64,000 nt of DNA from Dehalococcoides sp. JdFR-56 (GCA_002011495.1 MTNR01000036.1:15239-79238); one strand, 5' to 3'; counted from the stretch's first letter, positions 1-64,000 are shown. Notes: a model not told the origin generated them from the letters alone. Program-made: numbers and translations.

Positions 1-2
1 GA

Positions 3-539
3 CTTGCTGCCCTCCAATTTGATAAGCTGATCATTGGTTTGGCATTGGGCTACGCTGAGCTGGCTGTCTATTCCATTGCGGTAATGATCGCTGGCTTGCC
101 TAACATAGTGTCGATATTGTTGAGTCGTACCATTTTCCCCAAAGTTGCGGTCATGGATGAGGGCATTGCCTATACTGAAGTAAAGACAAGGATACCCTGG
201 CTGATGATAGGAGTGATCCTCATTTGTGGCATTGGTGCTCTTCTGTCGCCCTACGTGATACCTTGGCTGTATTCCAGCAAATATCTGGACTCGGTTCTTT
301 ATACCCAGCTTCTCTTTATTCCGGTGATACTAGGCACGCCGGCGGTGATACTGCGCCGGGGGGTGCTTCAAGCGCGGATGAAAGCAAGGGAGCTATTCAA
401 GCTTAACTTGGTGGTCTCGGTATTTGAGCTGATTATGCTGGTTCTTTTCGCCTTAAAGTTCGGCATCTTCGGCATTATTCTCGCCAGGGTTCTGGCTAGG
501 GCACTTGATTCAGCCTACTCTTGGAGGCTGGCGCGCTAG
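3..539 (+). CDS. Polysaccharide/oligosaccharide flippase (Wzx/MOP-like), C-terminal part; the 5' end lies outside the window
   Basis: Frame 3 is open from the window edge to TAG 537-539. The product is a series of hydrophobic helices with short basic loops, typical of polysaccharide-biosynthesis flippase C-termini. It converges on the glycan gene array. Confidence 0.6.
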   Translation, partial: LAALQFDKLIIGLALGYAELAVYSIAVMIAGLPNIVSILLSRTIFPKVAVMDEGIAYTEVKTRIPWLMIGVILICGIGALLSPYVIPWLYSSKYLDSVLYTQLLFIPVILGTPAVILRRGVLQARMKARELFKLNLVVSVFELIMLVLFALKFGIFGIILARVLARALDSAYSWRLAR

Positions 540-548
540 GGCGCCTTA

Positions 549-1253
549 CTAGCGTCCCCTGAGGTCCAGCCAGTGGAAGTAGTTTTGCACCAGAAACAGT
601 AATGGCATGGTTACTCCGTAAAACATCACCAAGATGTCTAACTGATTGAGGATGGCAAACAAAAGAATCAAAAGAAGTATGCCACCGGCAAAGAAGAGGA
701 ACATAAAGGCTTCCCATAATACCCTTTTGTAAATGGAGCTTGCCTGATTTAGTGTTAGAGGCGCATACCTGGAACTCTGTTTCAGGTTTTTCAGCAGTGT
801 GCCTCTCCTAGTCTCGCTAAAACGGTATAGGAGTTTGAACAACATTGCCGAGATGCCGAACCAGAGCATATTGATATCTCCTAGGAGACGATAAGTGCCA
901 ACGGAAAGGCCAATAAATATCGATGAGTAAAGGATATTGCTGTTGAGGACTTCAAGATAACTCCCATAAGCGGTAAATTTGCCAGTGTAGCGAGCCAGTT
1001 CTCCATCACAGCGGTCCAGCAGGTGGGAAAATAGTAGGACTACTGCTCCAACAATAAAATAGCGTTGGGTGCCTAGGGTGAGCAAAATCCCACCGGTTAT
1101 GGCAGCTATTATGGAGAGTAAGCTAACCGAGTTCGGATGCAGATCTAATTTGACGAAAAGCGCGGTAAGATATACGGAAAAGATTCGGAGGAGCCTTATG
1201 ATTAGAGATTCACTTTCGTGCTTATCGCAGGCTGCTCGCAGTTCCTCGATCAT
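549..1253 (-). CDS. CDP-alcohol phosphatidyltransferase family protein (divergent motif)
   Basis: Multi-TM protein with DRCDGELAR-x8-G-x3-E-x3-N/S. This matches the family motif D-G-x2-A-R-x8-G-x3-D-x3-D except for the last two Asp. Confidence 0.6.
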   Translation of the reverse strand: MIEELRAACDKHESESLIIRLLRIFSVYLTALFVKLDLHPNSVSLLSIIAAITGGILLTLGTQRYFIVGAVVLLFSHLLDRCDGELARYTGKFTAYGSYLEVLNSNILYSSIFIGLSVGTYRLLGDINMLWFGISAMLFKLLYRFSETRRGTLLKNLKQSSRYAPLTLNQASSIYKRVLWEAFMFLFFAGGILLLILLFAILNQLDILVMFYGVTMPLLFLVQNYFHWLDLRGR

Positions 1254-1897
1254 GCTAGAGGCCTCTTTAAAATCATAATTATCCCCTTGGCGAAATTCGG
1301 CCTTGCCTTGGTGATAGGTTGCAGGGTAAGCTTGCTTTTCCAGGTGGGAAAGCCCTCGGTATAATAGTAAAAGTCTGATACCTCATAGTCGTGTCTTTTC
1401 GCCAATGCTTGTAGTGAATTGACATCATAGTAGTGAACATGGGCGGCTATGGGTTTCTCGTAGGAGGGTTGTGTACCGCTGATGATAGCCTTCATGAAAG
1501 TGTAGAAATCAAATCTATTGGGCGTGGTCAGTATCAGCACGCCGCTATCTTTAAGGTGCCGTTTCATATTCTCCAGAAACAGACCTGGATTTGACAGGTG
1601 CTCAATAAGCTCACCAGCCACGATAACGTCAAATCTCCGCCCGATGTCCACCTGCTCAACGTTCCCCAGAATGATGTTATACCCTCTGGCTCTCAGGGCT
1701 TCTACTTCTGTCTTATTTATATCTATGCCAACCACTTCTTTGGCCAGCTTCCTGATTTTCTCATGTAGCCAGCGCTCTGCTTTAGTTTCAGCATGAACAG
1801 TGCCCAACAACTCGGCACAACCAACATCAAGCACCTCTTTCCCTGCCACAAACTCCTTGATGACTTCCCACCTATCTTGCACTAGCTTAATTCTCAT
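1250..1897 (-). CDS. Class I SAM-dependent methyltransferase
   Basis: Motif I VLDVGCAE and later DVIVAGELIEH. ATG 1897 follows a GAGAGG-like SD. The ORF reaches a GTG at 1984, but the added 29 aa look non-protein-like. Confidence 0.7.
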   Translation of the reverse strand: MRIKLVQDRWEVIKEFVAGKEVLDVGCAELLGTVHAETKAERWLHEKIRKLAKEVVGIDINKTEVEALRARGYNIILGNVEQVDIGRRFDVIVAGELIEHLSNPGLFLENMKRHLKDSGVLILTTPNRFDFYTFMKAIISGTQPSYEKPIAAHVHYYDVNSLQALAKRHDYEVSDFYYYTEGFPTWKSKLTLQPITKARPNFAKGIIMILKRPLA

Positions 1898-1980
1898 TGT
1901 TTTGGCCTCTCTGCTTATTTGATGGCAAACATCCCGGTGCCCGCCTCGGTTAAATTTATTATAACATTGAATAGCAGGTA

Positions 1981-2730
1981 TCACTGGCCTTTACAGGTAT
2001 TGCTAAACCTTCTTTTTATCTCCCACACTGAAGTTTGGGACAAAGAGGTGCTGTAAGGGGTAAGGCCAGAGAAATCTGTCCGCTTGTAGTCAGCAAGCAA
2101 AGATTTTGCTTCGTCATACTCTTGTCTTGCTGAATTGTCCAGCATCAAGTATCCTCCATCGCGAATCTTGTTTAGGGCATGAAATACGCAAGATGCTCTT
2201 GCTCTACCGTCGACAATGACCAAGTCAAAACTTCCATCTTGATATCTTTCAATACTCTTGACGTAATTCATGAGGCTGAAACCTTTCATTCGTGTGGAGG
2301 TATAACTTTGGCAGCCATAAGAGGGCGTCTCTCCAAAAATCTTTTCTGGTTCGTGTAAGAAATATTTACAGTTTGAAATTCCTTTCTTCCTGAGCGCACT
2401 TGAGACCAGATTATACCACTCTTTATCATGCTCAATGGAGATCAATTCCTTAGCTCTTTGGGCAAGGAAGATGGTTGAACCACCTGAACCGTACTCAAAC
2501 ACAGTCATATCAGGTTTCAAATAGGATTCCAGCCATTTTCTGGCCTTGAATGGTATCCATGGAGCTTCATCGCTCAGAGGAGTATGCCAAGGCAATAAGG
2601 ACCTGAGCCACAAATGAACAGATTGGAGGGAATCAAAGTCACGCCTTCGCCATAATTGCCACAAGGTTAATATTGCCCGCCAGAGGTTTCTAGCTCCTAT
2701 TATAGTTGCGATTATTGCTGTCTTTATCAT
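1981..2730 (-). CDS. Putative SAM-dependent methyltransferase with an N-terminal membrane anchor
   Basis: VFEYGSGGST (Gly-rich motif I-like) and DLVIVDG...GGYLMLDN. The N-terminus is hydrophobic. Its 3' end overlaps the next ORF by 4 nt. Confidence 0.5.
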   Translation of the reverse strand: MIKTAIIATIIGARNLWRAILTLWQLWRRRDFDSLQSVHLWLRSLLPWHTPLSDEAPWIPFKARKWLESYLKPDMTVFEYGSGGSTIFLAQRAKELISIEHDKEWYNLVSSALRKKGISNCKYFLHEPEKIFGETPSYGCQSYTSTRMKGFSLMNYVKSIERYQDGSFDLVIVDGRARASCVFHALNKIRDGGYLMLDNSARQEYDEAKSLLADYKRTDFSGLTPYSTSLSQTSVWEIKRRFSNTCKGQ

Positions 2731-2772
2731 CCCGATGTGTCGTCTCTCGCTTGAACTTTCGAGCAGTACTGA

Positions 2773-3987
2773 CTAGCCTTTTTCCTGCCTCCTTCTTGCT
2801 ATAAACTGTATTATCTTCTCTGCTCTTTTCTCCCAGGAATAGAGTTTGACCTCCTTGAAGGCGTTCTCCACCAGTTTTTTGCCCAGCTTTTCATCTTCAA
2901 TTGCTCTTTTTATTCCTTCGGCCAAGGCTGTGGGGTCATCAGGCTTCACCAAAGTGGCGGTTTCTTCGCTTAGAATCTCTCTGATTGAAGGTAGGTCACT
3001 GGCTACGATAGGCCTTCTCGCTGCCATATATTCAAACAGTTTCAGGGGGGAAGTGTAAAGCCTGGAGATAGCCTCTTCGGAGGTATTGGGCAGAACCAGA
3101 ACATCGGCGGCGGCTAGGTACTTGGGAATCATCTTCGGTGGCATGTAACCGGCGGTTATGACGTTTGAAATTTGACTGGCGCTGACGAACTCTTTAAACT
3201 CCGATATGTCTTTTGGTGTCCCACCAACAAAGTAGGCCAGATAATCATCGTTCAGCTTCTTCATAGCCTGAGCCAGTACATGGGTGCCTTTCCAACGATA
3301 GAGGTGTCCGGTATAGCAGATGACTTTCTTATCTGGAGGAATGCCCAGTTCCTCTCGGGCTATTTTTCTTTCAAGATTACTGGGGAATTGCTTCACATCA
3401 ATACCATTTGGTGCTACCAGTATATTTTCACTTGGAATCCCTTTACTTTGGTAGGCTTTCCCTAGGTGTCTGGTAACAACAACTATCCCATCAATATGGC
3501 GTAGCGGCCAACATTTTAAGCTGGCGCCCAGCTTCGTGCTGGGAAAAGCATCGTGTTCCTCAAAGAAAACTCGTTTTTGGTGTAATGGCCGCAACAGGTA
3601 AAGAAAAAGGCAGGTGAAGAAATCACGGGAGTAAACCACTTCCACTGGCCGAGTTAAGGTATAGAAGGAGCTTATCAGGCCAAAGCAGAGGCTCTGCTGC
3701 CAGTGTAATATGGGCTGTACCAGCTGAATCCAGCGGGAGATGCGGCTATCCAGGGGCGGAGTCAGATTCAAGCTGAAGATTCGTTTGATGTGGAAAGTCT
3801 TCCCCACAGCATAGTAGTCATGGACATCTCTTATCTGTTTCATGAATTTGGTCTGAAACCGCCAGGGCACCACCAGCTCGACTTCCAGCTTCTTGGCAAA
3901 TTCAGCGCACATTTTCATTATTTGCCAGCCGTGCGCTTTCTCCGTTGGGATTCTGGCGTTGGCGATATAAAGCATACTTTTCATCAT
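2773..3987 (-). CDS. Glycosyltransferase family 4 (GT-B)
   Basis: C-terminal E-x7-E-like region SPLKLFEYMAARRPIVASD. GT4-type N-terminus (IPTEKAHG). Confidence 0.75.
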   Translation of the reverse strand: MMKSMLYIANARIPTEKAHGWQIMKMCAEFAKKLEVELVVPWRFQTKFMKQIRDVHDYYAVGKTFHIKRIFSLNLTPPLDSRISRWIQLVQPILHWQQSLCFGLISSFYTLTRPVEVVYSRDFFTCLFLYLLRPLHQKRVFFEEHDAFPSTKLGASLKCWPLRHIDGIVVVTRHLGKAYQSKGIPSENILVAPNGIDVKQFPSNLERKIAREELGIPPDKKVICYTGHLYRWKGTHVLAQAMKKLNDDYLAYFVGGTPKDISEFKEFVSASQISNVITAGYMPPKMIPKYLAAADVLVLPNTSEEAISRLYTSPLKLFEYMAARRPIVASDLPSIREILSEETATLVKPDDPTALAEGIKRAIEDEKLGKKLVENAFKEVKLYSWEKRAEKIIQFIARRRQEKG

Positions 3988-5405
3988 CTATCCCGTATGA
4001 GGTAGCGTGTTATTTCATCGGAATATATGGGCTCTCCCCTCAAGACCTTATTAGCTGCGATAAAAAATCTTATCGGCAGTCCGACATATTTGGTCAGATT
4101 CTTCTCCGCTGGGTTCTCGCCCGGAGGGAGGTCTTCATCTGCCAAGAGCTGTCCGGTCCGGTAATCGAGCAGCCTGTGCCACCAGTTGGATCTGGTCCGG
4201 TAAAACTTATCAAGTACCTCCAGCCCGTCTTTGACATTATCTAAATACACGTCTTTTTGGGTCATGTCAAATAGTTTCAGGAAGCAGGTGTATAAGTCTA
4301 CGTTCTGGTCAATCTTGCTGCCAAAGTGGACAGGCATCCCATCTTTGAATTGCTCTGGAATCAGCTTGGTGGTTTTATTTTTCTGATTGATCCAGAAACG
4401 GGCACACTCCTCGGCGAGTCTGAGAAATTTTTCCTCCCTCAGGATCCGATAAGCATCCAGGTAGGCATCAATGATGGCAAAGTTCTGCGTTTTATCTACA
4501 ATCTGGCTCCCCAGTTTTCCCTTTCTAGTGTCCCATATCCCATAATAGCTACCATCTTCTCTCCGGAACCTGAGCAGTGCCGAAAACCATCTCTCTATAT
4601 TTTCTTTTAAGGTGGCCTCTCTGGTGATCTCGTAAAGATAGAGTATGGCGTAAATCATATTGGTGTTGGACTTCATCAGTTCAGTGTGGCGGTGAACAGG
4701 AAGGTTGCGAAGATACGGGTGATAACCGATGGCGAAAAGCCCGCATTTCTTGAAAAGTGGTGTATTTAGCCAGGAGGCGATGATTTTTTTCGCTCCCTCT
4801 AGGTATCTGTTTTCCTTGGTGATGGTGTAGAGTTCAGCTAGTTCCTCGGCAAACAGGCCGCATACCGCTGAGAAGGAGGAAGTGGTCAGAATGCCACGTT
4901 TCAGCGCCGGGATAACCTTATTCGGCACCATGCCGTGGTGCCTATTGATATAAGTTAGAATGGCATCGGCCACTCCATAGGCCAGGTCTAAGTAGTGCTG
5001 CGCACCAGTTAGCCGATATAGTTCCACCAGTCCTAGAAATGCGTCCTGATGCTCATATAAGGATATTACCTGCCATTCTCTTCTTGGTATCTTTTTGTTT
5101 TTGTTATGGTCATATTGGGTGACAAAAAGGCCGCAGGGCAGCTTAAAATAAGTCTCCCACAGGTTCATTTGCCTGGTGGTGAATTCTAAACATTGCTTAT
5201 CACCAAACTCAGTGCCATACCAGCAGATAAAGACAAGATAATCACCGATATCATCAAATTCACTGATAACTGGTCCCCAGCACTCTTCTCGGGATGAAAA
5301 CCACCGGGAGGCTACCAGACCAAGCTGGTTCTGAGTTGCCCGATACATAATAAAGTCGCAGGCATCCTTGGCCAAGCTTTGTGATAATTCAATATAAGCA
5401 GTCAT
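3984..5405 (-). CDS. Hypothetical protein, possibly an alpha/alpha-toroid (six-hairpin) fold
   Basis: 473-aa ORF coupled by a 4-nt overlap to the downstream GT4. Helix-pair segments recur (YLDLAYGVADAIL, YLEGAKKIIASWL, FLRLAEECARFWI, YLDNVKDGLEVLDKF). No catalytic motif recognised. Confidence 0.35.
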   Translation of the reverse strand: MTAYIELSQSLAKDACDFIMYRATQNQLGLVASRWFSSREECWGPVISEFDDIGDYLVFICWYGTEFGDKQCLEFTTRQMNLWETYFKLPCGLFVTQYDHNKNKKIPRREWQVISLYEHQDAFLGLVELYRLTGAQHYLDLAYGVADAILTYINRHHGMVPNKVIPALKRGILTTSSFSAVCGLFAEELAELYTITKENRYLEGAKKIIASWLNTPLFKKCGLFAIGYHPYLRNLPVHRHTELMKSNTNMIYAILYLYEITREATLKENIERWFSALLRFRREDGSYYGIWDTRKGKLGSQIVDKTQNFAIIDAYLDAYRILREEKFLRLAEECARFWINQKNKTTKLIPEQFKDGMPVHFGSKIDQNVDLYTCFLKLFDMTQKDVYLDNVKDGLEVLDKFYRTRSNWWHRLLDYRTGQLLADEDLPPGENPAEKNLTKYVGLPIRFFIAANKVLRGEPIYSDEITRYLIRDR

Positions 5406-5462
5406 AAGCTATTCGTCTCGGCTTTAAAACTCTTTGGATTTTTAATCCTTTGTCTTCCGCGA

Positions 5463-6614
5463 TTAATTTGGCTTCTTGCAAGCCAGGTTGGAAATGAATA
5501 TTTCAATGACTTTTTCCTTGCTGAAATGCTTAATCCTTTCCCGTCCTTCTCTTTTCAATACTTCCCTTAATTCATTATCTTTCAGTATATTTATGACTTT
5601 CTTGGCGAAACTTGACATATCCCCTCTTCTAACAATGCAAATCATCTGGTTTTCGGTCATGAGATCTTTTGTTCCACCGACGTCCGTAGCCACGAAAGGC
5701 ACATCCATTGCCATCGCCTCTAATATAACTCTGGGAAAGCCCTCTTCCTCCGAGGGCATGATAAGTAAATCTGCGGCAGCATAGTATTTGGGAATCTCCT
5801 GGTTGGGGACACTACCGACTAGTCGCATTGAATCTTCCAGGCCATTCTCGGCAATTTCTTGTCTCAGCGTTTCCATATAGGGGCCCTCACCAACGATAAT
5901 AAAGAAAACATCTGGAATGGTACGGCTAACTTCCTTGGCAATTTTCACTAAATATTGCGCTCCTTTTCTGGGAGAAAGCCAGTGGACAAAGAGAACTACC
6001 TTTGAAGTCATCGGCAATTCCAGTTCTCGCCTGAGCTGTTTTCCATTGAACTTGTCTATCTTGAACCGTTCGAGGTTAACCCAGTTGGGCATTATCTTGA
6101 TCTTATGCTGCGGGAGACCAAAGTTGGCAACATAATAATTTCGCATCGTTTCCGAGCCAGTAACTAGGAATTGTACCAGACGAATAGCAAGAAGGAAAGC
6201 GTAGTCGTCAAACAGTTTCGCTTTGATAGCTTTCCAGCTTAGTGCCCACTTGTGCATGTAATCTTTTTTGAGACCACAGTGCCAGTAAAGTGTGTGCCCA
6301 CCAAACAGCCGGGTTACCAAAGAAGCAGCTATGGCACTGAAATAAGACTGATGCACATAAAAGGTCTTGTAACCCTTAAGACGAATGATAGTAAATATGG
6401 CAAGCCGTTCAAGTAAGCCTAAAGCGAAACTGGCAAATCTAAGGACATAAACACTCTTCATGGCTTTGAAATTAATTGGCTCTACTGCGTCCTCAATTAC
6501 TAGAAATATATCAATTGATCGGCTAAGGTCATCAATAAGTTCATAAATGTGGAAGTAATGCTCACTACTCTTAGGGGTATACTGTGGGAGGATATAGCAA
6601 AGTTTTTTACTCAT
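5463..6614 (-). CDS. Glycosyltransferase family 4
   Basis: EEGFPRVILEAMAMDVPFVATDVGG (E-x7-E) motif. Confidence 0.8.
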   Translation of the reverse strand: MSKKLCYILPQYTPKSSEHYFHIYELIDDLSRSIDIFLVIEDAVEPINFKAMKSVYVLRFASFALGLLERLAIFTIIRLKGYKTFYVHQSYFSAIAASLVTRLFGGHTLYWHCGLKKDYMHKWALSWKAIKAKLFDDYAFLLAIRLVQFLVTGSETMRNYYVANFGLPQHKIKIMPNWVNLERFKIDKFNGKQLRRELELPMTSKVVLFVHWLSPRKGAQYLVKIAKEVSRTIPDVFFIIVGEGPYMETLRQEIAENGLEDSMRLVGSVPNQEIPKYYAAADLLIMPSEEEGFPRVILEAMAMDVPFVATDVGGTKDLMTENQMICIVRRGDMSSFAKKVINILKDNELREVLKREGRERIKHFSKEKVIEIFISNLACKKPN

Positions 6615-7777
6615 TCTTTAGCCTCGTTGCTCTCCAATAGGCTTTTCCAGACCTCAACCAACCTTTTCGTGTTGGCCGCAAAATCACAGTAGGCCATGGC
6701 TTTTTGGTATCCTTCCTGACCCATTAGCTTTGCCTTTTCCGGATGGCTGAGTAGCTTTATAATCCTCCCGGCGAGCTGCGCTGAGTCATCAACAGCTACG
6801 ATATATCCACTTTCACCGTCAGTCACGATGTCTCTAGCACCACCCACGTCCGTGGCGACAATTGGCTTTTGGGCGAAGGCTGCCTCCATCAAGGTCCGGG
6901 CAAAGCCCTCACTCCACGAGGGCAGAACCACCAGGTCGCAGGCGGCATAGTAGGCGGGGAGGTCATCGTAGGGAATGATGCCCAGAAACCTGACATTCCC
7001 GGCGATGGCCATCTCCCCGCACATTTCCTCAAGGTGCGCTTTCTCCGAGCCACTGCCAATGATGACAAACAGCGTCTTAGGATGGGTGGACAGCACCAGC
7101 TTGGCTGCCCTCAAGAGGTTCGGTATATTTTTTACCTTTTCAAGGGCACCGACGAAGAGAACCATTCGGTCATATTCACTCCCGAGCAAACTTTTCCTGA
7201 TCCTATCTCCATCCGCGTGGACAAATTTGGCGATGCTTTCGGCACTGGGGAGCGCCGGAATCACCACCACCTTTTCTGGGGGGATATTGAGTCTTTCGGT
7301 CAGGAGCACCTTACTTTGGGTGGCATCCGTTCTGACCAGGTTTGCCTTTCTCAATGTCCATCCCATGATGAGCCGGTAACACCGGTGAAGCCAACTTTGG
7401 CGCAGCCACCAGTCACTGAAAATCTCAAGGCCAAAGGCATTTATCTGCAGCTTACAGCCGAACTCTTTGCGCAATAAAACTCCCAGGAAGCCAAGCAGCG
7501 CATCCTGAGTGACGATGATATCCACCCTGCTTTTGCGGCAAATCCTTCTGGCTTTGAGATATGACCTGAGCCAGGAAAGCACCTTATGGCCGTAGCTTGG
7601 GTAGATGGTCAATTTCTCGCTCACCTTTATCTCAGCCTGGCGCTTGGCCGCCGGCGCTGGCACCAGAATATCCAGCCTGTCCAGATGCTCCGCGTAATGC
7701 TGGTGTCTTAGCAGAGTGTCACCAATTTGCCTTCCCTCAACGAGCGTCTTGTCATAGCTGAACATCAGGATATGCAT
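6611..7777 (-). CDS. Glycosyltransferase family 4
   Basis: SEGFARTLMEAAFAQKPIVATDVGG motif. 4-nt overlap with the downstream gene. Confidence 0.8.
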   Translation of the reverse strand: MHILMFSYDKTLVEGRQIGDTLLRHQHYAEHLDRLDILVPAPAAKRQAEIKVSEKLTIYPSYGHKVLSWLRSYLKARRICRKSRVDIIVTQDALLGFLGVLLRKEFGCKLQINAFGLEIFSDWWLRQSWLHRCYRLIMGWTLRKANLVRTDATQSKVLLTERLNIPPEKVVVIPALPSAESIAKFVHADGDRIRKSLLGSEYDRMVLFVGALEKVKNIPNLLRAAKLVLSTHPKTLFVIIGSGSEKAHLEEMCGEMAIAGNVRFLGIIPYDDLPAYYAACDLVVLPSWSEGFARTLMEAAFAQKPIVATDVGGARDIVTDGESGYIVAVDDSAQLAGRIIKLLSHPEKAKLMGQEGYQKAMAYCDFAANTKRLVEVWKSLLESNEAKE

Positions 7778-7781
7778 TTAA

Positions 7782-8957
7782 TTACCTCGCGGCTGCGTGC
7801 AAAACCCTTTCCAGTTCATCAAGGGTGCTTGCCCAAGTGAACTTACTTTTTATGTTCTCGTAGGCCCGGGCTGCCAATTCGCTTCTGGCATGCTCATTCT
7901 GAAGTAGGAAAATAATCTTTTCCTCAAGCTGCTGTCTGTCCCCGGGGGTGACCATTATCCCGGTCTGGCCATCCTGAACCACTTCTCTGGTTCCTCCAAT
8001 ATCGGTGGCGATCACCGGGCATTTTTGCGCCATGGCCTCGATTACGGTGTGCGGTAGCCCTTCGTAGCGTGAGTTTAAAACGAATATGTCTGCGTTTTTT
8101 AAGAGTGCCAGCGTCTCCTCATGGCTTAGCCTGCCAGCAAAGATGACATTTGGCTCAGCGCCTATCTTCTGGCACAATTGGCTTAATTTTTCCCTCTCCG
8201 GCCCATCCCCGATGATTACCAGCTTGAGGCTGGGGTACTTTTTAGCTAAAGACGGGACTAATTCCACTAGCTCATCAATCCCTTTCCAAGGGACGAGCCT
8301 GCCGATGGTAATCAATACCGGCTGCCCGCATTTTTCGTTTGATGCTCTTATTTCCTTGAGTTCAACGGCATTATAGACAACTTCAACCTTGCTGGCGGGC
8401 ACCTGATAGTATTTCACCAGGACATTCTTAAGATAGTGCGACGGGGTTATTACTTTGTCAGCATGGCGTAGGACGAACCTCTGTATGCGCATGACCAGCC
8501 TTGTGTATGGCCCACCCTCTGGCTGGCTGAGAAACTCTTCAAGCGATTTGGATGTTCTCCCTCGGTTAACCGCATTTTCCCAAGCGATGTCCCCGACGAA
8601 CTTGACCACCACCGGCTTTCGCAGCAACCTCCCGACGACGAGGGAGCAAAGGCCGACGACCACCGGGCCTTGTGCGTAGATCAACTCCATACCTTGAGCG
8701 GCGCGCAATAGGGTGAAGAACAATTTTGTCTGTCTTAAGATACTGCCCAGTAGCCAGTAATTTAGCTTCACCGAGATGACTTCTAAATCTTTAACTTCGG
8801 GCTCTGAGTTGGTGAAGGCCACTACCCGTATCTGGTGTCCTCTTTCTTTAAGTCGTTTTGAGACCTCCACAGTATAGGTGGCAGGGCCACCTATCTCCGG
8901 AGGGAAAATGGGTGTGGAGATGAGTATTCTCACTGGCCTCCCCTCACCTTTAGTCAC
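7782..8957 (-). CDS. Glycosyltransferase family 4
   Basis: YEGLPHTVIEAMAQKCPVIATDIGG motif. N-terminal GGPATY loop. Confidence 0.8.
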   Translation of the reverse strand: MTKGEGRPVRILISTPIFPPEIGGPATYTVEVSKRLKERGHQIRVVAFTNSEPEVKDLEVISVKLNYWLLGSILRQTKLFFTLLRAAQGMELIYAQGPVVVGLCSLVVGRLLRKPVVVKFVGDIAWENAVNRGRTSKSLEEFLSQPEGGPYTRLVMRIQRFVLRHADKVITPSHYLKNVLVKYYQVPASKVEVVYNAVELKEIRASNEKCGQPVLITIGRLVPWKGIDELVELVPSLAKKYPSLKLVIIGDGPEREKLSQLCQKIGAEPNVIFAGRLSHEETLALLKNADIFVLNSRYEGLPHTVIEAMAQKCPVIATDIGGTREVVQDGQTGIMVTPGDRQQLEEKIIFLLQNEHARSELAARAYENIKSKFTWASTLDELERVLHAAAR

Positions 8958-9715
8958 GGTTCCGCTTCGCTAGTAATGGATTTCTGCTTCTTGAAGATGC
9001 AAACCAGCGCCTGCCCCCAGTTTCGCAGGACTGGCATTGTTGAGAAAAAGCTGTCTACTCGGTGGATTAGGTCGCTGGCAAACCAGAACCTGGGAATGCC
9101 ATAGAGGTGGAGAGGGGGAAATAAGGTACTTGCCCGTGACTTGTGCAGTTTGAACCCACAGCTTTCGACAATCTTGATCCACTCATCTAGCGGGTATTCT
9201 TGGTTGTGAGCATCAGGGTTCCATTCTGTGGTCGGCGTTTCTTTTTTCTTTCTTCTCAAAATGAAGCGCCCACACCGGGAAACAAAGCCTGTGAACTTAT
9301 CATGCATTGCCGGGAAGGTTATCAATAATTCTCCATTTTCCTTCAACAGCCGGTTGGCTTCAAGACAGAGTTTGGTGGGAGACTTTACATGCTCTATGAT
9401 ATCTATGGCGATTGCCTTGTCAAAGCTGCCAGCGCGTAAGGGAGTTTGCTCCACATTGGCACAGATGGTGGTGTAGCTCTCTACCCCGTAAATTTCCATG
9501 GCTTCTTTTGACCGCTTAAGTCTGTCCTCATTGATGTCTATGCCGACCATCTCACGGTACTGCCCGGCGTAGACGATCGCTTGTGGGCCCTCTCCGCAGC
9601 CAAGATTGATGACCCGGTCATCTGGGTGAAAGGGGAAAAATTCGGGATAGACTCTTCCCGAAAGAAGCTTGCCTTTCAAAAATTGGAATTTATCTTTCGT
9701 CATTTTCTCTGGCAC
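8954..9715 (-). CDS. Class I SAM-dependent methyltransferase
   Basis: Motif I VINLGCGEGPQA, then VGIDIN and AIAIDIIEHV. Confidence 0.75.
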   Translation of the reverse strand: MPEKMTKDKFQFLKGKLLSGRVYPEFFPFHPDDRVINLGCGEGPQAIVYAGQYREMVGIDINEDRLKRSKEAMEIYGVESYTTICANVEQTPLRAGSFDKAIAIDIIEHVKSPTKLCLEANRLLKENGELLITFPAMHDKFTGFVSRCGRFILRRKKKETPTTEWNPDAHNQEYPLDEWIKIVESCGFKLHKSRASTLFPPLHLYGIPRFWFASDLIHRVDSFFSTMPVLRNWGQALVCIFKKQKSITSEAEP

Positions 9716-9735
9716 TTACTAGCCTGTGATATACT

Positions 9736-10902
9736 TCATTCACCTTGGCGGCGATGCTGTCCCAGGAGCCTTTCATACACCCTCTCCATCTGGCCCAGGA
9801 CTGCTTCCCAAGTGAATTTCTCCATCACTGCTTTATATCCTTCTTCAGCGATGTGGTCACTGAAATTCTTATCGTTAAGCACCTTTTTAATAGCGCCAGC
9901 TAATTCTCCCACATTTTCCGGGGGCACAAGGAGTCCGTTTTTGCCATCTACAATGATATCAGTGATGCCGCCAACACTTGTTCCTATAGTGGGAATCTTG
10001 CAGGCCATGGCCTCAATAAAGGAAATGCCGAAGCCTTCATTGATTGAGGGGCGGCAGAAGGCATCGGCAATGTTCAGGTATTCGGGCAGCTTGTCATGCG
10101 CTAGATACCCCAATAAGAAGGCCCTGTTTTTAAGCCGTAGTCTATTGATTAGAGATTGCAGTGACTGTCTTTGCTCACCGTCACCGATGATGATAAGTTT
10201 TAGTTCTGGTATCTTGGCGACAGCTTTAATCAGATAATCCAGACCATTCTTGGGCGTTAACCGAGACGAGCTTACTATGATCTTCTCATTGGGTTTATAT
10301 CCCAGCTTTCTTCTCAGCCTGAGTTTATCCTGGGGGCGGAAGAGTTGAGTATCAACCCCGTTAGGCACCACGACCACTTCTCTGGCGCCGAGCTTTCTGG
10401 CTGCGCCGGCAATATGTGTGCTCACTGCATGTATTATATCTGCCTTTCTCAGTGACCAGAAAATAAAAGGCAATTCCAGAGTCCTGATTACCACATTGGA
10501 CTCTTTATAATCGCCGATGTCCCCCCCTTGGAGGGTGACCAGCAGCTTCTTTTCCCGTTTGGCCATCGCCCCGCAAACCATGGCTGGGAAGATGTGGCTG
10601 TGGATAACTTCGTAATGGTGAACCTTATCCAGTTCTATTGTCTTGGCTACCATGCGGAGCATGCAGGAGATGACATCAGCGTATCTCAGGTTCAATGTCT
10701 TTACCCGATGCACGTTTACACCATTGATGACCTCAAATTCCTTGTCCCAGTTTTCGGTATAGATGTCAGGTTTACTCCACAGCCCAGTGACGACATCGAC
10801 CTGATTACCCTTACTAGCCAGATGTTCCGCCAGTCTTTGCATGAATATCTCAGCACCGCCGATCCAGGGGAAGTAAGCTCCCTGCTGCATTAATATCTTC
10901 AT
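9736..10902 (-). CDS. Glycosyltransferase family 4
   Basis: NEGFGISFIEAMACKIPTIGTSVGG motif. N-terminal GGAEIF loop. Confidence 0.8.
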   Translation of the reverse strand: MKILMQQGAYFPWIGGAEIFMQRLAEHLASKGNQVDVVTGLWSKPDIYTENWDKEFEVINGVNVHRVKTLNLRYADVISCMLRMVAKTIELDKVHHYEVIHSHIFPAMVCGAMAKREKKLLVTLQGGDIGDYKESNVVIRTLELPFIFWSLRKADIIHAVSTHIAGAARKLGAREVVVVPNGVDTQLFRPQDKLRLRRKLGYKPNEKIIVSSSRLTPKNGLDYLIKAVAKIPELKLIIIGDGEQRQSLQSLINRLRLKNRAFLLGYLAHDKLPEYLNIADAFCRPSINEGFGISFIEAMACKIPTIGTSVGGITDIIVDGKNGLLVPPENVGELAGAIKKVLNDKNFSDHIAEEGYKAVMEKFTWEAVLGQMERVYERLLGQHRRQGE

Positions 10903-10939
10903 CTTATATCACTCTTTCTTTGCTAGTGTTTCTATTTCA

Positions 10940-12106
10940 TTATATTAACCCTTGAATGGTTTGTTCTATAGCGTCAAATAAATAATCCACATCGCTTTCC
11001 TGGTAGGCTGCCTTTATCGGCAGGTTGATTACTGATTTTGCCAGAAGCTGGGCATTGGGATACTCACCCGTCAGGTGCTCTTTAGATATACCTAGGGCAA
11101 CTGGGGCATCATGCCACAAGCGGTCGCAGAAAATACCCTTGCGTCTCAGGGCAAGGAGCAGTGCATCCCGAATATGGACGATTTCCGGCCGTAGCCTCAC
11201 GCTGAAGTTGAACCAGGCGGGCTCTTCGGCTGCTCCAACTTGCTGGGGAATAAAATACGGGCTTTCCCCGGCTCTTTTTTGGTAGTGTTTGGCGATGATT
11301 TGCTTACAAGCTACCGATTCCTTGAGGGTGGGGAGAAGAAGGGCAAAGAGCGCCAGAGCTAGCCGACATGGCTGGCGTGGTGCCGGCCACTTTTGGTCTG
11401 GCTCTTCTTCCGGAAGCTCTCTCCTCTGGCGCAGGGCTTTGAGCAGAAAATCGTGTGGCCCTGAGGTTAGCCAGAACAACCGAATAAGGCCGCCTAGGCT
11501 TATATCGCTTCTTGGCGGCTCTCTTATCTCCAAGTCTGACACCAGGATAGCGCCAGAGAGATTAGGAGTTTGTTTGTACATGCTGACCAAGACAGTATCT
11601 CCAAACGCGCCCAGGTATTGTCCTTTGGCTTTGGCAAACAGTGCTTGGGCAATGTCTTCAATCAGGTAGATGGGGGAGTCCTTTATTTTCGTCTGTATTG
11701 CCTCCATCTCGGCGGGAACACCAAAAGTGTGATTTACAAATAAGGCCGCGGCGTGCTCAAGGTCTTGGTTTGATATGAGACCGGCATCAAGGTTGAAATC
11801 ATTAAGGCTTACGTCGATAAATCTGGGTTTAGCGCCGGCCTTGACCGCTGCCAGGATGATTGAGGGGCAGATGAAGGCGGGGAAAATGATCTCCTTCCCG
11901 GCAAACTTTTCTTTAAACAGGGTGTAGAGGGCGCCTCGGCCATAGCTAAAATAAACTAACCTCTTTCCCTCCTTGGCTATTCCGCTCTTGGCCAGATGCT
12001 GCTGGATCAGCGTGGTGTCCTGGTGTCTCGCATATCTGACCATGGCGCTCCAGAGCGTCCCAAAGGTTATCCTATCAGTGACATCGTAACTTGTATGCCT
12101 GGACAT
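10940..12106 (-). CDS. DegT/DnrJ/EryC1/StrS-like PLP-dependent sugar aminotransferase (divergent)
   Basis: IEDIAQA...GAFGD..LVSMYKQ resembles the DegT pattern ED.AQA..G..GD..fSF..K containing the PLP lysine. The C-terminal half is atypical. Confidence 0.55.
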   Translation of the reverse strand: MSRHTSYDVTDRITFGTLWSAMVRYARHQDTTLIQQHLAKSGIAKEGKRLVYFSYGRGALYTLFKEKFAGKEIIFPAFICPSIILAAVKAGAKPRFIDVSLNDFNLDAGLISNQDLEHAAALFVNHTFGVPAEMEAIQTKIKDSPIYLIEDIAQALFAKAKGQYLGAFGDTVLVSMYKQTPNLSGAILVSDLEIREPPRSDISLGGLIRLFWLTSGPHDFLLKALRQRRELPEEEPDQKWPAPRQPCRLALALFALLLPTLKESVACKQIIAKHYQKRAGESPYFIPQQVGAAEEPAWFNFSVRLRPEIVHIRDALLLALRRKGIFCDRLWHDAPVALGISKEHLTGEYPNAQLLAKSVINLPIKAAYQESDVDYLFDAIEQTIQGLI

Positions 12107-12107
12107 C

Positions 12108-13079
12108 TTATTCTACACTCACCAACTGGGCAAGCTCCTTCATGGAGACGTAACGCAGCTGATATTTCTCTTCCAGCAACGAGAACTTTCTTTTCAGTAG
12201 CTCATAGTTACTGCTTGAGCAGTAGCCAAGTCTTTTCCTCCCGGGCCATTCCTTGAATTCCCAGGGATGGGTCAGAAAGACAAGATGTGGCCTGACTCCA
12301 ATTCCCATCTGGAAGGCCAGAACTTCCTTGACGTAACTGAGGAGATGGTTGTCATCAGAGGTGGCAAGTTGGAACATATTGAACACCTCGTAGGAGGTGA
12401 ACGGGAGGAGATATCTCATCTGAAAGCGGGGGATGGGACTAGCCGTTAGGGGAATGCTCAAGAGCCTGCTCGTTGCGCCCAGAGGTTTGGTTGGCATTGG
12501 TGGCACTCCATAGTATGAGGGCGCTGACGAATCAACGCTAAAGCTATGCTCTTCCAGAAGCCGTAGCGTATCCATATCAGCCACTAGGTCAGGGGCTCTA
12601 AAGGAGGTGGGTGCGGTCAAATTGTTATTCAGGAAGCACTTTAGGCTTCGCTTGATGAGTTCACGCCTGGTGTGTAAGGGAACGGGGTGATGAGGCAGGA
12701 ACCACTTGGCTCTCCCCCATAGCTCGTGCGCGTAACCGTGCAGGCCAAGTTCATGCTTATCTTGCAGCCCATAGAGATAATGGGAGAACTTCTCCGCCAG
12801 GTCGCCCTGGATGAACAGGGTAAAAACAGCTCCCAATTCTTTAGCCAAAGCCGGCAACTCTTGCAGGAAGGGCGGAGCAGCGCTGGCCGTAGCATCCCTT
12901 GCCGATGAGCCGAAGTCATATTCAATGTCAAAGGTGATGGCTACCAGAACCTCGGTGTCATGGGGGATGTCCGCTCTGGCCAGCTTTTTCCGGCGCCTTT
13001 GCTTGAGCTTGGCGCAGACCAGATACTGGGGCATGCGCGGGTCAAGAAAAAAATCGACTAGACCAGATGGGGAAATCAT
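12108..13079 (-). CDS. Polysaccharide deacetylase (CE4/NodB-like)
   Basis: ITFDIEYD and LGLHGYAHE metal-binding-type motifs. Confidence 0.65.
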   Translation of the reverse strand: MISPSGLVDFFLDPRMPQYLVCAKLKQRRRKKLARADIPHDTEVLVAITFDIEYDFGSSARDATASAAPPFLQELPALAKELGAVFTLFIQGDLAEKFSHYLYGLQDKHELGLHGYAHELWGRAKWFLPHHPVPLHTRRELIKRSLKCFLNNNLTAPTSFRAPDLVADMDTLRLLEEHSFSVDSSAPSYYGVPPMPTKPLGATSRLLSIPLTASPIPRFQMRYLLPFTSYEVFNMFQLATSDDNHLLSYVKEVLAFQMGIGVRPHLVFLTHPWEFKEWPGRKRLGYCSSSNYELLKRKFSLLEEKYQLRYVSMKELAQLVSVE

Positions 13080-14146
13080 ATGCCAAAGCCCACCTTCTGT
13101 ACTTTACCTCTCAGCGCCGGCGGAAGCCGCCTCTGGATGAATCTGCCTAGCTTTAAGGCCACCTCTCTGGCTAAGAAACGCTTGCGGTCGAAGGGGAGAC
13201 AAACGACGTAGTCCTGATTGAAGGTGGCTCCGAATTTGCTTTTCTGTGAGTAGTTCGTGGAATCGGGGTCAGCCGGGGTCCCCCCGAAGCTCACTATTTT
13301 GAGGCCATTTTCCTCACACCACTTGATTAAGCCCCAGCAGAGATAAAAGTAAGTCCGATATTGCGTGCCTACGTCTCTATCCAGCCCGATGAAGATCTGG
13401 TAGGCCGTTTTCCTGGCGGGATAAATGAAGAACCCCTCGGCGCCGATGCATCTTCCACCCCCCACCGTCAGTATGATGTTGAAATATTCGGGATAAAGCT
13501 CATCCCATAGCTTGCGGAAGAAAGAGTAAGGATGGGGAGCACCCCCGATGTAAGTCATATTACGATAATACAGATTATAGAAGGTTTCCAGGTCATTTAT
13601 ATCGCGGGCGGCTACGTTCTGGAAGCCATCCTTCTCGAAGCGCCGGATGTAGGTTCTCTGGCCACTTTTCTGGGTAAATACCTCGTTCCAGATGAAATCA
13701 GAGGGGGTTTGCTCCAAGTTAAGGTTCATAGAGCCGCTCGAAGTATCGATGGTCATGCCCTTCGCCTGGAAATGACTGGCTAAGGTTTCACTGGGGCACC
13801 TTATTTTGGCGTAGGTTATGCGTTTCTTGCGGCATAGCTCTGGGAGGTAAGCATTGAGGGCGGTGAGGGCTTCAGCAGCTTTCTCTTCGAGAACTAGCGG
13901 GCCGCCGAAGTCAGACTCGGGCAGCGAATCAAGGATTCTGAATAGCTTTAATTTGCTGGTCAGGGCAAAGGGGCAAACCCCAACGAGCTTTCCCTTATCA
14001 TCCCGGATAACCAGATACTCGGTCTCAAAGGAAAGAGCTTCCTCCAGGATCTTCTTCCACTTGAGGGTGTGGTAGAAGGTTCCCCGGGCAGAACCAGCGA
14101 CGAACTCTTCCCATTCCTTTTCATCGCGTAATCTTTCCACTAGCAT
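13076..14146 (-). CDS. FemAB-like / GNAT (Acetyltransf_6-type) acyl- or aminoacyl-transferase
   Basis: N-terminal W..F....GTFYHTLKWK, central FYNLYYRNM, and C-terminal IVSFGGT...KSKFGA. This is the pattern I recall for FemAB-related GNAT proteins. Confidence 0.55.
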   Translation of the reverse strand: MLVERLRDEKEWEEFVAGSARGTFYHTLKWKKILEEALSFETEYLVIRDDKGKLVGVCPFALTSKLKLFRILDSLPESDFGGPLVLEEKAAEALTALNAYLPELCRKKRITYAKIRCPSETLASHFQAKGMTIDTSSGSMNLNLEQTPSDFIWNEVFTQKSGQRTYIRRFEKDGFQNVAARDINDLETFYNLYYRNMTYIGGAPHPYSFFRKLWDELYPEYFNIILTVGGGRCIGAEGFFIYPARKTAYQIFIGLDRDVGTQYRTYFYLCWGLIKWCEENGLKIVSFGGTPADPDSTNYSQKSKFGATFNQDYVVCLPFDRKRFLAREVALKLGRFIQRRLPPALRGKVQKVGFGI

Positions 14147-14162
14147 CAGCTTGGTCCCATGA

Positions 14163-15056
14163 CTAGTACTCTCTGCTGGCAGCGTGCCTACGTAGCCAAT
14201 CTTTAATTTGGGCAGGGCTAAGCCTAGTTCCCTGCTCGGAGCTAGTGTATTTCATCTCAGAGATCACCTTCTCTCCTGGCAGGAAGAGCTTTTCGTGTTG
14301 CTTTTCTCCCTGGAACCGGCCAACTACCTTGGTCCTTGATTTCTCATCTCCGTATAGTTCGATGAAGGCTTTGGCCAGGTCTCCCAACCTGATTACTTCT
14401 TGAGAAGGGATATAGATATGGCCACTTTTTCCCTTCTCTAGCACAGTGATGATGAATTCAGCCAGCGTCTCCACATCGATGAAAAACCGGGTCATATCCG
14501 GGTCGGAGACGATTATCTCATTGTTCCGTCTTATCTGCCGCCACCAATTTTCCAGGACGCTGCCGCTGGAGCCAAAGATATTCCCTGACCTGACCACCAT
14601 AAAACGCTTTCCTTTATTCTTCTCTGCCTCGGCGAGGGTCAGCTTCTCCACGATGAGCTTGGTGGCACCATAACAGCTGGAGGGTTCTACCGCTTTATCC
14701 GTTGACATGCTGATGAAGGTGTTTCCTTGAAATAGCCGCAGTAGCTCTGCCGTGGCTTGGACATTGGTGGTGATGGCCTCCGCAGGACACATCTCACAGA
14801 GGTTGATGTACTTCATCGCCGCCAGATGCACCACCGTGTCCACCTCTCTCATGGCAAAACTCAAGACTTCCTCGTTTCTGATATCTCCAACCAAGGGTTT
14901 GAGTCTATTGGTGGCACACAGCGTCATCAGCTTGACGATGCCCTCACCGTTTCTGGCGATGGTGATAACCTCCAGGTTTTGGTATTTATCCAGTAGTTTC
15001 TTTACCAGCCGCCTGCCCAGAAAGCCACTGCCACCAGTAACCAAAACTCTGTTCAT
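14163..15056 (-). CDS. NAD-dependent sugar 4,6-dehydratase/epimerase of the CapD/PseB (Polysacc_synt_2) type
   Basis: VLVTGGSGFLG Rossmann loop, HLAAMKYINLCEMCPAEAITTNV, STDKAVEPSSCYGATK, VRSGNIFGSSGSV. Confidence 0.75.
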   Translation of the reverse strand: MNRVLVTGGSGFLGRRLVKKLLDKYQNLEVITIARNGEGIVKLMTLCATNRLKPLVGDIRNEEVLSFAMREVDTVVHLAAMKYINLCEMCPAEAITTNVQATAELLRLFQGNTFISMSTDKAVEPSSCYGATKLIVEKLTLAEAEKNKGKRFMVVRSGNIFGSSGSVLENWWRQIRRNNEIIVSDPDMTRFFIDVETLAEFIITVLEKGKSGHIYIPSQEVIRLGDLAKAFIELYGDEKSRTKVVGRFQGEKQHEKLFLPGEKVISEMKYTSSEQGTRLSPAQIKDWLRRHAASREY

Positions 15057-15091
15057 TCCTCTCCCTCCTCGCCAACTCTAATAGGGTAGCA

Positions 15092-16207
15092 TTAGTCTAT
15101 CTTGCTTAGCTCTTTGAACAATCGCTCATATTCTTCAGCAATCCTGTCAAGCGAGTACTCCTCAGCTATCTTGTCCTCTTGCTTAGCTTCAATGCCGGCT
15201 TCGAGAATCTCGCTGATTTCATCAAGGTGGTCAATCAAATGCAGGTTAGCTGATTTTATCTCAGGAATCCCTCCCACCTTGGTGGCGATGACCGGTTTCC
15301 CCAGGGCCAGTGCTTCTAAAACAACGACGGGGAATTGCTCTGATTTTGAGGGCAGAACCAATACATCGCAGGAGGCCATCAGAGACAAGGTTTCATGGTG
15401 AGGTTTTGGTCCAAGCAAGGCTATCTTTTCCTTTAGGCCATGCCTGGTGGCCGCTCTCTCAATTTTCTCCTTTTCAGGCCCGTCTCCGACAATCACCAAT
15501 CTAAAATTCCCCCTGAATCTGCTCAAGGCGCTAACCAGGCCAGTGACATTCTTTGCTGGCAGGAGTGAACCCACGAACAGCAGGAAAACTTCTTCCCTTA
15601 AACCTAAGGATTCCCTTATCCTCTCCGCGTCCGTGTGCAGCTTTATCTCTTTCATTTCATCAATGTCGATGGGATTGTACATCACTATACTTTTTGCCCT
15701 CAGGTAGGGCGCCGCCCTCATTTTAGAGCTTAAAGATGGAAATTGGAGCAGGTCGTGTCTTCCCAAGCGCAGAATGATGATCTCCATTAGACAGTTGAGG
15801 GCGGCCAGGACAGGGTTAGTAAGTTTGAACCATCCCCGGCCAACAAAGGAGTGGACGCCGGTAACCACCGGGATACCATGCTTGGAGGCTAGGCATGTGG
15901 TTGGTAAAGTCGGCACATAGGCGAGGTTGTAAATGATATCTATTTTTCTGGTGCCCAAGAATTTCCTCAGGTGGTAGTATAGTCTCACCAGAAATATGCC
16001 CCTTTTTAGCGACGACCGTCCACTGGGGAAAGGTCGGTGGATCTCAATGCCATTTATCACCTCGTGCCTAGCAGCGCCATTTACCATACTGGTGACCACA
16101 CAAACTTGGTGTCCCTTCTTGGAGAGGGCATTGCTTAGCTGCCATAAGACCAGTTCCCCTCCTGCCAGCCTGGGGTAAAAGAACTCTGAGACCATAAGAA
16201 TGTTCAT
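15092..16207 (-). CDS. Glycosyltransferase family 4
   Basis: SEQFPVVVLEALALGKPVIATKVGG motif. The C-terminus carries a short duplicated IAEEY segment. Confidence 0.8.
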   Translation of the reverse strand: MNILMVSEFFYPRLAGGELVLWQLSNALSKKGHQVCVVTSMVNGAARHEVINGIEIHRPFPSGRSSLKRGIFLVRLYYHLRKFLGTRKIDIIYNLAYVPTLPTTCLASKHGIPVVTGVHSFVGRGWFKLTNPVLAALNCLMEIIILRLGRHDLLQFPSLSSKMRAAPYLRAKSIVMYNPIDIDEMKEIKLHTDAERIRESLGLREEVFLLFVGSLLPAKNVTGLVSALSRFRGNFRLVIVGDGPEKEKIERAATRHGLKEKIALLGPKPHHETLSLMASCDVLVLPSKSEQFPVVVLEALALGKPVIATKVGGIPEIKSANLHLIDHLDEISEILEAGIEAKQEDKIAEEYSLDRIAEEYERLFKELSKID

Positions 16208-16208
16208 C

Positions 16209-17333
16209 CTAGTTAGCTAGCTCTTGGTAAACTTTCAGGTATCTGCTGGCACATTCTTCCCAGCTAAATATCTTCTTCTGGCTGTTTTCCGTTTCGCCTT
16301 TGTAGACTTTCTCAATCCCTTCTGCTATCGCCTTTGGGTTTCCTGGCTCAACCAAAACGTATTTCCCTGATACCACCTCAGGCAGAGAAGCGACGTTTGA
16401 GGCGACCACCGGTTTTTCCATGGCACATGCTTCAGCAGCCGAAAAGCCAAAGCCTTCCGAAAGCGAGGGAATAACCACACAGTCTGATGCAGCGATATAG
16501 TCCGGGAGCTCGCTCCTGGGGAGTGGATCAAGCAGCATGACTTTGCCTTCAATGTTCAAATCCTTGATCAGCTTTTTGATGCTTTCATATCTATCTCGTG
16601 GCTCATTGGTCAGAATGAGGACAAGTTTAGAATCAGGGATTCTCTGGGAGATCAGGGGTACCGCTGAAACCAGGTATTCCACTCCCTTAGATAGTCCAGG
16701 CCTGCCATAATACAAATAGACGAAGGTGCCTTTGGCTAATTTGAACCTCTTGCGGGCGGTATCGTCTCCTTGTCGAGGGGTGAATAGATCGGTATCAATC
16801 CCATTATAGATAACCTCTGCCCTCTGATTTTTCCCGGTAAGCGCCTCCAGAGAACGACGAGTATACTCAGAAACACAGATAACCCTATCGAAGGGGAGAC
16901 AAACGATTGCTTTTTCCAGAAAACGGTGCAATGTTGCCCAAAGCCAGTTCATACCGAGCAAGTTCGACCACATTTTTCCCCACACCTCGTGAACGGTAAT
17001 CACACATTTCTTCCTTAGGAGCTTTGAGGCCAACCAGGCCGGAAAGGCGGCGTTAAAGGTGGTGGTTTGGATTAGATCGACTTGTCTTGCCCTGGCGATA
17101 ACTGCCGGGATAGAGAGGAAGGTGAACCAGTATCTTGTCCCTTTCTTAGGGACGTTTACCCTGTGGATTCTGACTCCGTTGATTTCCTCGTATCTCCTAG
17201 TGTTCGGGAGCCCAGAGGTAATGACGTGGCACTCATGTCCGGCTTTGGCCAGCAGTTCGGCCAAATTCTTGAACACAACCTCAACGCCCCCGACGTGTGG
17301 TGGGTAATATTCGCTGACAAACAGAAGTCTCAT
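16209..17333 (-). CDS. Glycosyltransferase family 4
   Basis: SEGFGFSAAEACAMEKPVVASNV motif. Start placed at MRLLFVSEYYPP (ATG 17333). The ORF track extends to 17414. Confidence 0.75.
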   Translation of the reverse strand: MRLLFVSEYYPPHVGGVEVVFKNLAELLAKAGHECHVITSGLPNTRRYEEINGVRIHRVNVPKKGTRYWFTFLSIPAVIARARQVDLIQTTTFNAAFPAWLASKLLRKKCVITVHEVWGKMWSNLLGMNWLWATLHRFLEKAIVCLPFDRVICVSEYTRRSLEALTGKNQRAEVIYNGIDTDLFTPRQGDDTARKRFKLAKGTFVYLYYGRPGLSKGVEYLVSAVPLISQRIPDSKLVLILTNEPRDRYESIKKLIKDLNIEGKVMLLDPLPRSELPDYIAASDCVVIPSLSEGFGFSAAEACAMEKPVVASNVASLPEVVSGKYVLVEPGNPKAIAEGIEKVYKGETENSQKKIFSWEECASRYLKVYQELAN

Positions 17334-17423
17334 TCTTTCTGTAAAAACCTCCGCCCCGGCACCTGAACAGCAGGTTATCCGAAGTCCCGGTAAGCGCGAG
17401 AGGGAGAGGGGCATTTATCACAC

Positions 17424-18305
17424 TCACTTCTCTCTCTTTATCAGTACGTGGAGGATTATGCCAGTGAATATGCTGAATATGCCGATGGTGAGAAAGAGCA
17501 CCGATATCAGGGCAGTGCCCACCGGGAGTGTGCCGCTAGCGGAAGTGATTTGGATTACTCTAACGCCAGCGATAAGGCCACCGGTGGCCACAATGCTCCC
17601 CCCAACCCCGAAGAAGAAGAGGGGGCGTCTTTCCGAAATCATGGCCATTATCCGGGCGAAAACTCCTAGGCCGTGGGCCACTGGGTTCAAGGTTGAACCA
17701 TCCTTGGTATAGGTAACGGAGATCGGAATCTCGGTTACTTTAAGGCCTTTCCTGGCTGCCTCGGCGATGGTCTCGGCGGAGATGGCCATGCCGTTTTCCT
17801 TCAAGGATAAGGCGTGTATCGCTTTCTGAGAGAAGCACCTGAACCCAGATTCGGTGTCGGAGAGCTTTTTCTGGGAGAGGACGCGGGTTGAGTGCAGCAG
17901 GACTTTCTGACCGAGACGGCGGTAGAAGGGGATGTTGTTCTTCTGCAGCTCCCTCGAGCCAATAACGATGTCAAAGCCATGAGCGATGGGCTTGGTGAGC
18001 TCAGGTATCTCGCTGGGGTTGTGCTGGCCATCAGCATCAAGCAAGACGAGGATATCCGGCGCTATCTTCCTTGCCTCGGCAAATATGGTCTGAATGGCCG
18101 CCCCGTAACCTCGGTTTCTGTCATGGCGAACCACCTTTGCCCCAGCGAGCTTGGCGACCTCTGAGGTATTATCAGTGCTACCGTCATCCACCACAATAAC
18201 TTCATCCACATATTGCTTTGTCTTCAGCACCATGGTGCCGATGTAGCTCTCCTCATTATACGCCGGCATAGCGGCAATAACTCTGGGATGGGATGGTTTA
18301 CTCAT
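17424..18305 (-). CDS. GT2 polyprenol-phosphate glycosyltransferase (Dpm1/GtrB-like) with a C-terminal TM anchor
   Basis: PAYNEE, VVDDGSTDNT, LDADGQH, and two C-terminal hydrophobic helices. ATG 18305 is preceded by AAGGAAGTGGAA. An alternative ATG lies at 18326. Confidence 0.75.
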   Translation of the reverse strand: MSKPSHPRVIAAMPAYNEESYIGTMVLKTKQYVDEVIVVDDGSTDNTSEVAKLAGAKVVRHDRNRGYGAAIQTIFAEARKIAPDILVLLDADGQHNPSEIPELTKPIAHGFDIVIGSRELQKNNIPFYRRLGQKVLLHSTRVLSQKKLSDTESGFRCFSQKAIHALSLKENGMAISAETIAEAARKGLKVTEIPISVTYTKDGSTLNPVAHGLGVFARIMAMISERRPLFFFGVGGSIVATGGLIAGVRVIQITSASGTLPVGTALISVLFLTIGIFSIFTGIILHVLIKREK

Positions 18306-18366
18306 TTCCACTTCCTTGGAGGCCATAATGGCGCTGGTTTTCCACCAGCTTGATTTATTTTAAACC

Positions 18367-18396
18367 ATTATAGTCCCCAGAAGCTGTTTTAAGCAA
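18367..18396 (-). promoter_or_regulatory. Candidate sigma70-type promoter for the minus-strand glycan gene array
   Basis: On the minus strand, TTGCTT (18396-18391), an 18-nt spacer, then a perfect TATAAT (18372-18367), about 40-60 nt upstream of the GT2 start. Confidence 0.4.
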
Positions 18397-18440
18397 GGCT
18401 TTACCTGGAGCGCTAGGTATGACTATAGCACCTGATGTGC

Positions 18441-18468
18441 CCTTTTGTCAATAGCTGGTGACAAAAGG
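18441..18468. promoter_or_regulatory. Perfect 10-bp inverted repeat (operator-like) in a divergent intergenic region
   Basis: CCTTTTGTCA (18441-18450), an 8-nt spacer, TGACAAAAGG (18459-18468). It lies between the divergently transcribed GT2 and DUF1616 genes. Confidence 0.4.
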
Positions 18469-18509
18469 CAAATTGATGGTCTTCCGGTATCGCCCTTGTC
18501 CCTGGCTAT

Positions 18510-19388
18510 ATGCTATACTCTATGGAGCAAGCGGGGTATCCGAACGCCATGAGGATGAGAGTTCAAAGTGACCTTATTTGGCTCAATATCGTAACTCTTT
18601 TGCTCATCGCCATTATCACCCTCTTTCCCTCCAGTGTCCTGCGGGTGATTCTCGGCTTGCCCTTTATACTCATTTTCCCTGGATATGTGCTGACCGCGGC
18701 TCTCTTTCCCCGAAGGAGTGCTCTGGATGGTCTGGAGAGGCTGGCATTGAGCTTTGGTCTGAGCATCACCGTGGTGTCACTCATTGGGCTAGCCCTCAAC
18801 TATACTCCCTGGGGCATCAGGCTATATCCCGTTCTTATTTCCTTGACTGTGTTCATTGCCATCTTGTCCTTAGCTGCCTGGTATCGGCGGCGCCGGCTGG
18901 CTACAGCGGAGAGGTTTGCCCTCTCCTTCCGTTTGAGCCTGGCCCCCTGGCGGGGGCAGAGCCTTATTGATAGAGTGCTATTCATTATTCTCATTATGGT
19001 GATACTGGGAGCCCTGGGGACGCTGGGCTATACTATCGCCACCCCTCAAGTGGGGGAGAAGTTCACCGAGTTCTATATCTTGGGACTGGATGGCAAGGCG
19101 ATAGACTATCCCAAGGAGATGAAGGTGGGGGAGCAGGGGAGGGTAGTGGTGGGCATCATCAACCGGGAGCAGGAACAAGCAAGTTACCGGGTAAAGATAA
19201 TGGTGGGTGGCCGGGATGATGGTGAGGTGGGGCCGCTTATGCTTGGGCCTGAGGAGAGGTGGGAGGAGGTAATTAGCTTCACCCTGCAAAAGGCTGGGAG
19301 CGCTCAGAAGGTGGAATTTCTACTGTACCGAGGCGAGGAAAGCCAGCCCTACCGTGAATTACACCTCTGGGTTGATGTGGTGGATTAA
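18510..19388 (+). CDS. DUF1616-like membrane protein (family mostly archaeal)
   Basis: Four or five N-terminal TM helices, then TEFYILGLDGKAIDYPKEMKVGEQGRVVVGIINREQEQASYRVKI, which matches my recollection of the DUF1616 C-terminal domain. The true start may be ATG 18522 or 18552. Confidence 0.55.
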   Translation: MLYSMEQAGYPNAMRMRVQSDLIWLNIVTLLLIAIITLFPSSVLRVILGLPFILIFPGYVLTAALFPRRSALDGLERLALSFGLSITVVSLIGLALNYTPWGIRLYPVLISLTVFIAILSLAAWYRRRRLATAERFALSFRLSLAPWRGQSLIDRVLFIILIMVILGALGTLGYTIATPQVGEKFTEFYILGLDGKAIDYPKEMKVGEQGRVVVGIINREQEQASYRVKIMVGGRDDGEVGPLMLGPEERWEEVISFTLQKAGSAQKVEFLLYRGEESQPYRELHLWVDVVD

Positions 19389-20437
19389 CTTAAACGAGGA
19401 GGCAGCACGCGGTTGATAAGCTGAGCCCTGGCCTCCACCTCAGCCTCATCGCCAATGACGCATTGCTTGAGGATGGCTCCGGCTCCGATGTTGACGCCCC
19501 GCCACAGCACCACCTCTTCCAGGCTGGCCTCATCGGCGATGGAGCACCCTGGCCCCATAACCACAGGCCCCTTGATGTGCACCTTTCGGCCTATCTGGCA
19601 CCGGCTGGCGATGATGGCTGGCCCCACTATCTGCGCCGAGGGATGAATGGTGACATCTCCATCGCAATATATGCCGTCTTTGCTCAGGCCGCTGATTAAG
19701 GCGCTCTTCTCCTTCAGCGAGAGGAGGTCGCAGTTCAGGCAAAGGTACTTCTCTGGCGTGCCCATATCCAGCCAGTAGCCACGGAAGCGATAGCCATAAA
19801 CTGGCTCCCCCAGCTCAAGAAGGAGCGGGAAGAGCCCATTTTCAAACATATAGTGGCGGTCTGCTGGCACATGTTCCAGAGTTTCTGGCTCGAGGATGTA
19901 GATACCGGCGTTGATCCAGTTGGAGGGCACCTGGTCTGGCTTCGGCTTTTCCACAAAGCGGCGTACTCTCCCGACATCATCGGTTTCCACCACCCCAAAG
20001 GCGCAGGGATTGTCCACATAGGTTAGGGCTATGGTTGCCTTGGCCCCTTTGCGCCGGTGGAAGGCAAACATATCGGCCAGGTCGAGGTTGGTGAAGATGT
20101 CCCCATTGAGAACGACAAAGGTACTGTCTAAGTATCTTTCGGCATTCTTTACCGCTCCGGCAGTCCCCAGCGGACTATGTTCCACAGCATAAGCAAGCTG
20201 TACCCCCAGCTTGCTGCCATCGCCAAAGTGCGCCTGGATGACCTCGGGGAGATAGCTCAGCGCCAGGATGGTGAAATCAATGCCACATTGCCTGAGGTAG
20301 GCGATGGTGTGTTCTAAAAAAGGCCGGTTCAGCACCGGCATCATTGGCTTGGGTATGCCATTGGTGAGGGGGCGCAGCCGGGTGCCCTCGCCACCAACCA
20401 GAATAACCGCCTTCTGTGGTACTGCTGAGCTTCGCAT
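19385..20437 (-). CDS. NDP-sugar pyrophosphorylase, GDP-mannose pyrophosphorylase-like, with a C-terminal left-handed beta-helix
   Basis: ILVGGEGTRLRPLT..PKPM nucleotidyltransferase loop. C-terminal hexapeptide-repeat region. Its 3' end overlaps the converging DUF1616 gene by 4 nt. Confidence 0.7.
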   Translation of the reverse strand: MRSSAVPQKAVILVGGEGTRLRPLTNGIPKPMMPVLNRPFLEHTIAYLRQCGIDFTILALSYLPEVIQAHFGDGSKLGVQLAYAVEHSPLGTAGAVKNAERYLDSTFVVLNGDIFTNLDLADMFAFHRRKGAKATIALTYVDNPCAFGVVETDDVGRVRRFVEKPKPDQVPSNWINAGIYILEPETLEHVPADRHYMFENGLFPLLLELGEPVYGYRFRGYWLDMGTPEKYLCLNCDLLSLKEKSALISGLSKDGIYCDGDVTIHPSAQIVGPAIIASRCQIGRKVHIKGPVVMGPGCSIADEASLEEVVLWRGVNIGAGAILKQCVIGDEAEVEARAQLINRVLPPRLS

Positions 20438-20518
20438 GAGACTGGTTCACCCAAGTTCAGATTGCATTCCTAGATTACTATGAGTTCAACGTCCAGTCAA
20501 GCTGGCTCTCTTGACAGA

Positions 20519-20568
20519 TTGACAATATAGGTGTTATCATTATTATGAGCATATGCTCAAAATAATGA
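20519..20568 (+). promoter_or_regulatory. Candidate promoter (TTGACA-16-TATTAT) overlapped by a 32-bp near-perfect palindrome (operator)
   Basis: Tandem TTGACA at 20511-16 and 20519-24. TATTAT at 20541-46. The palindrome TCATTATTATGAGCAT|ATGCTCAAAATAATGA at 20537-20568 pairs at 15 of 16 positions. It ends 13 nt before the DUF134 ATG. Confidence 0.5.
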
Positions 20569-20581
20569 TGGGGCTGCTACC

Positions 20582-20965
20582 ATGCCCAGACCGATAAAGT
20601 GGCGCCGAATCGCCTTTATACCGGAAGCGACTTACTTCAAGCCCGCTGGTATATCCTTGCGAGCTCTGGAGGAGGTTTGTCTCTCCATGGAAGAAATTGA
20701 GGCGATACGCCTTAAGGACTTGGAAGGTCTGGAGCAGGAAGAGGGAGCTGAAAAGATGAATATCTCACGCCCCACCTTTCAACGGGTGCTGGCATCAGCC
20801 CGGCAGAAAATAGCTGAGGCGCTGCTCTACGGCAAGGCGATAAGGATTGAGGGAGGTAACTTTGAGGTGGCGCCGCAGATGATGCCCCCGGCACGCATGG
20901 CTGCTGGTTGGGGCGGACGCCATGGAAAGAGGTGCTGGAGACGGCCACAGACTGGAGCGCGATGA
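20582..20965 (+). CDS. DUF134 (UPF0251) predicted DNA-binding protein
   Basis: N-terminal MPRPIKWRRI..P....FKPAGI, then EEIEAIRLKDLEGLEQEEGAEKMNISRPTFQRVL (HTH-like) and GKAIRIEGGN. ATGA overlap with the next gene. Confidence 0.7.
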   Translation: MPRPIKWRRIAFIPEATYFKPAGISLRALEEVCLSMEEIEAIRLKDLEGLEQEEGAEKMNISRPTFQRVLASARQKIAEALLYGKAIRIEGGNFEVAPQMMPPARMAAGWGGRHGKRCWRRPQTGAR

Positions 20966-21690
20966 TGAAAATCATCGATGATTTGCTGTCAACATTGGAT
21001 TACGAGGCGCCGGTAAGAGAGATACGCCAGGGGCCTTTTCAGACGGCGGTGCTAACTCGCCGCTGTGGGCTGGCAACCACGCTTCATGAGCCCGGACCCC
21101 TCCGCGATAAAATGCCGATAAAAGAGGCTGGCTCCTTGATGGAGAAGAGTGCCCTAGGACTTGCCCGGATGGTTTACTCACCGAGTCCTCTTGAGGCAAC
21201 CATTGGGATGGCGACCATCAACTCGCTCCTTGATATCGATGAGGCGCGTTGTGTTGAGCTTAACGCCGCTGACCTGCTTACTGAGAAGGGAAGGGATAAG
21301 AAAATCGCGCTGGTTGGCCATTTTCCCTTTGTGCCCAAGCTACAGCAGGTGGCTGGGGAACTCTGGGTGATTGAGCGAGAGCCGCAGCCGGGGGACTTTG
21401 CCGAAAGCCAGGCGGAAAGGCTGATTCCCAGGGCGGAAGTCGTTGGCATCACTGGCAGCGCCTTCACCAACCATACCATTGAGCGCTTGCTTGAGTTATG
21501 CCCACCACAGGCTTACGTGGTTGTCCTGGGAGGCACTACCCCCTTATCACCCATCCTGTTCGATTACGGGGTAGATGCCGTTTCCGGTGCCCAGGTGACT
21601 GACCCAGAGATGGTGCTGCGTTACGTTAGTCAGGGAGCAACCTTCCGGCAGCTCCAGGGAATCCGGCGCTTGACTATGATGAAGAAATAA
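20962..21690 (+). CDS. DUF4213/DUF364 Rossmann-like protein (putative metal chelation)
   Basis: MMKIIDDLL...V.EIRQGPFQTAV...CGLATT N-terminus. Later KKIALVGHFPF and VVVLGGTTPL. The start is chosen at the ATGA junction with DUF134. Confidence 0.55.
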   Translation: MMKIIDDLLSTLDYEAPVREIRQGPFQTAVLTRRCGLATTLHEPGPLRDKMPIKEAGSLMEKSALGLARMVYSPSPLEATIGMATINSLLDIDEARCVELNAADLLTEKGRDKKIALVGHFPFVPKLQQVAGELWVIEREPQPGDFAESQAERLIPRAEVVGITGSAFTNHTIERLLELCPPQAYVVVLGGTTPLSPILFDYGVDAVSGAQVTDPEMVLRYVSQGATFRQLQGIRRLTMMKK

Positions 21691-21709
21691 ATGAAAGGAG
21701 GTGAGCGAT

Positions 21710-21976
21710 ATGGCGTACCAATTTGGCCCAAGACTTGGTTCCAGAGGCGGCATGGGATTTGGATTTAGAGGCAGTTCTCCTCCCTGGCCTTATGTGGGTC
21801 GGGGTAGGGGAGGCCTGCCCAGGTGCGGCTACTTCTTGGGTGGAGGAGCAGCATTCGCGCCGCCGGTGACCCAGGAGCAGGAACTCACCTTTCTGAAAGG
21901 TCAGGCGGCCGCGATCAAGCAACAGCTTGAGCAAATCGAGGCCAGAATCAGGGAACTGGAAGCCAGGGAAGAGTAA
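21710..21976 (+). CDS. DUF5320-like small protein (Gly/Arg-rich N-terminus, C-terminal coiled coil)
   Basis: GRGRGGLPRCGYF core, then ELTFLKGQAAAIKQQLEQIEARIRELE. AGGAGG lies 11 nt upstream of ATG 21710. Confidence 0.55.
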   Translation: MAYQFGPRLGSRGGMGFGFRGSSPPWPYVGRGRGGLPRCGYFLGGGAAFAPPVTQEQELTFLKGQAAAIKQQLEQIEARIRELEAREE

Positions 21977-21987
21977 GCGCCAAAACT

Positions 21988-22032
21988 CCATCTGGCGAGG
22001 GCAAATAACGAGAAATCACCTCGGCCAGATGG
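21988..22032 (+). promoter_or_regulatory. 13-bp stem-loop between the DUF5320 and NifX-like genes
   Basis: CCATCTGGCGAGG (21988-22000) pairs with CCTCGGCCAGATGG (22019-22032) with one bulged G and an 18-nt loop. No U-tract follows. Confidence 0.35.
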
Positions 22033-22069
22033 GGTACTTTACATAAAAACATGAGAAGGGAGAGGGTTG

Positions 22070-22465
22070 ATGAAAATTGCTGCGGTATCGGACGATGGGG
22101 CCACTCTCAGCCAGCATTTTGGCAGGGCGCCGCTTTATGTAGTGATTACAGTAGAAAACGGGCGGGTGGTGGGTAAGGAGACGCGGGAGAAGAGTGGGCA
22201 TCATATCTTTGCCGCCCACCACCATGATGTAGTCCCAGAAGGGCGCCACGGCTATGGAACTGGGGCTCAAGTGCGGCATGCCGACATGATCGAGACCATT
22301 GCCGACTGTCAGGTTCTGCTCGCTGGAGGCATGGGCTGGGGTGCCTACGAGAACATAAAGCGCTATAATATAGAGCCAGTGGTTACGGATGTAAAAGATA
22401 TCGACCAAGCGGTGAAACTCCATCTTGACGGCAAGCTAAAGAATTTGACTGAGCTCTTGCACTGA
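22070..22465 (+). CDS. NifB/NifX-family (Nitro_FeMo-Co domain) cofactor-binding-like protein with a His-rich insert
   Basis: MKIAAVSDDGATLSQHFGRAPLYVV and the C-terminal VLLAGGMGWGAYENI are typical of the family. The insert is GHHIFAAHHHD...GRHGYG. Confidence 0.65.
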   Translation: MKIAAVSDDGATLSQHFGRAPLYVVITVENGRVVGKETREKSGHHIFAAHHHDVVPEGRHGYGTGAQVRHADMIETIADCQVLLAGGMGWGAYENIKRYNIEPVVTDVKDIDQAVKLHLDGKLKNLTELLH

Positions 22466-22490
22466 GTGTTTAGCGCTATCCAAAAAGTTC

Positions 22491-23144
22491 ATGATGACAA
22501 ATAAAAGTGATTCACCTTTTGACAACCTAGCTTCAGTTTATGATGCCTGGTTTGAAGGGGAGGGGAGACTGATCTTCGCCACAGAGGTCAGAGCCTTTCA
22601 GGAGATACTGACACTTCTGCCCAAGCCCTGGCTTGAGGTTGGGGTGGGCAGCGGACGCTTCGCCCAGGCGCTGGGCATCCCGATTGGAATTGACCCATCG
22701 GTTAAGCTGCTTGCGATGGCCAGAAAGAGAGGGATAAGCGGCTTTCTGGGCAAGGGTGAAGCCGGATTCTTTAAGGGTGAAAGCTTTGGCACCGTTTTTC
22801 TCATCGTCACCATCTGCTTTGTCAGCTCGCCACTGGCCGTTCTCAAGGAAGCCCACCGCATCCTCAAGGCAGATGGCAAGGTGGTGCTGGGGCTGGTGCT
22901 GCGGGAAAGCCCTTGGGGCCAGTTCTATCAGGCGAGGAAAAAAGAGGGGCATCCCTTCTACCGGCATGCCACTTTTTACAGCTATGAGGAGATAGCCAAG
23001 CTCCTGAAAGAGGCTGGCTTTGCTATGGAGAGGGTGCTCTCCACCCTCTTTCAAAAGCCGAACCAGGTTACCCAAGTGGAAGCCCCACGGGAGCGTTTTT
23101 CTCCTGAGGCTGGCTTTACCGTGATGGTGGCGGGGAAGCGCTAG
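22491..23144 (+). CDS. Class I SAM-dependent methyltransferase
   Basis: WLEVGVGSGRFAQAL motif I, and later LKADGKVVLGL. Confidence 0.7.
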   Translation: MMTNKSDSPFDNLASVYDAWFEGEGRLIFATEVRAFQEILTLLPKPWLEVGVGSGRFAQALGIPIGIDPSVKLLAMARKRGISGFLGKGEAGFFKGESFGTVFLIVTICFVSSPLAVLKEAHRILKADGKVVLGLVLRESPWGQFYQARKKEGHPFYRHATFYSYEEIAKLLKEAGFAMERVLSTLFQKPNQVTQVEAPRERFSPEAGFTVMVAGKR

Positions 23145-23146
23145 CC

Positions 23147-23176
23147 TTGACAGCCACCGAATAAGGGACATAAAAT
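23147..23176 (+). promoter_or_regulatory. Candidate promoter for the tRNA(CAU) gene
   Basis: TTGACA 23147-52, an 18-nt spacer, TAAAAT 23171-76, about 44 nt upstream of the tRNA 5' end. Confidence 0.35.
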
Positions 23177-23219
23177 AACTTGGCATCTGGAACTGGCTAG
23201 GTCTAGTTCTTCATTCCAC

Positions 23220-23291
<72 letters not shown>

Positions 23292-23376
23292 TGAAATTGC
23301 TCTCTCCGGCTTTTGATGATGGGGCAGGCTTTCTTTTATTTACCCAGCCGATGGGCAACCGAAGGGATAAAGCCAT

Positions 23377-24519
23377 ATGCCTGAGGTAATCATAATTGGC
23401 GCTGGCGTTGTTGGCACTAGCATTGCCTATCACCTGGCAAAGCAGGGCTGCCAGGATGTGCTTGTCTTGGAGAAGGACCATATCGGCTCAGGCTCCACCG
23501 GGAAGTGCGCTGGTGGCATAAGGCAGCAGTTCAGCACGGAAATAAATATCAGGCTCTCCATGGAGAGCGTCAGATTTTTTGCCAATTTTGAGGAGGAGAC
23601 CGGCGCAACTAGCGGCTTTCGCCAGCACGGTTACTTGATACTCGCCACCAGCGAGGGTGAATTTGAGGCTTTTTGCGACAATGTGGAGCGTCAACGCAAA
23701 CTGGGGCTTGAGGTAGAGCTCATCTCACCCAAGGAGGCTGGCGAGCTTGTCCCTGGGCTCAATGTGGAGGATGTCCTGGGAGCCACCTTCTGTCCTACCG
23801 ATGGCTACGCTGACCCTTATTCTGTGGTGTCAGGTTTTGCCGCTGCCTCGAGAAGGCTGGGGGTGAAAATCTATGAGGAGACCGAGGTTACGGGTATAGA
23901 GTTGATAGGTGATAAACTGAAGAGGGTGCTCACCACCAAGGGCAAGTTTGAGGCTCCGGTGGTGGTGAACGCTGCTGGAGCCTATGCTGGGGCTATCGGG
24001 AAGATGGTGGGGCTTGATATTCCCATCCGCCCATCAAGGCGTCATCTCTTCGTCACCGAGCCAATGAGCTTTCCTCGCCGCAGCCTGCCCATGGTGGTGG
24101 ATTTTCATAATGGCTTCTGGTTTCGGCGGGAGGGCTCGTGTCTTATCTTCGGCATGCGCGCCCCTTTGGAACCAGAGGGATTCTCCACCTCGGTAGATTG
24201 GGGCTTCTTCGCTGACATCCTGGCTCCGGCAGCCTTGCAGCGTTTACCCCAGCTCAAGGAAACCGGTATAATGAGAGGGCAGGCGGGGCTGCATGCTGAC
24301 ACCCCTGACTGTATGGCCATACTGGGAGAAGCGCCGGGGGTAGCTGGCCTTTATCTTGCCTGTGGTTTTAGCGGGCATGGCTTTATGCATTCCCCGGCAG
24401 TGGGGAGACTTATGGCGGAGCTAATCGTGAAAGGGGAGAGCTCTTTGCCAGAGGCTGATACTCTCTCCCTTGACCGTTTTCAGAAGCCGGTGCAAGCCGT
24501 GGAGTCAGCCTATATTTGA
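23377..24519 (+). CDS. FAD-dependent oxidoreductase (DAO family, sarcosine-oxidase-beta/glycine-oxidase-like)
   Basis: VIIIGAGVVGTSIAYHLAK dinucleotide fold. GSTGKCAGGIR. C-terminal GFSGHGFMHSP. Confidence 0.7.
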   Translation: MPEVIIIGAGVVGTSIAYHLAKQGCQDVLVLEKDHIGSGSTGKCAGGIRQQFSTEINIRLSMESVRFFANFEEETGATSGFRQHGYLILATSEGEFEAFCDNVERQRKLGLEVELISPKEAGELVPGLNVEDVLGATFCPTDGYADPYSVVSGFAAASRRLGVKIYEETEVTGIELIGDKLKRVLTTKGKFEAPVVVNAAGAYAGAIGKMVGLDIPIRPSRRHLFVTEPMSFPRRSLPMVVDFHNGFWFRREGSCLIFGMRAPLEPEGFSTSVDWGFFADILAPAALQRLPQLKETGIMRGQAGLHADTPDCMAILGEAPGVAGLYLACGFSGHGFMHSPAVGRLMAELIVKGESSLPEADTLSLDRFQKPVQAVESAYI

Positions 24520-24538
24520 TTCTGGAGTGCAGAGGAGC

Positions 24539-25732
24539 ATGAAACCGGTTCAATGTCAGGTCTTGATAGTGGGTGCTGGCATCATTGGGCTTGCCATCGC
24601 CCGTGAGCTAACTAGGCGCGGGATCAGGGATATCCTGATTTTGGAGAAGGAGCCTTCTCTGGGCTGGCACGCCAGCGGCCGTAACAGCGGGGTGCTGCAC
24701 GCTGGGATGTACTATACCCCTGATAGCCTGAAGGCCAAGTATTGCGTGGAAGGGAATCGCCTGATGAAGGAGTTCTGCCGGGAAAGAGGGCTGACGCTGA
24801 ATGAGACCGGCAAGGTTATCCTGGGGAGAAACCAGACAGAGGTTGAGGCATTGCATGAGCTCAAGCGCCGCGCCGATGCCTGTGGGGCCCGGGCTTGGCT
24901 TATTGATGACAAAAGCCTTCATGAACTGGAGCCATACGCTGCCCCCAGCCTTCAAGCCCTTTTCTCGCCGGACACCGCGGTGATAAAGCCAATTGAGGTG
25001 CTCAAAGCACTGGAGAGGGAACTAGCCAAGTCCAAGGTCACCATCAGCTATGCCACCGTCTTCCAAGGTCTTTCAGAGACTTGCCAGGCTCGTACCTCCA
25101 GAGGAGTGGTTCGGTTTGAGAAGTTCATCAATGCCGCGGGCGCTCACGCTGACCGCATCGCGCATCAGTTTGGTCTGGCCCGGGAGTACAAGATACTTCC
25201 CTTCAAGGGGACATACAAAAAGCTGGCCGGGGACAAGACCTTTCTCGTTCGGGGGAACATCTATCCGGTCCCGGATCTACGGACACCTTTCCTGGGGGTG
25301 CATCTTACCCGCACTGCGGATGACGAAATTCTGGTTGGCCCAACGGCGATGCCTGCCTTTGGCCGTGAGAATTACCGCGCCTTTGCCGGGTGGGGCTGGG
25401 AGACGCTACCTATCCTACTGCGGGATTCAATCCTGATGTTCAAAGACCGTGCCTTCCGCCGAGTTGCCCTGACCGAGCCCAGGAAATACCTCAAGCGGTT
25501 TGTCTTCAAGGAAGCTAAAGGTCTAGTGCCGGAATTAAGCCCCCAGGACCTTGCCGAGACTGACCACGTGGGGATTCGTCCCCAGCTCATTCATTGGCCG
25601 ACCAAGAGGCTGGTCATGGATTTCGTCGTGCTCCGCGATGGTGATTCGCTTCACATCCTGAACCCCATATCCCCGGCATTTACCACATCCCTAGCTTTTG
25701 CCAAAGATATGGTGGCTCAACTCTTGGGCTAG
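24539..25732 (+). CDS. FAD-dependent oxidoreductase, L-2-hydroxyglutarate oxidase (LhgO)-like
   Basis: VLIVGAGIIGLAIAREL and HASGRNSGVLHAGMYYTPDSLKAKYC. Start at ATG 24539, behind AGAGGAG. Confidence 0.6.
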   Translation: MKPVQCQVLIVGAGIIGLAIARELTRRGIRDILILEKEPSLGWHASGRNSGVLHAGMYYTPDSLKAKYCVEGNRLMKEFCRERGLTLNETGKVILGRNQTEVEALHELKRRADACGARAWLIDDKSLHELEPYAAPSLQALFSPDTAVIKPIEVLKALERELAKSKVTISYATVFQGLSETCQARTSRGVVRFEKFINAAGAHADRIAHQFGLAREYKILPFKGTYKKLAGDKTFLVRGNIYPVPDLRTPFLGVHLTRTADDEILVGPTAMPAFGRENYRAFAGWGWETLPILLRDSILMFKDRAFRRVALTEPRKYLKRFVFKEAKGLVPELSPQDLAETDHVGIRPQLIHWPTKRLVMDFVVLRDGDSLHILNPISPAFTTSLAFAKDMVAQLLG

Positions 25733-26071
25733 CATAGTAGGGGAGTTTACATAAAAAATTAAACCTCTGAAGTCTGTTTCCTGGTGTCTTTAAATTTTTA
25801 TAAATCAAGCCTCTTTGATTATCTGCCCAGCCAGGGATAAAGATTTAGCAAAAACTGGAAACCGAGGATTTTAAGGAGAACGAAAATCTGAAAACTATGT
25901 TAAGCAGTGAAGCATCCTGCGGGAAGCGCTAAATCACACGTGTTTTTACATAACATATATAGTGCGCCCCATAATAATCCAAATAGAGTGATTTACATAA
26001 TCAGAGCCGGAGTAAGGAGGCATAGAAATTAGATTAGAATTTAGAAAAAGGTATTTCCCCCTTTGTCGCCC

Positions 26072-26662
26072 TCAGAGCTTGAGTTTGGCTCTCGTTTCAG
26101 CTACAAGCCTATACAGCACAGCAAATCGCCCTTCGAGACTGAGCGCTACACCTTCTGCCGTCTCCAGATCCCACTGCGCATGATTGTTCCAATAATTATT
26201 AAGTTCATCCCTTGCGTCTTTTACTGATTGGCTAAAGTCAGTGTGAAACTCCTCTGACGCAACAACAATAGCTTCCTTTTTTGCCCAAAGCCTGGTTAAC
26301 CTCTTTTCCCACTCTTCGCTATGCGTATAGGATGACCCTCGATAACCATAGAACAAATCATAACCCTCCATTGCCCAATCTCCGATTTCAATCAATGCCT
26401 TTCTTTTATGCTCCCGGTCAATATCTTCATCTCGGATACGACGATTTTCTGTAATCGATATATAGGCTATATAAGCAAGCACCAGTGTAGCTACACCTGC
26501 TAATCCTGCAAAAATAGCAGTAATATTTTGTGGAAATTGTTCAGAGATAGCAAGATATTTATTTCTGACTAAGTCGGGCTTATATAGTGCTATCGCAGCG
26601 AATATGGTTATTAGAAAATATATTATTATGCCTGCTACTATTAGAGATTGAACTTTTTTCAT
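26072..26662 (-). CDS. Hypothetical membrane protein (orphan, low GC)
   Basis: 196-aa ORF with two N-terminal TM helices and a charged, Trp-rich soluble C-terminus. It sits in an AT-rich islet. No motif recognised. Confidence 0.45.
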   Translation of the reverse strand: MKKVQSLIVAGIIIYFLITIFAAIALYKPDLVRNKYLAISEQFPQNITAIFAGLAGVATLVLAYIAYISITENRRIRDEDIDREHKRKALIEIGDWAMEGYDLFYGYRGSSYTHSEEWEKRLTRLWAKKEAIVVASEEFHTDFSQSVKDARDELNNYWNNHAQWDLETAEGVALSLEGRFAVLYRLVAETRAKLKL

Positions 26663-26815
26663 GCTTACATTCTACCAAATACCAAAAGTCATCAAATAAA
26701 AACCCCGAGGGATATGCCGGAAACAAGAGACCAAAATTATCCCCTAGTTATTCTCTAGGTAGGGGGAATTTTATTCAAAAGAATTTTTAGAGGCCTAGAT
26801 TTTGATTTCAGCGCG

Positions 26816-27982
26816 TCATTTTGAGGGGGTTAAACTGGGATGACTTGCAGTGGTCAAGGTGTGGCTTATCAGCTCCCGCAGTCTAGCCAGCCCCCATTTT
26901 CTAATTGCGGAAATAAGCACCGTGTCCTCGCCCGGGGATTTATCGGAGAGATAATTTAAGGCGGATGTTTCATCCCAATCCCGGTCGTTGCCAAGCAGCA
27001 GGTCTATTTTATTCAGCGCCGTAATCCTTGGCTTACCCAGAAGGTGCAGGTCACCGAGGATGGCCTCTACGGTGCGGCATTGCTCGGCGGCATCAGGAGA
27101 GGCCAGGTCCACGACGTGAAGAAGCAGCGCCGCCTCATCCAGTTCCTCCAGGGTTGCCCTGAAGGCGCTGACGATGGTCGGGGGTAGCTTGCGGATAAAG
27201 CCCACGGTGTCAGTAACCAATACTGTCCTCTGGTCTGGCAGGGTCAGCCGTCTGGTGGTTGGGTCCAGGGTGGCGAAGAGCTTATCCTCGGTGAAGACGT
27301 CTGCCTGGCAGAGGGCATTTAGTAGTGTGCTCTTGCCAGAGTTGGTGTAGCCTACCAGAGCCACCACGGGTAGGCCGCTGCGGCTGCGCTTCTGGCGATA
27401 GAGCGCTCGGTGCTTTCTCACCTCCTCCAGCTGGGTTTTCAGCCGGTGTATTTTACGGCGAATGAGACGCCTATCTGTCTCAAGCTGTGATTCACCAGGG
27501 CCTCTGGTGCCGATGCCACCGCCCAACCTCTCCAAATGGCTCCATTGCCCAGCCAGACGGGGCAGGAGATACTGGTGTTGCGCTAGTTCCACCTGGAGCT
27601 GGCCTTCATGGGTGTGGGCACGCCGGGCAAAGATATCCAAAATCAAAGCGACGCGGTCGATCACCTTTACTTTGAGGGCTTCCTCTAGATTGCGCTGCTG
27701 GAGCGGGGTAAGCTCATCATCGAAGATCACCACGTCATAGTTGAGGCTGCTCTTAAGCGCGATCAGTTCCTCCAGCTTGCCTTTGCCGAGGTAATGTGTC
27801 CTTGAAGGCATCGGTAGCCGCTGGATGAGCTTGCCCACGACATTGGCTCCAGCCGTGCCCGCCAGCTGTGCCAGCTCCTCTATGGAGGCCTCTGCCGGCC
27901 AATTGTCCCGGCTCTCCTTGGCCTCCACAGCGACTAGGAAGGCTCGTTCTGGCGCTGATTTGGTCAGAATCGTGGTCCTAAT
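26816..27982 (-). CDS. hflX: GTPase HflX (start probably a non-ATG codon upstream of the tracked ORF)
   Basis: GYTNSGKSTLLNAL G1 motif, DTVGF, NKID, and HEGQLQVELAQ/PGESQLETDRR. The reading frame stays open upstream of GTG 27928 and encodes the conserved ERAFLVAV strand. GAGGAGG precedes ATC/ATT at 27985-27980. Confidence 0.8.
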   Translation of the reverse strand: MRTTILTKSAPERAFLVAVEAKESRDNWPAEASIEELAQLAGTAGANVVGKLIQRLPMPSRTHYLGKGKLEELIALKSSLNYDVVIFDDELTPLQQRNLEEALKVKVIDRVALILDIFARRAHTHEGQLQVELAQHQYLLPRLAGQWSHLERLGGGIGTRGPGESQLETDRRLIRRKIHRLKTQLEEVRKHRALYRQKRSRSGLPVVALVGYTNSGKSTLLNALCQADVFTEDKLFATLDPTTRRLTLPDQRTVLVTDTVGFIRKLPPTIVSAFRATLEELDEAALLLHVVDLASPDAAEQCRTVEAILGDLHLLGKPRITALNKIDLLLGNDRDWDETSALNYLSDKSPGEDTVLISAIRKWGLARLRELISHTLTTASHPSLTPSK

Positions 27983-28012
27983 GATCAGCCTCCTCTAGGT
28001 TATGTCAACTCA

Positions 28013-29194
28013 TCATTTGATTATCTGGCGGCGGGAGCTACGCCATCCAGATAGCCGTGATAGCCCCTTGACCAACGTGGCATCTGGGATGGTGAGGGAC
28101 AAGCGCACGTAACCCTCACCGTGCTTACCATACCCTATCCCGGGGGTAACCGCCACCCCAACCTGGTCCAGCAAATCAGTGGTGAAATCCACTGAGCTAT
28201 AGCCTTCAGGAACCCTGGCCCAGATGTAGAGGCTGGCCTTGGGTGGTCTAGCTTTGAGTCCAATGCTGTTTAGCACCTCCACAATCAGGTCCCGCCGCCG
28301 CTGATAGATGGCATTGTGCTCCTCAATGCAATCCTGAGGCCCGGTCAAGGCGGCGATGGCGGCCAGCTGAATCGCCTGCGGAATCCCGGAATCCAGGTTG
28401 GATTTGAGCCGCTTCAGGGCATCAATGGCGGTGGCATTGCCCACGGCCATGCCTATCCGCCACCCAGTCATATTATAGCTCTTGGAGAGAGAATGAAACT
28501 CCACGCCCACTTCCCTGGCCCCCTCGGCCTGCATGAAACTGACCGGCCGGTAGCCATCATAGGCGACCTCAGTATAGGGCCCATCATGACAGACGATGAG
28601 GTCATGTTGCCTGGCGAACTCAACCACTCTATTGAAGAAATCAAGGTCAGCCACCGCCGCAGTGGGATTATTGGGGTAGTTCAGCCACAGAAGCTTGGCC
28701 CGGCTCAAGATATGGCTGGGAACCGCCTTCAAGTTGGGCAGAAAGTCAGCTTCCTCTCTCAAGGGGAGATAGTAAACCTCGCCATTGGCCAGCATGGTGC
28801 TCACCGAATAAACTGGATATCCTGGGTCAGGCACCAGCGCAATATCCCCGCGGTCAATGAAGCAGAAGGCGATGTGGGCGATACCCTCTTTGGAGCCGAT
28901 GAGGGGTAAAACCTCTTTGTCTGGGTCAAAGGAGATGCCAAAGCGCCTTTCGTACCAATCGGCCACCGCCTGGCGCAACTCCGGCAGGCTATCTGACTCT
29001 GGATAGCGGTGATTGGCCGGGTCTCTGGCTGCCTCACAGAGCCGCTCAATGATATGCGGTGGCGTGGGGATATCAGGGTCGCCAATGGCAAAGCTGATCA
29101 CTTCTTCTCCCCTAGCCCTTTTTTCGGCAATCTTGCGACTGATCTCAACAAAAAGGTATGGTGGCAAGTTCTTGACGCGTTGTGATAACCTCAT
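28013..29194 (-). CDS. dapL: LL-diaminopimelate aminotransferase (class I aminotransferase)
   Basis: N-terminal RVKNLPPYLFVEI...ISFAIGDPDIPTP, the SLSKSYNMTGWR PLP-lysine motif, and adjacency to dapF. Confidence 0.7.
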   Translation of the reverse strand: MRLSQRVKNLPPYLFVEISRKIAEKRARGEEVISFAIGDPDIPTPPHIIERLCEAARDPANHRYPESDSLPELRQAVADWYERRFGISFDPDKEVLPLIGSKEGIAHIAFCFIDRGDIALVPDPGYPVYSVSTMLANGEVYYLPLREEADFLPNLKAVPSHILSRAKLLWLNYPNNPTAAVADLDFFNRVVEFARQHDLIVCHDGPYTEVAYDGYRPVSFMQAEGAREVGVEFHSLSKSYNMTGWRIGMAVGNATAIDALKRLKSNLDSGIPQAIQLAAIAALTGPQDCIEEHNAIYQRRRDLIVEVLNSIGLKARPPKASLYIWARVPEGYSSVDFTTDLLDQVGVAVTPGIGYGKHGEGYVRLSLTIPDATLVKGLSRLSGWRSSRRQIIK

Positions 29195-29205
29195 TCTCTA
29201 GCACC

Positions 29206-30066
29206 TCATTCTGGCCATTCTCCAGCAAATACCCTCTCCGCCGGACCACGCATCAGCACCTCTCCACTGCTAGGCCACTCGATCTGGAGGGTACCTCCTG
29301 GTAATTTTATGTTGACCTTGTTTTCCACATAGTCGTAAAGCTGGGCGGCCACGGCTACGGCACAGGCACCGCTGCCGCAGGCCAGCGTCTCCCCCACTCC
29401 CCGCTCCCAAACCCTAACCTCTATCTCCTGCCGGCTGAGCACCCTGGCCACTTCAAAATTTGTCCGTCTGGGGAATATATCCAAGTGCTCCACTTTTGGC
29501 CCAAGCTGCGCTAAGGGGAAATCTGATGGTGATTGTGAGGAGAAATAAACCGCGTGCGGATTCCCCATTGAGACCAGATTGAGCTCAAGGTCCCAGCCAT
29601 CAAGGCTCACCGGATAGCGCATCATTGATTTTATGTAAACTAATTTTTCCTTGCCCTGCCCTAGCGTCGCTGGGATCTCGTCAGGGCCAAATCTGGGTTC
29701 GCCCATGCCTACCTCAATGGCGGTTAACCTGCCCTGGCTTTTGCCGAGCTTGAGCTTCCTTATGCCGGCGATTGTTTCCACCGTTATCTCATCGGTCTCG
29801 GCGCTGAGCAGCCCTTCTTCAAAAACAAACTTGGCCAGGCACATTATGCCGTTGCCGCAGGCCTCCGCCTCGGAGCCGTCTGGGTCAAACATGCGCATCC
29901 GGAAATCGGCCTTATCAGAGGGGAGCACCAGTATCAGGCCATCGCTACCAATGCCAAAGTGACGGTCGCACATGGCCACCGCCAGCCGTGACCAGTCGCG
30001 CTGGACATTATCTGTCTCTACCAGGACAAAGTCGTTTCCTGAGCCTTGCATCTTGGTGAACTTCAT
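29206..30066 (-). CDS. dapF: Diaminopimelate epimerase
   Basis: MKFTKMQGSGNDFVLV, and two catalytic Cys contexts (EAEACGNG, TLACGSGA). Confidence 0.9.
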   Translation of the reverse strand: MKFTKMQGSGNDFVLVETDNVQRDWSRLAVAMCDRHFGIGSDGLILVLPSDKADFRMRMFDPDGSEAEACGNGIMCLAKFVFEEGLLSAETDEITVETIAGIRKLKLGKSQGRLTAIEVGMGEPRFGPDEIPATLGQGKEKLVYIKSMMRYPVSLDGWDLELNLVSMGNPHAVYFSSQSPSDFPLAQLGPKVEHLDIFPRRTNFEVARVLSRQEIEVRVWERGVGETLACGSGACAVAVAAQLYDYVENKVNIKLPGGTLQIEWPSSGEVLMRGPAERVFAGEWPE

Positions 30067-31028
30067 GCTAGCCTTGCCACCTTGCTTAAAATAGCGTCCT
30101 GATTATTTTGTTCACGCTTTAAGAAATTGGTCAATAGCGCTTCGATTTCTGAATTTGCCTTGAGCGATACGTCAAACCAGTGGATTCTCTTATCATTTAG
30201 CCGGAACCAGGCATACTGGTGCCGCACCAGCCGATGTGTCTCGGCTTTGATCTGCTCCGCCGCCTCAGCCAAAGTCAGCTCACCGCGGAGAAACATCCCG
30301 ATTTGCTTGTAGCCAATGCTGGACAGGGACGGCAAGTTAAAATGATACCCCATGCTCAGCAATTTTTCCACCTCAGCCACCAGCCCTTGCTCAAGCATGG
30401 CATCAACCCTCAGGTCAACCCGCCGGTAGAGCTCATCTCTAGGTGCAGTCAGCCCGATGATGAGGATGTGGAAAGGTGGTGGCTCCTTGGCCTGGAGCCG
30501 GGAGAAGGGTTTCTGCGCCTTGTAGTGCACCTCAAGAGCCCTGATTACCCGGCGCACGTTACGGGGGTCAATGCGCTGCGCTGCCGCTGGGTCAACCCGC
30601 GCCAATTCCCGATAAAGCTCATCAGCACCGCTTCTGGCCGCCCGCCCCTCTAGCTTGCGCCGCAGCTCAGGGTCAGGCGGCACTGATGGTATCTTCCAGC
30701 CCTCCAGCACCGCCCAGATATAGAGGCCGCTGCCCCCGACCAGTAAGGGCAGTTTATGGCGCTGTTGGATGTCCTTGATGGCTTGGTAAGCCAGCGCCTG
30801 ATACTGGGCCAGGCTGAAATCCTGGTCAGGGTCAACAAGGTCAATCAAGTGGTGGGGGACGAGGGCCCTTTCCTCTGGGCTGGGCTTGGCGGTGCCGATA
30901 TCCATATAGCGGTAAACTTGTCGGCTATCCGCGCTCACTATCTCACCATGGAACACCTGAGCTAGTCTAAGCGCCAGCCGGCTTTTGCCGATGCCAGTGG
31001 GGCCAACTATGGCAACAAGGTGCTTCAT
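30063..31028 (-). CDS. miaA: tRNA dimethylallyltransferase
   Basis: VGPTGIGKSRLALRLA P-loop, SADSRQVYRYMDIGTAKP, LLVGGSGLY. Confidence 0.9.
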   Translation of the reverse strand: MKHLVAIVGPTGIGKSRLALRLAQVFHGEIVSADSRQVYRYMDIGTAKPSPEERALVPHHLIDLVDPDQDFSLAQYQALAYQAIKDIQQRHKLPLLVGGSGLYIWAVLEGWKIPSVPPDPELRRKLEGRAARSGADELYRELARVDPAAAQRIDPRNVRRVIRALEVHYKAQKPFSRLQAKEPPPFHILIIGLTAPRDELYRRVDLRVDAMLEQGLVAEVEKLLSMGYHFNLPSLSSIGYKQIGMFLRGELTLAEAAEQIKAETHRLVRHQYAWFRLNDKRIHWFDVSLKANSEIEALLTNFLKREQNNQDAILSKVARLA

Positions 31029-31789
31029 TTCCGATACTTAATCACCGCAGTTTGGGTTACGATGCTCAAAAACTCGGTGGCCTTCAAACTGGCGCCACCG
31101 ACCAGGGCGCCATCAATCTCGGGCTGATGCATGAACTCGGCGGCGTTGGCCGCGGTAACGCTGCCGCCGTATAGAATGCGCACTTCCTGAGCCCGTTTCT
31201 CACCATACCGCTTGGCGATATTCTGACGGATGAAGGCGATGGTCTCGTTTGCCTGCTCACCAGTGGCGGCCCTGCCGGTGCCGATCGCCCAGACCGGTTC
31301 ATAGGCGATAACCAGGCCAGCTAAATCCTTCACCTCTGCCAGAGATGAGTTCAATTGTTCGGTGATCACCTCTTCTGTCCTGCTGGCCTCATTTTCCTCC
31401 AACTTCTCCCCGATGCACAGAATGGGCTTTAAGCCTGCTTTCAGCGCTGCCAGCACTTTTTTATTGACCACCTCTCCAGTTTCATGGAAATACTGCCGCC
31501 GCTCTGAGTGCCCAATGATGACGAATTCACAGAGGTCAGCGAGCATCAAGGGGGAGATTTCCCCAGTGTAGGCGCCCTTTTCGGCAAAGTAGAGATTCTG
31601 CGCCCCCAGTTTTATCGAGCTACCTTTGAGCAGCTCCTTTAGCGGTGCCAGAGAGACAAAGGGGGGACAGAGCACCTTATCAACATGGCTCACTTTATCC
31701 AGTTCCTCCCGCATGGCCTGAACTAGCCGGATAGCCTCACCCACCGTGGTATTCATCTTCCAATTGCCAGCGATAAATGGTATACGCAT
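31025..31789 (-). CDS. tpiA: Triosephosphate isomerase
   Basis: AGNWKMN, IGHSERR, AYEPVWAIGTG, GGASL. Confidence 0.92.
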   Translation of the reverse strand: MRIPFIAGNWKMNTTVGEAIRLVQAMREELDKVSHVDKVLCPPFVSLAPLKELLKGSSIKLGAQNLYFAEKGAYTGEISPLMLADLCEFVIIGHSERRQYFHETGEVVNKKVLAALKAGLKPILCIGEKLEENEASRTEEVITEQLNSSLAEVKDLAGLVIAYEPVWAIGTGRAATGEQANETIAFIRQNIAKRYGEKRAQEVRILYGGSVTAANAAEFMHQPEIDGALVGGASLKATEFLSIVTQTAVIKYRK

Positions 31790-31845
31790 TTTCCTCTCCT
31801 CATCAGTGAAATATCAAGTGAGGCTTGGCCCTCCTCTGCCTGAGC

Positions 31846-33060
31846 TTAAGCGCCAAATTTGGTCAGCTTCAGGGCATTGGCCATGGCCAGGGTCATCAGC
31901 TGCACCGCGGGAAATCTCCCCAGCCCGCCCAAGGCGCAGGCCGGCTCGGAGAATTCCTTCACCTGGTCAGGGCGGCACCACCTGGAGTGGAGCAGGACTG
32001 GCACCGGATGCCAGCTATGCCCCTTGAACATGGCTGGCGTAGAATGGTCACCCGCCACCACGATGACGTCTGGCTTGAGAGCGAGTAGCTCGGGGAGGAG
32101 GCGGTCAAACTGCTCAAAGATTTTGACCCGGCGCTCGAAATCTCCATCCTCACCGGCGTTATCCGCCGGCTTTACGTGCAGGAAGAAAAAGTCATACTTG
32201 GCGTAGTTCTGCTTGAGCGTCATGAACTCCTCTTCAATGCTGGTTCCTGTGTCCAGCACCTCCATACCCACCAGCTTGGCCAGCCCTCGGTACATGGGAT
32301 AGCTGGCGATGGCAGCCGGGGTCAATTTGTAAATCTCCTTCATAGAGGGTAGATGGGGGCACTGGGAGAAACCACGCAGTAAGACCATATTGGCCGGATA
32401 GTGCTCTGCCAGGGTGAGCTTGGCATGGGAGATAAATCCATTGGCCACGCTGGCCAGCTTGCTCGCCTCTGGGCTTAGTGCCTCAACCTTCTTGGGGGGT
32501 ACCCCCTCCCGCAATGGGTCGGAATCGCTCACCTCCAGAGCCAGCCCCTTGCCCCGGAATACGGCGATAAAGCGGTGCTCCCTCACTGGAGCAACGAGCA
32601 CCCTTATGCCGCTGATTGACCGCCCATCAAGCAGCCGACAGAGCTCAACGCACTTCTCCGTGGAGACGCGCCCTGCCCGCCGGTCGGTGACTAGTCCCTC
32701 TTTATTCAAGGTGCAGAAGTTGCCGCGGGCGGCGATATCCCCCGACTGCAGGTTAAAGTCAATGCCTACTGCCTCCAGCACCCCCCGACCGATGATATAA
32801 CGGACTGGGTCATAACCAAACAAAGCCAGATGCCCCGGAGCGCTGCCCGGCGTTATTCCAGGGGCCACCGGGTCAGCAAGGCCACAGATGCCTTCCGCAG
32901 CTAGCTGGTCAAGGTTGGGGGTTCTGGCCGCCTCCAGCTCCGTTTTTCCGGTTTCTGGGTTGGGTAGTCCCCCTAAACCATCAATGACCAGGAACACAAT
33001 TTTGCTCGGTGTAGCTACGGAGATCTCTTTGATTACCTCTAGACCGATGCTGCTCGTCAA
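31846..33060 (-). CDS. apgM: Cofactor-independent phosphoglycerate mutase, archaeal type
   Basis: VFLVIDGLGG, GSAPGHLALFGYDP, VVAGDHSTP. About 400 aa, which fits ApgM rather than the roughly 510-aa GpmI. Confidence 0.8.
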   Translation of the reverse strand: MTSSIGLEVIKEISVATPSKIVFLVIDGLGGLPNPETGKTELEAARTPNLDQLAAEGICGLADPVAPGITPGSAPGHLALFGYDPVRYIIGRGVLEAVGIDFNLQSGDIAARGNFCTLNKEGLVTDRRAGRVSTEKCVELCRLLDGRSISGIRVLVAPVREHRFIAVFRGKGLALEVSDSDPLREGVPPKKVEALSPEASKLASVANGFISHAKLTLAEHYPANMVLLRGFSQCPHLPSMKEIYKLTPAAIASYPMYRGLAKLVGMEVLDTGTSIEEEFMTLKQNYAKYDFFFLHVKPADNAGEDGDFERRVKIFEQFDRLLPELLALKPDVIVVAGDHSTPAMFKGHSWHPVPVLLHSRWCRPDQVKEFSEPACALGGLGRFPAVQLMTLAMANALKLTKFGA

Positions 33061-33079
33061 GCTATCCTCCTTACAGGGC

Positions 33080-34273
33080 TCATCTTTTCTCCAGCAGTGC
33101 TTCTACGCCGGGCAATTTTTCCCCGCTTAAAAACTCAAGCGAGGCGCCGCCACCGGTGGAGACAAAGGACATTTTATCAGTTAACCGCATTTCGTTCACC
33201 ACCTCGGCGGTGGAGCCGCCACCAAGGACGGTTTTGGCCTCAAGATGAGCCAAAAGCTGAGCCAGTTCCCGTGTACCCCGGGCAAATTGGGGGATTTCAA
33301 ATATCCCCACTGGGCCGTTCCAGAAGATGGTTTTGCATCTCCGCAGCTCCTGGCTGAAGCTACCAAGCGTCTGCGGGCCCATATCAACAATTCTTCTGTC
33401 TGGCGGGATATTCTCCACTGGCACCACCTCGGTCCTGGCCTGCTCGGTTAATTCATCAGCGACCAGCACATCAACCGGCAATATAAGATGGGTTTTCGCT
33501 TGCTGGGCCTGGGACATCAGTTTATTCACTGTATCCAGCATCTCCTCCTCAATCAAGGAGAGACCTACCTCGTAACCTTTGGCCTTGAGGAAGGTGGCCG
33601 CCATACCCCCGCCAATGAGCAGCAAGTCCACCTTGCCCATGATATTCTCCAGCAGGCTGATTTTATCGCTTATCTTGGCGCCGCCGAGGAGGGCGGCGAA
33701 GGGATGGGCCGGGTTTTCCAGAAGGCCGGCTAGGTTCTCAATTTCCCGCTCCATGAGCAGGCCAGCTACGGCGGGAAGGTAATTAGTGATAACGGATATT
33801 GAGGCGTGCGCCCGGTGAGCCGCGCCGAAGGCATCGTTGACAAATACCTCACCCAGGCGGGCGAGGGCTTGGGCGAAGGAGGCGTCTCCAGCCTCTTCCT
33901 CGGCATGAAAGCGCAGGTTCTCTAGGAGCAGGAGGTCCCCGTTTCTCAAATTGGCCACCATCCGTTCCACCTCTGGGCCAATGCAGTCCGGGGCCATGCC
34001 CACCGCCCGCTCCAGAATCTGGGAGAGGCGCTGGGCCACGGGGGCCAATTTCAATCCCTCAACCACTTTCCCCTTGGGCCGGCCGAGGTGGGACATCAGG
34101 ATGATCTTTGCCTCCCGCTCAATGAGGTGCCTAATGGTGGGCAGTGCCGCCCGGATGCGGGTGTCATCGCTTATCTCTCCGGTCTTCTCGTCCAGAGGCA
34201 CATTGAAGTCAACCCGCACCAGAATCCTTCTGCCCTCAACCTCCACGTCTCTAACTGTCATTTTGTTCATCAT
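33080..34273 (-). CDS. pgk: Phosphoglycerate kinase
   Basis: [31 protein letters not shown]. Confidence 0.92.
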
Positions 34274-34333
34274 TCACCCCTGGCATCGCTCAAATATGGG
34301 AATATCAGGAAAATGGGTGAGAAAAGGGCTTTC

Positions 34334-36241
34334 CTACGAGGTAGTCCCCACTCTGCCCTTGACCTCTGGCCAAGAACCAGGCGTCTGGTCGGAAAGTAGT
34401 GCCAGGGTCTGCCGGGCTATTCCCGCCGCATCCAGCCCATACTTGGCGCGGAGGATAGCCTGCGTCCCCTGCTCGACGAATTCATCGGGAATGCCCAGGC
34501 TTTTTACCCGCACCTCAGCGATCTCTGCATCCTGAAGAAGCTTGACGACGCTGCTGCCAAAGCCACCATTTAGCGTGTTCTCCTCAACGGTAACCAGGTG
34601 CTTGATATGGCGCACCATATCCATGAGCAGCCCGCTGTCAAGCGGCTTGGCAAAGCGAGCGTTCACCACAGTGGCCTCAATATTATTTAAAGCCAATTCC
34701 CGCGCTGCCTCAAGGGCGGGGGCCACCATGGCCCCGATGGCCAGTATGGCCACGTCTTTTCCTTCCCGCAATATCTCCCATTCGCCGATGGGGATTTCTC
34801 GCAATGTGCTGTCCAGCTCCACACCCAGCCCAGCGCCGCGGGGGTATCTCACCGCCATAGCTTGCCTGGCCCTCACCGCGGTGTAGAGCAGGTGCTGAAG
34901 CTCGTTCTCATCCTTGGGTGCCGCCACAATCATATTGGGAATCAGCGAGAGATAGGAGATATCAAACGTTCCCTGATGGGTCTTGCCATCATCCCCGACG
35001 ATACCTCCTCGGTCAATGGCGAAGACCACAGGCAAGTTCTGCAAACAGACGTCATGGATGATCTGGTCATAGGCACGCTGGAGAAAGGTGGAGTAGATGG
35101 CGACAATGGGGATGAAACCCTGGGTGGCTAGTCCGGCGGCGAAGGTGACCGCGTGCTGCTCACAGATGCCGACGTCAAAGACGCGATGGGGAAATTCGGC
35201 GGCGACCATATTGAGGCAATTCCCCTCGGGCATGGCGGCGGTAATAGCCACCAGTCTGGGGTCCTCACGGATTAGGCGCAGCACCGTCTGGGCGAAGACC
35301 TGGCTATAAGTGGGTATTTGTTTGGTGCTGGCGCACTTTGCTGCCACACCGTGAAAGTAAATGGCATCACTCTCCGCGGGGAGATAGCCTTTGCCCTTGG
35401 TGGTGACGACGTGAACGAAAGTTGGCTTGAGGTGGTAGTTTCTGGCTTGACTCAGTGCTGTTTCCAGGTCAGCGATGTTGTGTCCATCCACCGGCCCGAT
35501 GTAGGCGAAGCCAAGCTCCTCCCAGATCATGGTGGGCATCACCAGGCCCTTGAATCTGTTTCTCGCCTGCTGGGTTACCTCCCACAGCCGGTCACCGAGG
35601 GGTAATGCGGTGAGTATCCGCCGGCTTTCCTCCTTGGCCAGACGGTAGCGGCGGTCAAAGCGCACCCGGTTCAATAGCTTGGCCAGGCTGCCCACCGTGG
35701 GGGAGATGGACATCCCGTTATCATTCAACACCACAATAAGCCTGGAGCCAAGGTGGCCAGCTTGGTTGAGCGCCTCAAGCGCCATGCCACCGGCGATGGC
35801 CCCATCGCCGATGACCGCCACCACTTGGTAATCATCGCCACGCAGGTCACGGGCCATGGCCATGCCCAGTGCTGCCGAGACCGAGGTGCTGGCATGACCA
35901 GTGCCGAAGGGGTCATGCGGGCTTTCACTGGGGCTAGTGAAACCAGATAGACCTCCGTATTGACGCAGCGAGGCAAAGCGCTCCCTGCGCCCGGTGAGCA
36001 GCTTGTGCACGTAGCTCTGATGCCCGACGTCCCAGATGATCTTATCCTTGGGGCTGTCAAACACCCGGTGCAGGGCTATGGTGAGCTCAACGACTCCCAG
36101 ATTGGAGGCAAGGTGGCCGCCAGTATTGGTCACCGTGGTTATCAGTTCTTGCCTGAGCTCAGCGGCCAGTTCCTCCAGCTCCCGGCGGGAAAGTTGTTTT
36201 AAATCGGCAGGGCCGTTGATTTGGTCCAGCAACCTTGACAT
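34334..36241 (-). CDS. dxs: 1-deoxy-D-xylulose-5-phosphate synthase
   Basis: GGHLASNLGVVELT, VGHQSYVHK, GDGAIAGGMALEALN, GIVGDDGKTHQG. Start at ATG 36241 (MSRLLDQING). Confidence 0.92.
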   Translation of the reverse strand: MSRLLDQINGPADLKQLSRRELEELAAELRQELITTVTNTGGHLASNLGVVELTIALHRVFDSPKDKIIWDVGHQSYVHKLLTGRRERFASLRQYGGLSGFTSPSESPHDPFGTGHASTSVSAALGMAMARDLRGDDYQVVAVIGDGAIAGGMALEALNQAGHLGSRLIVVLNDNGMSISPTVGSLAKLLNRVRFDRRYRLAKEESRRILTALPLGDRLWEVTQQARNRFKGLVMPTMIWEELGFAYIGPVDGHNIADLETALSQARNYHLKPTFVHVVTTKGKGYLPAESDAIYFHGVAAKCASTKQIPTYSQVFAQTVLRLIREDPRLVAITAAMPEGNCLNMVAAEFPHRVFDVGICEQHAVTFAAGLATQGFIPIVAIYSTFLQRAYDQIIHDVCLQNLPVVFAIDRGGIVGDDGKTHQGTFDISYLSLIPNMIVAAPKDENELQHLLYTAVRARQAMAVRYPRGAGLGVELDSTLREIPIGEWEILREGKDVAILAIGAMVAPALEAARELALNNIEATVVNARFAKPLDSGLLMDMVRHIKHLVTVEENTLNGGFGSSVVKLLQDAEIAEVRVKSLGIPDEFVEQGTQAILRAKYGLDAAGIARQTLALLSDQTPGSWPEVKGRVGTTS

Positions 36242-36326
36242 AAATGGCCTCGTTAATCTCAATACTAGCAATGTGACTGGATGATGTCAAGCAAAGAAGA
36301 GCCTAGGCATTCCGTCATCATCTTGC

Positions 36327-36355
36327 TTGACGTGGTAGTATCTATTTGCTACACT
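36327..36355 (+). promoter_or_regulatory. Candidate promoter for dedA (leaderless-like geometry)
   Basis: TTGACG 36327-32, a 17-nt spacer, TACACT 36350-55. The called GTG start (36363) is only 7 nt downstream. Confidence 0.3.
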
Positions 36356-36362
36356 GCCCCAA

Positions 36363-36995
36363 GTGCTGTACCTGGAGCAAGAGCTACTACGTTTCATCAG
36401 CGATACCTACAATCTGATACAGTGGCCCGGGGTGGTGCTGCTCATGGCCATAGAGAGCGCTTGCATTCCCCTGCCCAGTGAGCTGATCATGCCTCTGGCC
36501 GGCTGGATGCTGGTGAAAGAGCGCTCCCTATCCGCAGCCTATACCTTGGTGGCTGGCTTCTATGGGGCGCTGGGGAATACCATCGGCTCGGCGATTGCCT
36601 ATGGGATCGGCATGGGGGGAGGCCGTCCCCTGCTGGAGAGATACGGGAGATATATCCTCGTCTCCCGCCATGACCTTGACTTGGCTGACCGGTGGTTTGA
36701 GCGAAGCGGCAGTTGGTCGATCTTCGCCTCCAGGCTGCTACCGGTGGTGCGCACCTTCATCAGCCTTCCCGCCGGAATAGCCAGGATGCACTTCATCAAG
36801 TTCTTGGTGTATACCTTCCTTGGCTCCTTCATCTGGAGCGTTGGGCTTGCCTACGGAGGTTATCGGCTGGGAGAACACTGGGAGCAGGTGCGCGCTGTCC
36901 TGCGTCCTTTTGACCCACTTATCATCGCCATAGGCATCATCCTCATTGCCTTCTACATCTACCGGCATATCAAGCACTCCCGGTCGTCAGCTTGA
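36363..36995 (+). CDS. DedA family membrane protein
   Basis: ESACIPLPSELIMPLAG and RLLPVVRTFISLPAG motifs, with several TM helices. The start codon (GTG) is uncertain. Confidence 0.8.
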   Translation: MLYLEQELLRFISDTYNLIQWPGVVLLMAIESACIPLPSELIMPLAGWMLVKERSLSAAYTLVAGFYGALGNTIGSAIAYGIGMGGGRPLLERYGRYILVSRHDLDLADRWFERSGSWSIFASRLLPVVRTFISLPAGIARMHFIKFLVYTFLGSFIWSVGLAYGGYRLGEHWEQVRAVLRPFDPLIIAIGIILIAFYIYRHIKHSRSSA

Positions 36996-37036
36996 CCTTG
37001 CTTGTTGCTTCGTGCTACATTGGAATATAGTGACGC

Positions 37037-37110
37037 GTCCCTGTAGCTCAGCTGGACAGAGCAGCTGCCTTCTAAGCAGCGGGTCGTGGGTTCGAATCCC
37101 TCCAGGGACG
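37037..37110 (+). tRNA. tRNA-Arg (anticodon UCU)
   Basis: Hand-folded. Acceptor GTCCCTG/CAGGGAC, D arm GCTC-AGCTGGACA-GAGC, anticodon arm GCTGC-CTTCTAA-GCAGC, T arm GTGGG-TTCGAAT-CCCTC (one U-U mismatch), discriminator G. Confidence 0.85.
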
Positions 37111-37142
37111 CTTTTTAATGTCTGATTGGAGGTTAATATATC

Positions 37143-38777
37143 GTGCGGGTAGTTGATGCTATTGTGGAGATATTAAGGAAGGAAGGAGTGGAGTTCCTCA
37201 GCTGCTATCCGGCTACCCCGCTCATCGATGCTGCGGCAGCGGCGAGGGTACGCCCCATCGTCTGCCGGCAGGAGCGGGTCGGCGTGGGCATCGCCGATGG
37301 CTTCAGTCGCATCTCCAACGGGCGGCGCATTGGCGTCTTTGCCATGCAGTTTGGGCCAGGTGCCGAGAATGCCTTCTCTGGCATCGCCACTGCTTACTCT
37401 GACTCGGTGCCCCTGCTTCTGCTTCCCTGGGGTCATTCCAGTGACCGGGCGTGGGTGAAGCCTTACTTCAGCGCGGTGCGCAGCTATGATGCGGTGACCA
37501 AGTGGGTGGAGCCGCTCACCGTTGCTGAGCAGGTATCCCAGGTCATGCGGCGTGCCTTTTCCCTGCTGCGGATGGGTAAACCTGGGCCGGTCATGGTGGA
37601 GCTACCGGCGGATATCGCCGAAAAAGAGATAGAGCCATTTGACTATCAGCCAGTCAAAGTGGCACGCGCTGCTGCCAACCCCCGCGATGTGGATGAGGCA
37701 GCCAAGGTGCTGGTGGAGGCGCGCAGTCCGGTAATCCACGCCGGGCAAGGGGTGCTCTACGCTGAGGCCTCTGATGAGCTCTTGGAGCTAGCCGAGCTTT
37801 TGCAGGCTCCGGTGATGACCACCTTGATGGGCAAAAGCGCCTTCCCGGAAAACCATCCCCTTTCCCTGGGCACTGGCGCACGCGTGGTGACTGGGCCTGT
37901 CCACCACTTCCTGGCCAAGGCTGACGTTGTCTTTGGCATCGGCTGCAGCTTCTCGCGCCATTATATGTCAACCCCCATACCTGCGGGGAAGATACTTATT
38001 CATGCCACCAATAACGAAGGAGACATCAACAAGTATTACCCGGCAGACTATCCTATCATCGGGGATGCCAAACTGGTGCTGCGCCAGTTCATTGAGGCGG
38101 TTAAAGAGCGCCTGGGCGCTCACGGCCGCCGGGATAAAAGCTCCGTAGCTGAGGAAATAAAGAAGGTGAGGGAGACATGGCTCAAGCAGTGGCTGCCCAA
38201 GCTCACCTCGGATGAAGTGCCGATAAACCCCTACCGGGTCATCTGGGAGCTAGTGCACACCATTGACCCCAAAGATGCCATCGTTACCCATGACGCCGGC
38301 AGCCCCCGTGACCAGCTGGTGCCTTTCTACCCGGCAGTAAGCCCGAGGGGTTACATTGGCTGGGGCAAATCCCACGGATTGGGCACTGGGCTGGGGCTCA
38401 ACATCGGCGCCAAATTAGCCCAGCCGGACAAAGTTACCATCAACTTCATGGGGGATGCTGCCTTTGGCATGGTGGGGCTGGACTTTGAGACCGCGGTGCG
38501 CAATAGAATACCCATCATAACCGTGGTGCTGAATAACTTCTCCATGGCGATAGAGACCACGAGCATGCCGGTCTCCCATGAGCTCTACCGCGCCCGAGAC
38601 ATCGGCGGTAATTACGCTGATATGGGCCGCGCCATGGGCGGCTACGCCGAGCGAATCGAAAACCCCGCCGAGATTGCGCCGGCGTTCCAGCGTGCCCGCC
38701 GGGTAACTCAGGAAGAGGGACGTCCGGTATTGCTTGAGTTCATCACTAGCGAGGAGATTGACTATTCCCTGATGTAG
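37143..38777 (+). CDS. Thiamine-pyrophosphate-dependent enzyme (acetolactate-synthase/sulfoacetaldehyde-acetyltransferase superfamily)
   Basis: N-terminal VVDAIVEILRKEGVEF, catalytic Glu context CRQERVGVGIADG, TPP motif GDAAFGM...VLNN. GTG start 10 nt after GGAGG. Confidence 0.7.
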   Translation: MRVVDAIVEILRKEGVEFLSCYPATPLIDAAAAARVRPIVCRQERVGVGIADGFSRISNGRRIGVFAMQFGPGAENAFSGIATAYSDSVPLLLLPWGHSSDRAWVKPYFSAVRSYDAVTKWVEPLTVAEQVSQVMRRAFSLLRMGKPGPVMVELPADIAEKEIEPFDYQPVKVARAAANPRDVDEAAKVLVEARSPVIHAGQGVLYAEASDELLELAELLQAPVMTTLMGKSAFPENHPLSLGTGARVVTGPVHHFLAKADVVFGIGCSFSRHYMSTPIPAGKILIHATNNEGDINKYYPADYPIIGDAKLVLRQFIEAVKERLGAHGRRDKSSVAEEIKKVRETWLKQWLPKLTSDEVPINPYRVIWELVHTIDPKDAIVTHDAGSPRDQLVPFYPAVSPRGYIGWGKSHGLGTGLGLNIGAKLAQPDKVTINFMGDAAFGMVGLDFETAVRNRIPIITVVLNNFSMAIETTSMPVSHELYRARDIGGNYADMGRAMGGYAERIENPAEIAPAFQRARRVTQEEGRPVLLEFITSEEIDYSLM

Positions 38778-38802
38778 CTGGGGGAGAGTGTTTCCCAGAG
38801 AT

Positions 38803-39732
38803 TCAGACAGAGGGGAAAACATAACCAGACCGCATGGCGGCGAACAGGTAGGTGGTGACATAGCCGCGGAAGGGTGACCAGCGATGGGAATACTCCAGTG
38901 CCTCTTCTGGTCGGAGCGGGGTGCCTGCGTTCAGCAGTTGTCCCATGATTCGGCAGAGGGCAAGGTCACCATGGGGAAAGCCATCAGCGCGCCCTAGCGC
39001 CCGAATGAGGAGCCACTGGGCTGTCCACAATCCTACCCCACGGATATCGGTTAGCGCTCGTATTACCTCTTCATCAGGCTGCGTGTGCAAATTCTCCAGC
39101 TCCAGCGCCCCTGAGGCAACTTTGGCTGAGATATCAACGATATACTGAGACTTTCTGGTGCTGAACCCTAGCCTGCGCAGGCCCTCCACGCCTGCTATCG
39201 CCAAATCGCTGGGGCGCGGGAAACTGTGATAGATAACCCCTGATATTTCCATTGCTGGCCCGTAAGTCTCAATGAGCAGAGTGCGCATCACCCGGGCCAC
39301 GTGGGAGCTGATCTGCTGCCCTAGGATGGCTATGATCAGAGCTTCATACACCGATGCAGTGTGAGGGATGTGGAGCCCTCGTAGCGCTGGCACCAGTGGC
39401 GCCAGCGCTGGGTCATCTTGGGCCAGGTGATAAAAAGGGGTGACATCCTGGCCGATGCCCAGTATCCAGGCCACCTGGTCTTGCGCCTTGGCTATGGCTG
39501 TCTGGTCCAAGGCAGGGCTGGCTAGCTCCAGCTCCAATAGTGGTGATTCCACCGTGCCTAAAGAGCGCACGCTGGCTAGGCACAGGCGGTCGTCTAGGTT
39601 CAGCAGCCGCCGGAAGATGCCGCCTTCAAAGCTATCACCGCCATAGCGGCCACGGAAAAAGGTGGCGTAAGCCGCGGTGAGATCAAAGTTATAGGGTGGC
39701 GTGGGCACCAAGGTGACGGTGGTTCTCTCCAT
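38803..39732 (-). CDS. alkA: DNA-3-methyladenine glycosylase II (AlkA, HhH-GPD)
   Basis: LTDIRGVGLWTAQWLLIRALGRADGFPHGDLAL (HhH plus catalytic Asp). Start at MERTTV. The ORF reaches 39756. Confidence 0.75.
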   Translation of the reverse strand: MERTTVTLVPTPPYNFDLTAAYATFFRGRYGGDSFEGGIFRRLLNLDDRLCLASVRSLGTVESPLLELELASPALDQTAIAKAQDQVAWILGIGQDVTPFYHLAQDDPALAPLVPALRGLHIPHTASVYEALIIAILGQQISSHVARVMRTLLIETYGPAMEISGVIYHSFPRPSDLAIAGVEGLRRLGFSTRKSQYIVDISAKVASGALELENLHTQPDEEVIRALTDIRGVGLWTAQWLLIRALGRADGFPHGDLALCRIMGQLLNAGTPLRPEEALEYSHRWSPFRGYVTTYLFAAMRSGYVFPSV

Positions 39733-39759
39733 AGAAAAGACTCCGGAAAGGTGCAAGTC

Positions 39760-40299
39760 TTAAATATTGGGCTTTTGTTGCCGCGCCGCAGCTTCCAGGT
39801 CAAGGAGAGCCCGTTTTCTCTCCAGCCCACCCCCGTAGCCAACCAATTCTCCACCGGCGCCGATGACCCGGTGACAGGGCACGATGATGGAGACCGGATT
39901 GGTCCCGATGGCCCGCCCTACCGCCCGGCTGGCGGCGGGATGGCCCAGGGCTCTGGCTATCTGACCATAGGAGCGAGTCTCCCCATAGGGGATTTCCTGC
40001 AGAAACTCCCATACCTGGCGCTGGAAGATGGTGCCCCGAAGGTCCAGGGGTACGCTGAACTGATGCAGCTTTCCCGCGAAGTAAGCGTCAAGCTGGGAAG
40101 CAGCCTCAAGGTTATGGCCATCCCCATCCTGTACCAGAATGTCCTCTTTTTCCCATCGGGCAAGGCGTCTCTCAAAGCGCCCCTCTGTGGCCACGCAGAC
40201 AACTCCACGCTCAGAGCTAGCTAGGACATACGTCCCCAGCGGGCTTTCATAGTGTCTGATCAGGAATATTTCCCTCACTGCTTTCTCCTTCAGCCTCAT
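39760..40299 (-). CDS. ogt: Methylated-DNA--protein-cysteine methyltransferase
   Basis: IIVPCHRVIGAGGELVGYGGGLERKRALL active-site motif. As called, the 5' end overlaps the upstream ORF by 53 nt, so the start is uncertain. Confidence 0.85.
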   Translation of the reverse strand: MRLKEKAVREIFLIRHYESPLGTYVLASSERGVVCVATEGRFERRLARWEKEDILVQDGDGHNLEAASQLDAYFAGKLHQFSVPLDLRGTIFQRQVWEFLQEIPYGETRSYGQIARALGHPAASRAVGRAIGTNPVSIIVPCHRVIGAGGELVGYGGGLERKRALLDLEAAARQQKPNI

Positions 40300-41620
40300 T
40301 GAGGCTCCTTATCAAATCCTCGCGGCTGGTCATGGCTGCTACCTTTTCCAGGAACTCTTTGAGGGAAGCGCTCTGGCTTCTCAGCTGCTTCAGCTCAAAC
40401 CCGATGGGGCTGATTGAGGTTGGCCGGTCGGCATAGGTGCCATAGAAGGCGAAATAGGCCTGGTTTAATTTTCTGATGTAGTAGCCTTTGGCCTCGAGGC
40501 GCTGGCGCTCCTTCTCCATGAACTCCTCGGCCTGCTCTACCTCACCTCGGGCCAAGAGTTCATCTACCTTTTTTCTTATCTCCCTCATCTCCCGGTTGAA
40601 ATCAAACCCCAGCGTCTTTTCCCCAGATTGTCCAGCTTCCTTCTTGCTCTCAGGGTAGTAACTTGCCACTACCAAGTCCCCGATTTCCTTGCTCACCATG
40701 CTGGCCACGGTCTCGTTCATGGTGGCGATCTCATAATCCCGGCGCAGCCCGGTCAAATCCAATAGGTAGAAAAATCCCAAAGGCTTGAAGGCGAGGTATT
40801 GGTGCAGCCACTCTTCAGCAGCCGTGTCAACGGCAAACCGCAGGCTGGCCTCATTGCTGACGAAGGCGGGGTAGGTACCGCCAAAGCCACCCAGCCCTAC
40901 CACCAGAGAGGAGACGCCCAGCTCGTCAACCGCAGCCTCAATGCGTTCCATCTCCTTTAGGCTCATCTCCTGCCGGAGGGTGATTTCCCTCATGCTCTCA
41001 ATCCTGTCCCGGGGTGAGACTACCAGCAGGTGGGGGGGCTTATCCAGCTTGAAATCAACAGGCGGGAAGCTGAACTTTAGCTTGAGGTACTTCTCCAGCG
41101 GGTTATAGATGCCCTGCTGGCGCAGAATCTCCTTTATCTGCTCGCTGATTATCCCCTCCACCGTGCTCTCTAAAGCTAGCTTCTGTGCCTCCAATCTACT
41201 TAGTTCCGCCTCGAGTGAGGCGATATCACCCTCTTTATCGCCTCGCTTGACCATCTCTATCTCTTGCTTCAGGGATTTGATGCGCTCTACATAAGAGAAA
41301 TACTCGCTGACTTTGCCGGCGGCATCATCAATTTCTTTCTCTCGGCTGAAAATGGACTCCCTTGCCTCATGCCAGAGAGCCCTGAATTCCCACCCGGCGA
41401 AGCTGAAGCGGTATGGCTTCACGATTGAGCTGAGCTGAGCGTTGAAATCCCGGCCGGGCTGGCAACTTACTGTGCCGAGTAAGGAGAACAGAAGTCCAGC
41501 GATGACGAACAATTCTATCTTCAACTTGCGCCCTTCTCCGCCTGAATGATGGTTCCACAAACGCAGCCTGGGGAAGCCTGAAAATGCCAAAAGAGAGAAA
41601 AAATCCGTGGCCTTTCCCAT
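40247..41620 (-). CDS. Hypothetical secreted/lipoprotein-like protein with coiled-coil segments
   Basis: Signal-like segment KIELFVIAGLLFSLLGTVSC. The alternative TTG start at 41524 follows GGAGAAGGG. Long E/K-rich helices. No known motif recognised. Confidence 0.5.
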   Translation of the reverse strand: MGKATDFFSLLAFSGFPRLRLWNHHSGGEGRKLKIELFVIAGLLFSLLGTVSCQPGRDFNAQLSSIVKPYRFSFAGWEFRALWHEARESIFSREKEIDDAAGKVSEYFSYVERIKSLKQEIEMVKRGDKEGDIASLEAELSRLEAQKLALESTVEGIISEQIKEILRQQGIYNPLEKYLKLKFSFPPVDFKLDKPPHLLVVSPRDRIESMREITLRQEMSLKEMERIEAAVDELGVSSLVVGLGGFGGTYPAFVSNEASLRFAVDTAAEEWLHQYLAFKPLGFFYLLDLTGLRRDYEIATMNETVASMVSKEIGDLVVASYYPESKKEAGQSGEKTLGFDFNREMREIRKKVDELLARGEVEQAEEFMEKERQRLEAKGYYIRKLNQAYFAFYGTYADRPTSISPIGFELKQLRSQSASLKEFLEKVAAMTSREDLIRSLNEAEGESSEGNIPDQTL

Positions 41621-41633
41621 AGCCCCGGGACGG

Positions 41634-42281
41634 TTACGTCATTCTGACCGTGATTTTGGCCAGCTCCCAGGTGTACTCGTAGAGGTGCAAGCCCTTGCTC
41701 ATGGCGATGATCTCACCATCATCAACCCCTATCTCACTGGCCATATACTCTTTCAAGAGCTGGATTGCCGCCAGGTTTGAGGGAAAGCCAGCCCACAGGT
41801 CCCAAGAGCGGAAGTAAACCACAAAATTTAGCTTGTTATCACGGATTCTGGTGTCTATCGCCCTCAAGCACGGTGGGTCAGGGAGGAAAATGGACCGCTC
41901 ATCACCCACCGCCATGAAGGCTTGGTTAGTGTTGTGGCCATCTTCCTTGTACATCCGGATGACCTCGGCGATCTGTGTTTCCAGATACTGGCCATAGGTG
42001 TACTGCTCGCCCTCTTTGCGATGGGCGGTCATCAAATAGGGCAGGTACTCTTCAATATACTCCATGGTGCTGGGCGGTGGCACCCCCTGGGGCACATCGG
42101 GGATTATCGGCCTTGTCCCCGGGTACTTTATATGGAGCACGACGAAGTCAAGCTCCTTGCGCCGCTGTCCGGCGTAGCTTCCCCGCTCAATCTTGTATTC
42201 ATAGCCATCGGTCAGGGTCTTGCACAGACAGCGAAACCAGGCTTCAGAGAGGTCTCTGGCCTCAATCAATTCAATCTTCAT
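41634..42281 (-). CDS. Thymidylate synthase family protein, short methanogen/archaeal type
   Basis: LPDPPCLRAIDTRIRDNKLNFVVYFRSWDLWAGFPSNLAAIQLL parallels the ThyA core PCH..fQFyV..gkL....QRS.D..LG.PFNIASY. 215 aa. Confidence 0.6.
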   Translation of the reverse strand: MKIELIEARDLSEAWFRCLCKTLTDGYEYKIERGSYAGQRRKELDFVVLHIKYPGTRPIIPDVPQGVPPPSTMEYIEEYLPYLMTAHRKEGEQYTYGQYLETQIAEVIRMYKEDGHNTNQAFMAVGDERSIFLPDPPCLRAIDTRIRDNKLNFVVYFRSWDLWAGFPSNLAAIQLLKEYMASEIGVDDGEIIAMSKGLHLYEYTWELAKITVRMT

Positions 42282-42985
42282 CGCCTTCTTCTCCTGAAAA
42301 GGGCGAAAAATCTATCCTCGTACTCGCTAAACAAATTCCAGCGGTCAAGTTCGTTTTTTAGCTCGTGCGGGTCATACTCCCCCTTCATCGTCTTGGTGAA
42401 GAGCTCCTCAATCCTCAGCCTGGCGTCAATAGGGACACCGCTGGAATCTACCTCCAGAAGACCTCTCGCCCCCAGCTGGGATAGATTATGCGGCAGAGAC
42501 CCTCTGGTCACCTCATAGATGAACTTGAGCAAGGATACGTCCCAGAGCTCGTCCTCCCCCTTGATGATGGAGGTCAAGGGGTCGCCCCGCCTATCAATCT
42601 CAGCATTCAGCTTGGCTACCACAGTCTGCCAGTGCTCCGAGACGATGTTGAGCTTCTTGGGCTCATTGCGATAGGTGTAGTAAAGGCCAGGAGCATCCGG
42701 GCCATGCCTTCTGATGAGCTCCTCAAGGTAGCTTCGGGCCTCTGAGCTGAACCCTTCAAGCCGGGAAAGATAGTAAGGGGTGACGATTCTGGGCCTCTCC
42801 GCAATCACCCTGCCCTCCCTGACCACCGTCTCATTGGTATCCTTGGTCAGCTCAGCGTAGGCCGGCTCGGTGACCAGGTAATAATAGATATTGGTGGTGC
42901 CAAAGGTAGCCAGGCTCTGCTTGGGCAGCCTCAAGACCTCGGTATGCCTCACCGCGTACTGGATTCGGTCGTCGTTGAGCGTCAT
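42278..42985 (-). CDS. Hypothetical protein (ATGA-coupled to the ThyA-like gene)
   Basis: 235-aa ORF with coding-like composition and a C-terminal RRRRR. It overlaps the ThyA-like gene by 4 nt. No motif recognised. Confidence 0.5.
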   Translation of the reverse strand: MTLNDDRIQYAVRHTEVLRLPKQSLATFGTTNIYYYLVTEPAYAELTKDTNETVVREGRVIAERPRIVTPYYLSRLEGFSSEARSYLEELIRRHGPDAPGLYYTYRNEPKKLNIVSEHWQTVVAKLNAEIDRRGDPLTSIIKGEDELWDVSLLKFIYEVTRGSLPHNLSQLGARGLLEVDSSGVPIDARLRIEELFTKTMKGEYDPHELKNELDRWNLFSEYEDRFFALFRRRRR

Positions 42986-42995
42986 CGTCCCTCCC

Positions 42996-43589
42996 TTAAG
43001 GTATGGCGGCTAGCTCATGCTTGTACTCATCCAGAAGCTTGATGTATTGAGCATCCAGCTGAGCCAGTACCCGGCGCCACTCCTCCTGAAACTGGGGCTG
43101 GCTCTCCACATCTATCCTGACCCCAGCAAGCGGCCCCAGTTGCTGTCGCAGCGCCTGCTCTATCCTGGCTTCCACCTCAGCCTTCAGTGACTCATAGGCC
43201 TGCCTTCTTTGCTGCTCCCCTTGCTCTGCGTAGTGCTCAAAGATACGCCTTATCCGGCTGTAGACATTTTCTACGCTCACCTTATCGTTCTTCAGAACTT
43301 TTAACCCGTCCATGGCTTTTTTGTTGCTTCTTCTGGCAGCTTCATTTCTGGGCAGGTCTATATTCCTGATCAGTATCTCCTGCGCCCCCTGAGCGACGTA
43401 GCTCCGGGCCTTCTCCTCATACTTGCCTAGCTCAGCGAGCAGATTGATATCCTGCTTGAGGTATCTGGTGGCCAGCTTCTCCCCTTCTGGGAGGTATTTC
43501 CACCTCAAACGCTCCTCCTCGGTCGCCTCCCCCAGCTTTTCCACCTTCTCCATGGCTATTTCCAGAGCGCTCTTTATCTCCTTACCCAT
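42996..43589 (-). CDS. Hypothetical coiled-coil protein
   Basis: 197-aa helical protein rich in E/K/R/Q. It is the first gene of the co-directional block, with GGGGGAG upstream of the ATG. Confidence 0.45.
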   Translation of the reverse strand: MGKEIKSALEIAMEKVEKLGEATEEERLRWKYLPEGEKLATRYLKQDINLLAELGKYEEKARSYVAQGAQEILIRNIDLPRNEAARRSNKKAMDGLKVLKNDKVSVENVYSRIRRIFEHYAEQGEQQRRQAYESLKAEVEARIEQALRQQLGPLAGVRIDVESQPQFQEEWRRVLAQLDAQYIKLLDEYKHELAAIP

Positions 43590-43694
43590 GCTAAAGCTCC
43601 CCCAAAGTGCGATAGCCGCTTCCTTGCCAATGGCTTCCCTCTTTAAGTATTATACTAAATGCTCAAGGAAGCTTAAAGCCTGATACTAGAGTAG

Positions 43695-44324
43695 GTGGAT
43701 GTCCAAGGTATGAGCCAGCCAGCGCCAATCTATCTTCCCCTGCCGAGCCGAAAAGGCAGCATGCCGCTTGAGGAAGCCATCGCCTGCAGGGAGTCAATAA
43801 GGCACTTTACCTCCCAGAGCATCTCCCAATCAGCGCTATCCCAGCTGCTGTGGGCTGCCCAGGGCACAAGCGATGCTTCTTGGCGCCGAACCGTGCCCAG
43901 CGCCGGAGCCACCTACCCACTGGAGGTATTCGTCGTCTGCGGTGCTGGCGGCGTGGAGGATATCAACGAGGGCGTATATCACTACCATACGGATAGCCAT
44001 TCTCTGACGCTGCACCTCAAAGGGGAGGTAAGGTATGCCCTGGCCAGAGCGGCACTCAGCCAGGAGTATATCTATGAAGCCCCGCTGGATATCGTCATCT
44101 GTGCCCTATACCAGCGGACCACTAGCTACTATGGGACCAGGGGAGAGAGGTATGTTCACATGGAGATCGGCCATGCCGGGCAGAATATTTACCTTCAGGC
44201 CACGGCGCTTGGATTAGGGACAGTGGCCATTGGCGCTTTTCATGACGAGGCAGTGAGGGAAGCCCTGCAGCTAGATAAGGAGTACCGCCCTTTATACATC
44301 ATGCCCGTGGGCAAGCCCGCATGA
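43695..44324 (+). CDS. SagB/ThcOx-type nitroreductase-family dehydrogenase
   Basis: RESIRHF, GATYPLEVFVV, HMEIGHAGQNIYLQATALGLGTVAIGAF. The start could be ATG 43710. Confidence 0.65.
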   Translation: MDVQGMSQPAPIYLPLPSRKGSMPLEEAIACRESIRHFTSQSISQSALSQLLWAAQGTSDASWRRTVPSAGATYPLEVFVVCGAGGVEDINEGVYHYHTDSHSLTLHLKGEVRYALARAALSQEYIYEAPLDIVICALYQRTTSYYGTRGERYVHMEIGHAGQNIYLQATALGLGTVAIGAFHDEAVREALQLDKEYRPLYIMPVGKPA

Positions 44325-44400
44325 AATCAGGGAACTGGATTTAAGGCCAGAGACAAATCTATAATAAAAAAAGCTAATAAGAGTCAACAAGGAGGGAGTT

Positions 44401-44856
44401 ATGCATCAGAACTGGAAGTTTCATCACGTATCGGTGGTGGTCAGGGACATGCAGAAAGCCATTGAGTTCTACCAGACCTTGGGCATAGGGCCATTCCCGC
44501 CCCTGCTCGGGCCGGAGGGAACGGTACCCTTAACTGGAAAGACGCTGTGGGGCAAGCCCGCTGAGTACGAGCTTGATCTACGGCATGCTGAAGGAGGAGT
44601 GGGAGATCTGGTCTTTGAGGTGGTCCAGCCCCTTGAAGGTGAAACTCCAATCAAGGAATTTTTGGAGAAAAAGGGAGAGGGTATTCACCACATCGGCTTC
44701 TTTGTGGATGACTTGGACCAGGAGACCGCCAAGATGGCCGAGAAGGGGTTCACCATCACCCAGAGCGGGGAAACCCCCACCGTGAAATGGGTCTACTTTG
44801 ATACCGACAAAGTCGGCGGGGTCTCTATTGAGCTTATGCAGAAGAAAGGAAGCTAG
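44401..44856 (+). CDS. VOC family protein (glyoxalase / methylmalonyl-CoA-epimerase-like)
   Basis: FHHVSVVVRDMQKAIEFY and GEGIHHIGFFVDDLD paired beta-alpha-beta-beta-beta motifs. AAGGAGGG SD. Confidence 0.7.
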   Translation: MHQNWKFHHVSVVVRDMQKAIEFYQTLGIGPFPPLLGPEGTVPLTGKTLWGKPAEYELDLRHAEGGVGDLVFEVVQPLEGETPIKEFLEKKGEGIHHIGFFVDDLDQETAKMAEKGFTITQSGETPTVKWVYFDTDKVGGVSIELMQKKGS

Positions 44857-44873
44857 TTTCTTGGCTCAAGCTA

Positions 44874-46466
44874 TCAGCCCTGGGCCTTTTGCTTGAGCAG
44901 CCAGTATTCTAGGCTATCGGCCAGGGCTATCCAGCTGGCCTCAATGATATTGGTGGAGCTACCCACGGTGCGCCACTCTTGGGTGCCATCAGTGGATTCA
45001 ATGAAGACACGAATCTGAGCCTCGGTGCCTACGTTGGCCTCAAGGATGCGCACCTTGTAGTCAACCAGCCTGACCCGGGCCAGGTCAGGATAGGACTGCA
45101 AAAGTGCCTTGCGCAGCGCCCGGTCCAGTGCGTTAACCGGCCCGTTACCCTCAGCGGCGGTGTGCATCACCTCACTGCCCACCCTCACCTTTACCACTGC
45201 CTCAGAGAGCATCTCCTCCAGGCTCTTGCGGAGAGATGGACGCCGCCTCTTCTCCACGACCACCATAAAATCAACCAGCTCAAATGGTGGTTCATAGCTC
45301 GGCTGGCTGCGGTGGACCAGCAGCTCAAAGGAAGCTTCCGCCCCCTCGTACTGAAAGCCACGGCTCTCCCGCAGCTTCACCTGCTCCACCAGCCTCTGCA
45401 CCTCCTCTGTTTTCAGCGATTGGGATAGGCCCATCTCGTTTATCTTGTGCAGGATGTTCTTTCGCCCGGATAGTTCTGATACTATCACCTTTGGCTGGTT
45501 GCCCACCCGGGTCGGGTCTATATGCTGGTAGCTCTCCCCCCACTTTGACATCGCGGAAACATGTAGCCCCGCCTTGTGGCTGAAGGCGCTGGAGCCGACA
45601 TAGGGCAGGAAAGGATCAGGAACAAGGTTGGCCACCTCGCTCACATAATGAGCCACCTCGGTCAGCCTGGCTAGTTGAGCATCGGTGATGCAATCAATGC
45701 CCAGCTTGAGCTTCAGCGCCGGGATAATGGAGCAGAGATTGGCGTTACCACAGCGCTCGCCGTAGCCATTGATGGTGCCCTGCACCTGAGTGGCCCCAGC
45801 CTGAACTGCCGCCAAGGTATTGGCCACGGCCACTTCGCTATCATTGTGGGCGTGAATGCCCAGGGGAACCGCGGTCATTTTCCTAGCTGCCTCAACGGCA
45901 GCCACTACCTCCGCGGGCAGCATACCTCCATTGGTATCGCAGAGCACAAGATAGTCAGCTCCAGCTTGAGCCGCCACCTCCAGGGTACGCAGGGCGTAAG
46001 CGGGATTATCCTTAAAGCCATCAAAGAAATGCTCGGCGTCAAAGAAAACGGCGAGCCCTCTTGCTTTGAGATAGCGGATGGAGTCACTAATCATGTTGAG
46101 GTTCTCATCTGGGGTAGTTTCCAGCACCCGCACCACCTGTACCTCTGAGCTCTTGCCAACGATGGTAACCACACCCACCCCAGCCTCAGCCAGAGCCAGG
46201 AGATTGGTGTCAGCACTGGCCTTAGCCCTCGGCCGCCGGGTGCTGCCAAAAGCAACTAGCTTGGCGTTGGCGAGGGCGAGCTTTTGGGCTCTATGGAAGA
46301 AGTCAATATCCTTGGGGTTGGAGCCGGGCCAGCCACCCTCGATAAAATGGACGCCCAGCTCATCGAGCTTGCGGGCAATATGCAGCTTATCCACCACCGA
46401 GAAGGAGATACCTTCCCGCTGCGCCCCATCACGCAGGGTTGTGTCATAAAGCTGAACTTGTGCCAA
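44874..46466 (-). CDS. cimA: (R)-citramalate synthase
   Basis: LYDTTLRDGAQREGISFSVVDKLHIARKLDELGVHFIEGGWPGSNPKD. 530 aa with a C-terminal LeuA-dimer-like domain. It is the last gene of the ilv/leu operon. Confidence 0.75.
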   Translation of the reverse strand: MAQVQLYDTTLRDGAQREGISFSVVDKLHIARKLDELGVHFIEGGWPGSNPKDIDFFHRAQKLALANAKLVAFGSTRRPRAKASADTNLLALAEAGVGVVTIVGKSSEVQVVRVLETTPDENLNMISDSIRYLKARGLAVFFDAEHFFDGFKDNPAYALRTLEVAAQAGADYLVLCDTNGGMLPAEVVAAVEAARKMTAVPLGIHAHNDSEVAVANTLAAVQAGATQVQGTINGYGERCGNANLCSIIPALKLKLGIDCITDAQLARLTEVAHYVSEVANLVPDPFLPYVGSSAFSHKAGLHVSAMSKWGESYQHIDPTRVGNQPKVIVSELSGRKNILHKINEMGLSQSLKTEEVQRLVEQVKLRESRGFQYEGAEASFELLVHRSQPSYEPPFELVDFMVVVEKRRRPSLRKSLEEMLSEAVVKVRVGSEVMHTAAEGNGPVNALDRALRKALLQSYPDLARVRLVDYKVRILEANVGTEAQIRVFIESTDGTQEWRTVGSSTNIIEASWIALADSLEYWLLKQKAQG

Positions 46467-46469
46467 CTT

Positions 46470-47564
46470 TCAGCCCCGAACCTTTCCCGCAATTAGCTCT
46501 CCCATTTCTTTAGTGCCCACCTGCCTCTTGCCACCTTCTATGATGTCATAGGTACGGTGGCCTTCCTCCAGCACCTCGGTTACTGCCGCCTCAACCGTCT
46601 GGGCCTCCTTGGCCAGACCACAGGAATAGCGCAGCATCATGGCCATGCTCAGGATGGTGGCGATGGGATTGGCCATGTTCAGGCCAGCACGGCGCGGGGC
46701 ACTGCCATGAATCGGCTCATAGAGGCCGAATATCCGGCTCCCCTCCCGGGGCACCCCGGCTAGGCTGGCCGAGGGCAGCATCCCCATCGAGCCGGCCAGC
46801 ATTGACGCCTCATCAGTCAGGATGTCCCCGAAGGTGTTTTCAGAGACCAGCACGTCAAAGTGAGTGGGGCTCTGGATCAAGCGCATGGCGCAGGCATCAA
46901 CCAGCATATGCTCTAGTTCCACATCAGGGTAGTCTCTAGACACCTCAATGGCCACCTGCCGCCAGAGTCGAGAAGATTCCAGGACATTGGCCTTATCCAC
47001 TGAGACCAGCTTCTTGCGCCGGCCCCGAGCTAGCTCAAAGCCGACTCTGACCACGCGAGCGATCTCTTGTTCAGAGTAGGTCATGGTATCCACTGCCCGC
47101 CGCCCCTTGGCTGTCTGCCACCGCTTCTTGGGGCGGCCAAAGTAAAGTCCACCGGTAAGCTCGCGAACGAAGATGAAATCCACCCCTTCCACCACTTCCG
47201 GCTTCAGGTTGGTGGAACCAGTCAGCATGGGCAGAGTCTTCACCGGGCGTAGGTTGGCAAACAGCCCCAGCTTTTTCCTCAGCCCTAGAATGCCATCCTC
47301 AGGGCGAACCTTGGCTTGAGGGTCATCCCACTTGGGCCCACCGACGGCGCCCAGCAGCACTGCATCGCAACTCTGGCTCATCTTCAAGGTATCAGGCGGC
47401 AGGGCGATGCCAGTCTCGTCAATGGCGGCCCCGCCAATCAGCCCGTAGCGCAAATCAAAGCTATGCCCAAACTTTTCCTCCACCGCCCGCAGCACTCCGA
47501 CCGTGGCCTCAACGATCTCAGGCCCCACGCCATCGCCGGGTAGTACCACTATCTTGAACTGCAT
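46470..47564 (-). CDS. leuB: 3-isopropylmalate dehydrogenase
   Basis: [46 protein letters not shown]. Confidence 0.9.
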
Positions 47565-47566
47565 CT

Positions 47567-48067
47567 TTAGACCCTCCTGCTCGCTAATCTCTGCTTGGTA
47601 TATTCAATAAGCCCGCCGGCGGAGATAATCCCGGTCATAAAGTCAGGGTAAGGGCTGGCGGTGAAGGTGAGGTTCTTGGTCAGGTTCTTGATTTGGCCGC
47701 GGGCCAGGTCAACCTCCAGGATATCGCCGGAGTCAGTTTTATCCACCGCTTCCTCAGACTCAAGCAGCGGCAGGCCGATGTTGATGGCATTGCGGAAGAA
47801 GATGCGGGCAAAGCTTTTGGCGATGACGCAGGAGATACCCGCCGCCTTGATGGCCAGCGGGGCATGCTCTCTTGACGAGCCGCAGCCGAAGTTGGTGGTG
47901 GCCATGATTATGTCCCCCGGCTCCACCCTCTTCAGAAAATCTTGGTCAATGTCCTCCATGCAGTGCTTGGCTAGCTCCGCCGGGTCATAGATATTGAGAT
48001 AACGCGCCGGGATAATGACATCCGTATCCACATTGGCCCCGTATTTATGAACTTTACCTTTTAGCAT
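47567..48067 (-). CDS. leuD: 3-isopropylmalate dehydratase small subunit
   Basis: [15 protein letters not shown] and [12 protein letters not shown] motifs. 166 aa. Confidence 0.88.
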
Positions 48068-48549
48068 GGGGTAACCTCCACTAATACCTTCTCAAAATCT
48101 TTTACTTTGGGTGGCTTTTTGCCCTTGGCTGGCTCAATAGTGTGCCCTTCTGCCCTCAAGCGCGCTGCCTGGGCCCCCACACCCCCAGGATACTTCTCAT
48201 TGAGTTCCCCTCCTGATTTCAGCGTTCGCCAGTAAGGGGTAATGTTCTCCTCCCCCACCGCGGCGGCTTCCTCGGCAGCGTGGGCGGCAATCCAGGCAAA
48301 GATTCCAGTGGTTATGGGGCAACCAATGGTGGCGCCATGTCTCTGTGCCAGGATAGCGCGGATCTGGTTTATGGTGATCAGCTTGCCCTCAGGGACCTGT
48401 CGCATAATCTCATCCACCTCTCTGGGGGCGGGAATGACCACCGTGCCCGTTCCCCATCTCTGGCTCATCTTATCCGTGATCACCTCAACCTTGGGCAAGC
48501 CCTTGTCATCGGCTAACTTCTCCCGCCAGCTCTTGCGTATCTTAGCCAT
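48061..48549 (-). CDS. MGMT-fold, alkyltransferase-like (ATL-type) DNA-binding protein lacking the active-site Cys
   Basis: [21 protein letters not shown]...CPITTG (HTH-like), then TPYWRTL where MGMT has PCHRV and ATL has PWHRV, then ARLRAEGH. Strong SD GGAGGAGGGGGAG. 7-nt overlap with the leuD start. Confidence 0.5.
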
Positions 48550-48581
48550 ATCTCCCCCTCCTCCACAATGTTACGTCTTTA

Positions 48582-49835
48582 TCAATTTATCTCTGCCGGA
48601 CTGATAATACTGCCGGCTATGGCGCTGGCCGCGGCCACGGCGGGGTTGGACAAGTAAACCTCTGACTTGGGACTCCCCATCCGGCCGATGAAGTTGCGGT
48701 TGGTGGTGGAGATGCAGCGCTCGCCCTCCGCCAGCACTCCCATATGACCGCCGCAGCAAGGGCCACAGGTCGGCGTGCTGACCACAGCTCCAGCCTTGAT
48801 GAATATCTCAATGAGTCCCTCAGAGAGGGCGTCAAGATATATCTGCTGAGTGCCGGGGATGACGATGCAGCGCACCCTAGGATGCACTTTTCTTCCTTTC
48901 AATATCTGCGCCGCCACACGCAGGTCCTCCAGGCGCCCGTTGGTACAGCTGCCAATTACCGCCTGGTCAATCTCTATCCCCCCTACCTCACTCACCGTTT
49001 TGGTGTTAGAAGGTAGATGGGGCAAAGCCACCTGAGGCTCCATTCCGGAGACATCATACTCGATGACCTTGGCATACTCGGCATCACGGTCTGGCTCATA
49101 GACATGATAAGGGCGGCGGGCTCTTGATTTTATGTAAAGCTGTGTCTTGTTGTCCACTCGGAAGAGGCCAGCCTTGGCTCCAGCCTCAATGGCCATATTG
49201 GCCATGGTGAACCGCCCGTCCATGGAGAGAGCATCAATCGCCTCCCCACTGAACTCCATCGCCGAATATAAAGCGCCATCCACGCCAATATCACCGATGG
49301 TATAAAGGATCAGGTCTTTACCCCCTATCCACTTCCCCAGATTGCCGTGGTAGATAAACTTGATAGTTGGGGGCACCTTCATCCAGATATCACCTGTGGC
49401 CATGGCGGCGGCGAGGTCAGTTGAGCCGACGCCGGTGGAGAAGGCGCCCAGGGCGCCATAGGTGCAGGTATGTGAATCCCCTCCGATGACCAACTCTCCA
49501 GGCAGCACCAACCCTTCTTCGGGCAGGAGGGCGTGCTCAATGCCCGCCTTGCCCACCTCAAAGAAGAGCGCTCCTTGCTCAGCGCAGAACTCCCGCATCA
49601 TCTTGGATATCTCGGCGGTGGCGATGTCCTTGTTGGGCACAAAATGGTCGAGCACCATCACCACCCTTTTCGGGTCAAAGACCTTGCTTACGCCAATACG
49701 CCGGAATTCTCTGATGGCGATGGGAGCGGTGATATCATTGGCCAGAATAAGGTCCACCCGGACGTTGACGAACTCGCCCGGGCTGACCTCCTTCTTATCA
49801 GTGTGCGCGGCGATTATCTTCTCAGCTAGGTTCAT
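48582..49835 (-). CDS. leuC: 3-isopropylmalate dehydratase large subunit
   Basis: [32 protein letters not shown] aconitase-family cluster ligands. Start at MNLAEKII (ATG 49835). The ORF track extends to 49970. Confidence 0.9.
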
Positions 49836-49875
49836 CAGAGCCCCCTTCCTAAAATCTTTGGCGCCTTCTAGCCAG

Positions 49876-50277
49876 TTACCCGAGCCAGCGAGGCATGACC
49901 AGCACCCCCAGCACCAGCGCCGTGGCCACCGCCGAGACCAGGTACAGCCCGGCCCCGACTGCCAGGCCAATGCCAGCTACCGTCCATATGGTTGCTGCCG
50001 TGGTCAGGCCAGCTACAATCCCGCCCTCACGGTGCAGGATAACCCCAGCCCCCAAGAAACCAACGCCGACAACCACTCCGGCAGCGATTCTGGCTGGGTC
50101 GCTCATGTCACCAAAACCGAAGATGGAGACCAGAGTAAAGAGGGCTGCCCCCACCGAGATAAGAATGTGTGTTCTCAGTCCGGCCTGCTTACCCGCCCTC
50201 TCCCGCTGATAGCCTATGGCCGCCCCCAGGACGGCGGCCAACAGGAGGCGCAGCACCATCTCCGCCCCTGTCCCCAT
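49876..50277 (-). CDS. MgtC/SapB family membrane protein
   Basis: [16 protein letters not shown]...[15 protein letters not shown] and [21 protein letters not shown] 8 nt upstream. Confidence 0.75.
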
Positions 50278-50288
50278 TTTTTCAGCTC

Positions 50289-51812
50289 CTACTTGCTCGT
50301 TTCCCTCTTAGCCGTCAGCAACCGGTTCAGGGCGTTCATGTAAGCCTTGGCGCTGGCGACGATGATATCAGTATCGGCTCCCCGCCCGGTGTAGACGATA
50401 TCATCGCTCTCAATCCTGACCAACACCTCACCGATGGCGTCAATACCCTCGGTGATTGATTTGATGCTGAACTCGGTAAGGGTGTTAGGTACCTTGACTA
50501 TCTTGTCAATAGCCTTGAAGGCGGCGTCCACGGGGCCAGTGCCCAGCGCGGCATCGGCATAGGCCTGACCATCAGGCCCGATGAGCACCACCGAGGCGGT
50601 GGGGATGCCCCTATCACCACAGGATACCTGAATGCGGTCAAGATGGTAGACCTCGGAAACGGTGCGCTGCTCCTCAGCGACCAGGGACTCGATATCCCGG
50701 TCGGTGACCTCCTTTTTCTTGTCGGCTAGCTCTTTGAAGGCGCGGAAGACACGGTTGAAATCCTCGTCATTTAGGCTATAGCCTAGTTCTGCCAACCGCT
50801 CCCGCAGGGCATGCCGGCCGCTGAGCTTGCCCAGCACCAGACTGCTGGCCGGGATGCCAACCGTTTTGGGGTCAATTATCTCAAAGGTAATGGGCATCTT
50901 GATGACCCCGTCCTGGTGTATCCCTGACTCATGGCGGAAGGCATTGGCCCCGACGATGGCCTTGTTTGGCTGCACGGAGAACCCGGTTAGCTCGCTCACC
51001 AGGCGGCTGGTCTTGTATATCTGCCTGGTCTCAATATCCGTCTTCACATTGAAGAGGTCACTGCGGGTCTTGAGCGTCATCACGATCTCCTCAAGGGAGG
51101 CGTTTCCTGCTCTCTCGCCAATGCCGTTGATGGTGCACTCCACTTGTCTTGCCCCTCTTTTTATCGCCTCCAGGCTGTTTGCCACCGCCAGGCCAAGGTC
51201 ATTATGGCAGTGGACGCTGACCACCGCCCGGCCGATGTTGGGCACGTTCTGGAAAATCCCCTCAATCAACCGGCCGAATTCATCGGGGATGGAGTAGCCC
51301 ACGGTATCAGGGATATTCACCGTGGTGGCCCCGGCATCAATGGCTGCCTCCAGAATCTGGTAGAGGTACGCCGGCTCGGTTCGGCTGGCATCCATCGGGG
51401 AGAACTCAATATCCTCGGTGTAGCCCTTGGCCCGGGCGACCATGTCATGAGCCATCTGCAAGACTTCATCCCGGCTCTTCTTCATTCCGTGCATGAGGTG
51501 GATGTCTGAAGAGGAGACGAAGACGTGGATTCGGGGATGCGCTGCCCCCTTCACCGCTTCCCAAGCCCGGTCCACATCCTCAGGCTTGGCGCGGGCTAGG
51601 CCGCAGATTATGGGGCGGCGTATCTCCTTGGCGATAAGACTCACCGCCTCAAAGTCCCCCGGAGAGCTGATGGGGAAACCAGCCTCGATAACATCTACCC
51701 CGAGCTTGTCCAGCTGCCGGGCGATCTCCAGTTTCTCCTTCAGGTTCAGGCTGCCACCAGCAGCCTGCTCCCCGTCCCTCAAGGTGGTGTCAAAGATAAT
51801 GACCTTGTCCAT
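50289..51812 (-). CDS. leuA: 2-isopropylmalate synthase
   Basis: [45 protein letters not shown], and a C-terminal regulatory domain. Confidence 0.9.
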
Positions 51813-51855
51813 GGCTCCTCACATTTCCGACCAATGGCTTACCGAATTTTATTTT

Positions 51856-52842
51856 CTAAAGCCAGGGCATCATCTTGCGCAACTCTTTGCCCACGAGCTC
51901 AATGGGATGCTCTCGGTCCTTGCGCTTCAGGGCGTTGAAGACCGGGCGCCCAGCCTGATTTTCCAGAATCCACTCCCTGGCGAAGGTGCCGTCCTGAATC
52001 TCGGCGAGAATCTCCCAGAGATTCTCCCTCACCATATCGTCGATGACCCGTGGCCCCCGGGTGAGGTCACCGTATTGGGCGGTGTAGCTCACCGAATCGC
52101 GCATGAAGCTAATACCACCCTTGTAGATCAGGTCAACGATGAGCTTGAGCTCATTGAGACACTCAAAGTAGGCTAGTTCTGGCTGATAGCCGGCTTCCAC
52201 CAGCACCTCAAAGGTGGCCTTGAGCAGAGCGGTGATGCCGCCACAGAGTATAGCCTGCTCGCCGAAGAGGTCAGTCTCGGTTTCCTCAGCGAAGGTTGTC
52301 TCCAGGACTCCAGCCCGGGCGCAGCCAATGCCCTTGGCATAGGCGAGGGCCTTCTCCTTCGCCTGACCTGAGGCATCCTGATAGACGGCAAGTAGCGCCG
52401 GCACACCCTGGCCCTGCGTGAAAAGCTCACGCAATAGGTTCCCTGGGCTCTTGGGCGCTACCATGGTGACATCAATATCAGGCGAGGGGATAACCTGTCC
52501 ATAGTGAATATTGAAGCCGTGCGAGAACATGAGCATATTGCCCTTGCTTAAGTTAGGGGCGATATGGTTATTGTAGATTTCCTGGTGCAGATTATCCGGC
52601 GCCAGCATCATGATAACATCAGCGGCTTTGGCTGCCTCCGCCACGGAAGCTACTTTGAGGCCATCAGCCTCAGCCCTGGCCCGGCTTTTGCTACCTTCGT
52701 GCAGTCCCACCACCACCTCGCAGCCGCTATCCTTAAGGTTGAGTGACTGGCCTCGTCCCTGATTGCCGTAGCCAATGACCGCGATCACCTTGTCTTTAAG
52801 CAAATTCAGGTCCGCATCTTTGTCGTAGTACACCTTGGCCAT
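51856..52842 (-). CDS. ilvC: Ketol-acid reductoisomerase (class I)
   Basis: [37 protein letters not shown]. Confidence 0.92.
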
Positions 52843-52907
52843 AAATGTATTCCCTCCTTTTATTTTTTGGCTCGGGTTAGCTTAAATGGCTATCGCTTCT
52901 CCTCTTT

Positions 52908-53441
52908 TTATACCAGCCCTTGTCCTTGGTCGGCCGCTTTGGCTTTCTTCTCCTCGGCTCGCGTGGTGCTGCCCCGCAGCATGGCAATGCAGCCGGTCCT
53001 GGCCACCTCTTTGATGCCAAAGCTGCGGAGCAAATTCAAGAGAGAGTTGACCTTGTCCTCGTCTCCGGTGATCTCGATGGTGAGTGAATCCGTGGCCACA
53101 TCAACGATATTGGCGCGGAAGATATCGGCGATCTCAATTATCTCGCTGCGGGTGGCCGAAGTAGCTCTCACCTTGATTAGGGCCAGCTCCCTGACCGTGA
53201 TATTATCTCCGGTAACGTCAATCACTTTGACCACATCAACCACCTTGCTCAGCTGCTTCCTCACCTGCTCCAGAATATTGGCGGAGCCATTGACCACGAT
53301 GGTCATGCGTGATAGAGACGGCAGTTCGCTATGCCCCACGGCGATGCTCTCAATGTTGAAGCCACGCCGCCGGAAGAGGCTGGCCATTCGGGTGAGCACC
53401 CCGGGCTTATCCTCTACCAAAGCAACCAGAGTATGCTTCAT
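52908..53441 (-). CDS. ilvN: Acetolactate synthase small (regulatory) subunit, full length (ACT plus C-terminal domain)
   Basis: HTLVALVEDKPGVLTRMASLFRRRGFNIESIAVG. About 177 aa from ATG 53441. The ORF track extends to 53489. Confidence 0.88.
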   Translation of the reverse strand: MKHTLVALVEDKPGVLTRMASLFRRRGFNIESIAVGHSELPSLSRMTIVVNGSANILEQVRKQLSKVVDVVKVIDVTGDNITVRELALIKVRATSATRSEIIEIADIFRANIVDVATDSLTIEITGDEDKVNSLLNLLRSFGIKEVARTGCIAMLRGSTTRAEEKKAKAADQGQGLV

Positions 53442-53504
53442 CGGATTTGTGCTGCCCATCTCTCTTTCCCGCTTTCCCTGACGACTCAAAGTGCCAAGGC
53501 GGGA

Positions 53505-53780
53505 CTATACCGCATCCTCGGCGGTGATGTCTGATACCTTGACCACGTCCACTATCTTCTCTAGCTGGTTCCTGACCTGCCCCAGCACACTGGCTGACCC
53601 GGACACCACAATGGCGACACGGGTGAGTCCAGGCCGTTCGCTATCTTCGGTTTCGATCGTCTCCAACACGTTGACGCTGTGGATGTTGAAGCCACGCCTG
53701 CGGAAAACGCTGGACATCCGGTTGAGCACCCCAGGTTTATCCTCTACCAAGGCCAGTAGTATGTGTTTTGTTGCCGCCAT
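53505..53780 (-). CDS. ACT-domain-only paralog of the acetolactate synthase small subunit
   Basis: HILLALVEDKPGVLNRMSSVFRRRGFNIHSVNV is near-identical to the ilvN N-terminus. About 91 aa. It lies between ilvB and ilvN. Confidence 0.7.
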   Translation of the reverse strand: MAATKHILLALVEDKPGVLNRMSSVFRRRGFNIHSVNVLETIETEDSERPGLTRVAIVVSGSASVLGQVRNQLEKIVDVVKVSDITAEDAV

Positions 53781-53798
53781 TTTTATCACCTGCCCAGT

Positions 53799-55523
53799 TT
53801 AGATATTGCTCACCCTGAGCTTGGTGGAATCGGAGATGGCTTTCGCCTTCTGTTTGGGCTCCTCCAGAATCTCGGCGATGGTTGCCCCTGGGGGTATCAT
53901 GGGATAAACGCTCTCCTCAGGCTCCACCTTAAAATCGATGAGGAAAGGCCCTGGATGTGCCATGGCCTGCTCAATGGCGGGAACCACCTCTTCCCTGCGC
54001 TCAACCCTGAGCCCGGGAAGGCAGTACCCCTCCGCGATCTTGACGAAATCAGGGCAATAGAGGGGCGTGGCCACATACCGTCCTTTATAGAAGAGCTCCT
54101 GCCACTGCCGTACCATGCCGAGGTAACCGTTATTGATGATGGCGATCTTAATCGCCAGCTGCTCCTGGACTATGGTGGCCAGCTCCTGAATGGTCATCTG
54201 AAAACTGCCGTCCCCATCGATGCACCAGACAATGCTATCCGGGCAGCCCACCTTGGCGCCCAGAGCTCCCGGCAGCCCAAAGCCCATTGCCCCCAGCCCT
54301 CCCGAGGAGACCAGGGTGTTTGGTTTATTGTAGGTGTAGTGCTGGGCCGCCCACATCTGGTGTTGGCCAACCCCGGTAACGATGATCGCCTCCCCCTTGG
54401 TTATCTCATATATCTTGCGGATGACATACTGGGGCAGGAGGCTATCACTATCTCTTATCTCCGTGGAGGGGCGCTCCCTCCGCCAGGCATCAAGCTGCCT
54501 TATCCACTCAGTATGCGTGGTGGGAGATATCAGCTTATTTAACGCCTGAAGAACCATCTTGACATCGCCCACTATGGGCACGTCAACGCGCACGTTCTTC
54601 CCGATCTCGGCAGGGTCAATGTCAATATGGATGATGCGGGCGTGAGGGGCAAAGGCGCTTATCTTGCCGGTGACCCGGTCATCAAATCTCATACCCACGG
54701 CCAGAATCACGTCAGCGTTATTCACCGCCAGATTGGCGTAGACCATGCCGTGCATGCCCACCATGCCATAGCTCAGCACGTGGCTCTCTGGGAAGCAGCC
54801 AATGCCCAGCAGGGTGGTCACCACGGGTATCTGGGCGGTTTCTGCTAGCTGCTTGAGCTCAGCATAGGCCCGGGAGATATTGACCCCTCTGCCGGCGATG
54901 ATCAGCGGGCGCTCCGCCTCATTGAGCAGCTTGGCCGCCTTCTTAATCTGGGTGGGGTGGCCTTGGAGGGTCGGCTTGTAGCCGGGCAGTTCCACCTTAT
55001 CTGGGTAGTGGAATTCGGTGCGCTCCATAAAAATGTCGCGTGGGATATCGATGACCACTGGGCCGGGGCGCCCGGTGCGTGCCAGATGAAAGGCCTGCTT
55101 GATCACCGTCGCCAGGACGTCAACGTCCATGACCAGATAATTGTGCTTGGTAATGGGCAGGGTGATGCCGGTGATGTCTGTCTCTTGGAAGGCATCTTTG
55201 CCGATAAATGACCTGGCCACCTGGCCGGTTATCGCTACCACCGGCGAGGAGTCCAGAAAGGCATTGGCGATCCCGGTTACCAGGTTAGTCGCCCCGGGGC
55301 CAGAGGTGGCAAAGCATACCCCCACCTTCCCCGTGACCCGGGCATAACCATCGGCGGCATGGGCTGCCCCCTGCTCATGGCGCACCAGAACATGCCTGAG
55401 CTGAGGGTAGTGAGGCAAGGTATCATACAGCGGGATGACAGCACCGCCAGGCAAGCCAAAGATAACTTCCACCCCTTCCTTGACCAGGCTTTCACACACA
55501 ATCTGGGCACCCGTCATCTTCAT
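53799..55523 (-). CDS. ilvB: Acetolactate synthase large (catalytic) subunit
   Basis: MTGAQIVCESLVKEGVEVIFGLPGG, RHEQGAAHAADGYAR, GLGAMGFGLPGALGA, GDGSFQM...NNGYLGMV. Confidence 0.92.
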   Translation of the reverse strand: MKMTGAQIVCESLVKEGVEVIFGLPGGAVIPLYDTLPHYPQLRHVLVRHEQGAAHAADGYARVTGKVGVCFATSGPGATNLVTGIANAFLDSSPVVAITGQVARSFIGKDAFQETDITGITLPITKHNYLVMDVDVLATVIKQAFHLARTGRPGPVVIDIPRDIFMERTEFHYPDKVELPGYKPTLQGHPTQIKKAAKLLNEAERPLIIAGRGVNISRAYAELKQLAETAQIPVVTTLLGIGCFPESHVLSYGMVGMHGMVYANLAVNNADVILAVGMRFDDRVTGKISAFAPHARIIHIDIDPAEIGKNVRVDVPIVGDVKMVLQALNKLISPTTHTEWIRQLDAWRRERPSTEIRDSDSLLPQYVIRKIYEITKGEAIIVTGVGQHQMWAAQHYTYNKPNTLVSSGGLGAMGFGLPGALGAKVGCPDSIVWCIDGDGSFQMTIQELATIVQEQLAIKIAIINNGYLGMVRQWQELFYKGRYVATPLYCPDFVKIAEGYCLPGLRVERREEVVPAIEQAMAHPGPFLIDFKVEPEESVYPMIPPGATIAEILEEPKQKAKAISDSTKLRVSNI

Positions 55524-55535
55524 GGTTGGCCTCCT

Positions 55536-57212
55536 TCACCCGCCAAACACGGCGCCGGTGCTAGCGGAAGTCACCTTCTCCGCATAGTATCTAAGATAGC
55601 CCATTTTTACTTTTGGTTCAAATTCGGGTAGCTCAGCCAGCCGACGAGCTATCTCCTCCTCGCTGAGCTCCACCTCAAGTTTATAATTGGGAATGTCAAT
55701 ATTGATGATATCTCCCTCCTTTAAGGCCGCGATTGGCCCTCGGCTGGCAGCTTCAGGGGAGACATGCCCGATGGCAGCGCCACGCGACCCTCCGGAAAAA
55801 CGCCCGTCGGTGATGAGGGCGACCTCTTTATCCAGGCCGCTGCCACTCAGGAGAGAGGTGGGGGTGAGCATTTCCCTCATCCCTGGCCCTCCTCTGGGGC
55901 CTTCATAACGGATGACAATGACATCTCCTGACTTTATGGCACCACTCATGATCGCCTCGGTGGCTGCCTCTTCAGAGTCAAACACCCTAGCCGGCCCCCG
56001 GCGGGTGAGCATCTCGGGAGCCACTGCTGACCTCCTCACCACCGCCCCCTCCGGCGCCAGATTGCCGAAGAGTATCGCCAGACCGCCGGTGGCGGTGTAG
56101 GCATCGGACCTCGGGCGGATTATCTCCTTATCCAAAATCCGGCTGCGCGCGATGTTCTCCCCCAGTGACTTGCCGGTCACCGTTCTTAGCTCCAGCTTGA
56201 GTAACCCCTCCAGTTCCTTCATCACCGCCGATATGCCCCCGGCGTGATCTAAGTCCTCAATATGATACTTGCGCCCGCTATCCACGTAGGCTGGGGAGAG
56301 CTTGCACAGGCAGGGGGTTTGCTGGCTTATCTCGTTTATCATGGCCAGGGGGAAATTGGCCCCGGCCTCATGGGCGATGGCCATAAGATGCAGCACCGAA
56401 TTGGTGCTCGCCCCCAGGGCCATATCAACGGTCAGGGCATTGTAGATAGAGTCAGCGTTGATGATATCCCTGGGGCGCAGGTCATCAGCCAGAAGCTTCA
56501 TTACTTGGCGCCCGGCTTCCCTAGCCAGCCCGCGCCGCCGGGCATCCACCGCCGGGATGGTGCCATTGCCAGGTAGCCCTATACCTAGCGCCTCAATCAG
56601 GCAGTTCATGGTATTGGCGGTGAACATTCCGGCGCAGCTGCCGCAGCCGGGGCAGGCGACCTGCTCCAGCTCCTCCAGCTCCTCCTGGGTCATCTTGCCG
56701 CTGATCACCTCCCCCACCCCCTCAAAGACGGAGATGAGGTCGACTTTTTTGCCATCGCTGCCGAAGCGCCCAGCCAGCATCGGGCCACCGCTGACGAAGA
56801 TGGCCGGCAGGTTCAGCCTGACCGCAGCCATCAGCATCCCGGGGACCACCTTATCGCAGCTGGGGATGAAGACCAAACCGTCGAAGGCGTGCGCCTCAGC
56901 CACGGTCTCCACCGAGTCAGCGATGAGCTCCCGGCTCGGTAGACTATATTTCATCCCGGAATGATTCATGACGATGCCATCACACACGGCGATGGTATTG
57001 ACTTCAAAGGGGACGCCTCCGCCCTGACGTACCCCGTCTTTCACCGCATCGGCGATATCGCGCAGGTGCTTGTGGCCAGGCACGATCTCGCTGAAGCTAT
57101 TAATGACCCCAATGAAGGGCCTATCCATCTCATCCCGAGTGCAGCCTAGAGCGTACAGCAGCGACCGATGTGGTGCCCGCTCGATGCCTTTTTTGACCAC
57201 ATCACTTTTCAA
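55536..57212 (-). CDS. ilvD: Dihydroxy-acid dehydratase
   Basis: [48 protein letters not shown] start at 57212 behind GGGGGTAAGG. Confidence 0.92.
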
Positions 57213-57241
57213 TGCCTTACCCCCGGGAAAAATATTATGTT

Positions 57242-57294
57242 AAAAAAAGAACCGCCCTTGCGGACGGACTCAAAGCCAAAACGCGTCAGTCCGT
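57242..57294 (-). terminator. Two stacked hairpins followed by UUCUUUUUUU. Either a candidate intrinsic terminator for the tsa operon or a leader attenuator for the ilv operon.
   Basis: Minus strand: ACGGACU-17 nt-AGUCCGU (57294-57264), then CCGC-AAGG-GCGG (57263-57252), then UUCUUUUUUU (57251-57242). It sits about 30 nt upstream of the ilvD start. Confidence 0.35.
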
Positions 57295-57299
57295 ATCAC

Positions 57300-57329
57300 A
57301 ACATAGCATAAATAAATGTCTATTGTCAA
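57300..57329 (-). promoter_or_regulatory. Candidate promoter with extended -10 upstream of ilvD
   Basis: Minus strand: TTGACA (57329-57324), an 18-nt spacer containing TGc, then TATGTT (57305-57300). Confidence 0.4.
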
Positions 57330-57347
57330 ACATAGCTGAAGACGCCT

Positions 57348-58019
57348 TCAATCTGAGTCCGGCAAAGTGCGCAGGACTTCCCTGATCTCCAGCCAGCTTA
57401 TCGCCCCCTGGCGGATGAGCTGGGGTGGGCTCACCGTCAGGTCAACGATGGTGGAGAGCTCACGCATGGCCAGCGGGCCCTGATCCAGAATAAGCGCCAC
57501 CCTCTCGGCTGCCTCCCCCAAGAGCGTCACTACCTCCTCAGCGGAATAGGGCGTTGGCTGGCCGCTGGCGTTGGCACTGGTCGCGGTCAGGGGGAGACCG
57601 GTCATGGCGGCCAAGTCCAGCATCACCCGGTTATTCGGGATCCTGATACCGATGGTATCTCCTCCGGCGACGAGCAAGAGAGGTATTATCTCCTTTTTGG
57701 GCAGCACCAGCGTCAGGGCGCCGGGGAGAAAATGGTGAGCAAGGTGTCTGGCAGCTTTGTTCAGATGGGCGTATCTCTCCGCCGCCTCCATGGAGTTCAC
57801 GGCAACGTGTATCGGGTTGGAGTAGGCACGGCCCTTTAGGTTGAAGACCTTGGCCACGGCCTTGGGGTCAAGGCCATTGGCTGTTAGGGCGTAGCCGGTG
57901 TCCGTGGGACACACGATTACCTCACCTTTGGCGATGAGACGTGCCGCCCTTTTGAGCACTCCCGCCGAAGGTTTGTCTGCCTTGACCTGCTCTATCTCAA
58001 CTGCCACCTTGCACCTCAA
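57348..58019 (-). CDS. tsaC: L-threonylcarbamoyladenylate synthase (YrdC/TsaC type)
   Basis: GEVIVCPTDTGYAL, LKGR....P, PGALTLVL, SANASGQP. TTG 58019 or GTG 58010 start, overlapping the tsaD end. Confidence 0.85.
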   Translation of the reverse strand: MRCKVAVEIEQVKADKPSAGVLKRAARLIAKGEVIVCPTDTGYALTANGLDPKAVAKVFNLKGRAYSNPIHVAVNSMEAAERYAHLNKAARHLAHHFLPGALTLVLPKKEIIPLLLVAGGDTIGIRIPNNRVMLDLAAMTGLPLTATSANASGQPTPYSAEEVVTLLGEAAERVALILDQGPLAMRELSTIVDLTVSPPQLIRQGAISWLEIREVLRTLPDSD

Positions 58020-59016
58020 GCGGAACGTTGGGAATCACATCAAGGTTGAGGTCATCGGCTCCGTCTTGTTTAAGTCTAGCATATCCTGCGGCAGCAATCA
58101 TCGCTGCGTTATCAGTGCACAGGGAAAGCTCGGGGAAGTACACCTCAATTCCCTCCCGACGGCAGCTCTCCTGGAAGGCCTCCCTCAGGCGCCGGTTGGC
58201 TGAGACGCCACCGGTAACGCTTATCGCCGTCGCCCGCCGCTCTAAAGCCGCACGCAGCGTTTTACTAACCAAGACCTCCACCACCGCCTCCTGGAAGCTG
58301 GCGGCGATGTCTTCAAGCGGTAATGCTTCGCCGCTGGCGATCTGAGATTTGAAGGCGTTGATGATGGCTGTCTTCAGGCCGCTGAAGCTGAAATCCAAGG
58401 TGCTTGCCCTCAGCAGTGGCCGGGGGAACTTAAAGGCCTTGCGGTCGCCCTGAGCCGCCAGCCGGTCAATGACCGGCCCCCCGGGAAAGCCAAGGCCGAG
58501 GAACTTGGCGATCTTGTCAAAGGCCTCACCGGCGGCATCGTCAAGGGTGGCACCGAGCAGCTCGTACCGGCAGTAATCATGCACGTAGACCAGCATGGTG
58601 TGGCCACCTGAGACGGTGAGACAAACGTGGGGCATGGCTAGCTGGGGATTGCTCAGCAGGTTGGCAAAAATGTGTCCCTCAATATGGTGCACCCCGATTA
58701 GAGGAAGCTTTAAGGCGTAGCTGAGGGATTTGGCTGCCGCCACCCCGACCAGAAGGGAGCCAATTAATCCTTGCCTAGAGGTAACGGCCACAGCCTCCAT
58801 ATCGGCCAGCGTTTTACCAGCGGCAGCAAGGGCCTCATGGAGGACGTAGCCGATAAGCTCGGTATGCCGGCGGGCGGCGATCTCCGGGACCACGCCGCCA
58901 AATCTGCGGTGCAGGTCAAGCTGGTTGGCGATGATATTGGATAAGACCTGCTTGCCGTCGGCTACCACAGCCACCGAGGTTTCATCACATGAAGTCTCAA
59001 TACCCAAAACCAGCAT
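57997..59016 (-). CDS. tsaD: tRNA N6-adenosine threonylcarbamoyltransferase
   Basis: LGIETSCDETSVA, GVHHIEGHI, VSGGHT, VTGGVSAN. Confidence 0.92.
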   Translation of the reverse strand: MLVLGIETSCDETSVAVVADGKQVLSNIIANQLDLHRRFGGVVPEIAARRHTELIGYVLHEALAAAGKTLADMEAVAVTSRQGLIGSLLVGVAAAKSLSYALKLPLIGVHHIEGHIFANLLSNPQLAMPHVCLTVSGGHTMLVYVHDYCRYELLGATLDDAAGEAFDKIAKFLGLGFPGGPVIDRLAAQGDRKAFKFPRPLLRASTLDFSFSGLKTAIINAFKSQIASGEALPLEDIAASFQEAVVEVLVSKTLRAALERRATAISVTGGVSANRRLREAFQESCRREGIEVYFPELSLCTDNAAMIAAAGYARLKQDGADDLNLDVIPNVPLEVQGGS

Positions 59017-59018
59017 GG

Positions 59019-59729
59019 CTATGCCTTGCCCTTCGCTTGAGCGTATCTATTGACCATGGCTCTAGCGGCAAATTCCCTCAAATACAGTGGCGTCAGAGAG
59101 AGAACATCATCGCTCTGGCCACGCTCCAGGCGAGCCGCCGCCAGCAGCGCCACCGCGGCTCCCCTGGGCACATCCTCCTTCATCTCAATCTCCACGTCTG
59201 GGGAACCGAGCGCTTGCTTGAGCCGCTGGCGGTAAGCCTCTACCCCAGTGCCAACCAAAATCGCAGGCTCCTTGAGTATCTGGGATAGCCCTTGGACATC
59301 ACCCACGTAGTACTCGGTTATCCGGCTGACCGTGCCGCCTTTACGTCGGTAGAGGGCGGCGTAAATGGTGTCTCCAGCGCCGGCGCTGATGACGGGGCAG
59401 ATGAGGCCACCTCTGCCTTGAGCATTATAGGCCAGCACCTCCAATGTTGGCACCCCGCAAACGGGCTTACCGGTGCCGTAGGCGAGGACTTTGCCCACCG
59501 TTACCCCGACCCTTATTCCTGTCCATGACCCCGGCCCCAGTCCCACCCCAAATCCCTGAATATCCTCTAGGGTGAGACCAGCCTTCTCCAGGGCAAAATC
59601 AATATTGGCCACGATTTTCTCCAGTGAGTCAGCCCTGGCCTCAAAGACAAGGTCAGCCAAAATTTGGTCGCCATCAATAACGCCGATGGCATTGGCGTAA
59701 CCAGAGGTATCTATACCCAGTATTTTCAT
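59019..59729 (-). CDS. tsaB: tRNA threonylcarbamoyladenosine biosynthesis protein TsaB
   Basis: MKILGIDTSG, GLGPGSWTGIRVGVTVGK. Sits between tsaE and tsaD. Confidence 0.85.
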   Translation of the reverse strand: MKILGIDTSGYANAIGVIDGDQILADLVFEARADSLEKIVANIDFALEKAGLTLEDIQGFGVGLGPGSWTGIRVGVTVGKVLAYGTGKPVCGVPTLEVLAYNAQGRGGLICPVISAGAGDTIYAALYRRKGGTVSRITEYYVGDVQGLSQILKEPAILVGTGVEAYRQRLKQALGSPDVEIEMKEDVPRGAAVALLAAARLERGQSDDVLSLTPLYLREFAARAMVNRYAQAKGKA

Positions 59730-60220
59730 GCTGCCTCTAGCTCCTCAAGCAAACGGCCAAATCTTTCCCCAAAGCCAACCAGAGTTAGCTCACGCCTCCG
59801 GGCGGAAATCACCTCAAACTTCACCTGCAGATGCTCCTCGGGCAGAAGCACCAGTGCCTTTTCCGCCCACTCCAGCAGGATCACCCCTTCACCAGCCCGG
59901 GCCAAATAGTCCAGAATCCCGATCTCAAACTCCTCGTCTATGGTGTTCAAGCGGTATAAATCAATGTGAGCCACAGGAAGTCTCCCCTGATACTCATTGA
60001 CGAAGGCAAAGGTGGGGCTGTTAACCTCCCTCTCTGGCACACCCAGCCCGGCGCAGATTCCTCGGGTAAACAGCGTTTTGCCGCAGCCCAATTCCCCGAT
60101 GAGGGCGATAACACTGCCCGCCCGTAATCTTGCGCCAATCTTTTTCCCCAGGCTGAGGGTGCTCGCCGGGCTACTGCTCAAAAATTTGTACTCTTTCCGG
60201 ATATCTGGAAAGCCTGACAT
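59726..60220 (-). CDS. tsaE: tRNA t6A biosynthesis ATPase TsaE
   Basis: IALIGELGCGKTLFTRGI P-loop, SPTFAFVNEY, HIDLYRL. Confidence 0.88.
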   Translation of the reverse strand: MSGFPDIRKEYKFLSSSPASTLSLGKKIGARLRAGSVIALIGELGCGKTLFTRGICAGLGVPEREVNSPTFAFVNEYQGRLPVAHIDLYRLNTIDEEFEIGILDYLARAGEGVILLEWAEKALVLLPEEHLQVKFEVISARRRELTLVGFGERFGRLLEELEAA

Positions 60221-60246
60221 ACTCTATGACCAGTGGGATTTTTCTC

Positions 60247-60275
60247 TTGACGGTAGTATAGCATAATGGTAATCT
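60247..60275 (+). promoter_or_regulatory. Candidate extended -10 promoter immediately upstream of guaA
   Basis: TTGACG 60247-52, a 17-nt spacer ending TGg, TAATCT 60270-75. The guaA ATG (60289) is only 13 nt after the -10 element and has no SD. Confidence 0.3.
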
Positions 60276-60288
60276 GTGTTCTATAAAG

Positions 60289-61974
60289 ATGGCTAGAAAA
60301 ACCCCAAAACAGACCCAAGCTGAGAGCCGCCGCATCGCCACCACAGGCGATATCGAGGTCTCCACTTACCTGGAGATCGCCAAGGAGATAAGCGGTGAAC
60401 AGCCAGCGGTCACCGCTGAGGCAGTCTCCGGAGCCGAACGCGAGGCGGTCGTCGTCATCGATTTTGGCTCTCAATACAGCATGCTGATCGCCCGCCGCGT
60501 GCGCGAGTGCCAGGTATACTGCGAGCTTTTGCCCCATGATGCCCCTTGGGAGAAGATAGCCGACCTCAACCCCAGGGGATTTATCCTCTCCGGAGGGCCC
60601 TCCAGCGTCTATGAACCCGGTGCCCCACTCGCCCCAGCCTATATCTACGAAAGCCATCTGCCGATACTGGGCATCTGCTACGGGATGCAGGTTATCACCA
60701 AGCAATTGGGTGGACTGGTCGCCCCGGGCGCCAAGCGCGAATATGGTCATGCCATCCTGCATTTGAGCGATCCAGATTCACCTTTATTTGCCGGTCTTCC
60801 TCCTTCCACCCCAGTATGGATGAGCCATGGTGACAAGATTGAGGAGATGCCACCCGGCTTTACCGCCCTGGCCTACACGGAGAACTCCCCCATCGCCGTC
60901 ATGGGCGATGGAGATGGCATCTTTGGTCTTCAGTTCCACCCTGAGGTGGCGCATACCCCCGAGGGAAAGACGATACTGCGCAACTTCGTCTACCGGGTAT
61001 GCGGCTGCAAGGGCAACTGGACCATGGGCAACTTCATCAATGAGAGCCTGGCCAGAATAAAGGAGCAGGTAGATGGGGGCCGGGTCATCTGCGCTCTCTC
61101 GGGCGGAGTTGATTCGGCAGTGGTGGCCACCATTATTCACCGGGCCATCGGTGACCAGCTCACCTGCATCTTTGTCAATAATGGGCTACTGCGCCGTGAG
61201 GAGGTGGAAAGAACCCTCAAGGTCTTCCAGCAGAACCTGGGGATGAACATCAGATATGTTGATGCCAGCGAAAGGTTTCTGGCTCGCTTAAAAGGGGTAA
61301 CCGACCCAGAGATGAAGCGCAAGGTGATCGGAGAGGAGTTCATCAGGGTGTTTGAAGAGGAGGCAAAGAAAGTGGGCAGGGTTGATTTCCTGGCCCAAGG
61401 GACGCTTTACCCTGATGTTATCGAGAGCACCTCCTCGGTCAGCACCGCCTCCGCCAAGATAAAAACCCATCATAATGTCGGTGGCCTCCCTGCCAGGATG
61501 ACCCTCAAGCTGCTTGAGCCGCTGCGCTATCTCTTCAAGGATGAGGTGCGCCAGGTGGGGCTGGAGTTAGGCCTTCCCGAAGAGATGGTCTGGCGCCAAC
61601 CTTTCCCTGGCCCGGGTCTGGCCATCCGCATCATCGGAGAGGTGACCAAGGAGAAGCTGGAGATTCTGCGCAGTGCTGATTTCATCGTCATGAACGAGAT
61701 CAAAAAGGCCAAGCTCTACCGTCAACTATGGCAGAGCTTCGCCATTCTCACCGATGTCAAAAGCGTTGGCGTCATGGGCGACTACCGAACCTATGGCTAT
61801 CTCATTGCTATTCGCGCCGTCACCAGTGAGGATGCCATGACCGCAGACTGGGCCCGCCTCCCCTACGAGGTCCTGGCCCGAATCTCCAGCCGCATCGTCA
61901 ATGAAGTGCCTGAGGTCAACCGCGTGGTCTATGATATCACCTCCAAACCTCCATCAACCATAGAGTGGGAGTAG
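60289..61974 (+). CDS. guaA: GMP synthase (glutamine-hydrolysing), with an N-terminal extension of about 50 aa as called
   Basis: [35 protein letters not shown], and the C-terminal PPSTIEWE. Confidence 0.9.
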
Positions 61975-62002
61975 CAAGCCACCTAGTCAGGGGGTGAGGT
62001 AG

Positions 62003-63271
62003 ATAAAAGTATTAGTCATTGGCAACGGGGCCAGGGAACATACCCTAGTCTGGAAATTGTCTCAGAGCCCCAAGGTAAAGGAGATTTACGCTGCTTCGGG
62101 CAATGCCGGCACGGCCGAGCTCGCCTCCAACCTGGAGATAAGCCCTACAGATATTGAGGCGCTGGCCAGAGCAGCTCGGGAAAATAAAATTGACCTCACT
62201 GTTGTCGGGCCGGAGGCGCCGCTGGCAGCGGGCATCGTGGACCGGTTCCAGGCTGAGGGTCTGGCCATTTTTGGGCCAAGCCGGGCAGCAGCCCAGATTG
62301 AGGCGAGCAAGGCGTTCGCCAAGGAGCTGATGCATAAATATCATATCCCCTGCGCCCGAAGCCGTAGCTTTGCTGACTACGCTCAGGCTAAGGAATATCT
62401 CCAGCAGCTATCGCCGCCGGTGGTCATCAAGGCAGATGGGCTGGCGGCAGGCAAAGGGGTAGTGGTGGCCGAGTCCATCTCGCAGGCATTGGAAACCTTA
62501 TCTAGCTTTATGGAAGCCAAGACCCTCGGGGCTGCCGGAGACAGGGTGGTGATTGAGGAGTGCTTATCCGGTAAGGAGATGAGCGCCTTTGCCTTCACCG
62601 ATGGCCACAGTGTGGTGCCGATGGTGGCCGCCTGTGATTATAAGCGGGTATATGATGGAGACCAGGGGCCCAATACCGGAGGCATGGGGAGCTACAGCCC
62701 ACCCTACTTCTTTGACCAGAAGCTAGACAGGATGGTAGTGGAGACCATCATGGAGCCAACGGTAAGGGCGCTGCGCCAGGAAGGAAGACCCTATAAAGGC
62801 GTCCTCTATGGTGGCCTGATGATTACCAATAATGGGCCAAAAGTGTTAGAATTTAATGTCCGGTTTGGTGACCCGGAAGCACAGGTGGTGCTGCCCAGGC
62901 TCAAGACGGATCTAGTGGATATCATGCTGGCAGTGGTTGATGGCGGTCTTGAGCGACTAAAGATAGAGTGGAGCCAGGATGCCTGCGTTGGCGTGGTCAT
63001 GGCCTCCGCTGGCTATCCGGGCAGCTACCGCACTGGCTTTGCTATCAGCGGGCTGGGCGAGCTGGATAAGGAGGTTTTAGTGTTTCATGCCGGCACCAAG
63101 ATAGGCCCGGCGGGGGAGATAGTGACCAGCGGGGGGAGAGTCCTTACCGTTGTCGCCACCGGCAAGACTCTCGCTGAAGCCAGGGAGAAGGTTTATCATA
63201 ATATTTCGCGCCTCCACTTTGAGGGGTGCCATTACCGCAAGGACATTGCCCAAATAAAGGAAGAGAAATAG
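62003..63271 (+). CDS. purD: Phosphoribosylamine--glycine ligase, apparently starting at ATA
   Basis: The frame upstream of the tracked TTG (62057) encodes (I)[18 protein letters not shown], the conserved PurD N-terminus. It begins at ATA 62003 directly after an in-frame TAG 62000-02, with GGGGGTGAGG upstream. Confidence 0.85.
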
Positions 63272-63284
63272 CGAGGTAGATAGT

Positions 63285-63740
63285 ATGCCACTGGTCGGTG
63301 TAGTCATGGGTTCCAAGTCAGATACCGAGGCCCTCCAGCCAGCGCTGGAGATACTGGCTCAGCTCGGCATTGACTATGAGGTCAATGTTATCTCGGCCCA
63401 CCGCACCCCGGAAAAGGCCAGGGAGTACGGGTTGGCGGCGCGGGAGCGTGGGCTTGAGGTTATCATCGCCGCGGCAGGGGGAGCGGCGCATCTACCCGGC
63501 GTCCTGGCGAGCTGGACCACCCTACCCGTCATTGGGGTGCCCCTGGCCTCCAGCGAGCTTAAGGGCGTTGACGCCCTCTACGCTATCGTCCAGATGCCGG
63601 CTGGGATACCAGTCGCCACTGTGGCCATCGGCACGGCGGGGGCGAGGAACGCAGCCTACCTCGCCGCCGAGATTCTGGGCCTAAAATACGACCATATCCG
63701 AGAAGCGTATGAAAAATACCGGCGCGATTTGCAAAAATAG
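63285..63740 (+). CDS. purE: N5-carboxyaminoimidazole ribonucleotide mutase
   Basis: [31 protein letters not shown]. Confidence 0.9.
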
Positions 63741-63786
63741 CGCTTTTTAAGAGCGTCTCTCACAAGTACGTGGCAGGAGAGCACAG

Positions 63787-64000
63787 ATGATTGAGCGGTA
63801 TTCCCGTCCCCAGATGAAAAGAGTATGGTCAGACGAGAACAAGTTCAACAAATGGCTTGAAGTGGAGATCGCGGTCTGCGATGCCTGGGCGGAGATAGGC
63901 GTGATTCCCCGAGAGGCCGTCCCCAAGATAAAGCTGGCCAAATGCAACTTCAAGCGCATGGAGGAGATCTTAAAGGAAACTCACCATGACATGACCGCTT
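63787..64000 (+). CDS. purB: Adenylosuccinate lyase, N-terminal fragment (runs off the window)
   Basis: ATG 63787 opens MIERYSRPQMKRVWSDENKFNKWLEVEIAVCDAW..GVIP, the typical PurB N-terminus. No stop before position 64000. Confidence 0.8.
   Translation, partial: MIERYSRPQMKRVWSDENKFNKWLEVEIAVCDAWAEIGVIPREAVPKIKLAKCNFKRMEEILKETHHDMTA

Follow-up and report, generated by a model that had tools for sequence, protein, structure and literature searches.

What five compact genes of a Dehalococcoidia genome do together, and whether they form a module of their own, is the question raised by positions 20582-23144 of the 64-kb stretch of DNA analysed here (the window). Five plus-strand open reading frames (ORFs) run there in one direction, coding in order for a DUF134 protein, a DUF4213/DUF364 protein (hereafter DUF364), a DUF5320 protein, a His-rich NifX-like protein and a class I methyltransferase (Table 1), and public gene calls (GCA_011192105.1, DUEM01000005.1) match their coordinates. 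The co-directional order, the ATGA overlap and the short gaps described in an earlier, sequence-only reading are all present: the ATG of the DUF364 gene (20962-20964) overlaps the TGA of the DUF134 gene (20963-20965), the former gene being translationally coupled to the latter, and the remaining intergenic gaps are, in order, 19, 93 and 25-28 nt. When the HMM check was run, it confirmed every family assignment made in that reading. Judging from this spacing, the five genes are probably co-transcribed as one operon; a strong hairpin parts the first three from the last two. Our preferred reading, at a probability of roughly 0.55, is that they constitute one reduced but functional operon derived from a larger Dehalococcoidia cluster of the ORP/MrpORP/IssA class, that is, of systems common in anaerobes and thought to take up inorganic clusters, iron-sulfur or other metal sulfides, and hand them on. 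By analogy with this class, the module would handle metal-sulfide clusters under autoregulation by DUF134, and the same analogy would make "metal-cofactor handling", as first suggested, an apt description.

Table 1. Features of the five-gene locus (positions refer to the window).
Feature	Position	Strand	Basis
Sigma-70-type promoter-like site	20511..20546	+	11/12 matches
Operator-like palindrome ATCATTATTATGAGCATATGCTCAAAATAATGAT	20536..20569	.	core 20543-20562
DUF134 (UPF0251) helix-turn-helix protein, 127 aa	20582..20965	+	PF02001 E 7.7e-24
DUF4213+DUF364 protein, 241-242 aa	20962..21690	+	PF13938 E 1.6e-15, PF04016 E 1.6e-39
DUF5320 protein, 88 aa	21710..21976	+	PF17253 31.9 bits, gathering cut-off 27
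Strong RNA hairpin in the 93-nt DUF5320/NifX-like gap	21985..22035	+	MFE -31.7 kcal/mol
NifX/NifB-family (Nitro_FeMo-Co, IPR003731) protein, 131 aa, "His-type"	22070..22465	+	PF02579 E 2.7e-15
His-rich insert GHHIFAAHHHDVVPEGRHGY, residues 43-62 of the NifX-like protein	22196..22255	+	homologue alignment
Class I SAM-dependent methyltransferase, 216 aa, last operon gene	22491/22494..23144	+	PF08241 E 4.8e-12, PF13489

The co-occurrence check called for by the sequence-only reading was run on Chloroflexota species-representative loci, and in 42 of 51 the gene immediately preceding DUF364 is DUF134, an arrangement far beyond chance. Among 43 DUF134-DUF364 loci with at least 2.5 kb of downstream sequence, counted over an 8-kb range, 33 carry a NifX-like gene, 28 a DUF5320 gene and 29 a ParA-type ATPase gene. 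The full Dehalococcoidia cluster starts with DUF134, DUF364, DUF5320, a NifX-like gene and a Zn-ribbon protein gene, and continues with two MinD/ferredoxin ATPases, CoA_binding, AF_2379, another NifX-like gene, Mrp and a methyltransferase; full clusters with Pfam annotation are L005, L087 and L088. Of the two NifX-like copies in full clusters, the one immediately before Mrp is orthologous to the window NifX-like gene (56-73% identity), and the gene immediately after Mrp is orthologous to the window methyltransferase gene. The window methyltransferase is 57-68% identical to those in or ending full clusters (nine species loci plus L087 and L088); it is a recurring part of the cluster rather than a bystander. 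Fusion proteins found in relatives (DUF134-Zn ribbon-NifX, and NifX-DUF5320 in L088, which scores 37.2 bits on the DUF5320 family) tie these families together, and the relatives' accessory genes (EncFtn, Fur, NifU, ModA-like and a CDF-NifX fusion) point to metals. Membership of the methyltransferase in the DVU_1556 family (NF045667) was considered and rejected (35.7 bits versus a cut-off of 155).

Nitrogenase genes and ATPases had both been described as missing from this locus. Indeed, the HMM maps and Pfam-annotated gene calls show neither nif genes nor ParA/Mrp ATPase genes over about 90% of the window (all but 31.7-37.5 kb), and the suggestion of a unit unrelated to nitrogenase holds, the unit being conserved and probably co-regulated. 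The earlier-noted link of DUF134, NifX-like and DUF5320 genes to MinD/Mrp ATPases is correct and corresponds to an ORP/MrpORP-type cluster (PMC6345978). What had to be given up is the idea of a distinct ATPase-free module with DUF364, as the orthology of the NifX-like and methyltransferase genes identifies the locus as a reduced version of the larger cluster. In most relatives, one cluster holds both DUF364 and the ATPases; this rules out DUF364 as a replacement for the ATPases and means that the window carries a derived, reduced version and no distinct module. With the full cluster's ATPases, both the MinD/ferredoxin type and Mrp, lost from this locus within the 64 kb analysed, delivery would have to be carried out by proteins encoded elsewhere or be dispensable.

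A reduced cluster might also be a decaying, functionless remnant, as the locus is short of at least seven full-cluster genes and its DUF134 lacks the C-terminal ribbon of most relatives. We find this hardly credible, and it was disfavoured already by several observations: every ORF is intact; the reduced five-gene order occurs, besides the window's own genome, on two related contigs, L086 (83-93% amino-acid identity to the window) and L096; the promoter, palindrome and ribosome-binding sites are kept in L086; and dN/dS values of 0.09 (DUF134), 0.14 (DUF364), 0.13 (DUF5320), 0.21 (NifX-like) and 0.20 (methyltransferase) equal those of flanking housekeeping genes (0.12-0.16). All five genes are under purifying selection.

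DUF134 (PF02001, 84.6 bits versus a gathering cut-off of 27, profile positions 6-97 of 98) resembles sigma-70 region 4 and DeoR-type helix-turn-helix proteins and is putatively the regulator of its own operon. The window protein is a short form with a cationic Gly/Arg tail, whereas most relatives (150-180 aa) have a C-terminal CxxxH...CPxC ribbon. Upstream of it, a promoter-like site has TTGACA at 20511 or 20519 as the -35 element and TATCAT or TATTAT, ending at 20540 or 20546, as the -10 element. Between this site and the DUF134 start codon lies a 20-22 bp palindrome, consensus TTATGAGCATATGCTCATAA, which abuts or overlaps the -10 element, ends 12 nt short of the DUF134 ATG and occurs once in the window (0/100 shuffles match). 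In most related loci it is located 10-30 nt upstream of DUF134, and in 19 of 26 a TAnnAT -10 comes after a TTGACA-like hexamer that stands 41-42 nt 5' of the palindrome centre. A blind search found the exact 20-mer in at least 120 metagenome contigs; in 61 of 80 fetched metagenome loci it adjoins the start of DUF134. The promoter-palindrome-RBS layout is conserved among relatives, including L086, in which the promoter region is kept while the sequence farther upstream diverges. The palindrome, new here, is a putative conserved DNA switch with an operator role: DUF134, presumably as a dimer, would bind it over the transcription start and autoregulate the operon, as comparative genomics suggests.

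Situated 3' of the -10 hexamer, the palindrome is probably transcribed, and it could act alternatively as an RNA hairpin. It would then be mainly a 5' stem-loop before the RBS, affecting stability or translation, and not an operator of DUF134. A 9-bp hairpin would form from it, the central 4 nt vary as a loop would (ATAT, GTAT, GTAA, ACAA, ATAG), and some variants change symmetrically (e.g., GGGC/GCCC and GGAC/GTCC). However, several others (GAAC...GCTC, GAGC...GCCC) give A-C mismatches instead of compensatory pairs, and the arm sequence is near-identical across phyla, which fits recognition by a protein better than pairing alone. Moreover, a helix-turn-helix protein gene nearly always adjoins the palindrome, and where DUF364 is detached, with no DUF134 gene nearby, it retains a palindrome copy of its own (L020, L083). 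We therefore regard a primarily RNA-level role as unlikely and retain the operator reading.

The ORP complex and MrpORP of Desulfovibrio (Orp3, Orp4, Orp5, Orp8, Orp9; PMC6345978) share with the window locus small IPR003731 proteins outside nif, in anaerobes; the window NifX-like protein is, like Orp8, a single-domain IPR003731 protein. The full clusters of relatives also share two MinD-like ATPases with ferredoxin inserts and an Mrp/NBP35 ATPase, this Mrp matching the P-loop part of the MrpORP model with 310 bits. The cluster bound by ORP is a Mo-Cu sulfide, and the physiological role of the ORP complex is unsettled, a role in cell division having been proposed (PMC6345978). The locus differs from that system as follows: the two MinD-like [4Fe-4S] ferredoxin ATPases (Orp3, Orp4) and Mrp/NBP35 (Orp9) are absent from the annotated part (about 90%) of the 64-kb window; PMC6345978 does not list DUF134, DUF364, DUF5320 or the methyltransferase among the components of ORP; the NifX-like protein and Mrp are encoded by separate genes in this lineage, in an order opposite to that of the fused MrpORP; and a sigma-70-type promoter-like site with a DUF134-associated palindrome stands in place of sigma-54 and DVU2106. 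No GG-N10-GC (sigma-54) motif was found in 20438-20581, and no sigma-54 activator adjoins. Sigma-54 activators flank DUF364 in six non-Chloroflexota loci.

The NifX-like protein belongs to the same Pfam family (PF02579) as NifX, NafY and the NifB C-terminal domain, and its AlphaFold2 model (pLDDT 82.7) predicts the same fold, matching PH0822, TM1816, MTH1175, NafY (1P90), NifX (in 9IAN) and ORP 2WFB (TM 0.67, rmsd 2.6 for the last). Unlike nitrogenase cofactor carriers, it has no nif genes nearby and scores far under the equivalog cut-offs (TIGR02663 nifX, 20.4 versus 112; TIGR01290 nifB, 21.2 versus 343.65). The Di-Nase part of MrpORP carries the motifs CxHFGHCE, TPPPHxPGxxP and C-terminal CDH and is fused to a P-loop NTPase (PMC6345978). 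The window protein has an N-terminus that matches this part in the MrpORP model, but it stands alone and reads SQHFGRAP, GHH..HHH..PEGRHGY and C-terminal LLH, neither the Di-Nase motifs nor the P-loop fusion being found in it, and a His-rich insert takes the place of the Cys/His motifs. The proposed cluster-binding motifs of MrpORP are lost (HFGRAP for HFGHCE, C-terminal LH for CDH; PMC6345978), and the ligand may therefore be no Fe-S cluster. In other loci, a 112-aa Cys-type paralogue at the same cluster position has HFGHCE, PSPEHQPGLLP and CDH and no His-rich insert.

The GHHIFAAHHHD stretch noticed earlier was located at residues 43-53. Within the insert, H44, H51 and H60 are invariant in 27 homologues (68-89% identity), as are H16, H70, H131 and C80 outside it. 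Mean pLDDT is 67 for residues 41-50, 46 for 51-60 and 58 for 61-70, with residues 52-58 below 50, which suggests that the insert is a flexible loop. Flexible His-rich loops bind ions in HypB, UreE and SlyD-type proteins. The His-type protein might accordingly be a chaperone or buffer for divalent metals (Ni, Co, Zn, Cu), and the operon a metal-ion homeostasis unit: the Di-Nase Cys ligands are replaced and six histidines are invariant, the insert is predicted to be flexible, and some relatives have a cation-diffusion facilitator fused to a NifX-like domain or Fur-family genes inside the cluster. This seems doubtful to us, as the NifX-like gene stays beside the Mrp and MinD/ferredoxin ATPases (Fe-S proteins) in full clusters, and no hydrogenase, CODH or urease genes adjoin the operon in the window. 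In the preferred metal-sulfide reading, the NifX-like protein would bind a metal or metal-sulfide species via its conserved histidines and flexible insert, as homologues and fusion proteins suggest.

IssA of Pyrococcus furiosus stores thioferrate, and its published tail contains 15 Gly, 7 cationic, 14 aromatic and 11 Pro residues and 1 Cys, with a pI of 10.7 (PMC5524996). Shared with IssA and its "IssX" relatives (PMC5524996) are the IPR003731 domain and a cationic, Gly/aromatic/Pro-rich, single-Cys disordered region. The N-terminal 52 aa of the DUF5320 protein are likewise cationic and Gly/aromatic/Pro-rich (15 Gly, 6 Arg, 9 aromatic, 7 Pro, 1 Cys; pI 11.4) and closely similar to the tail in composition. 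The PF17253 margin of the window protein is small, but the orthologues of relatives match this family too. Both parts are held in one polypeptide in some relatives (NifX plus DUF5320 in L088; NifX with a GRG tail in L058), while in the window they are on separate genes and the NifX-like protein, with its His-rich insert, has no tail. The C-terminal 36 aa of DUF5320 form a putative coiled coil, as predicted in the sequence-only reading and unreported for IssA. Homologues and fusion proteins suggest that DUF5320 would provide in trans the cationic, Gly- and aromatic-rich tail that IssA-type proteins have in cis, and that this tail would hold anionic metal-sulfide material.

The weakest step of the proposed working concerns DUF364, which may be an enzyme of nucleotide- or SAM-binding fold under the same operator and may perform, with the methyltransferase, a small-molecule step tied to the metal-sulfide process. 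The protein combines an enolase-N-like with a Rossmann-like fold (PF04016, 135.3 bits, cut-off 23; PF13938, 57.6 bits, cut-off 23.5), has 4444 homologues at E<=1e-5, and contains an invariant GHFPF and E138. Its two-domain DUF4213+DUF364 architecture is shared with Dhaf4260 (3L5O), Orf5 and M. maripaludis DUF364, the sequence similarity to 3L5O being clear (E 1.5e-18; 3NPG, E 1.9e-7). The window's clade (56-73% identity, at least 80 species) lies behind DUF134 in an ORP-like cluster, whereas known DUF364 genes neighbour ABC transporters or belong to an antibiotic cluster. Its link to metal-related genes agrees with genome-context reports (PMC2954201; bioRxiv 10.1101/2024.03.05.583561).

The sole characterised DUF364 enzyme, Orf5, is a SAM-derivative cyclase of antibiotic biosynthesis that turns 4''-methyl-SAM into methyl-azetidine carboxylate and MTA (PMC12930334), and the Rossmann-like domain of the family partly resembles methyltransferases (PMC2954201). 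With E138 as an invariant acidic residue after the second strand, and a methyltransferase ending full clusters, often with a small radical-SAM gene, DUF364 and the methyltransferase might make a SAM-derived molecule, e.g., an aminocarboxypropyl- or azetidine-type metal chelator, which the other genes would bind or regulate as parts of a small biosynthetic cluster. We consider this very unlikely: the window's cluster and its surroundings up to 10 kb away hold no cobalamin-dependent radical-SAM C-methyltransferase (BnvC-like), the partner in Orf5-type systems; full clusters have only a 254-aa radical-SAM protein below every family cut-off; NRPS and other tailoring genes are lacking; and Fe-S and ATPase proteins dominate the cluster.

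Alternatively, the module might serve maturation of molybdo- or tungsto-enzymes rather than iron-sulfur clusters, by handling molybdate, tungstate or derived thiometallates, with the oxyanion or its carrier as the substrate of DUF364 and with the NifX-like protein as holder of a Mo/W-sulfide, in the manner of ORP. In M. maripaludis, a modABC operon contains DUF364, which shows cofitness with nifH (bioRxiv 10.1101/2024.03.05.583561), and transporters of Mo, W, V and Fe are among the family's STRING context (PMC2954201). A ModA-like binding-protein gene is directly 3' of DUF364 in L007 and L067 (60.4 bits, just under the TIGR01256 cut-off of 62.5, and 81.5 bits, respectively) and nearby in four more loci, and one gene call (P0187) fuses a ModA-like fragment to DUF364. 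Yet this makes only 6 of 80 loci, with direct adjacency in 2, and the other accessory genes (EncFtn, Fur, NifU) point to iron. No transporter or Moco-biosynthesis gene was found in the window's cluster or within 10 kb, and a riboswitch search, Moco riboswitch included, was negative. We regard a Mo/W module as a possibility worth keeping in mind, although not a probable one. A link to corrinoids, hinted at earlier, found no backing in the riboswitch search, nor in the neighbourhoods of the cluster, where no corrinoid genes were found.

As to the transcript between the DUF364 and NifX-like genes, an AGGAGG stands 11 nt 5' of the DUF5320 ATG at 21710. The hairpin that follows DUF5320 (folded over 21970-22075) has a z of -3.9, with 0/200 shuffles folding as well, and its stem is not followed by a T-run. 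In L086, the hairpin element is inverted.

We propose that the five-gene operon is autoregulated and handles metal or metal-sulfide species, and that it is a reduced member of the class to which the orange protein (ORP), MrpORP and IssA belong; we put the probability of this reading at roughly 0.55. The open reading frames called in this region agree with the deposited gene calls of a Dehalococcoidia metagenome-assembled genome (GCA_011192105.1, DUEM01000005.1), and HMM searches confirmed every family that the sequence-only reading had named (table), the DUF364 protein also matching a solved structure of its family, 3L5O (E 1.5e-18). The tight spacing and the His-rich stretch (GHHIFAAHHHD, in the NifX-like protein) described there were likewise borne out: the DUF134 stop overlaps the DUF364 start in an ATGA, and the remaining genes are 19, 93 and about 25 nt apart. 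The methyltransferase does not belong to the DVU_1556 family, whose model it matched with 35.7 bits (cut-off 155).

Coordinates of the operon genes and of other features in the window and in related loci (L-numbers)
Feature	Locus	Position	Strand	Evidence or remark
Operon	window	20582-23144	+	five co-directional ORFs (ORF calling)
DUF134	window	within 20582-23144	+	PF02001, E 7.7e-24; sigma-70 region 4-like helix-turn-helix similarity
DUF4213+DUF364	window	after DUF134	+	PF13938, E 1.6e-15; PF04016, E 1.6e-39
DUF5320	window	third gene	+	PF17253, 31.9 bits (cut-off 27)
NifX-like (Nitro_FeMo-Co, NifX/NifB-family)	window	fourth gene	+	PF02579, E 2.7e-15
Class I SAM methyltransferase	window	fifth gene	+	PF08241
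Palindrome	window	20536-20569		candidate operator
ATGA overlap	window	20962-20965
Gly/Arg-rich stretches	window	20870-20965, 21710-21865
Gly/Arg-rich stretches	L088	4724-5365, 5399-5647
Gly/Arg-rich stretch	L058	6520-7095	-
Hairpin	window	21985-22035		-31.7 kcal/mol, z -3.9
Inverted hairpin part	L086	~4757-4805
Fusion, DUF134 + zinc ribbon + NifX-like	L074	11364-12224
Fusion, DUF134 + zinc ribbon + NifX-like	L081	11322-12269
Region with ModA-like gene and second DUF364 paralogue	L007	3907-5468
Region with ModA-like gene and second DUF364 paralogue	L067	5741-7314
81-aa ORF	L001	7573-7818
Polysaccharide block	window	1-20437		G+C 0.45-0.52 (rest of window 0.54-0.59)
DUF1616 membrane protein gene	window	18510-19388
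Promoter-like site of tRNA-Met	window	23147-23176		TTGACA, 18 nt, TAAAAT
tRNA-Met (CAT)	window	23220-23291

Both flanks are unrelated to the cluster, with a glycosyltransferase and polysaccharide island upstream and housekeeping genes (oxidoreductases, HflX, amino-acid and purine biosynthesis) downstream. As had been claimed, neither nif genes nor ParA/Mrp ATPases were seen in HMM maps and Pfam-annotated gene calls covering about 90% of the window (all but 31.7-37.5 kb), and the annotated gene calls in the operon flanks included no metal transporters. A nif-related role was rejected on the HMM scoring of the NifX-like protein and the gene calls of the window. Control by a riboswitch (Moco, cobalamin) was also ruled out, because an Rfam scan of the window returned two tRNAs only. 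One tRNA-Met gene, with its own promoter-like site, lies directly 3' of the operon; on the other side is a 20-kb glycosyltransferase/sugar-epimerase/polysaccharide block of lower G+C content, whose last gene, for a DUF1616 membrane protein, adjoins the operon.

Homologues of the DUF364 protein are numerous (4444 at E<=1e-5 in a large protein collection), and relatives occur in at least 583 species-representative genomes. Loci were searched with a 15-sequence DUF364 alignment, a 45-sequence alignment being too divergent, and neighbours were mapped around the best 80 DUF364 loci (56-73% identity) by ORF calling and iterated HMMs, with labels verified by Pfam and NCBIfam annotation of representative clusters. 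Cross-reactions occurred among the iterated home-made HMMs, true Mrp being picked up under the 'L001_81' label and the MinD/ferredoxin pair under the 'Mrp' label. For this reason the counts pool all ParA-type ATPases. Their identities were set from Pfam and NCBIfam annotation of three loci, L005, L087 and L088.

In Chloroflexota, 42 of 51 loci have DUF134 as the immediate upstream neighbour of DUF364, in the same orientation, compared with 1 of 24 in other phyla. Among the 43 Chloroflexota loci with enough downstream sequence, genes found within 8 kb were those for a NifX-like protein (33/43), the pooled ATPases (29/43), DUF5320 (28/43), a small Zn-ribbon protein (28/43), CoA_binding and AF_2379 proteins (16-17/43) and the methyltransferase (9/43), which substantiates the co-occurrence of DUF134, NifX-like and DUF5320 genes with MinD/Mrp-type ATPases mentioned in the sequence-only reading. 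Pfam labels of the same three annotated loci give the canonical order as DUF134, DUF364, (ferredoxin), DUF5320, NifX-like, Zn-ribbon protein and (EncFtn), followed by two MinD-like ATPases with ferredoxin inserts, CoA_binding, (AF_2379), NifX-like, Mrp, methyltransferase and (radical SAM). Since full clusters carry both DUF364 and ATPases, DUF364 usually accompanies the ATPases and is no replacement for them, contrary to what the genes of the window alone had suggested. The earlier idea of an uncharacterised metal-cofactor-handling module thus survives as a conserved operon, probably of the ORP/MrpORP/IssA kind; what has to be given up is DUF364 as an ATPase stand-in, the operon being read instead as a reduced full cluster. 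This type of cluster is already known, though poorly understood. The literature searched does not describe the DUF364-containing Dehalococcoidia form, its ATPase-free reduction, the His-type NifX-like protein or the putative DUF134 operator.

Accessory genes of the relatives point to metals in general. They include EncFtn in some loci, genes for Fur-family regulators inside the cluster (L025, L036) and, in other phyla, NifU and a CDF-NifX fusion. A role specific to Mo or W, for which the context of DUF364 in methanogens and ModA-like neighbours in 6 of the 80 loci would speak, seems to us rather improbable. In L007 and L067, a ModA-like binding-protein gene directly follows DUF364 and separates it from another DUF364 paralogue of divergent sequence, about 252 aa long. 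Such a paralogue also follows the first copy in the Dehalococcoidia loci L009, L013, L019 and L024, and the two copies scanned (L024, L067) score 37-39 bits with PF04016.

The window NifX-like protein is orthologous to one particular member of the full cluster: it shares 56-73% identity with the 131-132-aa copy that immediately precedes Mrp, and only about 25-30% with the other NifX-like genes of the clusters. Similarly, its methyltransferase is 57-68% identical to those that follow Mrp or stand at the cluster end in nine species loci and in L087 and L088. As the nearest relatives by these two proteins (L008, L010, L015, L017) possess full clusters, the most economical reading of the gene content is that an internal block, from the first NifX-like gene through CoA_binding/AF_2379, would have been lost, and Mrp as well. 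L086, from a close relative, has the same five-gene order and flanking synteny (83-93% identity), and L096, a short contig ending inside the NifX-like gene, has the first four genes in the same order. That the operon is a decaying remnant of the full cluster is extremely improbable: the dN/dS values between the window and L086 are 0.09-0.21 for all five genes, with 0.12-0.16 for adjoining housekeeping genes. The operon is not decaying, and purifying selection acts on all five genes. Another reduced form (L001-L004 and L006) consists of DUF134, DUF364, Zn-ribbon, NifX-like and an 81-aa protein like the Mrp N-terminus; the 81-aa ORF may be a leftover of a deletion.

Since the Mrp of full clusters matches the P-loop part (310 bits, positions 2-234) of the NCBIfam MrpORP model and the window NifX-like protein aligns to its positions 265-308, the NifX-like and Mrp pair can be regarded as a split MrpORP (Orp9). 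Unlike in the fused Desulfovibrio protein, the Dehalococcoidia partners are separate genes in the opposite order. In Desulfovibrio, Orp9 is part of the orange-protein complex with the MinD/ferredoxin proteins Orp3 and Orp4 and the NifX-like orange protein Orp8; it carries a transferable [4Fe-4S] cluster on the P-loop domain and a [3Fe-4S] cluster on the Di-Nase domain, with ligands for the latter proposed in the motifs CxHFGHCE and CDH, adjoining a TPPPHxPGxxP motif (PMC6345978). Two NifX-like types occur upstream of Mrp in Dehalococcoidia. The 112-aa type keeps the Di-Nase motifs (HFGHCE, PSPEHQPGLLP, CDH), whereas the 131-aa type of the window has HFGRAP, GHH...HH...PGERHGY...RH and a C-terminal LH, so that cysteines are gone and histidines gained. 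Across 27 homologues of the window protein, seven residues never vary (H16, H44, H51, H60, H70, H131 and C80). Its AlphaFold2 model (pLDDT 82.7) has the fold of PH0822, TM1816, MTH1175, NafY, NifX and ORP (2WFB), and low confidence across the His-rich insert suggests a flexible loop. Given the lost Cys motifs, the gained histidines and the insert modelled as flexible, the ligand may differ from that of MrpORP. A divalent-metal chaperone, the alternative that the histidines bring to mind, is in our judgement quite unlikely.

Fusion proteins tie the families together: DUF134, a zinc ribbon and a NifX-like domain are joined in L074 and L081, and L088 encodes a NifX-like and DUF5320 fusion (PF02579, 86 bits; PF17253, 37 bits) that reproduces the architecture of IssA. 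In IssA, the Pyrococcus thioferrate store, the IPR003731 domain leads into a cationic, disordered tail, the 70 residues of which include 15 Gly, 14 aromatic, 11 Pro and 7 cationic residues and one Cys (pI 10.7) (PMC5524996). In composition, the property on which the two were compared, this tail resembles the N-terminal 52 residues of the window DUF5320 protein, with 15 Gly, 9 aromatic residues, 7 Pro, 6 Arg, one Cys and no acidic residue (pI 11.4); the coiled coil predicted earlier comes after this region. Gly/Arg-rich low-complexity stretches are found on four families (the DUF134 tail, DUF5320, some NifX-like proteins and the small Zn-ribbon protein), which hints at a common binding partner or co-assembly. 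Most DUF134 proteins of the clusters measure 150-180 aa, and their C-terminal part comprises a zinc-ribbon-like module (CxxxH...CPxC) and a Gly/Arg tail; the ribbon is missing from the window copy and from four relatives (120-127 aa).

Upstream of DUF134 is a sigma-70-type promoter-like site (TTGACA, 16-18 nt, TATCAT or TATTAT); a sigma-54 promoter was rejected, its motif not being found. A near-perfect 34-bp palindrome (core TTATGAGCATATGCTCAAAA), single-copy in the window, ends 12 nt before the DUF134 start codon. Most related loci, in Chloroflexota and Desulfobacterota, have this palindrome (consensus ATTATGAGCATATGCTCATAAT) at a distance of 10-30 nt before DUF134. Across the 26 loci compared, the order -35, -10, palindrome, ribosome-binding site and ATG is fixed, and in 19 of them a TTGACA-like hexamer precedes the palindrome centre by 41-42 nt. 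The degenerate core occurs once per locus, always before DUF134, with two exceptions: in L020, where DUF134 is missing, it immediately precedes DUF364, and L083 has two copies, one before a divergent DUF134 operon and one before a detached DUF364. As an independent test, the exact 20-mer was found in at least 120 contigs of a metagenome collection. A DUF134 start adjoins it in 61 of the 80 contigs fetched (56/80 by a stricter, domain-based criterion, nine more having DUF134, DUF5320 or NifX-like within 400 nt), and many of these contigs carry simple DUF134 and NifX-like pairs without DUF364.

The palindrome is thus a candidate operator of a DUF134 regulon, to which DUF134 would bind, and its place over the transcription start suits an autorepressor. 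It would be transcribed and could therefore act as an RNA hairpin; however, its arms are near-invariant across phyla and several variants are non-compensatory, which favours recognition of the DNA by a protein. The literature searched contained no mention of the palindrome sequence or of DUF134 regulation, and nothing relevant on the DUF134 or DUF5320 families.

A more detailed scheme, which we put forward tentatively and consider rather unlikely as a whole, combines a DUF134 sensor-regulator, a split IssA-type store and DUF364 SAM chemistry, the five-gene form being the minimal natural system. In this scheme: the DUF134 regulon would extend across anaerobes, marked by an almost invariant 20-22-bp operator; DUF134 would sense how far NifX-like proteins are loaded, a possibility raised by the DUF134-NifX fusions; the NifX-like and DUF5320 proteins would between them store anionic metal-sulfide polymers, as an IssA-type store in two parts; and the SAM-lyase-like DUF364, for which, as for the methyltransferase, a role is conjectured, would make under the same operator a SAM-derived ligand or modification for metal-sulfide chemistry. 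A SAM-derived small-molecule pathway, modelled on the sole characterised DUF364 enzyme (PMC12930334), appears very unlikely.

One compact operon, maintained by selection, brings together four widespread, little-known families (DUF134, DUF364, DUF5320 and non-nif NifX-like), and the comparison links all of them to the metal-sulfide systems of the ORP/MrpORP/IssA class, which are found in anaerobes and are as yet unexplained. A regulon dedicated to metal handling would matter for the physiology of Dehalococcoidia, abundant anaerobes of the subsurface whose demand for Fe-S, Mo, Ni and Co enzymes is heavy. DUF134 gains a defined candidate operator as a first testable handle, the fusions suggest that DUF5320 and the NifX-like domain jointly rebuild the IssA architecture, and the five-gene, ATPase-free form is a simpler experimental target than the 12-13-gene cluster.

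A stable hairpin lies between the DUF5320 and NifX-like genes. It was rejected as an intrinsic terminator, being without a T-run and listed by the scan on the opposite strand only. In L086 the inner part of the hairpin has the opposite orientation (it aligns to the reverse complement with a score of 32, versus 20 direct), which suggests that a short segment flipped between inverted repeats.
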